Positions 1 to 33,471 of a stretch of DNA of 33,471 bases are shown in pieces. The DNA is from Catajapyx aquilonaris (taxonomy: Eukaryota): assembly GCA_000934665.2 (NCBI GenBank), contig JYFJ02004266.1, forward strand, positions 1 to 33,471, given 5' to 3'. The translations under genes and the position numbers were made by a program. Each line of letters starts with the position of its first letter. Position 1 is the stretch's first letter. The notes beneath the pieces were generated by a model. That model was not told the DNA's origin. It saw nothing but the letters and a program-made list of their open reading frames with translations, and did not search any database.

Positions 1-21
1 AGAGCGCGTCCAACACCCGCA

Positions 22-242
22 TGTGACGTCACGGCGGGAGAGCGGTGATGCGCATTCGGACGCGCCAGTTGAGCCGAGGTAGGGTTAAGGAATACGCTCC
101 CAACCGCTTCTGATTGGCCAGGACGCCCAATATGGCCTTGGAGCTCCAACATGGCCGCTCCCTACAAACCGGCCATGTTTCAGCTCCCACATTCTCGGCT
201 TATGATTGGCCAGCCAGCGGAATCCCCACTCTCCTATTGGCT
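22..242. promoter_or_regulatory. GC-rich promoter-like region with CRE/E-box palindrome and three ATTGG (reverse CCAAT) boxes; possibly the intersectin promoter/first non-coding exon
   Basis: GTGACGTCAC palindrome at ~23-32; ATTGG at ~113, ~204 and ~236; possible donor GAG|GTAGGG at 78/79. The link to intersectin is inference. Confidence 0.35.
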
Positions 243-633
243 ATGCGTTCCAACATGTCCGACCCAGAATCGGGCTCACACTGCGCGAAACACTCTAAAA
301 AAAAAATCTCGGGCGGAGTCTCTGTGGAAGGAAAATTGATCGGTTGGGAACGTCCGGGCGAGAAAAGTCTAGCAGCAGCAGCTCCGACAATCGGAAAGTG
401 TTCCATCGCCTCTCCTCTGCCCCTTTGGAAGACCCCGAAGGACAGCAGACCCCGGGGGCCAGCCACACTCGAAGGCTTGACGAAAATAATAATAATAACG
501 GTAATGAGAAAAACCAAGCCATCATTATCACAATTATTTAGGTTGGGTTTAGAAGCCGTGGAAAACTAGGGCTAGACAGCGCCCAGGGAATGTCTCGTGA
601 CCCTGATGCCCATTCGCATGTTCTTGGCCGCAT

Positions 634-1200
634 ACCGTGCAATGGTCTGAAGCATCGGAATGTTCTTAGCCCGAAATGGAACATGCCGTGCAATGTTCTG
701 AAGCATTGGCATGTTCTTGCCCCGGAATGGAACATGCCGTGCAATGGTCTGAAGCATTGGAATGTTCTTGCCCCGGAATGGAACATGCCGTGCAACGTTC
801 TGAAGCATTGGAATGTTCTTGCCCCGGAATGGAACATGCCGTGCAATGTTCTGAAGCATTGGCATGTTCTTGCCCCGGAATGGAACATGCCGTGCAATGG
901 TCTGAAGCATTGGAATGTTCTTGCCCCGGAATGGAACATGCCGTGCAACGTTCTGAAGCATTGGAATGTTCTTGCCCCGGAATGGAACATGCCGTGCAAT
1001 GGTCTGAAGCATTGGAATGTTCTTGCCCCGGAATGGAACATGCCGTGCAACGTTCTGAAGCATTGGCATGTTCTTAACCCAGAATGGAACATGCAGTGCA
1101 ATGTTCTGAAGCATTGGAATGTGCCCCGGAATGGAACATACAGTGTAATGTTCTGAATCATTGGCATGAAATAGAACGTGTGCCACATAATGTTCTGAAG
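634..1200. repeat. 51-bp minisatellite, ~11 copies
   Basis: Unit GCAATGGTCTGAAGCATTGGAATGTTCTTGCCCCGGAATGGAACATGCCGT recurs at 690, 741, 792, 843... and decays at both ends. It explains the repetitive ORFs with a 17-aa period. Confidence 0.95.
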
Positions 1201-1388
1201 TAGCAAATAATGTCATATGTGTGTGAAATGTCATGACCAAAATTTTATGCAATGGACTGGAAACGCACATGGTAATATGATGCTTAAGGGGGCGTGTGTT
1301 GTGCCTGGGGAGGATGATGAGGTCATGTTACCCTCGCTTCATGTGTTGTGTGACATTGCCATGATCGTAGGATGCGATTAATTATTAA

Positions 1389-1530
1389 GCAGCATTTACA
1401 TGGCTGAAGTAAACCAAGTAACCTGTATTGTTTGACGCAAAATTCGATTATTACTTTCACCACAAACAATATTGGTTACTTCACAGGGCGAAGCCGTCGC
1501 TTGTCCAAATCGTTCACATGTAAAGGCAGC
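1389..1530. mobile_element. degenerate MITE-like element related to 1809-1947
   Basis: Ends GCATTTACATG / CATGTAAAGGC; right end TCGCTTGTCCAAATCGTTCACATGTAAAGGCA resembles the right end of the 1809-1947 element; shares CCAAGTAACC. Confidence 0.45.
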
Positions 1531-1808
1531 TTATCAATTATGTAACGTTGAACTGGCTATAATATTTCAGGGAGGTTCAACACTGATGGTACTTACGGGC
1601 CGTAAGTTTGTCGCTACCGATTCGTATTCAGATAATTTTGTGTCATTCGATTTGATTGGAATGTCAAGGTTGGGCAAAAGTACCATTCGACATGGTCCAT
1701 TGACATCATCCATTCCCAGCGTAACATAGTTGATGGATGATGATCCCTTAGGATCCTGTCAACCATCCAGGTCTTTTCATACTGCCACAGTGGAATGCCA
1801 ACCTGAAG

Positions 1809-1947
1809 GTGCGTTTGACATGTGAGCAAATTGACGAGCGAAGTGGTCGCCGAGGCTGAGTAACCCAAGTAACCCAAGGCGAAAATAATTGTTAATTTCA
1901 GCCTCAGCGAAGATTTTGCTTGTCAAATCGCTCACGTGTAAACGCAC
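1809..1947. mobile_element. MITE-like inverted-repeat element
   Basis: GTGCGTTTGACATGTGAGCAAATTGACGAGCGAA...GAGGCTGA pairs imperfectly (~50 bp) with TCAGCCTCAGCGAAGATTTTGCTTGTCAAATCGCTCACGTGTAAACGCAC. Confidence 0.65.
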
Positions 1948-2999
1948 ATTGATTTCTCAAACCTAACAATGGACATTGCTGCCTTTTTACATAAGTGCAT
2001 GAAGCAACAAGGTCTTAAAGGCTACGATGTTTTCTAATGAATCTCAATAAACTCTGCGCTCTTTAAGTTTTATTGTCAATAAGCTTGAGAATGTTGCGGT
2101 GTTACTGTTGGAGTTTTGAGATTACTGTATGCCGAAATTTTAGCAGTGTTTTTTTTTTGCTGGACTCAATTGAGGTCCAGGATGTGGCAAGTTAAGCAGG
2201 AAGAAATATCTTGAAGTTAAGAATTAAGTCAGCAAGCATAGGATGGTTTCAGTGACCTCTGCCAAGTGACCTAAATTCCTGGCATGTCACGGTTATTGCC
2301 CATGCTTAACACTGTAGTTGAAAGAGAGGAATTCGTCTTTAAATAATCGACGTTTCTGACATTTCCTACTAAGCTTTGATACAAGTTGTTTCAATGATCA
2401 GTAGTAAGTAAAATGGTTTCAGCTTGAGAATCGCTGCCGTTCAATGCATTCGCAATTATGCAAGCAGCACTTAGTTATTGCAGGAAGACTGCTGTCATGC
2501 GCTTGTCAGATTTTAGTACTCTTGACCTTTGCGTAGGACAAAAGGTAATGAAGCGTATTTGACGGAGCACCTTCTCATCAGGGCTTTGATCCTTCACTCA
2601 TTAGCTGGCTTATCGACCGGATCATGTTCCTTTAGCTGTAAAATAGTCACACCCATGAAACTTGCACATGTGACATTACATATGCATCATTACATAAACA
2701 TGAAAAGGGTATTAATTAAACATTCATAGTGCTTGTTAGCGCTTGAAAAGTCTTAGCCACAAGAGAGAAGATTTTCCTGAAATTCACATTATTTGAAGGT
2801 GGGACTTTGAGAATGTAAAGTTTGACGTTTTATTTTATAGACTGCAATGTAAATTTTAGGCTTCAGGTAAAGGTTTGTTGTACAGCAATTGCACTTTGTA
2901 AATTCCACAAGCTTTGACATATGAATTGTCACTATTTACAGGATGTCAGCTTGAATTACACGTAACCAGGGAGGCCGGAGTAATTAAACGGGTAAAAAT

Positions 3000-4601
3000 A
3001 TGGCAGGAGTGGATCCATGGATGGTGACCCCTCAGGAGAGAGCGCGTCACATAGAGCAATTCCAGTTGCTGAAGCCCATCAGTGGGGTAGTAACCGGCGA
3101 CCAAGCCAAAGGGTTTCTCCTGCAGTCAAAGCTGCCCATGCCTATACTCGGACAGATCTGGTAATTAATCTGTAGATCATATCTGCACGAGATGAATTGC
3201 GGTGGGGATGTGTTCTGATTGCGATTTCTTATTCCAATGCGAAGGGGACTGGCAGATGCAGATTGTGATGGCAAGATGACCATAAATGAATTCAGTGTGG
3301 CTTGCAAGCTAATCAACTTGAAGCTGCGAGGGGTGGAAGTGCCTCCAGTACTGCCTCCTAGTCTAAAGGCAGTCCTGTCAATGCCCGTGCCCGGAGTCAT
3401 GCCAGGTGAGCAAAGAGAAATGTTGCATAGTCGACAGTGCCTTCAAGTGCGTAATTTTCCAGGTGTTCCCCCACCTGCGATGAGCATGGGTGTTTCATCC
3501 GTGGCTCCTCCCCATCCGCCACCGCCTCATCCTCCTCCCCCTCATCACGCCACTGCCCCTCCTCATCCGCCTCCGCCTCACCCTCCGCCGCCTCATCCCA
3601 TGCCTCCAGTGCAGCAGCAGATGCCTCCAGTCGGAATGGTCCAGAGCACCATGGCCTCTGGAGGGATCATGTCTTCCTCCGTGGGGATGATGGGAGGTGG
3701 CATCCCACCCACCAACCTCCCACTCAGCGTGGCTACGTCTGCCTACAACCTTCCCAACGGACCAGTGGTTGCTGCTGGACAAGTCAGGATGCCTATGCCT
3801 CCAATGTCCGCTCCCATGGCTGTGTCCATGGGCATGGTACCGCCAATGTCTATGGCTCCTCCTATGGTGCCTCCCATGTCTGCACATCCTCCCATGTCAG
3901 CTCCTATGGCACCGCCTGCAATTCCTCCGATGGCGCCTCCCATGTCAGCAGCACCCATTCAGGGTCCAATCCCTGGTCATTCTTCGGCAGGAGGCACACC
4001 TGTGTCTGATCCAAGGTCGCAGAGGTCTATGTCACTGGCTAGCGTTGAGTCTGCGTAAGTTCATGCCGTTGTGCTTCAGGATAGGCGGTGATTTTTTGTT
4101 GTCTCTGCTTTTTCAGAGGTTCAATTGGCTCTCCCTTGCAAGAGTGGGCGGTTCCACACCAGTCGAAGCTTAAGTACACCCAGCTCTTCAACCAAAATGA
4201 TCGAAGCAAGGCAGGATACATCTTGGGGCCTCAGGCTAGGAACATCATGGTGCAAACGCAGTTGCCGCAGGGCATACTTGCCCAGATTTGGTAATGACTC
4301 TCCATCAATTAACTAAGCATGCAATTTGTAATACAAATCACAGTAAATTTGTTAATAATAATTGGGCATTGTTTCAGGGGCCTTGCGGACTTGGATTCGG
4401 ATGGTCGCCTGACGTGCGATGAGTTTGTGCTGGCGTTGCACCTGTGCGATATGGCCAAGGCTGGCGACAAGATCCCTCTGACTCTGCCACCAGAGTTGGT
4501 TCCTCCTTCGTTCAGAAGGCAGAGACACGACTCCATCAAATCCGGAAGCCCTGCCTTGTCACAGGGAGGAAGTGATGATCTCTGTAAAGACGATCTACGA
4601 G
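3000..4601 (+). CDS. ITSN1: Intersectin exons for EH1, Pro/Met-rich linker and EH2
   Basis: [29 protein letters not shown] and [17 protein letters not shown]...[27 protein letters not shown] are EH/EF-hand motifs. Confidence 0.95.
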
Positions 4602-7600
4602 GTACGACTCCTCAGTAAACACTTTGCTAACTAGGATTAGAAAAATACTTGTAATTATTTTGTTTGCCGCACCTGTTGTATTAAGATGCGTATTGAGTGG
4701 GCATGGGATGATTTCCCGCCAGGTTCGTTTGAAGACAAGCGTAAAGAGAACTTTGAGAAAGGTCAGGCAGAGCTGGATCGCCGCAGAAAAGCGCTTGCAG
4801 AGCTCCAGAAGGCGGAGCGTGAGGAACGGGAGCGGAAGGAGAGGGAGGAGAACGACAGGCGGGAGCGGGTTCGACTGGAGCAGGAGAGGAGGAGGCAGCA
4901 GGAGCTGGAGAAGCAACTGGAGCGCCAGAGGGAGATAGAGCAGCAGAAGGAAGAGGAGAGGAGGGTGGTCCAGGAGCAGCGGCAGGCTGCCAGGAGAGAG
5001 ATGGAGCGGCAGAGACAGCTGGAGCTGGAGATGCAGAGGAGGCAGGAGCTCATCCAGCAGCAGCAGAGGGAGCAGGAAAAGGTCCTGCAACTCAAGCACA
5101 GCAACCAGAAGCTCACCCTCGAATTGGCCCAGCTGGTGAGTAACTTCTCGCGTAAAATTCAGAAGAAATCATTAAAAATTTGGCATTCCACTGGCAGAAT
5201 GAATTTCGAGCGCCACCGATAACACGCATCAGTAACGATTTACGCCGTACACATTTCCGTGCTTAATAAATTTTGCCTAATAAAAATCCTGTGCACATTA
5301 TTGCAGGTGTGGCACAATGCCATACAAAAGTTTATTATGTAAGTAAACTATTAATTACAATACGGAAAGAGATGGATCTGGTATAGATTAAACGAATTGT
5401 CGTTAGCCATCCTTGCGAGGAATTCACTTAAATTAGTTTTCTGCGATGGAGTAATTTTTTTTTTGTATTGCCATTTAGTGCTTACAGGTTTACTCTGACA
5501 TGAGAATAAAGGTTGCAGACCAAATCATCAGCAACTGCTGCAAGTACCACAAATGCTTTGTATGACGCTACTTACTATATAATTGACGTGACCCCACGCA
5601 GTTTGTGCGACAGATGCATCAAGATATATCCCGTCTGGGGTAAATAGAGCGCCAGCAACTTCGGTTCCGGATTTTACTTTCACTTTGGTGTAGCGGGAGC
5701 CTATTGTGGTCACCTTGATGCTGTTGACATGCGTTCCACTTGAATGTGTCACGTATCTGTTCATACTGGCACCGGTGGTGTATCCACGGGGGAAGTTGAT
5801 GCTCAGCCTGTCGGCTTCATCTGTGGCAGAGATGGCCACTTTCGTGACCCATCCCTTGACATTGATGACAAGCTTTGTGACGTCACCACCTACGCAGAGT
5901 TGCATCACCGAGAGATTCTTCCTTTCGTAAAAGCACTGGTTTTCACAGTCGCCGTCGCACTGAACCCAAAAGTCAGGATTGGCAGTGTCAGGCCTGAAGA
6001 CCTTAGGATCATGAATCACAATGCAGATGTCTTTGACGTTTCCCAGAGAAGAGATGCCAATGTAATCCGCGTCTCCATTAACGATGCACCAGAGATTTTG
6101 GATGTCTCCTCCAACGTTGAAGGTGCCTCTCTGGCCCATTTTTATGCTGATCAGCCAGAGCATGCTCTGGTACAAGATCTTGAGGCTGTTGAAGGGTCAG
6201 GAACAAATTAATACGAGGTCACAAGTATTTACGAAATGAATTATCCGTAGTCGCAATAACATTACTTTGTTCAACTTATTTATTGAGTTACTGCAAGTGA
6301 CTAGTTTTTGTTTTGATACCACAACAAAGGCAAACACGTGCAGAATATTGAGCCAGGTATGTCACAATTGTATAAAAGTGTGGTGTAATGAACATGTGTG
6401 GGCATACACATACCTGCACAACAGAAAAGCGATCGCATGTGAGTCTCAATATATGATATGACGTCTTCCAACACACATTCGTAAATGGAATGCCTATCAA
6501 GTTGTATATTGGATTTGCACAACAAGTTATGTTATCCATGGCAACAAATTTAATTTCCATGCTTTTACAGTAGGCCAGTAAGTTCAATCAGGTTCAATGA
6601 ACAGAAATACATTTGCTTGTCCTTTCAACAGAATGAGAAGGTGAAAGACCTGTCATCCAAGATCAGCGAGACTCGCACAGGCGTGTCAACGGTGAAGTCG
6701 ACAATAGACAAGATGCGTACAACCCGCGACTCAAAGATGCAGCAGTTGAATTCACTCAAAAACCAGCTGAAGGATCAGAACCAGCGCTTGCTTACCCTTG
6801 CGCAGGACAGGGCCAGGATGGACGCCAGGAACAAGGCCAATCCGACCGGAAATCCCAACAGTCCTTCAGCAGTGGCTGCCATTCAGATGCTCAACAACAA
6901 GCAGATTGCCCTCAAGCAGCTCAAGGACAGGCTGCAAGATCTGCAAGGAAGTGTAAGTTGAATCAATTGGCGACATTGCGGATGGGATAGTGAAACATTG
7001 CAAGTGAATCATTCCGTTGCAGATTCAGCAAAAGCAACAGGACATTGAGAACAATAATTGCCAACTCAATGATTTGAAGCAAAACCTGAACAACTTGGTG
7101 GAAGAGTGTCAGTTCGTTTACAAGGACTACGAAGAGAAGAAGAACAAGGTAAGGATTGCAATATTTTGAAAGGGGGAACCTGCTTATCTTATGCTGCGTT
7201 TAAAACTCCAGATATTGGAAATGAAAGGGAAGAAAACGGACTATTCCGCTGCTTGGAATGACAGTGCATGGGATGATGGCTCAGCTGCGGCTTCCGACTG
7301 GCCAGCAGCAGACGCAGGAGCCGGAGCCGCAACTGGCGACTTTGTGAAGTATCGCGCCCTGTACGAGTTCAAGGGTCGAAATCAGGATGAGCTGTCCTTC
7401 CAGCCAGGAGACATCATTCTTGTAAGTACATCCTGCTGACATGTCACTTATTAAGGCAATGACAGAATTTTGATTTTCAATGAGTACTTTTCCTGTTTCA
7501 GGTTCCTTTTGATCAAAACGCAGAACCTGGATGGTTTTCTGGCCAAGTGAGGGGTCTTTCTGGTTGGTTTCCTGAGGCTTACGTTGAAAAGATGAGTGAT

Positions 7601-10600
7601 GCTGCTGATGATGAATCGGCAGAGCAGGTGGACTCATTGCAGGTCAAGAGGCCTCTGGAGTAAGTGTGGCATCAGCTGTCGTTGTATTTGATTCTTGACA
7701 TTAGAAAAGCATTGCTGATGTCGTGGTCATTTTCAGGGGAATTCAAGAAGTGCCTGAGAATGTGAGTGACAATGGATCTTTAGCGGAGGCAGGGGCGGCC
7801 ATCCAGCAGGCAGTTGCTGCTGCTGACTCCCCAGTGTTGGACCAGGTTAGTCAACAGCTGACGTTGGCCGTCACTGACACCGACGAAATGCTAATGTCGT
7901 GCGTATTTCTTCAGAGGGAATCAGTAAGCAGCGAGCAAGTGGAAGCCGTATTTGCATGTCAGGGGAAGAACGACAAGTACCTGACCTTTAATCAAGGAGA
8001 TGTCATAACAATCAAAGAGCAACAGGTTTGCATAAGTGTTATCAAATAATTGCTGTTATTTTACTGAGATCAAATTTAATTGAAGGGCTCCTGGTGGTTT
8101 GGTGAACTAAACGGTGTTGAAGGCTGGCTTCCCAAATCGCATGTGAAGCCAGTGGGAGCTGACGTGGACTATTACGTGGCTCTCTACCCGTACAACTCCG
8201 CTGAACCTGGCGACCTGACATTCCAACAGGGCGAGGTAGTGGTGGTGGTCAAGAAGGACGGAGATTGGTGGACAGGGACCGTCGGAGACAAGACTGGCAT
8301 CTTTCCATCAAATTACGTACAGAAGGCTGCAAGCCAGGTTAGCACAATTCCGCTTGAAACTTCAGGCTGTGAATTATTAACATTTTACTAACACGTATTA
8401 ACATGGGGTGAACTCCTTGCGAATGAGCTTAATTAATACAAAACTTGGAAGGAAGTGTGCGAACTTTGGCAGCATAAATGAAGTATTTGCGGCATATAAG
8501 ATGCACTTTTCCGCCAAAAAGTGGCTCAAAAAATCGCCCTGCGAAAATACAATAGGAACTTTTTTTCCTGAATATGATCTGCTGAAATGCTTATATGCCG
8601 TCAAAATGTGTAACATTGGTGACATTTTAAGTTTTGCAGTTTTTACTGGGAAATGCGAGTGATTTGCAGCAAAATGCTGTAAATACGTAATTATGAAAGG
8701 ATGATTTTACATTTTATGCTGCCATCGTTGTGCATTTCCGATTGGAGAGAGACGCTAATTTCACCGCATAAACGCATGCACTTTCTCTCTCTCTCTCTCT
8801 CTCTCTTTGCCTGCACTCGGTAGAAGACATCGACTCAGCAGCAAGAGGTTGAAGCAAAGGTAGAATCTGCACCAACTGAAGCTCAGGTGAGGGCTAGAAA
8901 ATTAAAAGCCCATTAAACTGCATGTTGTAACGTTTCGTACAATGTGATTTTTCATTGTGTGTTTCGATATCTAACTGTTTCAAGTTCTCTCTCTTTTCCC
9001 CCCGTCCCCACTGAAACACACCAAAAACTGAACACAACACCTGAGTGTCTTTTTTGTCCCTTCGTTTCTTTCAATTTCCCCTGTCATTGTTCAGCCTGCA
9101 CCAGAGAGTGAGGTGGCTGCGGAGGAGACTGAAGCTCCTCCTCCACAAAAAACGGCACAGGTACAGTCAACCCTTTCCAAAACGAGCAAGTCGAAATTAC
9201 GTAACGACCCTAATTAACACACTGTGAAGAACAAAATTATCTGAGGGTCACTACGAAATTTAGTCTTGCACACAAACACTGCTTGTCATGGTGCTGAATT
9301 CACATCGGACAGTCACACTTATACTGAACAACGCATCAAGAAAATCATAACCTTTCTGGCACCTTTTTTTTCTAATTAAATGTGCGCTTTGCTTCTCTAA
9401 CACACCTAATAACTTCTTTTTTTTTCAATTATTAATATGTATTTTCCTCCATATGCATTCTCATGAAGGCTGAGGAAGAGCTAGATATGAAGGTACAGCA
9501 CTTTTTAAATATGCCACTTGTTATTCATCGTTTTAAATATTGTTACCAGAAATTAATGACAACGATTTGCTTTCGATTTACTGCAGATCATGCTACGTAC
9601 TTGAAGAGCCTGTTGTATCAATATGTAAAGCGCAAAAGCTTTGGCAACATAATTGGTACAACAGGCCTTGCGTATTTTCCCAGGTTTAACGTAGAATTAA
9701 ATTTTTAACCCGACCAACACTGCAACTTCCAGCGAGTGCTAACAAGATGTATTACAAGTTCCCATAGAAATTAACGTCGCTGTGTACTGTACCTAGGATA
9801 TGCATTTTGTGCTTTGTGTGAGCGTATAGTAATGCCGACACTTGTGTTTCTCTTGTGCTGCCTGGATTGTATTGAAGGAATTGCAAGAGATTTACATGCC
9901 ACCCAAATCGCCCAAGGTATTTGTCCGTGGATTGTCTGCTTAACTAGTTGTATAATTAAGATGAAACGTTCTTAATTTTGACAAATTACTGCACCATAAG
10001 TGACACGCTTTTTTTTTAAATTATGAAAATCGGCAATAATACTGCATTTTTTGAATAATATATGATGCGCGATACGGTAAATTGTCAATTATCAAACTAT
10101 TGAAAACATTTGTGTGCGGGATGACAATGGTTGACTCACATTTTCTTGCACATGTCACAGGGAAAAGGCAAGAAGCCGGAGATAGCCACAGTTCTGGCCC
10201 CTTATCAGGCGACCAGCACGGAGCAGCTGAGCCTTCAAAGAGGTCAGCTCATAATGATCAGGAAGAAAACGCAGACTGGCTGGTGGGAAGGAGAGCTTCA
10301 GGTACACCAATCCGTCTTAAATTTACTTGCGCAGTTTTGTAATTTAAAAAAATGCTGGTGCTTTTTCAGGCTAAAGGGAAGAAGAGGCAGGTGGGTTGGT
10401 TCCCGGCTTCGTACGTGAAGCTTATGGGAAGCTCCAGCGCAAGGAGTACTCCGATAAGGGAGATGATGGGAGACAGCAGTGCCACTACGCCTACTCAGCA
10501 ACCTGACGGATCGGGTAAGCTTCTTCCGAGACGCATGCCGAGTATTCACATGGTACATCAAGTTAACGCATCATACTTCCTCTACAGAGCAAGTGGTAGT

Positions 10601-13600
10601 GTTGTATCCGTACACTGCGCAGAACGAGGATGAACTAACGATTCAGAAGGGAGACATAATCACGGTGCTGGCGAGAACGGAGCCGGAGTGGTGGAAAGGA
10701 GAGGTGAAAGGAGTAGTCGGCATGTTCCCATCGAACTACGTGGAAGCATGCTACCAGAGGGGACCCTCAGGATCGCAGTGTAAGTGAAACATTCGATTAG
10801 TTTTCTGACTATTGAGCCTGTAGAACACACAAGTCTTTTTTAAGAAATATTTGCATGCTGAAATTTTTTTCGAGTATATTCACAGGCATTTTTTTCTCTT
10901 TCTCTCCTCCCTGATTTTTTTATTGGGGTTGGGACGATAGGAGTTTCTCCTCTAGCCAACATGGCGTCTGCTACATGAGACCCACTACTAGTATTAAAAG
11001 AAATTAAAGACATCGTTTTAGACACTGGAAAAAAAAAAAACGGCGTCAGCAAGTTATGGGATGCAAAAAAAAAAAAAAAAGTAATGTTTTAAAAAGGCAG
11101 AAGCAACCGGGAAGAACTTGATTTGTCTTCGGAAGTTTGGTATTGTTGTTTGTTGTTGTTGCTGTTTGTTGTTGACTTAGAGGGCGAAGCACCAAGGAGG
11201 TCTAAAGTTTTAATGAATACTTGTTGTGGTGCATGAATCCTTTTTTTATTTGTTTGGTTGCTGTGAGGATTTTATTTTTTTAAATTAGTCTGTTAATGTG
11301 ACGAATTAAATTTTTTTTCTTCTGCTTATGATGATGTAACTGTTGAATGTATGGCCCCCCTTTATGTTGACAAGCATGTTTTGTCAAGTGTGTTTAAAAA
11401 ATATATAATCCAACCCCCCCCTTTTTCAAAAAAAAAAAATGACAGTGTGGTAGTGGGTCTCATTTAGTGGATGCCTAATTAAGTAATACTCTACAAAAAA
11501 ATGGTAGTGAATGCACATTTTAGAAAGTGTTGAATAAACATCCGCCAAAAAGGATGATTCCACTACCATACTTCACAATGTCTTTTTCAATGCCTTTTTG
11601 TCACAGAGATTTACTGCGGAGGCTGCTTAGTTTTTGTTTTAAAACTCTCCCCCAAGTTTTTTAAATATAACCTATGCAATGTTTTAGTTGCAATCATTGG
11701 GTGTCGGCTTGAAAGATGTGTGTATATGTGCTAATAATAATTTTTATTTTTCCCAACCATCGCCCCCCTTTTTGCCTGTCGTACTCTGATCCAAATGTAT
11801 AAGCCGACCTCTTTAAACTCTGTGAATCTCGGACAATAGCAGTGTGACATTCCATTTATTTTTATTTCGTAATGTTTTCGTAAGTTTCACACATTGCTCG
11901 TTTAAAAAAGCGCCTTCCATAAGTAATAGTAATAATAATCAATATTATATACCTGTCGACTCAGTACTTTGGGGAAAACCATGTAAGTCGTCACTCATGT
12001 TCAACCTCTCAGAATGATTTACATTGTTTTCCTGACACGGTTTAAAAAAAAAATAATCTCACTGTTAAAATCTCAGTTAATCGATGAAGTACGTTGAGAT
12101 TTCTTTTACTGGTCATGGCTAAGCAGCCGTTGCTGTTTGTGGTGCTCCGATTTATTTTGTATCAGTTTTTTTATATATTATATATATTTTTTGTGGGGAA
12201 AGATCTGGATTTACTATGGGTTTTATTTTCTTGCAAAAACGAGTCACACGTAAAGAGTTAGACTATTTGCCTAAAATATATCACAAGGATGTGTGGAACA
12301 AAGTGTGGGTATGTATGTATACCAAGCACCATTTCTGTGTGAGTTTAACAAAAGCAGCAGATTTGGGAATTGAATCCCAAGGCTTAGCAATAAATATAAT
12401 TTAAAAAAATAAAATACAATTGTATTTAAAGCAGAAAATGTCTTCAATGTCTCATCTGCACAATAATGTTTTGTGGTTAGAAATGAGATTATTATTGGTA
12501 GCCCTGCTGCACAGGAGGTTCATGCGATTTTATCCGTATCACCAAATCAGTGTGAGTGTATAAAACTTAATTATAATTATAATAATAAATCTCAATGTGA
12601 ATGTTGGGAATAAATGGCGAGTGGTCAAAAAATGCCCTGTGAAAATAAAGTATATTAAGCGTTAAGTTTTCTTTTTTCTTTTTTGCTCAGTGTGCAAGCG
12701 AGCCTTTACACTTTTTTTTAAATCTCTCTCCCTAAATGTGTGTTTTGCAAGCTATTTAAAAAAAAAAAGTACATATAAGGTAGGTCCCACCAAAAAAAAA
12801 CTTATGTTTAATTTGCTAGCGGCAATGAATTAATCTGTGTTTCCATTTTGTGTTGCAGTCTTTAACCATGCGGCTTACGATCAACTTTCGCCAATCGAGA
12901 AAAAAAGGCAGGGGCATATCCATGAGCTAATTAACACAGAACAGACATATGTGGATGACATGTCGATAATTAATAGTGTACGTACGCATTTTACTCGTTA
13001 TACGTTTCGAGTATAAATTTTTTTAATCAGCTTTCGTTGATAGGCTTTCAGGAAGCCAATGCACGAGTCCTTACTGTTAACGGACGTCGAGCTGGCCAAG
13101 ATTTTCGTCAATTGCAAAGATGTGTACCAGTGCAACACAAAGTTACTCAAGTAAGGCTGTAAACTACTGGAGCGAAAGGATACAGATTAAATGGTGGTGT
13201 TTTTTTTTCCAGAGCATTCCGAGTTAGGCGTAAAATGTGCGTAAATGGAATAATACTCATGATTGGAGATATACTCTGTGAAAACGTAAGGTTTCAATGG
13301 TTGATAACGAGTTAAATCTGTTGTTAACGTGCACTTCTTTGTTGCAGTTGGTGCGGATGTCTCCATACATTAGGTTTTGCAGCTGCCAGTTAGGTGCAGC
13401 CGCATTGATCCAGCACCAGACTGAGACTTCCCCCGACTTTTGCAAGGTGATGAAGAAGTGTCAGATGGACATGCGGACCAAGGGAATGCCTCTCAGCAGC
13501 TTCCTCATCAAGCCCATGCAGCGGATCACCAAGTATCCTCTTCTCATCAAAAAGGTTATTCATCCGAGATTGTATACCTGTCGTTTGAGGTTGGTTCCTG

Positions 13601-15760
13601 AATTACATGCAGTCTAAATCTATTCTCAGATTCTCGAATTCACTCCTGAAAATCATCCTGACCGGCTGAATCTAGAGGAAGCGCTTACTAAAGCGGAGGA
13701 GCTGTGCAGCCAGGTGAACGAGGGAGTGCGGGAGACTGAAAACTCAGAGAGGCTCGAATGGATGCAGACTCACATCAACTGCGATTCGCTAGACGAGCAG
13801 CTCGTCTTCAACTCGCTCACAAATGCCCTCGGACCGAGGAAGTTTATCCACCACGGTTTTCTAAAGAAGGTACCTAGTTGCAACCCTACCGCTGCTAGAG
13901 AAACTTATAGTTCTCGTCTCTTTCAGGCCAAGAGTGGGAAGGAGCTTGTAGCTTTTCTTCTGAACGACTTCCTCCTGCTGGCCCAGCCCAACAAGCCGTT
14001 GGGCCAGACATCGGGGCAGTTTTCGTTCGAGCGCAACCAGAACACTCATTTCCGCATCTACAAGAAGCCGATTTTCCTGAACGAGATGATGGTCATGTCG
14101 GACGCTTCCATGTACAACAATAACAACGGCGGTGCTGAATGCGAATACGAGTTCTCAATCCAAGATCTGGACAGGGTGTACACACTTGTGGCAACGACTG
14201 CTTCCGAGAAGAAGATGTGGAAGAAGAAGCTGGAGGAAGCCAGGAAGAACTACTTGGACACGGAAAGATGCTTTTTGCAGAGGCAGCAGTCGAGTGAGTC
14301 GGGGGGGCTCGAAATACGTTTGGTTTTTCATTATACGCCACAAATTGGCAGCAGAGACTTTAATTTTGAGGTGACAAGTCGCATGTATTTCAATGTTTTA
14401 AATCCATTTATAGTTCAAAAGTCATCTAGATGAAGCGACTATTCCCGATCCTTTATTTTGCGTAATGCTCTTGAAGTGTGATTTTAATTGTATGCGATAT
14501 GATTGGTAGCAGTGCTGAGCGTTAATTAATGAACTGATAATTATCCAGAACAAGCTCATTTCCAAGCGTGCGGACGCTTGTTAATAGGAGTCCAGGAAGG
14601 AATCAACATCAGAGCACAAACGGCCGGGGGTAAGATCCGCTCGTGTGTTGAAAACATCTCTGTCCGCCTTCGCTCTGCATGGACAAAATCGCTATTGTGT
14701 TTCTAATCTTAGGATAGTTACCTCTGCTCCTTTTTTTTCCCCCTTGTCTAACAAGTACTCTGTGCAACAAATGTAGTGCATGACCCCTTCTATTATTTCG
14801 CTGCTTCTCTTTGCTGCTTGTAGTTAGGAGGAGGCCTCCGAAGGGAAAGATGAGGGTCATTGTTGTGGAAGGAGATGAGCTTTTCTGCAAGGGGGCCAAC
14901 GGTAAGGACAACACATGATCAGCGCACCTGTGAAGCGACTCTTCTGGTTGCACTGCAGTTGGGACATATTGAATAATAATTAACTGTCATTTCAAGGGGA
15001 TAAAGACACTTTTAATGCACATCGGAATTTTTTTAAAAACCTTTAGCGTAATCTACATAGTCCAGTTCTGTAGTGTGCGATTGTAAATTGCTTGTACAGT
15101 AAGTCAGGGTTACGCACTGTAGCACTTTGAAGCGTATTTAGCGCAGATAAAGTAAGCATTGTCAATTGTTCTTTGACTTTGTAAGATTGAGAAACTGAAC
15201 TGCTTGATATTCATGAACAATTGAGGAAAAGTACTGTTTATGTTGCACCAAATATTGCATGGATTGCGAACCTGCTACTTCCTGTCCGAATGGGCATGTT
15301 ATTTTGGTTCGAGTTTTTTTTTTTTTACATCATCTGGGCTTTACTCACGTTTGTTGACCTTCCAGGGAAGATTGATCCGTACTGCGAGGTGAGCATCGGC
15401 TCCCAGCATCACTGTACCAAGGTGATTCCCGGTAGCACCAATCCGAAGTGGAATTCCAACATGCAGTTCCTCATCAAGGACGTGGAAGATGACGTCCTTT
15501 GCGTCACTGTCTACGATCGTGATTTATTCGCTCCAAACGGTGAGAGTGCCACTAGTTAATATTGCACCTTCACTTAACTGACACTTTCTCTTTAAATATG
15601 ATTGGCAGAATTTCTGGGGCGTACAGAAGTTCGAGTGTGGGACATACTTCAAGAGAGCCGGAGCAGCCAGGGACCAATTACCAAGCGGCTGCTCCTACAT
15701 GAAGTCGAGTCTGGAGAGGTCGTGATGAAGCTTCACTTGCAACTCTTCGACTCCAAGTAG
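3000..15760 (+). CDS. ITSN1: Intersectin (ITSN/Dap160 family), long isoform: EH1-EH2-coiled coil-SH3A-E-RhoGEF(DH)-PH-C2; multi-exon
   Basis: ATG 3000 ([21 protein letters not shown]), TAG 15758-15760. Phase-consistent GT-AG exons: 3000-3160, 3245-3405, 3463-4054, 4117-4290, 4378-4601, 4723-5135, 6632-6952, 7023-7148, 7212-7421, 7502-7659, 7737-7845, 7915-8025, 8086-8337, [micro-exons 8824-8886, 9095-9160, 9469-9492, 9878-9916], 10161-10301, 10370-10514, 10588-10779, 12859-12977, 13044-13150, 13213-13285, 13348-13554, 13630-13869, 13927-14293, [14549-14629 or 14824-14901], 15366-15539, 15609-15760. Hallmarks: [56 protein letters not shown]. The symbol denotes the family; ITSN1 versus ITSN2 is not resolvable in an invertebrate. 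Confidence 0.96.
4723..7148 (+). CDS. ITSN1: Intersectin coiled-coil (KLERQ-rich) exons 4723-5135, 6632-6952, 7023-7148
   Basis: E/R/Q/K/L-rich heptad sequence; splice phases are compatible across the 1.5-kb intron. Confidence 0.93.
5528..6185 (-). CDS. nested antisense gene (terminal exon, ~215 aa, Cys-containing, beta-rich; weak VWD-like resemblance) within intersectin intron 5136-6631
   Basis: 648-nt open frame in an otherwise AT-rich intron; acceptor-like TTCAACAG just upstream (exon start 6185); minus-strand AATAAA at 5331-5336 downstream of the stop; the start/upstream exon is unresolved. Confidence 0.6.
7212..10787 (+). CDS. ITSN1: Intersectin SH3A-SH3E exons; short isoform ends by read-through ...GPSGSQCK* at 10787
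   Basis: Five SH3 signatures: [70 protein letters not shown]. Donor T|GTAAGT at 10779/10780 overlaps the in-frame TGT AAG TGA. Confidence 0.9.
8784..8806. repeat. (CT)n microsatellite acting as polypyrimidine tract before micro-exon 8824-8886
   Basis: tctctctctctctctctctctct immediately upstream of the acceptor TAG 8821-8823. Confidence 0.8.
12859..15760 (+). CDS. ITSN1: Intersectin long-isoform extension: DH (RhoGEF), PH and C2 exons
   Basis: [106 protein letters not shown]. Confidence 0.95.
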
Positions 15761-16581
15761 TTAATTAGTTCGTAGTCTAAAAACTGATCAAGTGTACAAA
15801 ATATTGGATTGCCTAAGTATCTCTCTCATGGCATATTGCTTAGGTGTTTTCGTATTCTTTTGCATAATCATGACTGAGCCTTTCTTTCTATTGTGATAGG
15901 TGGTGGGCGGGAGGAGAATCAAATGTTACTCAGGGCTGTTTAAATGTCCATTCCTCACTCTTTGTAGTGGTACCAAGTATATTTATTTTTATTATTATTA
16001 TCTATCCAATTATCAGTTAGTCGTAGGTTTTCTTTTGGAAGATGCAATATATTTATAAGAGGTGGATTCAAGCATTATTTTGTGTTGGGATACTGAAAAC
16101 AATAAAGAGCGCATGACATTATCACAGCCGATGTTTATTGTCGCCTTCCCAACAATCCACAGACGTGAAGATTGACATGTACACATTCGAGCAATGAGAC
16201 ATAACGAATTTGGATGCATTTTTAAAATGTGTTTGCTTGCCCGATTTGTTATTAACCAACTGAACTTAAATTACATCTGTAATTATTAGGTAATGTCACT
16301 TGTAACCCAGCTTACTAATTAACAATGGATTTTTGCCGTAATGTTCAGGCGTCACAACATTTGCTTTTCTACGATGAGCAAAACTACTATAGAACGACTT
16401 ACAAATTAACAGCACACAGAATGTAACTAGATGAATGTCTACTTGCAATTAAAACATGCATCGTCCAATACAATGATAAAAAAATAATAATGCAAAGTAG
16501 GGAAGATGCATTTACAAAACAGCAACGAACTAAAATGAAATTTTAAAAAAGTCATACGAATAAGACAGTTGGCCATGAATC

Positions 16582-19500
16582 CTACGATGCAGTTTGTCGG
16601 CTGGAGGTGTTGACGTTACTGCCCGGCTTCTCATGAGGCTACCAAGAAGAGAAAAATACGTTTTAAGTTCACTGTACATGAAAACTATTTGTCTCAAAGT
16701 AAACTTGGCAATTTCCGCAGAAATCCCCCATCAGATGTATGTTAAAACTGCCAGTACCTGATCAGTGCTGCGACATTCAGAGCTTCCAGGAGGATCCCAG
16801 TCACCACTTGGTCCAGACGATCGCCCCTGTTTGGCCAGCTGAATCAGGAAATCCGGGATGCTGTCTCCCTCCTGCACAAGATAACTCATGAACACACTTC
16901 TGGTATGAACACGACAGACGCACTCACATCTTTAAGGAGGTGGACCAAGGGGTCGATCAGATGGGCATCCTGTGAACAGTCGACAAAACTGATGGCTCGG
17001 CCAGCAGTGGTGCCCAAGCACCTGGTGAGTCCAAGGCGTCGCAAGTACTCCTCTATGTTTCTCGGCATGTCATAATTTATGATGTGGACAGGAGCCACCT
17101 CCTTCAGATCTACAAGGAAACAATAATAAGCATGACTTGTACATTTTTTTTATTTGAACACACGGGACTATATGCTTGTTTAAGTTTGGACTGACATCAT
17201 CATTTACTGCGCAAAACATGACTGAATAAGCGCAACCCATTCCGTACATTATTTTGTATGAAGTACCCGACTGCTTATGCTTAGGACTCACTCAAACTGA
17301 GGGCAAAGGACGTGGTAACGAGGATGGGCATCCTTCCGTTGATGAACTTGCCAACAGCACGGTCGACCAAGATCTTCTCCGAGTCTGAATGTATCCCATC
17401 GATGCAAAATCCATTCTGGAGCAGCATCATGGGCAGGGCATCGGCACTGCGCTTCGATCCTACAAAAATGACGACGTGGTCTGTGTTTTTCCTCTCCGTC
17501 AGGATCTGTAGCAGCTTATCTTTCTTCTCAGCGCGGTTCAGCTAATGAAAAACCCATTAGTGCATTTTGTGTACTTAACAATAGTTGGCGTTACGTACCT
17601 GGTAGAATGTTTGAATCACGTTTGCGCCACCACCAATGCTGAGAGAAACGAAGTTATCCTGGAGGAACAGCGACTGGATATTCTCATCGGGAACCATGGT
17701 GGCCAGAAGCACATTTAGGCGCCGGCTCTGTAAATGGGTAACAGTCATTGACGTCCACCAACAAGCAGAAATTATCGTTACCTTGGGAGGCATGGAGTCG
17801 TGCTGCAATATCTTGTCGATATCTTCGGTGAACACTTCATCCAACATCCTGCTGGCATCAACCGTAACGAGGCATTTGATCTGCTGGAAGCTGACCTTCT
17901 CCCTCTCCATGAAGTAGACCAGTCTTCCTGGACTGGCCACAAGGACGTGACAACCTGCTTCCAACTTGCTGGCCTGATCATTCACGTTTATTTTGCCGCA
18001 CAAGAGGACCGTCTTCATATGCGAGTAGTACGTCAACTTCATGATTTTGTAGTATATCCGAGTTGCCTCCTCCCTAGTCGGGGACAACACCAGGACTATC
18101 GGACCCGCCTTCATCGCTGGCCTATCCCTCTCCATAACGCCCAAGGTGGCGTTCAGGATGGGGAGCAAGTAGGCCATGGTCTTTCCTAACCCTCTCGGAG
18201 CACACAACAAGAGATCCCGGTCTTGGATCACGATGGGAATCACATGGCTCTGAATGGACGTTGGCACTTTGATGTTATGTATCTTTAGACTTTGGGCCAG
18301 GACATGACTCAGATCCATATGGGCAAAGCTTTTCAAGGGTTGCGGGATGTCTTTGCCTCGCACCTTCACTTTCATCGAGAATACCCCAGGGTTGAGCGTT
18401 GGCACATTAATCTTGACCTCCAAACTATCCTTGCACATGTTCAAATAATGTTTGCCATTAGTCTCCCTGGAGTCTTTTGAACCGCTCCGATGGCTTTCCT
18501 TAGCCGCATAACCACCAAAGTTGTACCCAGCAGGAAGAATCCCTTTCCTTTCCTTCGGAAAGTTATTGGCAGCCCAAGTTTCAGCAGTTGTCGTCAGGTT
18601 GCTACTCTCATGGGAGTCAAATGAAAACCGGACATGGCGGCTGTTGTCACTGTTGCCCCCACCACGGCTCATAATTCCTTTTAGCTTCTCCTCGGCTGTT
18701 TGTGGTGAACTATTGGTGTCACAAGTAGCCTGGGATGCTTGAGTTGATGCGGACATATGCTCAGATGGCAACTCCTCTTGCTCTGTATCTTTCTGGATGT
18801 CACATGTAGAATTGGTCTGTCCGGTGTTGTCTTCCTCCTCATCTTCGAAAGTTTCGGTGCTGCATGAATATTGATCAGCATCGCTCTGAGTAGCCATAAG
18901 AGTGGAAGTGTGGGATTCTGGTTCAGGCAGTGGTTCTGTTTGGACCATGTGACTGACCATATTGTCAGAAAATTCACTGCATATTTCTTCACTGTCACAT
19001 TGCGAAACTTGTGCGTCCAGTTCATCTACATGGTAGGGACTAGTCCGGGCCAGCAAATCAGGGGTTCCAGCTGGGGACAGTGTCAATTCTGGGTTTGTTT
19101 GAGTACCGCTGTCCTGGCAAGTACTATTCTGTTCTCTGTCGCTGACAGGATCACAGTCAGAATCCTTCTTATTCTCCTCATCTTTGAAATTGTCTGCATC
19201 CGACTCTTCATCACCTTCGCGACAGGTAGCCTCAACCACCACAGTTGATTCTTCCTGAGGCAATGCTTCAGGCGGAATCTTCTGCGTATCGTTCTCTTGA
19301 TTGTCTTGGTCACTACAGATGTTCTGGCTGGTGCGGTTAAATCCATCTTCGCTTTGCTGTTCACTCTGAACTACATAATCTTTTTCTGATTTTTTCTCCG
19401 AGTCGACAGCTACGGCAGCCAATGTGATGGCTTCAGCATCAGCCAATGTCAAATTTGGATGCGACAGCAACTTCTCATAGACATCAGTGTCCTGCAGACC

Positions 19501-21246
19501 AAATAGCAAGTGATCTCTGATGGTATTGTGCAACTCCATAAAATTGCAGCTGCTTGCAAGCTGGTGGAGTGCAGCTATGTAATCAGACATAGACTCTGAA
19601 TCATGCTTAACACGGTTGCGGAAACAAATGCGATTAAGCAGAATGTCACGGGTGGACATGAAATGAGTACTTAGTACCTCCTTCAACTCATTGTAGGACA
19701 GGGCCATCACATCAGCGTGAGGGACCAATGTGAGTAGGAGGCTGTATGTGGCTTTTCCAACAAATGTCAATAGCAGGGAGCGCTTACGTGCTTCATCCTT
19801 GATGCCAATTGCACTCAAGAAGAGCTCGAATTTCGTGCAATAATCAGACCAACTCATCTCCGTTGAATCAAATGGCTCCATCAGTCCGACAATACCACCA
19901 CACACGGTAGCTGTAAAAGGAATTAAAAGCAATAGTACATCAGTAGAAGTCAAATAGTGTTATGTACAGGGGGCTTGAATCGCCCTGGAAAATCCCATGG
20001 ATATCCACTGAATCTCCAATGGATATTTGGGCGTCCATAGGATATTCCAGGGTGATTCACATGCTACTCACAGGCATAGCCCAAGTTGATGGGAAATAGC
20101 CATTAATGTTGTTTGATTGTTGCAGAATTTTCTTGAAATTGTTTGAGCGCTCCTTAATTTTTTTTTTTCACAAATGTTTTGCATGGACAGACAGGTGGGT
20201 CATTCCATGTCAATACAGACAAGTTGGTGGCTCTACCATCTCAGAATTTGATATAAAAAAATCATGTGCTTACATACACATGAGCTGTTGCTAAAAACGA
20301 AATTAGAGCCACCCATAGATTAAAATCCCACGGAGATATGGCAACCTCCTTCGGCAACAATGGAGCCGGACTGACACTTTATTTCAGGTAGAGTTCTTGT
20401 TGTAACCCCATGATCATGTATGTCAAAGGAACCGGAATGAAATGAGGGATATTGTGGTGGCAACGGCTTTAACCTTAGAACGCAAAATAAAAATTCTAAA
20501 AAAATCCGAATTATTGTGCGAAAATGGCACATTTCCGATGGCCCAATGCCACTGTTAAACGCATGCTACGAGTGTTAAATTAATGTGGTAGATACATTGT
20601 CATGTGGTCCTTACTACTGTATATAAGGAAAACAATACAGGTCATGAAGTCTTGGAAATAATAAATCCTGAAATTCCATTTTTCTGTAAGGTGGTCATCT
20701 TTGAGGTCATTTTTCTCAATGTGGGACTGGACCGATTTTAAAGTTACATGTCTTGCTTACAGAAAAATGGAATTTCAGAATTTATTAATTACTACTAAAA
20801 AAGCTATATCTTTTGAAAGAGAGCGTCGCTCTCTACACAAATGAAAAATAAAAAATAAAAATAAAATGGCTTTTTTTGAATATCTTTTGAATTTTTTTAA
20901 TATACATGTGTTCGCTGGTTACCAACTTTTTCGCAGTTTTCAGAACGGTTCTGGAATAATGTATTCATTGAAAGCAATGGAAAAAAAAAAAGTGCATCTT
21001 CCTGTGAATGTTATTTTGGTCCCTCCTCCCTTAGGGCCGTTTTTTCGAACAGTGGTTCAAATGTAAACCGGGTTCAAAGCCAGTTGATTGTTGTTAGGCT
21101 GTTGTCAAGGGTTTAAACCGGCTTTGAACCGGGTTTACATTTGAACCACTGTTCGAGAAAACGGCCCTTATTCGAATTTTCTCAACAATTATTGCCAATC
21201 TTGCATTACCCGATATACTACACTTATTACCTTTGTTGCAGTACAT
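16582..21246 (-). CDS. Gag-capsid / Vasa(DDX4)-DDX3-like DEAD-box pseudo-helicase fusion gene, 7 coding exons
   Basis: Minus-strand exons with compatible phases: 21246-21231 (MYCNK, phase 1, tentative), 19910-17782, 17727-17599, 17541-17292, 17109-16928, 16871-16758, 16638-16582 (TAG). The N-terminus is Gag-like; the C-terminal half has Q motif PTSIQ, APRGLGKT, SPTREE, SPGRL, VDASRMLD, VIFVGSKRSAD, IINYDMP and GRAISFVD. Confidence 0.88.
19408..19890 (-). mobile_element. Ty3/Gypsy (K02A2.6-like) Gag capsid-derived coding domain embedded in a host exon; no pol or LTR seen
   Basis: EPFD..EMSWSDYCTKFELFLSAIGIKDEARKRSLLLTFVGKATYSLL...SYNELKEVLSTHF...RICFRNRVKHDSESMSDYIAALHQLASSCNF...IRDHLLFGL...EKLL..PNLTLADAEAI follows the recognisable Gypsy Gag consensus (W..Y.ERL..., R.Q..GESV..Y...L..LA..C.F, RD.LV.GL, L.LTL..A). 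Confidence 0.85.
19976..20059. repeat. short inverted repeat (MITE-like remnant) in intron 1 of the fusion gene
   Basis: TGAATCGCCCTGGAAAATCCCATGGA vs TCCATAGGATATTCCAGGGTGATTCA, 26-bp arms with 3 mismatches. Confidence 0.6.
20660..20786. repeat. inverted repeat with 31-bp arms
   Basis: AATAAATCCTGAAATTCCATTTTTCTGTAAG (20660-20690) vs CTTACAGAAAAATGGAATTTCAGAATTTATT (20756-20786), 1 mismatch. Confidence 0.7.
21034..21167. mobile_element. PIF/Harbinger-type (Tourist-like) MITE
   Basis: ~48-bp near-perfect TIRs starting GGGCCGTTTT / ending AAAACGGCCC, flanked by TTA at 21031-21033 and 21168-21170 (3-bp TSD). Confidence 0.8.
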
Positions 21247-21364
21247 TGCTTGTGCTGTGCAGAATCCAAACCGCACAGTCCGATACGAAAAACCGATGGG
21301 CTTCGAATAAACGAGGCTTGAATCAGTTTGATGGAGACAAAGGGAACGGCCGTTCGCATTAGAA

Positions 21365-21390
21365 CGGCGTCCAAAATGGCGGACGGAACG
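21365..21390. promoter_or_regulatory. YY1-type motif CAAAATGGCGG; likely promoter/TSS region of the Gag-helicase gene
   Basis: CCAAAATGGCGGAC at 21371-21384, ~125 bp upstream of the putative ATG at 21246. Confidence 0.45.
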
Positions 21391-23301
21391 ATCGAAAAAA
21401 AAGAAGAAAAAAAGAAAAATGGAAAAAAGCGCTCTATAACTATAATCGAAAATTTAAAAATTTACGATTGGAAAAATGTTCATACTGTGTTTCACATCAT
21501 TTATATATTAAAAAATTTAATAACCATTTCGATTTGATGTAATTCGATTGGCAGCGTGACCAGCCCAGCTACTAATATTCATTAAAGCTGCTACTCCTTA
21601 CATGAAAAATAACTGTTAGTACCTCAGCCGCTACTTATATTAGCTGTCCATATGGTTCAAAAAGAAGAAGAAGAAGAAGAAAAAAATGTAGATAATGTGA
21701 ACAATATTTTCCCTACCTTCCCATGTGTCCTTTTGACTGCCCCTTTAGAATTTTATCGCTATCCAACACGACCCTTGATGAGCAGTCGTCAGTGAATTGT
21801 TCGACCGAGTGGACGTGCTGCTAGAATATGGATTGTTGCAGCATGGCTAAACTGTTTTAATTACAAGCAGGAAGGTAATTATTATTGAGCTGGTTTATTC
21901 TGGGCATTAATCATTTCAGAAAGATGTGACCTTGAGCCTGACTTTTTTGGGGGGGAGTCTTGCGTCACAAACTGGACCTTGATATGATGTGGCAAAGTGA
22001 AGAAAATGAATTTGGTTGAGCTAGATTGGATTATTGCAGAATTTTCTTAATCAAGTAAGGGTTCCTAATTGTAATCATATTGTTCTTCATGACGCAATAG
22101 TCATATTGGGCACCACAAAGCCATTGAGCCCCCACAGCCTGATGTCCCCCCATATTACAATTATTATTTCAAGTATAACCCGAGGCCTTGAAGAATCTCC
22201 CATAATTTCAGTTATCGTATAATATGACAATGGTACGTTGCGGATGTGCAATTTTTGCGTCACATGTTCGCTGATAATAATTTTAATATACCGGTAATTA
22301 TTATATGGGTATGCATGATTCATCATTGTAATCAAATCATGTGAGTTATTTCCACATCGTGCAATCAGCATGAATTTGATTTAACTATTAGATTAAGCGA
22401 ACAATGTGCTTCTCAAATATTTTGCTGCGTTATCATGAGAGTTGAAGGAAAAAATTCTGGCGGGTTTCTAAAGCTAAAGTGTCATAAAGAGGCAATGATC
22501 ACCCTCAACGACAGTTGAAGTATTACGCTCATGTGACCCTATCCTCATTACACTTTGCAGATGATATTGCACCTGATTGGTCTCCGGACACCACCGACGC
22601 ATCCACCTGAATATGCCAAGTGAAGAACGATGATGGCCTCATCCCAAGCAACTTCTGTAATCAAGTGATGCTATAGCTGGTGTCATATTCAGATGCCTCA
22701 AGCCTTCTACAAGTACTACCTATCATGACAGACCAGACGTGGACATGGTAAGCATTACTCTTGTGCAGTACCTCATGTGTTGAAGTGCCGAAGCTATTCA
22801 TATGTTAGGCAATTAATCTGGAAGCCAGATGATATTGGATACTGTCAATGCAAACAGTAGCTTTTTGAAGGATTGATCAAAGTACAAGTAGTTCCAAATG
22901 TTAACTCCATAAACAGAGATGGGCATCACATCACACATTTTAATATGGATTAACTAGAATTGTATTCATTTATCAGTCTTCTCCAGGCCTATTTGTTTTT
23001 CTTCGGAAATTTTCCAGTCCAATTTTCCTATTGGCTGTTATTTCCATTCCATTCACTTTACCTAAAACAATTCATTCAAAAATTAATTCCATCTTGAAAT
23101 GAATGGTGTCTATAACTGTCCGTGACAGAAAAGGGTTGCCACTTATGGACAAAAAGGATTGAGCATGGTCGAGTTACAGTGTCTGGCAATTCAGTGACAT
23201 TTTCGGTTGATCTGTTGAAGGCTAAGGGGAGAGAGGCGTGAGGTCTTTCCTACTCGCAGTGTTGGGCATGGCTAAACTGTTAAGAGCACAAGGGTATCAT
23301 T

Positions 23302-23443
23302 GGGGCCGTGCAGACGGGCCAAGCTTAGCTGCGACTGGCCGCGGCCGCGACGGTTCACACCTAGCGGCCCCTTAGCAACGCCACGGCCAGGCCACGGGCC
23401 AACTTCCTGGAAGTTGGCCAGGGCCGCAGCCAAGCTTGGCCCC
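23302..23443. mobile_element. GC-rich palindromic MITE-like insertion present only in duplicate copy B
   Basis: GGGCCAAGCTTAGCTGCG vs CGCAGCCAAGCTTGGCCC inverted arms; absent from the aligned position of copy A (~21870-21893). Confidence 0.7.
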
Positions 23444-24109
23444 TTTATTTCATTTATTCTGGGCATTAATTGCATAATCAGTTCAGAAAGATGTGACCTT
23501 GAGGCTGCATTTTTTTTTTTTTTTGTGTGTGTTTTTTTATTTGGGTTGCCAGACACATGGACGATTGGGCAAGTCAAGAAAATGGGTTCGGTTGAGCATG
23601 ATTGGATTGTTGCAGAATTTTCTTCATCAAATAAGTATTCCTAATTATTTTGTTCTTAATGCTCTTAATAAGTTGCAATGGTTATATTTGGTACCTCAAA
23701 GCTCATAGCAACCATATAATTGTTCAAAATAATGAGAAATAGATGAGGACTGAAACTCAGTTTATGCATGTCTGTCATCTGTACAGAGATAATATCAAGG
23801 CTTGTGAAAGTGATGGAGAGCTTTCAAATTGTTTCCCATTTCAAATTCCACCAGAGGCCACTAAGCACCTTCCATAATATCAATTGAGAAGTGTGGTGGA
23901 AAAAGTTGATAACCCACAAAAGTCTAATTATCCAGGAGAGCTAATCGAAGTTTATTGCATTCTCTTCATAGGGGATGCCGGTTTTGATCTAGTCCGTGTT
24001 GCTGTATCATACATGATACGTGAACTTGGAGTACTCTGCCTGTCAGATGTCTGAGCACACACCCTCCCAAATACTGGAATTCAATGAACTGTTGTGGGGG
24101 GTCTGCATG

Positions 24110-24495
24110 ATGCTGGTCGCAGCCCCTTCTTCCACTCATCTTCTGTTCCTAGGCCCACTTTAGCTTCTTTGCTATGTTGGCCTTCCTCAGAAAAAGCTTC
24201 CTGGTTGCTACCCTACCAACAAGACCAGCATCAATGCAACGTGCAGACCCCCCCACCACAGTTCATTGAGACACTGCGGATTTGCCCATCTTGCATTGAG
24301 TTCCCCTGCAATGTCGTTTGATGTGAACTTTCTGTTTCTCTTGGACTGGATCACTATTAAGTTGTCCTCGGGTTGGGAGGTTGGGGGCAGCACTCCTTGT
24401 TTTCGTGAGCAGGTTTTGAAGCAGGCCCAAACAGAAATCTTCAGTGTCTTTGCTATGGCTCTTAATGACAGCTTCATTTCTCGTATCACACACCA
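24110..24495 (-). pseudogene. Tc1/mariner transposase remnant (N-terminal HTH region), with frameshift and stop
   Basis: LSLRAIAKTLKIS...EDNLIVIQSKRNRKFTSNDIAGELN, then in a shifted frame IDAGLVGRVATRKLFLRKANIAKKLKWA*E, matching the Tc1 HTH/'GL.GR.A.KKP.L...N...RL.WA' pattern. Confidence 0.8.
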
Positions 24496-26454
24496 CTTGC
24501 TACCTTGTTTATGTGCTCCAATCCAATTGGTGACAATTGGTTGGCACCATCATTGCAGAAGTGATCAAAACCTGTCTCGGACTGCACTCCGCAGAATGAT
24601 GTGCTCATGTCCATTGCTGCTGCAGTATGTGTGTGGTGCCAGCCCATAATTATCCTTCAATAGTATGTGTGTGGTTTGTGTTCTCATACATGCTGTAACT
24701 AGTAAATGTGTTGCCCAACTACAGAAACCTTGCTCACCAGAAAAATGAAGTCACATAATGCACAGGCACCACACTGCGTAATCTTCACTCAGATGTGCCA
24801 TTTTTACCAGTTGATCGTGTTTTTTGACTTTGGAAATGGTGCAACTGGTCCAATTGTGCCTATATTGCGTGATTCACCATTGTAATAAGATCGTTTGAGG
24901 TATTTCCACATTGTGCAACCAGCATGAAATTGATTGAATATTTGGTTTAGTGAACAGTGTGCTGCTCAAATATTTGGCTGCCATTTGCCATTATCATAAA
25001 AGCTGAAGTAAAAAATTCTGCCAGGTTTCTAAATGTGAAAAATGGTAAATTCTTAACTTTCAAGGTCTACCACTCAGAGGACAGATATTCAAAGACTCAC
25101 TTTCATTTTTTCTTCTTCATATTATAATTATTGTGATAATTATAATACTTTTCCAAATTGCTGTTGCAACTTTATTGACTAAGCTGCTTATTATTAGCTG
25201 TTATTAGGCAGCTACTCTTGCATAGTTGCTCTTAATGGTTACAAAAAGTATTGGCTGCTAATATTAAACCGAACTGCATCACATATTATATCCAAGCAAT
25301 GCATTTTGGATTGCAAAATGTCTCAATGCAACAAATTGACATCAACCATAAAATAATGATGGTTTAAATTTTTGCAGGCTTTACTCAAAGCTCCAACGCA
25401 CCACCAGTGATTCGTCTAGAGTCTAGACCATCATCCAGACACAGTGGCCCAGAAGGAGTGGCGGGTGACTCATTCCGCGAGGGTTGTGTGGCCACCCAGG
25501 AAGACATGCCACCTGAGCATCATGGACTATTTAAAGTAAATAGTATTTTCTCTTACTTGATGTAATATTGATATTACTCGCATGTGACCTATGCTCAGTA
25601 CACTTTGCAGATGACACCTAATTAGTGTCCAGACACCACCGCTGCATCCACCTGGATCTTTCCAGCCAAGAACCACAATTTCCCCATCCAAATCGCCTTC
25701 TGTAATCAAGCGATGTGTGCTGTTGTCATCAGATGAATCAAACCTTATTCAGTTGCCATCTACTATCTTGGTAGACCAGACATGGTAAGCATTACCCTTC
25801 TACACCATAACATTATTATTCACAGGTGTGAATAACCCCAACTTGACGAGCAATGTTTTACGCAATAAAAGTAATTATTTTTAAATGAAAATTATCGGCT
25901 GACAGACATTGGATGTGTCTTTTCAGTTCTTACGCAATCATTGGACCTACTTTGAAAATACCTGGATTCATTGCTTTTCATTTCCCATTCATGAATCCAT
26001 TCATTTCAGGTCACCAGAGCCAATTAAAGGTTCTTGGATACATCTGATTATGTTGAAATTGTATTTATGGCCATAAGTGACAACATTGCAGGATTTGAAG
26101 TTCAGGAGTTGTTTGCTTATTACAAACCATTAAGTGTTGGCCAGCATGTCATCTACAGTGTAGCCTCCCATTGTATTTCCAGTAAATTCGATTTTTTCTG
26201 CAGTGAATAATTTAGGCTATCTTCCCAAAATTAAGTCATAACCAAAATTCTTTATTTTAGATGGAGCAGCAATCAGAAGAGCACCTATATTATTGTGGAC
26301 ATCTTTATTCCACCTGGAAAGGATGAAGCAGCCTGATGCATAACTGTTCTTTTGAACAGCAGTCAGAACAACTGTTATTTTGGACATCTTTATTGCTACC
26401 TTTGTACAGTGTATATTGGCTGTAAGAAATAAAGATACAATGCATCGATGTCTC

Positions 26455-26645
26455 TCCCCTCCACCTGCTGATGGGTGGGGAGAGGCTTTGATGGATGGGG
26501 CCCATGGGCAATGTAAGCTACGTTGGGTCCCCTATCCTCCCAGGGCTTGCCCTGGGGGGATAGGGCAACGTAGCTTACATTGTCCCACATGCACCCCCGT
26601 CCATCCAAGCCTCCCCCAACCAACAGCAGGCAGAGGTGGCAGGGA
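26455..26645. repeat. ~190-nt fold-back hairpin with 4-nt loop
   Basis: CAATGTAAGCTACGTTG / CAACGTAGCTTACATTG perfect 17 bp; inner CCCTATCCTCCCAGGG-CTTG-CCCTGGGGGGATAGGG; outer arms continue imperfectly to CCACCT / AGGTGG. Confidence 0.85.
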
Positions 26646-27764
26646 CCAAGGCACTGGAGTGAACGAATGAGAGACTCTCACTGGACTCTGAAAAAAGTTT
26701 ACAGGAAAAAAGGGGAGGAGTCAACAAGACAGGCTCCGCGCCAGCGGACTTTGCGAATGCAGGGCGGCCGGGGCCGCCCTAAATTACGCCCGGACGACCC
26801 CGGCCTTTTTTTCGACGACTAAACTACGATTTTTTTCAGCCTTCAAGTTTTCCCCCCGTCGAAGGGGGGAAGCCTAAATGCAGGAGGTCAATCATCCTCC
26901 TTTCAACATCATGTGTCAATTATTATTAGCACATGATACCAAAAAGGGGAAGATTTGTAGGGGGGTAAAAGGTGGGAGAGGATGCTGCTGATGACTGGCA
27001 CCATCTGGAAAAAGAAGACAAAGGGGCAGAAATAGGGACACAATAAGAAAAATGATCATCATCAGTCAGGACTGGCTTCCAGGATGCACCATCTCAGCAG
27101 CAGGCTGCAAATTACTTGACCTGAAAAGAGAACAAAAATTAACCAATTCGAAAACATGCAATAATTAGAAGAGAAAAAAAAACAATCCAATTGCATGGTA
27201 GGCAAAATTTGACGTTAAAAATGCTTCATAACGACACAATTGCCAACGAAGCAGATAATGGTCAAGTTGCAGATACTTCAAGACGTCTGCAGCAGAACTG
27301 GTCATTGAAAATACTGCCTATGCCTCAGGGTTTTCCAACAATGCTTTACCAGATCTACTTAATTTCAGAAAACTCAGGCTGTAAAGGCAATTTCACCTGA
27401 AAAGACTTCAAGCTCAGCACAAAAGGTTTCCCTCATTTTCCCAGAGAAAACAGGATACGTTTAGAATAATTTCATTTTATTGCTTGTCAGTTAATTAGTC
27501 ACTAGTCAACATTGCACAGGAGAAAACAAGTCAAATCCATGCAAGTGCATTGAGAGGGTGACCTTTCTCATGATACTGACCTACAGCAATGTCTCGTTAT
27601 ATATGGGCATCCTCCTTTGGCAACGACGCGACGGTCCTGGAAATCACTGCTGCTCTTCCTGTGCAAGCAAAAGAAATCTGAAAGAACAAGAATGAAAATC
27701 AAATCAGGTGAAACAGTTGGCATCCAAACTCATTTTCTAAGCCATTGTTATGCAAGACCCAACA

Positions 27765-28065
27765 TACACTGAAGTGCCAAAGTCATGTAAATTGTGGAAA
27801 TGCCCAGGTGTTGTCATGAGGCAGCATGGACGCAAGCTCATGGCACTGCTTGGTGACCACTTTCAATGTATCCCAGCCAGAAAATGAACCATTTGTCTTC
27901 AAGATCAATGTTGGCCAATAATAATGGTTCCAGCATTCTGGAGAGGTCCAAAATCCAGGCAGCTGCAGGAGGCTATCCAGATGGGCATGGCTCAGAGGTC
28001 ATTGAGTTTGCTGCACTTGGCTTGGCTAGAGGCTACCTATCCCATGACTTTGGCACTTCAGTGTA
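27765..28065 (+). mobile_element. internally deleted non-autonomous Tc1-family element (~300 bp including TA TSDs)
   Basis: Perfect 23-bp inverted match TACACTGAAGTGCCAAAGTCATG (27765-27787) / CATGACTTTGGCACTTCAGTGTA (28043-28065), i.e. TA + CACTG TIR; the interior resembles a Tc1 transposase C-terminus (PKSRQLQEAIQM..., FAALGLARGY). Confidence 0.85.
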
Positions 28066-28316
28066 ATGCAGATTCCATGAACAGATGGCACATTAATTCC
28101 GATGTTGGCCCTATTGTTCTTTAGTTACACATCACTGTTAAGTTTACATGAAATTTCTGCTGAAACTCGCCCAGATAGTTTAATTTCAGGAGATCATCAA
28201 AACAGGTGGTCAGTGATGGTCCAAGTGCCACTTCAGGCCCTATAAATTACAATTTCCTTATGACCTTTGGCATTTCAGGCAAGAACTTTTACACCTTTCT
28301 TTCAGGTCACACCCCA

Positions 28317-30154
28317 AGTCCAAGGGCACATGCGATGGAGGCAACAACTTAATGGAATGAAGGTTTCTAGACACTGAATATGAATTGCTGTGGTGTTTCC
28401 AATTGACAACTTGTGCATTAAAATGGAATCCTAGTTATCAACAGGTGCTCAATTTAAATTGATAACAAACCAGGACTGTTGAAATAGGATATGCAGAATA
28501 TTTTAAATGAGGGTTGCTGGCCATAAGCATGATGTGCCTTGAATACTGTAAAGTATTTTGACATTTGATGGTCAAAAGTGAACTCTTACGCTTTGGAAAG
28601 TCACCTGTAATCTGTACACTGGTTGAACCACCCCTGAAAAATGACATATGGCAGTGCTAATTTGTAAAAAAAAAATGCATTGGGAAAGTTAAATATGACA
28701 TAACGAGTTTAGTAGCATATTTGTTAGCCTTCTCACAATTTGTGGTGTGTTATTATTTTGTGTATTCACTGCGAGGAAATGGTTGATTTGCCAGTTAACG
28801 AGCCATGACCATAAGGGCATGTGACATGTTAAGTTTCACTTGAAGGCTTAATAATTTTGCGCGATGGAAATGGCACATACATGTTCTTTCAAGAAGTCTT
28901 CCCTAATGGCATTTTCTCGTAACTAATCTGCTTATTCTTTAGCAGTGTCTTGAGTGGCTATTTAAATCTCTCCCAATTTAATCAGGGCACCACTGTAGGC
29001 CTACTTGCTTAATGCCAGTGAAGTCCACCTAGCATGAAAATCACCTGCATGTCCATCTTACAAATATTAGTCAAAATGAATCATGTTTTAACACCTTGTG
29101 GCCCCAACATCTCTTCCATATGCCTCATTAGAATATAAATCACATAACAAATGTTACAATAATTAGACCACTTATATTTTAATGTTGCCTAGTGTAGCTG
29201 CTATCTAACCTTATCCATACTTATAATTCTAAATGCTATAATCATACAACTATACTATCTATAATTATTACTTCTAATTATAATAAATGCTATAATCACA
29301 ACTTATATTCTAATTAGGCATATGGAAGAGATGTTGGAGCTGCAAGGCGTTATTAAAAGATGATTCATTTTCTACTAATTCATATTTGTAAGATGGATAT
29401 GCAGGTGATTTTCATGCTAAGTGAACTTAACTGACATCAGGAAAGTACAGTTGTGGTGGCCGTGGTGCCCTGATTATGTTGGGAAGCGATTTAAATAGCC
29501 TCTAAAAAGACACTGCCAAATAGTAATAGGCAGATTAGTTACGAGAAAAGGCCATTAAAAGGAAGACTTTAATATTGAAAGGCTATGTGCCATTTTCATC
29601 GCAAAATTAAGCCTTCGAGTGAAACGTAACATGTCACATGCCCTTCTTGTCATTGCTCGGTTCAATAAAGTGCCTAAGTATGCTTTGCAGTGAACACAAG
29701 TAACACTCACCACATTTTGTGAGGCTGCCACCTAATAGGCAAAATGCTACTCAACTCAATTGTTGCTATCAGATTTCACGTTTTCACTGCAACTATTTTT
29801 TTCCACAAATGAGCCCTGATGCCATTTTTCAAGGGTTGTTCACCAGTGTACTACAGATTACATGCGACTTCCCAAAGCACAATTAACTTTTGACCGTCAA
29901 AATACGTTACAGTATTCAAGGCACATTATGCTTATGACCAGCAACCCTCATTTAAAATACTCTGAATATCCTATTTCAACTGTCCTTATTTTTGTGATTT
30001 AATTTCAATAAATTAATTGAGCACCTGTTGGTAACTAGGATTCATTAATATTTTAATGCACATCGTCAATCAGAACCATCACAGCAACCCATATTCAGTA
30101 TCTAGAAATTGATACCATGAATCCTGTCACCTTCATCACATGTGCCCTTGGACT
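28317..30154. repeat. large imperfect inverted repeat: arms ~28317-29138 and ~29303-30154, ~165-bp AT-rich spacer
   Basis: AGTCCAAGGGCACATG vs CATGTGCCCTTGGACT (outer ends); TTTTAAATGAGGGTTGCTGG vs CCAGCAACCCTCATTTAAAA; TTCTCGTAACTAATCTGC vs GCAGATTAGTTACGAGAA; CCAACATCTCTTCCATATGCCT vs AGGCATATGGAAGAGATGTTGG (inner ends). Confidence 0.92.
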
Positions 30155-30845
30155 CGTCTCGCCAAATCAATGCACTAGTTTGCATTGAACCTAGCTTTGC
30201 CCCGGTCAAATGTCTATGCAGCACAAGCCTCACACCAGCTCATGACATTTTCAGGGAAAGTAGGTGATTCCTAATTATTGATGCATCCATAATGAATCTG
30301 ACATGTTTGACTACTAACGTAAGTTGCCTTCAACTCAAGCTGTGCATGGATGACCCCATCAAAACCCGAGGCACCAAGAAATGAAAGAGTAACTCACCAT
30401 TTGAATGCAGCAACGTTGGTATCTGAAGTCACTCTGAGAACCACAATTGCGCTGGAGGCAGGCGATGAAATATGAGATGACCATGTCGGTTGTTGGACTG
30501 TCTCAGCGACGGGAAACTAGTTGTCCCATCACAGCAGTCCCAAGTCTCCATACTGTCCGTAGCAATGCAGATGTTTTGAGGCATCTTCTGCAATAGAGCA
30601 AATTGTATGAGATGAAAATCTCAGGCAAAAAAAGTCACTTTCAATTTACAGGGGGGAGGGGGGGGGGGCAATCAAATCATTTAATACACATCACTGTCCT
30701 CCAGTTTGCCAAAAATGGGTTGCGAAAGTTGGACCTTTCGCTCAAAAAATCTAGAGCGCAGTTATTAGCAGCCCACATTGAAATATCAATTTTTAAATAA
30801 TTTTTAATCTTTAAGGTGGTGACTGGAAAAGTCCAGAAAAATGTC

Positions 30846-30938
30846 TTCAGTGATTTATTGTCGCGTGACAGGACTTCATGAAATATTAACGTCTAATAAA
30901 AATGATCGCGTGTTCACACGGCACAATAAATCACTGAA
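30846..30938. repeat. short inverted repeat (16-bp perfect arms), MITE-like remnant
   Basis: TTCAGTGATTTATTGT / ACAATAAATCACTGAA. Confidence 0.55.
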
Positions 30939-33227
30939 TACAGCCTTTCCATAATGCCCAATTTGAGTCACATTACACAACTGAAATGTAACTAGTTAAA
31001 TTTTGACCACCCTCATCGAGTGGGGGTAAAATGGGCCAGATCGACTGAACACACAAGTTGCCAGTTTTTAGTTAAAAGACTCCGAAAAAAATTTGTGCAT
31101 ATTCTACGATCAGGGCTACTGCAAAATGTTGCGACATTCTCACATCCCAATCGCTGAAGCCATTTGACAGTGTAATTTGCAAATTAATTAAAACGTCGTT
31201 TAAAACCCTACTTTTCACCACCAAGGAAGCTTTAAATATCGGGACGAGTTTCACTATTTTGATTCAGCTACAATCTCCACTTAGAATTATTGGCAGAATG
31301 ACTGATGACCTAGGTCAGACATTCGGTTTGTCGAATTTGCATTTCAGATACTCACCAGAGTATGTTGTAATGGTCAAGCCGTGCTTCACGTTGACAACGC
31401 AGCCCCATTTTGACAGTCAGCGTCGACGAAGACGTCTGCAGCCCTCGATCCCATTGTTGGCCTTCTGTTAGTGTGCACTACCTGAAAGTATAATGCTCAA
31501 TATAATACATGCTGCTGGTTCAATGGCATAGTGCGTTGCTCGCACTTGAACAATGCATGGAATACCAGACAGCAATTACGAATGCTTACCAATATGGTGT
31601 AGACTGTAGATCCATGCCAACCAGGAGCTGTCGAACCTTCTCGTTGCAAGTTCAGGCAGAGAAAGAGGTGGTACAGGTCAGCTCCAAGTTTCTCCTCACC
31701 CCCCAATTCCCCTGGTGGCATGTCTCCGAGAAGCGTTATCAGTAAAATGCATAGATTGGAACTAGCACAGTCCGATGCACGTGCCTATACGAATTCCCAT
31801 CATGCAGCAGGATTCTCTGGTTGTTACTTGCGTTGTTATCAGAAGCAGTATATCAGAATGAAGACAATGTAATCTGCATATTGAGCGAAGGTTATCTTTC
31901 GTCACAGAGGAATCATGCAGGGCATATAGCCGATTGCCTATATTACTTCTGGACATATTTTATTAACCATGTTTAACTTGCACGTCCATTTTTAATTTAT
32001 TGATCCAGTGATAGATTGATATATTGTGGAGTGTGTATTCTTACAGCTACGTCATACACAGATGATACCCAATGGTCAACACTGGGAACATTTAACCCCC
32101 TCCTCAAAAATACTCGGCCTGATGACATTCTTATAAGCCCTCTTCATGGCATCGTTAATTAGGCTACTTTTCATGCAGACGATAATCAAGTTGATGGGAC
32201 AGTCACGTTTGCGACATAACAGGTGCCAACCAGCTTGAATGTAAAATGTCTTATCTTTTTGATACATAATAATTGTCATCCATTAACTATAATTAATAGT
32301 TTATTAGAAATAAAAATAGTTATGGTTGATATGGATTACAGCAGATTTTATCAAATTAGCTTGTAATAACTTGAACGCGTAGTCCTATACTTGAGCTCGG
32401 TATACACAAAAACTTCACATCATATAAACATTGCGAGATGCACAGAAGGTGATGCATCTTCGGCAATATGCAATTATATAATTATGTAGTTGTGGCATTG
32501 AGTCCATCTATAAATCTATAAATAAAATGAAATTTGATGTCCTTTTCAGTAGACAGCTTGCAACCATTTAACAATCCTCATATCGTATAATTTCTGTAAA
32601 ATAGTAAATAAATGCTATAGCATGCTCTTATAGTGCCAACTGTATACCAATAACCAATATTTCTTTCTTTTGCACAAGTTTATTATCAGTATAAGAACAA
32701 GATTGATGTTAATGTTGCAGATTGGCCCATGAGGTGCTCATCATCTGACCAGGTTGTAACTCTGATAAATATAACTTACAGATGAAATATCCCACCATAT
32801 TAAGGAATTTGAGGGCTTTTGGTAGAAATTCCTCAATTCAGGTCAATAAAATATCACGCCTTATTTTTCCACATTAACTAATAATTATTGTGACCGACAA
32901 GGCACCAATTTGAGGCTTGACTGCTTGAAGTCCTTGACGTTCATTATTAAAAGACTGTCTAACGATCAGTTATATCTCGTTTTACTTGCAGACGTACGTC
33001 CATTCGACTGATATATAATTATACAGTACAAAAGATACAGAGTGAAAGATAGTGTCAGTTTGACGGTGGTTTGACGCCTTGGAACTGACTTTGTGTGAGA
33101 CAATACAGAATTTTCGGACGACATCGGAGTCGATAAAATGCGACGTACAGTATATAGATAATTATTGTGTAAGTTACATATAGTTGTAGACTTGTAGTAC
33201 AGTAGGTCTACTGAAGTTGGTGAGACC

Positions 33228-33471
33228 ATGTTGGAGCTGCAAATACTTCTCGTGTGCTCTGCCTTAATCGCAGTCGAATCATTTGCACACGTCAATGTCT
33301 CCGAGAACTCGAGTGCTGAGGACGAGGCCAGTTGGATGGTGTCCCGCTTGGTGGTGGACACCCTGGCCAGAGAAGACATGCGGCAGTGCGCCCTGGTCCT
33401 GTCCACCGACTCCCAACTGGTGGGGATGAGGGAAGTGTGGCGTCTCCTGAGGGGACAGTCGGACAAGTACA
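33228..33471 (+). CDS. 5' part of a secreted/membrane protein (signal peptide); possibly an ionotropic-receptor-like chemoreceptor; truncated by window end
   Basis: ACCATG Kozak; MLELQILLVCSALIAVESFAHVNVSENSSAEDEASWMVSRLVVDTLAREDMRQCALVLSTDSQLVGMREVWRLLRGQSDKY is open to the edge; hydrophobic leader, NVS/NSS sequons, GC rise. The family call is a weak inference. Confidence 0.6.
   Translation, partial: MLELQILLVCSALIAVESFAHVNVSENSSAEDEASWMVSRLVVDTLAREDMRQCALVLSTDSQLVGMREVWRLLRGQSDKY

Follow-up and report, generated by a model that had tools for sequence, protein, structure and literature searches.

A minus-strand gene was identified in the 33,471-nt window (the whole stretch of DNA analysed here, from a host genome of arthropod type), where it lies tail to tail with a neighbouring intersectin gene. 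Its product starts with a capsid (CA) domain of the Ty3/gypsy Gag type (about 165 aa), followed by an acidic linker of 320 aa and a two-lobed DDX3/DDX4-type helicase core, probably of the Vasa side. The gene and its associated features are as follows.

16582..19910, minus strand: whole gene, with six exons and a CDS of 943 aa (start ATG 19881, stop TAG 16582-16584)
19387..19881, minus strand: Gag CA-like domain of the Ty3/gypsy type, with both lobes by sequence profile (residues 1-165)
18427..19386, minus strand: acidic linker rich in Ser, Thr, Glu, Asp and Gln (residues 166-485)
17782..18426, minus strand: RecA1 of the pseudohelicase, in exon 1 (residues 486-700)
17599..17727, minus strand: exon 2 (residues 701-743), with motif III LAT (708-710) in place of SAT
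17292..17541, minus strand: exon 3 (residues 744-826), in which RecA2 and motif V start; motif IV (VIFVGSK) is kept and QxxR is lost
17110..17291, minus strand: intron 3 (182 nt, GT..AG), removed in RNA contigs
16928..17109, minus strand: exon 4 (residues 827-887), with motif VI RRLGLTRC (850-857) in place of HRIGRTGR
16758..16871, minus strand: exon 5 (residues 888-925), with IPDFL in the conserved C-terminal helix region, and GDWD internally
16582..16638, minus strand: exon 6 (residues 926-943 and the stop)
21231..21246, minus strand: putative mini-exon (MYCNK, phase 1), a candidate from sequence only
21372..21380, minus strand: GCCATTTTG, a putative promoter element termed YY1-type in the original prediction

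The Gag part, the linker and the first helicase lobe share a minus-strand open frame of 794 codons (17575-19959); when the same letters were shuffled 1000 times, the longest open frame had 209 codons. Five further exons, separated by introns of 54, 57, 182, 56 and 119 nt with GT-AG borders at all five, restored the frame, and the spliced product thereby aligned end to end with Vasa/DDX3 proteins (32-38% identity over ~410 aa). The open frame, the six GT-AG exons and the two homologies thus bear out the intact, spliced Gag-linker-helicase gene that had been proposed. GC3 was 0.52 in the Gag part and 0.45 in the linker versus 0.675 in the helicase core and 0.63-0.76 in the intersectin exons, which would fit a 5' half that is younger or under weaker constraint. 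Upstream of the gene, the phase-matched mini-exon and the GCCATTTTG motif exist as had been described; of 57 ATG..GT candidates with matching phase in 3.09 kb, the former (21246-21231) was the sole case with a good donor, and the latter occurred once in the window. The mini-exon was supported by none of the X5 transcriptome contigs, and it is dispensable due to the in-exon ATG.

For the N-terminal 160 aa, homology to Ty3/gypsy Gag was revealed by an exhaustive phmmer search that matched the proteins P0124, P0173 and P0175, with an E-value of 3.8e-31 for P0173 (query 37-193 versus protein 16-169). By Pfam, P0173 carries Gag, PR, RT, RNaseH and INT, and the pairwise identity was 23-29%. Moreover, a four-row profile (A1) matched the dArc1 capsid (6s7x) with an E-value of 9.5e-5 in an alignment spanning both lobes, and all four of its rows matched the Pfam family Retrotrans_gag at E <=0.1 (best E 1.9e-5). 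The Gag domain alone scored below the Pfam gathering score for PF03732 Retrotrans_gag (16.3 bits versus the cut-off of 24.1, E 0.012). Among the columns common to two Gags of transposable elements (TEs), 21-28 were kept by the domain versus 32 by a third TE Gag. The phmmer matches and the profile match to dArc1 therefore support the capsid-like N-terminus claimed in the original prediction. At the level of the fold, the N-lobe model (residues 1-79, pLDDT 80-92) resembled CA lobes with an rmsd of 2.5-3.5 over 65-76 residues and Z of 5.6-7.8, and RecA1 was modelled confidently by AlphaFold2 (pLDDT 80-96), whereas the C-lobe model was poor and Foldseek returned no match at E <=0.001 for the Gag-domain model (E at least 0.13). 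The best 22 rows of a wide VIA-align search were all retroelement capsids (22/22), with modest Z (<8), and the Ty1 Gag CA-CTD restriction factor Drt2 was one of the fold matches.

The linker that follows had a pI of 4.2, a net charge of -44 and a GRAVY of -1.21, and is predicted to be disordered, with a pLDDT of ~30 and no secondary structure in the AlphaFold2 model. It matched no Pfam family, and its 320 codons were free of stops in 0/5000 shuffles.

The helicase core was recognised by Pfam DEAD (PF00270) at the C-terminal end of the 794-codon frame with an E-value of 2.6e-28, and its best solved relatives were Vasa (2db3) and DDX3X (E ~1e-38), with 35-38% identity to Vasa-type rows over both RecA domains. 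A quick tree placed the query, which has a very long branch, outside the DDX3/Ded1 clade (SH-aLRT 97) and nearest to Vasa-named rows. Of 170 columns conserved among 20 relatives, the core kept 95, compared with 152-168 per relative. The core retains the two-lobed fold, the Q motif (PTSIQ) and the P-loop, as motif I reads APRGLGKT (561-568), motif Ia PTREEA and motif Ib SPGRL. By comparison, motif II is VDAS (674-677) instead of DEAD, motif V across the junction of exons 3 and 4 reads TTSFALSLNL, with ALSLNL where ARGLD is expected, and two of the three arginines of motif VI are lost. With Walker B/DEAD, SAT, the RNA/ATP contacts of motif V and the motif VI arginines gone, neither ATP hydrolysis nor a Vasa-like closure on RNA would be expected, and the helicase is thus predicted to be catalytically dead, a point overlooked in the original prediction, whose RNA-clamping helicase folds are unlikely given the loss of motifs II, III, V and VI. 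An RGG-rich or CCHC-knuckle N-terminus, which is typical of Vasa though not universal, was absent, as the protein has one RGG and no CCHC; no nucleocapsid zinc knuckle follows the CA domain. Likewise, the protein ends in ...SSRQTAS and lacks the terminal acidic-Trp motif of Vasa, its GDWD lying ~30 residues before the end; in the available part of PMC4400588, Vasa orthologues are described as carrying an acidic, Trp-containing motif at their very C-terminus. Vasa/DDX4 and Belle/PL10/DDX3 are the closest sequence relatives of a protein in which a GINF-like flank and the IPDFL region remain recognisable, but which differs from them in the catalytic motifs and both termini.

Expression of the gene was assessed in X5, identified as an RNA run by seven GT..AG joints in its intersectin contig. 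One contig removed intron 3 exactly (joint 17109->17292, with plus-strand borders CT..AC, a depth of 2.1 and a side of 32), and a second used the same splice site in frame (depth 4, side 30) with 7 letters different at the junction. A third contig, of 249 nt, matched the Gag part exactly at 19647-19895. The X5 contigs hence show that one intron is spliced and that the Gag part is transcribed, and the RNA evidence for the gene is thin: X5 is one small run with contig depths of 2-4, in which 17592-19313 is uncovered and the Gag and helicase parts never share a contig.

In summary, the locus is best explained, with a probability of roughly 0.55, as a transcribed, spliced and lineage-restricted chimeric host gene whose product serves as a non-enzymatic scaffold or decoy. 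Its origin would lie in a Ty3/gypsy Gag whose CA part, lacking nucleocapsid, protease, RT and integrase, became joined to a Vasa-side DDX3/DDX4 paralogue via the acidic disordered linker. Strict domestication, with orthologues under purifying selection, and selection on the Gag part itself are putative. The CA domain may self-associate or co-assemble with the Gag of related gypsy elements, and the dead Vasa-like core could be a source of Vasa-type protein contacts. Furthermore, the acidic tail and the ~50-kDa core stand where a basic nucleocapsid would recruit RNA, such that in a retroelement particle they might impede RNA packaging and shell closure, like a Gag-derived restriction factor. By analogy, the proposed action would be that of Fv1, Ty1 p22/Drt2 and enJS56A1, namely a Gag/CA fragment entering or binding assembling particles and blocking them. 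Fv1, p22 and enJS56A1 are Gag-derived restriction factors consisting of Gag fragments alone, with no host enzyme fold. A more specific version of this scaffold or decoy, in which it is a germline restriction or sorting factor whose CA domain recognises and enters gypsy-type particles during assembly, whose dead Vasa core docks the complex onto partners of Vasa in nuage and whose acidic tail excludes retroelement RNA from the particles, which RNA would then pass to the piRNA machinery, with two or three diverged, expressed copies reflecting an arms race with the elements, is speculative and rather improbable. Vasa carrying point mutations that are expected to abolish its catalysis can still localise to nuage and sustain oogenesis, as described in the available part of PMC4400588.

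Among the alternatives, the strongest, although unlikely, is that of a young or decaying chimera, in which a redundant vasa paralogue, drifting to a pseudogene, acquired a Gag fragment and non-coding sequence as exonic sequence in front of it, the protein being functionless. The loss of all catalytic motifs would fit such decay, as would the very long end branch (5.89 versus a median of 0.85, about seven times longer), the low GC3 values of the Gag part and of the linker, and the low RNA depth. An orthologue was also not found in protein searches: none of the 1.84 billion representatives, a set that includes no close relative's proteome, combined both domains, and two protein searches yielded no close relative of the fusion protein, a weak negative since the databases hold no close proteomes (even the neighbouring intersectin had a closest database match of 56% identity). 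The architecture was absent from the protein databases and literature searched, consistent with its having been called undescribed. In addition, one copy may lack the Gag part, as X1, X2 and X3, the DNA contig sets of another individual, each had one contig joining 18599 to 20195 and removing the Gag part, with a shorter side of just 20 letters. On the other hand, when the core's excess divergence was simulated as neutral (indels ignored), just 5 of 2000 runs remained free of stops, which argues that this divergence was not neutral. The GT-AG borders of all five introns, the open linker, and the second diverged copy, whose observed junction is likewise spliced in frame, also speak against decay, as does the conservation of the Gag domain, which is nearly that of real TE Gags. 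The other individual's DNA over the Gag-linker piece 19305-19746 had 15 gap letters in total, a number divisible by three, and four differences were listed in the CDS, two of them non-synonymous and both at the end of the Gag domain.

A lesser chance still is given to a mobile or repeatedly duplicated element, for example a retroelement derivative with a captured host helicase, forming a small multicopy family. The summed DNA depth in the runs X1-X3 was ~90-210 over 16731-20174 versus 36-72 over intersectin, with two or three contigs overlapping in places, and suggests a gene copy number of 2-3; diverged X5 contigs (92% alike over 19552-19776, and the variant splice junction) point the same way. 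However, such a small gene family also fits the chimeric host gene, and the Gag part was no deeper in DNA than the helicase part, so that a high-copy source element at >=90% identity is not indicated. Moreover, the five short introns are of host type, and the window contained neither LTR-type direct repeats or terminal repeats flanking the gene nor a second gene copy. None of the 18 flanking or overlapping ORFs had a Pfam match, with no PR, RT or INT nearby; together with the repeat and CCHC searches, this agrees with the earlier statement that zinc knuckle, protease, RT, integrase and LTR are absent.

The strong version of the original prediction, closed capsids lined with working RNA-clamping helicase domains and carrying RNA, is very improbable. 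A complete CA domain is present, and the domesticated CA proteins dArc1 and PNMA2 form capsids according to the titles of their structure entries, but the DEAD, SAT, motif V and motif VI sequences are lost and the linker is strongly acidic where retroelements have a basic nucleocapsid. In addition, ~86 kDa per subunit would not fit inside T=4 or T=9 shells in a rough estimate from known capsid sizes, making closed capsids with this C-terminal load sterically doubtful. Least credible of all is an assembly chimera, in which the Gag and helicase parts are not contiguous in the real genome, since, despite the short contigs of the other individual over the gene, the X3 gap at 18740-19026 and the odd 18599->20195 joint, independent DNA contigs in X1, X2 and X3 span the Gag-linker border (19305-19746), no bin of the gene is left uncovered in X1 and X2, nor in X3 outside that gap, and the frame passes both junctions free of stops.

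Regarding the chimeric host gene as the preferred reading, it can be placed among several known systems. The SCAN domain corresponds to the C-terminal CA lobe only, occurs in vertebrates and is fused to DNA-binding zinc fingers, whereas the fusion gene described here, from a genome of arthropod type, probably encodes a full CA and joins it to a dead RNA helicase. SCAN-domain zinc-finger proteins, which the available parts of their descriptions present as host proteins with a capsid-derived N-terminal association module (bioRxiv 10.1101/2025.03.03.638093, PMC3458555), may nevertheless be regarded as the nearest match in principle. Similar to Arc/dArc1, PNMA and PEG10/RTL-SIRH, the gene harbors what is probably a full two-lobed Ty3/gypsy CA in a host context without pol, and several RTL/SIRH proteins combine a full CA with long unstructured regions, as stated in the available part of PMC10516033. 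In contrast, a comparably large second folded host domain is absent from those proteins, none of which is fused to a helicase ('helicase' has 0 occurrences in the available parts of PMC10516033 and PMC8321522), and their conservation across species is documented. In Crtg10-KELP and Crtg14-PEX14, described in the available part of PMC8321522, a host gene is likewise fused to a co-opted gag gene of an LTR retrotransposon, but with other partners (a transcriptional co-activator and a peroxin) and in other lineages.

Since hosts repeatedly reuse retroelement capsid domains and Vasa-type helicases are central to germline defence against the same elements, one protein with both would, if the reading is true, form a direct physical link from retroelement assembly to the host RNA-granule machinery. 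It would likewise follow the SCAN zinc-finger proteins as the second instance of a host protein with a capsid domain as its N-terminal module, and would be a further case of a helicase retained as a non-enzymatic fold. For the latter, yeast Utp25 and C. elegans MUT-15 are described, in the available parts of the sources, as helicase folds without catalytic motifs in a scaffold role, MUT-15 being the pseudohelicase scaffold of a small-RNA complex in transposon silencing (bioRxiv 10.64898/2026.09.04.749402); both differ from the fusion protein in having no sequence kinship to it and no capsid domain.

The minus strand holds an open frame of 794 codons (17575-19959), the longest open frame in 1000 shuffles of the letters being 209 codons, and strand reading combined with a scripted border test resolved the following exons:

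19910-17782, minus strand, exon 1, with the ATG at 19881
17727-17599, minus strand, exon 2
17541-17292, minus strand, exon 3
17109-16928, minus strand, exon 4
16871-16758, minus strand, exon 5
16638-16582, minus strand, exon 6, with TAG at its end

The introns (54, 57, 182, 56, and 119 nt) have GT-AG borders in 5/5 cases and are comparable in length to the introns removed in an RNA contig of the neighboring intersectin gene (several of 57-75 nt). Intron 1 is in frame and without a stop, which is why the raw open frame extends beyond 17782; its retention (17728-17781, 54 nt) would insert 18 residues between helicase motifs II and III and leave the protein unbroken. The spliced product has 943 aa. 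The core of the original prediction, a capsid domain, an acidic linker, and a DEAD-box core in one spliced gene, was confirmed by the frame, the homologies, and the exon borders, and a real chimeric gene encoding this 943-aa protein is highly probable. The fuller reading, a transcribed and spliced host gene that unites a capsid with a dead helicase of the Vasa side and acts without enzyme activity, is somewhat favored (probability roughly 0.55).

For the capsid (CA) domain alone, Pfam returned only a sub-threshold match to PF03732 (E 0.012, 16.3 bits; cut-off 24.1), phmmer against PDB sequences gave 0 matches, and a word-based search among longer proteins gave none at E <= 0.001. Searched exhaustively with phmmer, a set of 1.84 billion representatives yielded three proteins matching the capsid stretch (P0124, P0173, and P0175), of which P0124 is a series of Gag-protease units and P0173, a pseudoscorpion protein with the source name 'K02A2.6-like', shows the Ty3/gypsy domain order of Gag, aspartic protease, RT, RNase H, and integrase. 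In a four-row alignment of the domain with three element Gags (A1), the query showed 23-29% identity to the elements, which share 31-37% among themselves; at columns common to two element Gags the third element retains 32 and the query 21-28, indicating that the capsid domain is nearly as well preserved as a working Gag. The A1 profile matched the Drosophila Arc1 capsid over both lobes (6s7x, E 9.5e-5; 6tap, E 1.4e-4), and the five remaining rows were unrelated (E >= 0.043). A second alignment (A2), which took in whole polyproteins, was too scattered at 3460 columns and was set aside.

Structural comparison pointed in the same direction. The AlphaFold2 capsid model built from A1 had a mean pLDDT of 62.5, and of the folds originally predicted, CA lobe 1 and the first RecA domain were modelled well, whereas lobe 2 was poor. 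Foldseek with this model found nothing in PDB at E <= 0.001, its ten best rows (E 0.13-2.7) all being retroelement capsids (Copia, Ty3, dArc1/2, RSV, Arc, and PNMA2). In a fold search independent of Foldseek, the first 22 rows were all capsid or capsid-derived chains (Z 5.6-7.8), with lobe 1 superposing at an rmsd of 2.5-3.5 over 65-76 residues; since common helical arrangements can also score Z < 8, the folds are supportive rather than decisive evidence, and the sequence carries the capsid case. By sequence comparison, the N-terminal domain is thus assigned to the Ty3/gypsy capsids. No CCHC knuckle follows it in the protein sequence of the gene.

The linker (residues 166-485) is acidic and predicted to be disordered, with 21% D+E, 22% S+T, a pI of 4.2, a net charge of -44, and a GRAVY of -1.21; it had no Pfam family match, and in the AlphaFold2 model of the large exon it showed a pLDDT of ~30 without secondary structure. 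None of 5000 shuffles of the linker was stop-free.

With regard to the helicase core, the large exon matched the Pfam DEAD family (E 2.6e-28), and its nearest solved structures were Vasa (2db3) and DDX3X (E ~1e-38). The spliced core aligned over ~410 residues with 59 DDX3/DDX4-type proteins from the exhaustive phmmer search at 32-38% identity, and the first RecA domain reached a pLDDT of 80-96 in the AlphaFold2 model. Of 170 conserved columns (the same in at least 80% of the 20 relatives compared), the query keeps 95 and the relatives 152-168 each, and the losses extend to the catalytic motifs.

Helicase motifs, in canonical form (for the Q motif, the 80% consensus of the 20 relatives) and as found in the gene
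Q motif: PTPVQ, PTSIQ in the gene; kept
Motif I: AQTGSGKT, APRGLGKT in the gene; GKT kept
Motif Ia: PTRELA, PTREEA in the gene; kept
Motif Ib: TPGRL, SPGRL in the gene; kept
Motif II: DEAD, VDAS in the gene; lost
Motif III: SAT, LAT in the gene; lost
QxxR motif: lost in the gene
Motif IV: VIFVGSK in the gene; kept
Motif V: ARGLD, ALSLNL in the gene; lost
Motif VI: HRIGRTGR, RRLGLTRC in the gene; lost

According to established knowledge of DEAD-box enzymes, these losses imply that ATP hydrolysis and ATP-dependent closure on RNA are gone, and the core would accordingly be a complete but catalytically dead pseudoenzyme. The Vasa/DDX3-like helicase originally proposed stands as to the completeness of the core, but the loss of motifs II, III, V, and VI, which makes it a pseudoenzyme, had been missed. 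Altogether, the protein joins a full CA domain, through its disordered acidic linker, to a Vasa-type core that is folded but lacks catalytic motifs.

A quick tree placed the query beyond the starred DDX3/Ded1 clade (SH-aLRT 97), the nearest rows by path being proteins with the source name vasa (planthopper, ant, and sponge) together with millipede and mayfly proteins; because the query has a long end branch (5.89 vs a median of 0.85), this placement is unsure. PMC4400588 describes an acidic-tryptophan C-terminal end specific to Vasa. Such a terminus is absent from the protein of the gene, which ends in SSRQTAS with GDWD ~30 residues before. The Vasa connection is what gives the locus its interest.

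Regarding retention of the frame, the query shares a mean of 36% identity with six Vasa-type rows, which mutually share 56%. A neutral point-substitution simulation, run until the core kept 65% of its residues and ignoring indels, produced 6.2 stops on average and only 5/2000 stop-free runs, suggesting that the core diverged while its reading frame was preserved. RNA evidence came from X5, a run with the same organism code, in which a 1904-nt intersectin contig with seven GT..AG joints identified the run as a transcriptome. An X5 contig joins 17109 to 17292, exactly intron 3 (depth 2.1, shorter side 32 letters), with CT..AC borders on the plus strand that read GT..AG on the minus strand. A second contig has the same joint (depth 4, side 30), where seven of its letters differ; on the minus strand the differences leave the frame intact and change two residues of the degenerate motif V, which points to a second expressed allele or a paralogue sharing intron 3. 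Moreover, a 250-nt contig matches 19647-19895 with zero differences, covering Gag part and 14 nt 5' of the ATG, and a further contig (19552-19776) is 92% alike. X5 thereby shows transcription of the Gag part and splicing at one intron. X5 coverage is empty over 17592-19313, and no X5 contig bridges Gag and helicase or crosses the acceptor at 19910. Another X5 contig lies at 16229-16483 (depth 2.6, 5 differences, 9 gap letters), between the end of the intersectin contig at 16114 and the stop of the gene at 16582, and may belong to the 3' UTR of one or the other of the two convergent genes.

The DNA runs X1-X3, from one sample of another individual, bear on the continuity of the locus. Every bin of the gene was covered in X1 and X2, and all bins but 18740-19026 in X3; contigs of all three runs cross from Gag into the linker (19305-19746) and show 6 differences and 15 gap letters in total, the latter number being divisible by three. 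Summed depth over 16731-20174 was ~90-210, compared with 36-72 for intersectin, and in places two or three contigs lie over one another, which together suggest two or three copies of at least 90% identity. Depth over the Gag part does not exceed that of the remainder of the gene, so no high-copy source element at least 90% identical was seen in these runs. Four of the listed differences affect the CDS; R32 and L858 are synonymous, whereas D148H and V157E are non-synonymous. Another 187 differences stand outside this listing, and four are too few to be weighed.

Two observations speak against an old, settled gene. The Gag part and the linker have GC3 values of 0.52 and 0.45, respectively, below those of the helicase core (0.675) and of three intersectin exons confirmed by RNA (0.63-0.76); by this measure the 5' half seems younger, or host codon use has shaped it less. 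Furthermore, one contig per run of X1-X3 joins 18599 to 20195 (depth 19-32), a joint that would delete the acceptor, the ATG, the entire Gag part, and ~790 nt of the linker. Its shorter side has just 20 letters, CAGG ends both sides, and a high-copy repeat has its edge at 20196; the joint may represent an allele with a deletion, a repeat inserted into another copy or paralogue, or an artefact.

As for whether the architecture is known, a protein with both parts was expected to score above ~200 bits in the exhaustive phmmer search; just two proteins exceeded 150 bits, P0123 with three tandem helicase units and P0124 with its Gag-protease units, and neither held Gag and helicase together. A whole-exon word search gave 126 matches among 7999 scored candidates, the 120 listed all being DEAD-box proteins with no Gag family among their precomputed Pfam assignments, and the ESM Atlas returned DEAD-box clusters exclusively (scores <= 0.81). 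The closest database protein to the intersectin of the window has 56% identity, and its best named relatives are from arthropods (insects, springtails, an ostracod, a horseshoe crab, and a scorpion), indicating that the species and its near relatives are absent from protein databases and that blank searches are of limited value. No description of a capsid-helicase architecture was found in open-access papers or bioRxiv; in PMC8321522 and PMC10516033 'helicase' has 0 occurrences, and in PMC13389597 it occurs in the reference list alone. The locus can be described as pairing a pseudohelicase with a capsid domain that was putatively co-opted onto a host module.

Functionally, the protein would work through binding rather than catalysis. 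CA domains self-associate and associate with related Gag, and the SCAN family illustrates that a host protein can use a capsid-derived domain at its N-terminus for association, like the arrangement proposed here. In retroelement Gag, CA points its C-terminal side toward the inside of the particle, where the basic nucleocapsid binds RNA, whereas the gene has the -44 linker and a folded ~50 kDa core in that position; within a particle, its protein should counter RNA packaging and shell closure. Gag-derived restriction factors oppose both steps, and the proposed action is similar to theirs (e.g., Drt2, which was among the fold matches of the capsid model). A decoy or scaffold role is a tentative and rather doubtful proposal. 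Related cases include Drosophila Vasa point mutants presumed catalytically dead, which are still in nuage and support oogenesis (PMC4400588), and the C. elegans pseudohelicase MUT-15, reported as the scaffold of a small-RNA complex (bioRxiv 10.64898/2026.09.04.749402).

The surroundings bore out the absence of retroelement context noted originally, with no LTR-like direct repeats found flanking the gene and Pfam matches in 0/18 flanking or overlapping ORFs; nor was a second gene copy found within the window. Upstream, the proposed mini-exon (21246-21231) was, among 57 phase-matched candidates, the sole one with a good donor, and the window contains a single GCCATTTTG motif; both are plausible candidates. 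In the 1.3 kb from the large exon to this proposed first exon lie two MITE-like palindromes, both repeated in very many copies:

21033-21168, MITE-like element, 53-nt arms, 94% complementary
20656-20790, MITE-like element, 35-nt arms, 94% complementary

The bin holding the 21033-21168 element had a summed DNA depth of ~10,000-15,000 vs 40-70 for single-copy sequence, indicating a very abundant family, and the element also lies within other X5 transcripts (loose ends at 21030, 21139, and 21170). Intersectin (~3200-16114, plus strand, convergent with the gene) comprises EH, coiled-coil, SH3, DH-PH, and C2 parts; its seven GT..AG introns within 13150-15608 were confirmed by the 1904-nt RNA contig, and the other individual carries a 25-nt insertion after 14502, within an intersectin intron. 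In addition, a tandem array at 631-1168 (51-nt unit, 10.6 copies, 92% matches) holds several open frames on both strands.
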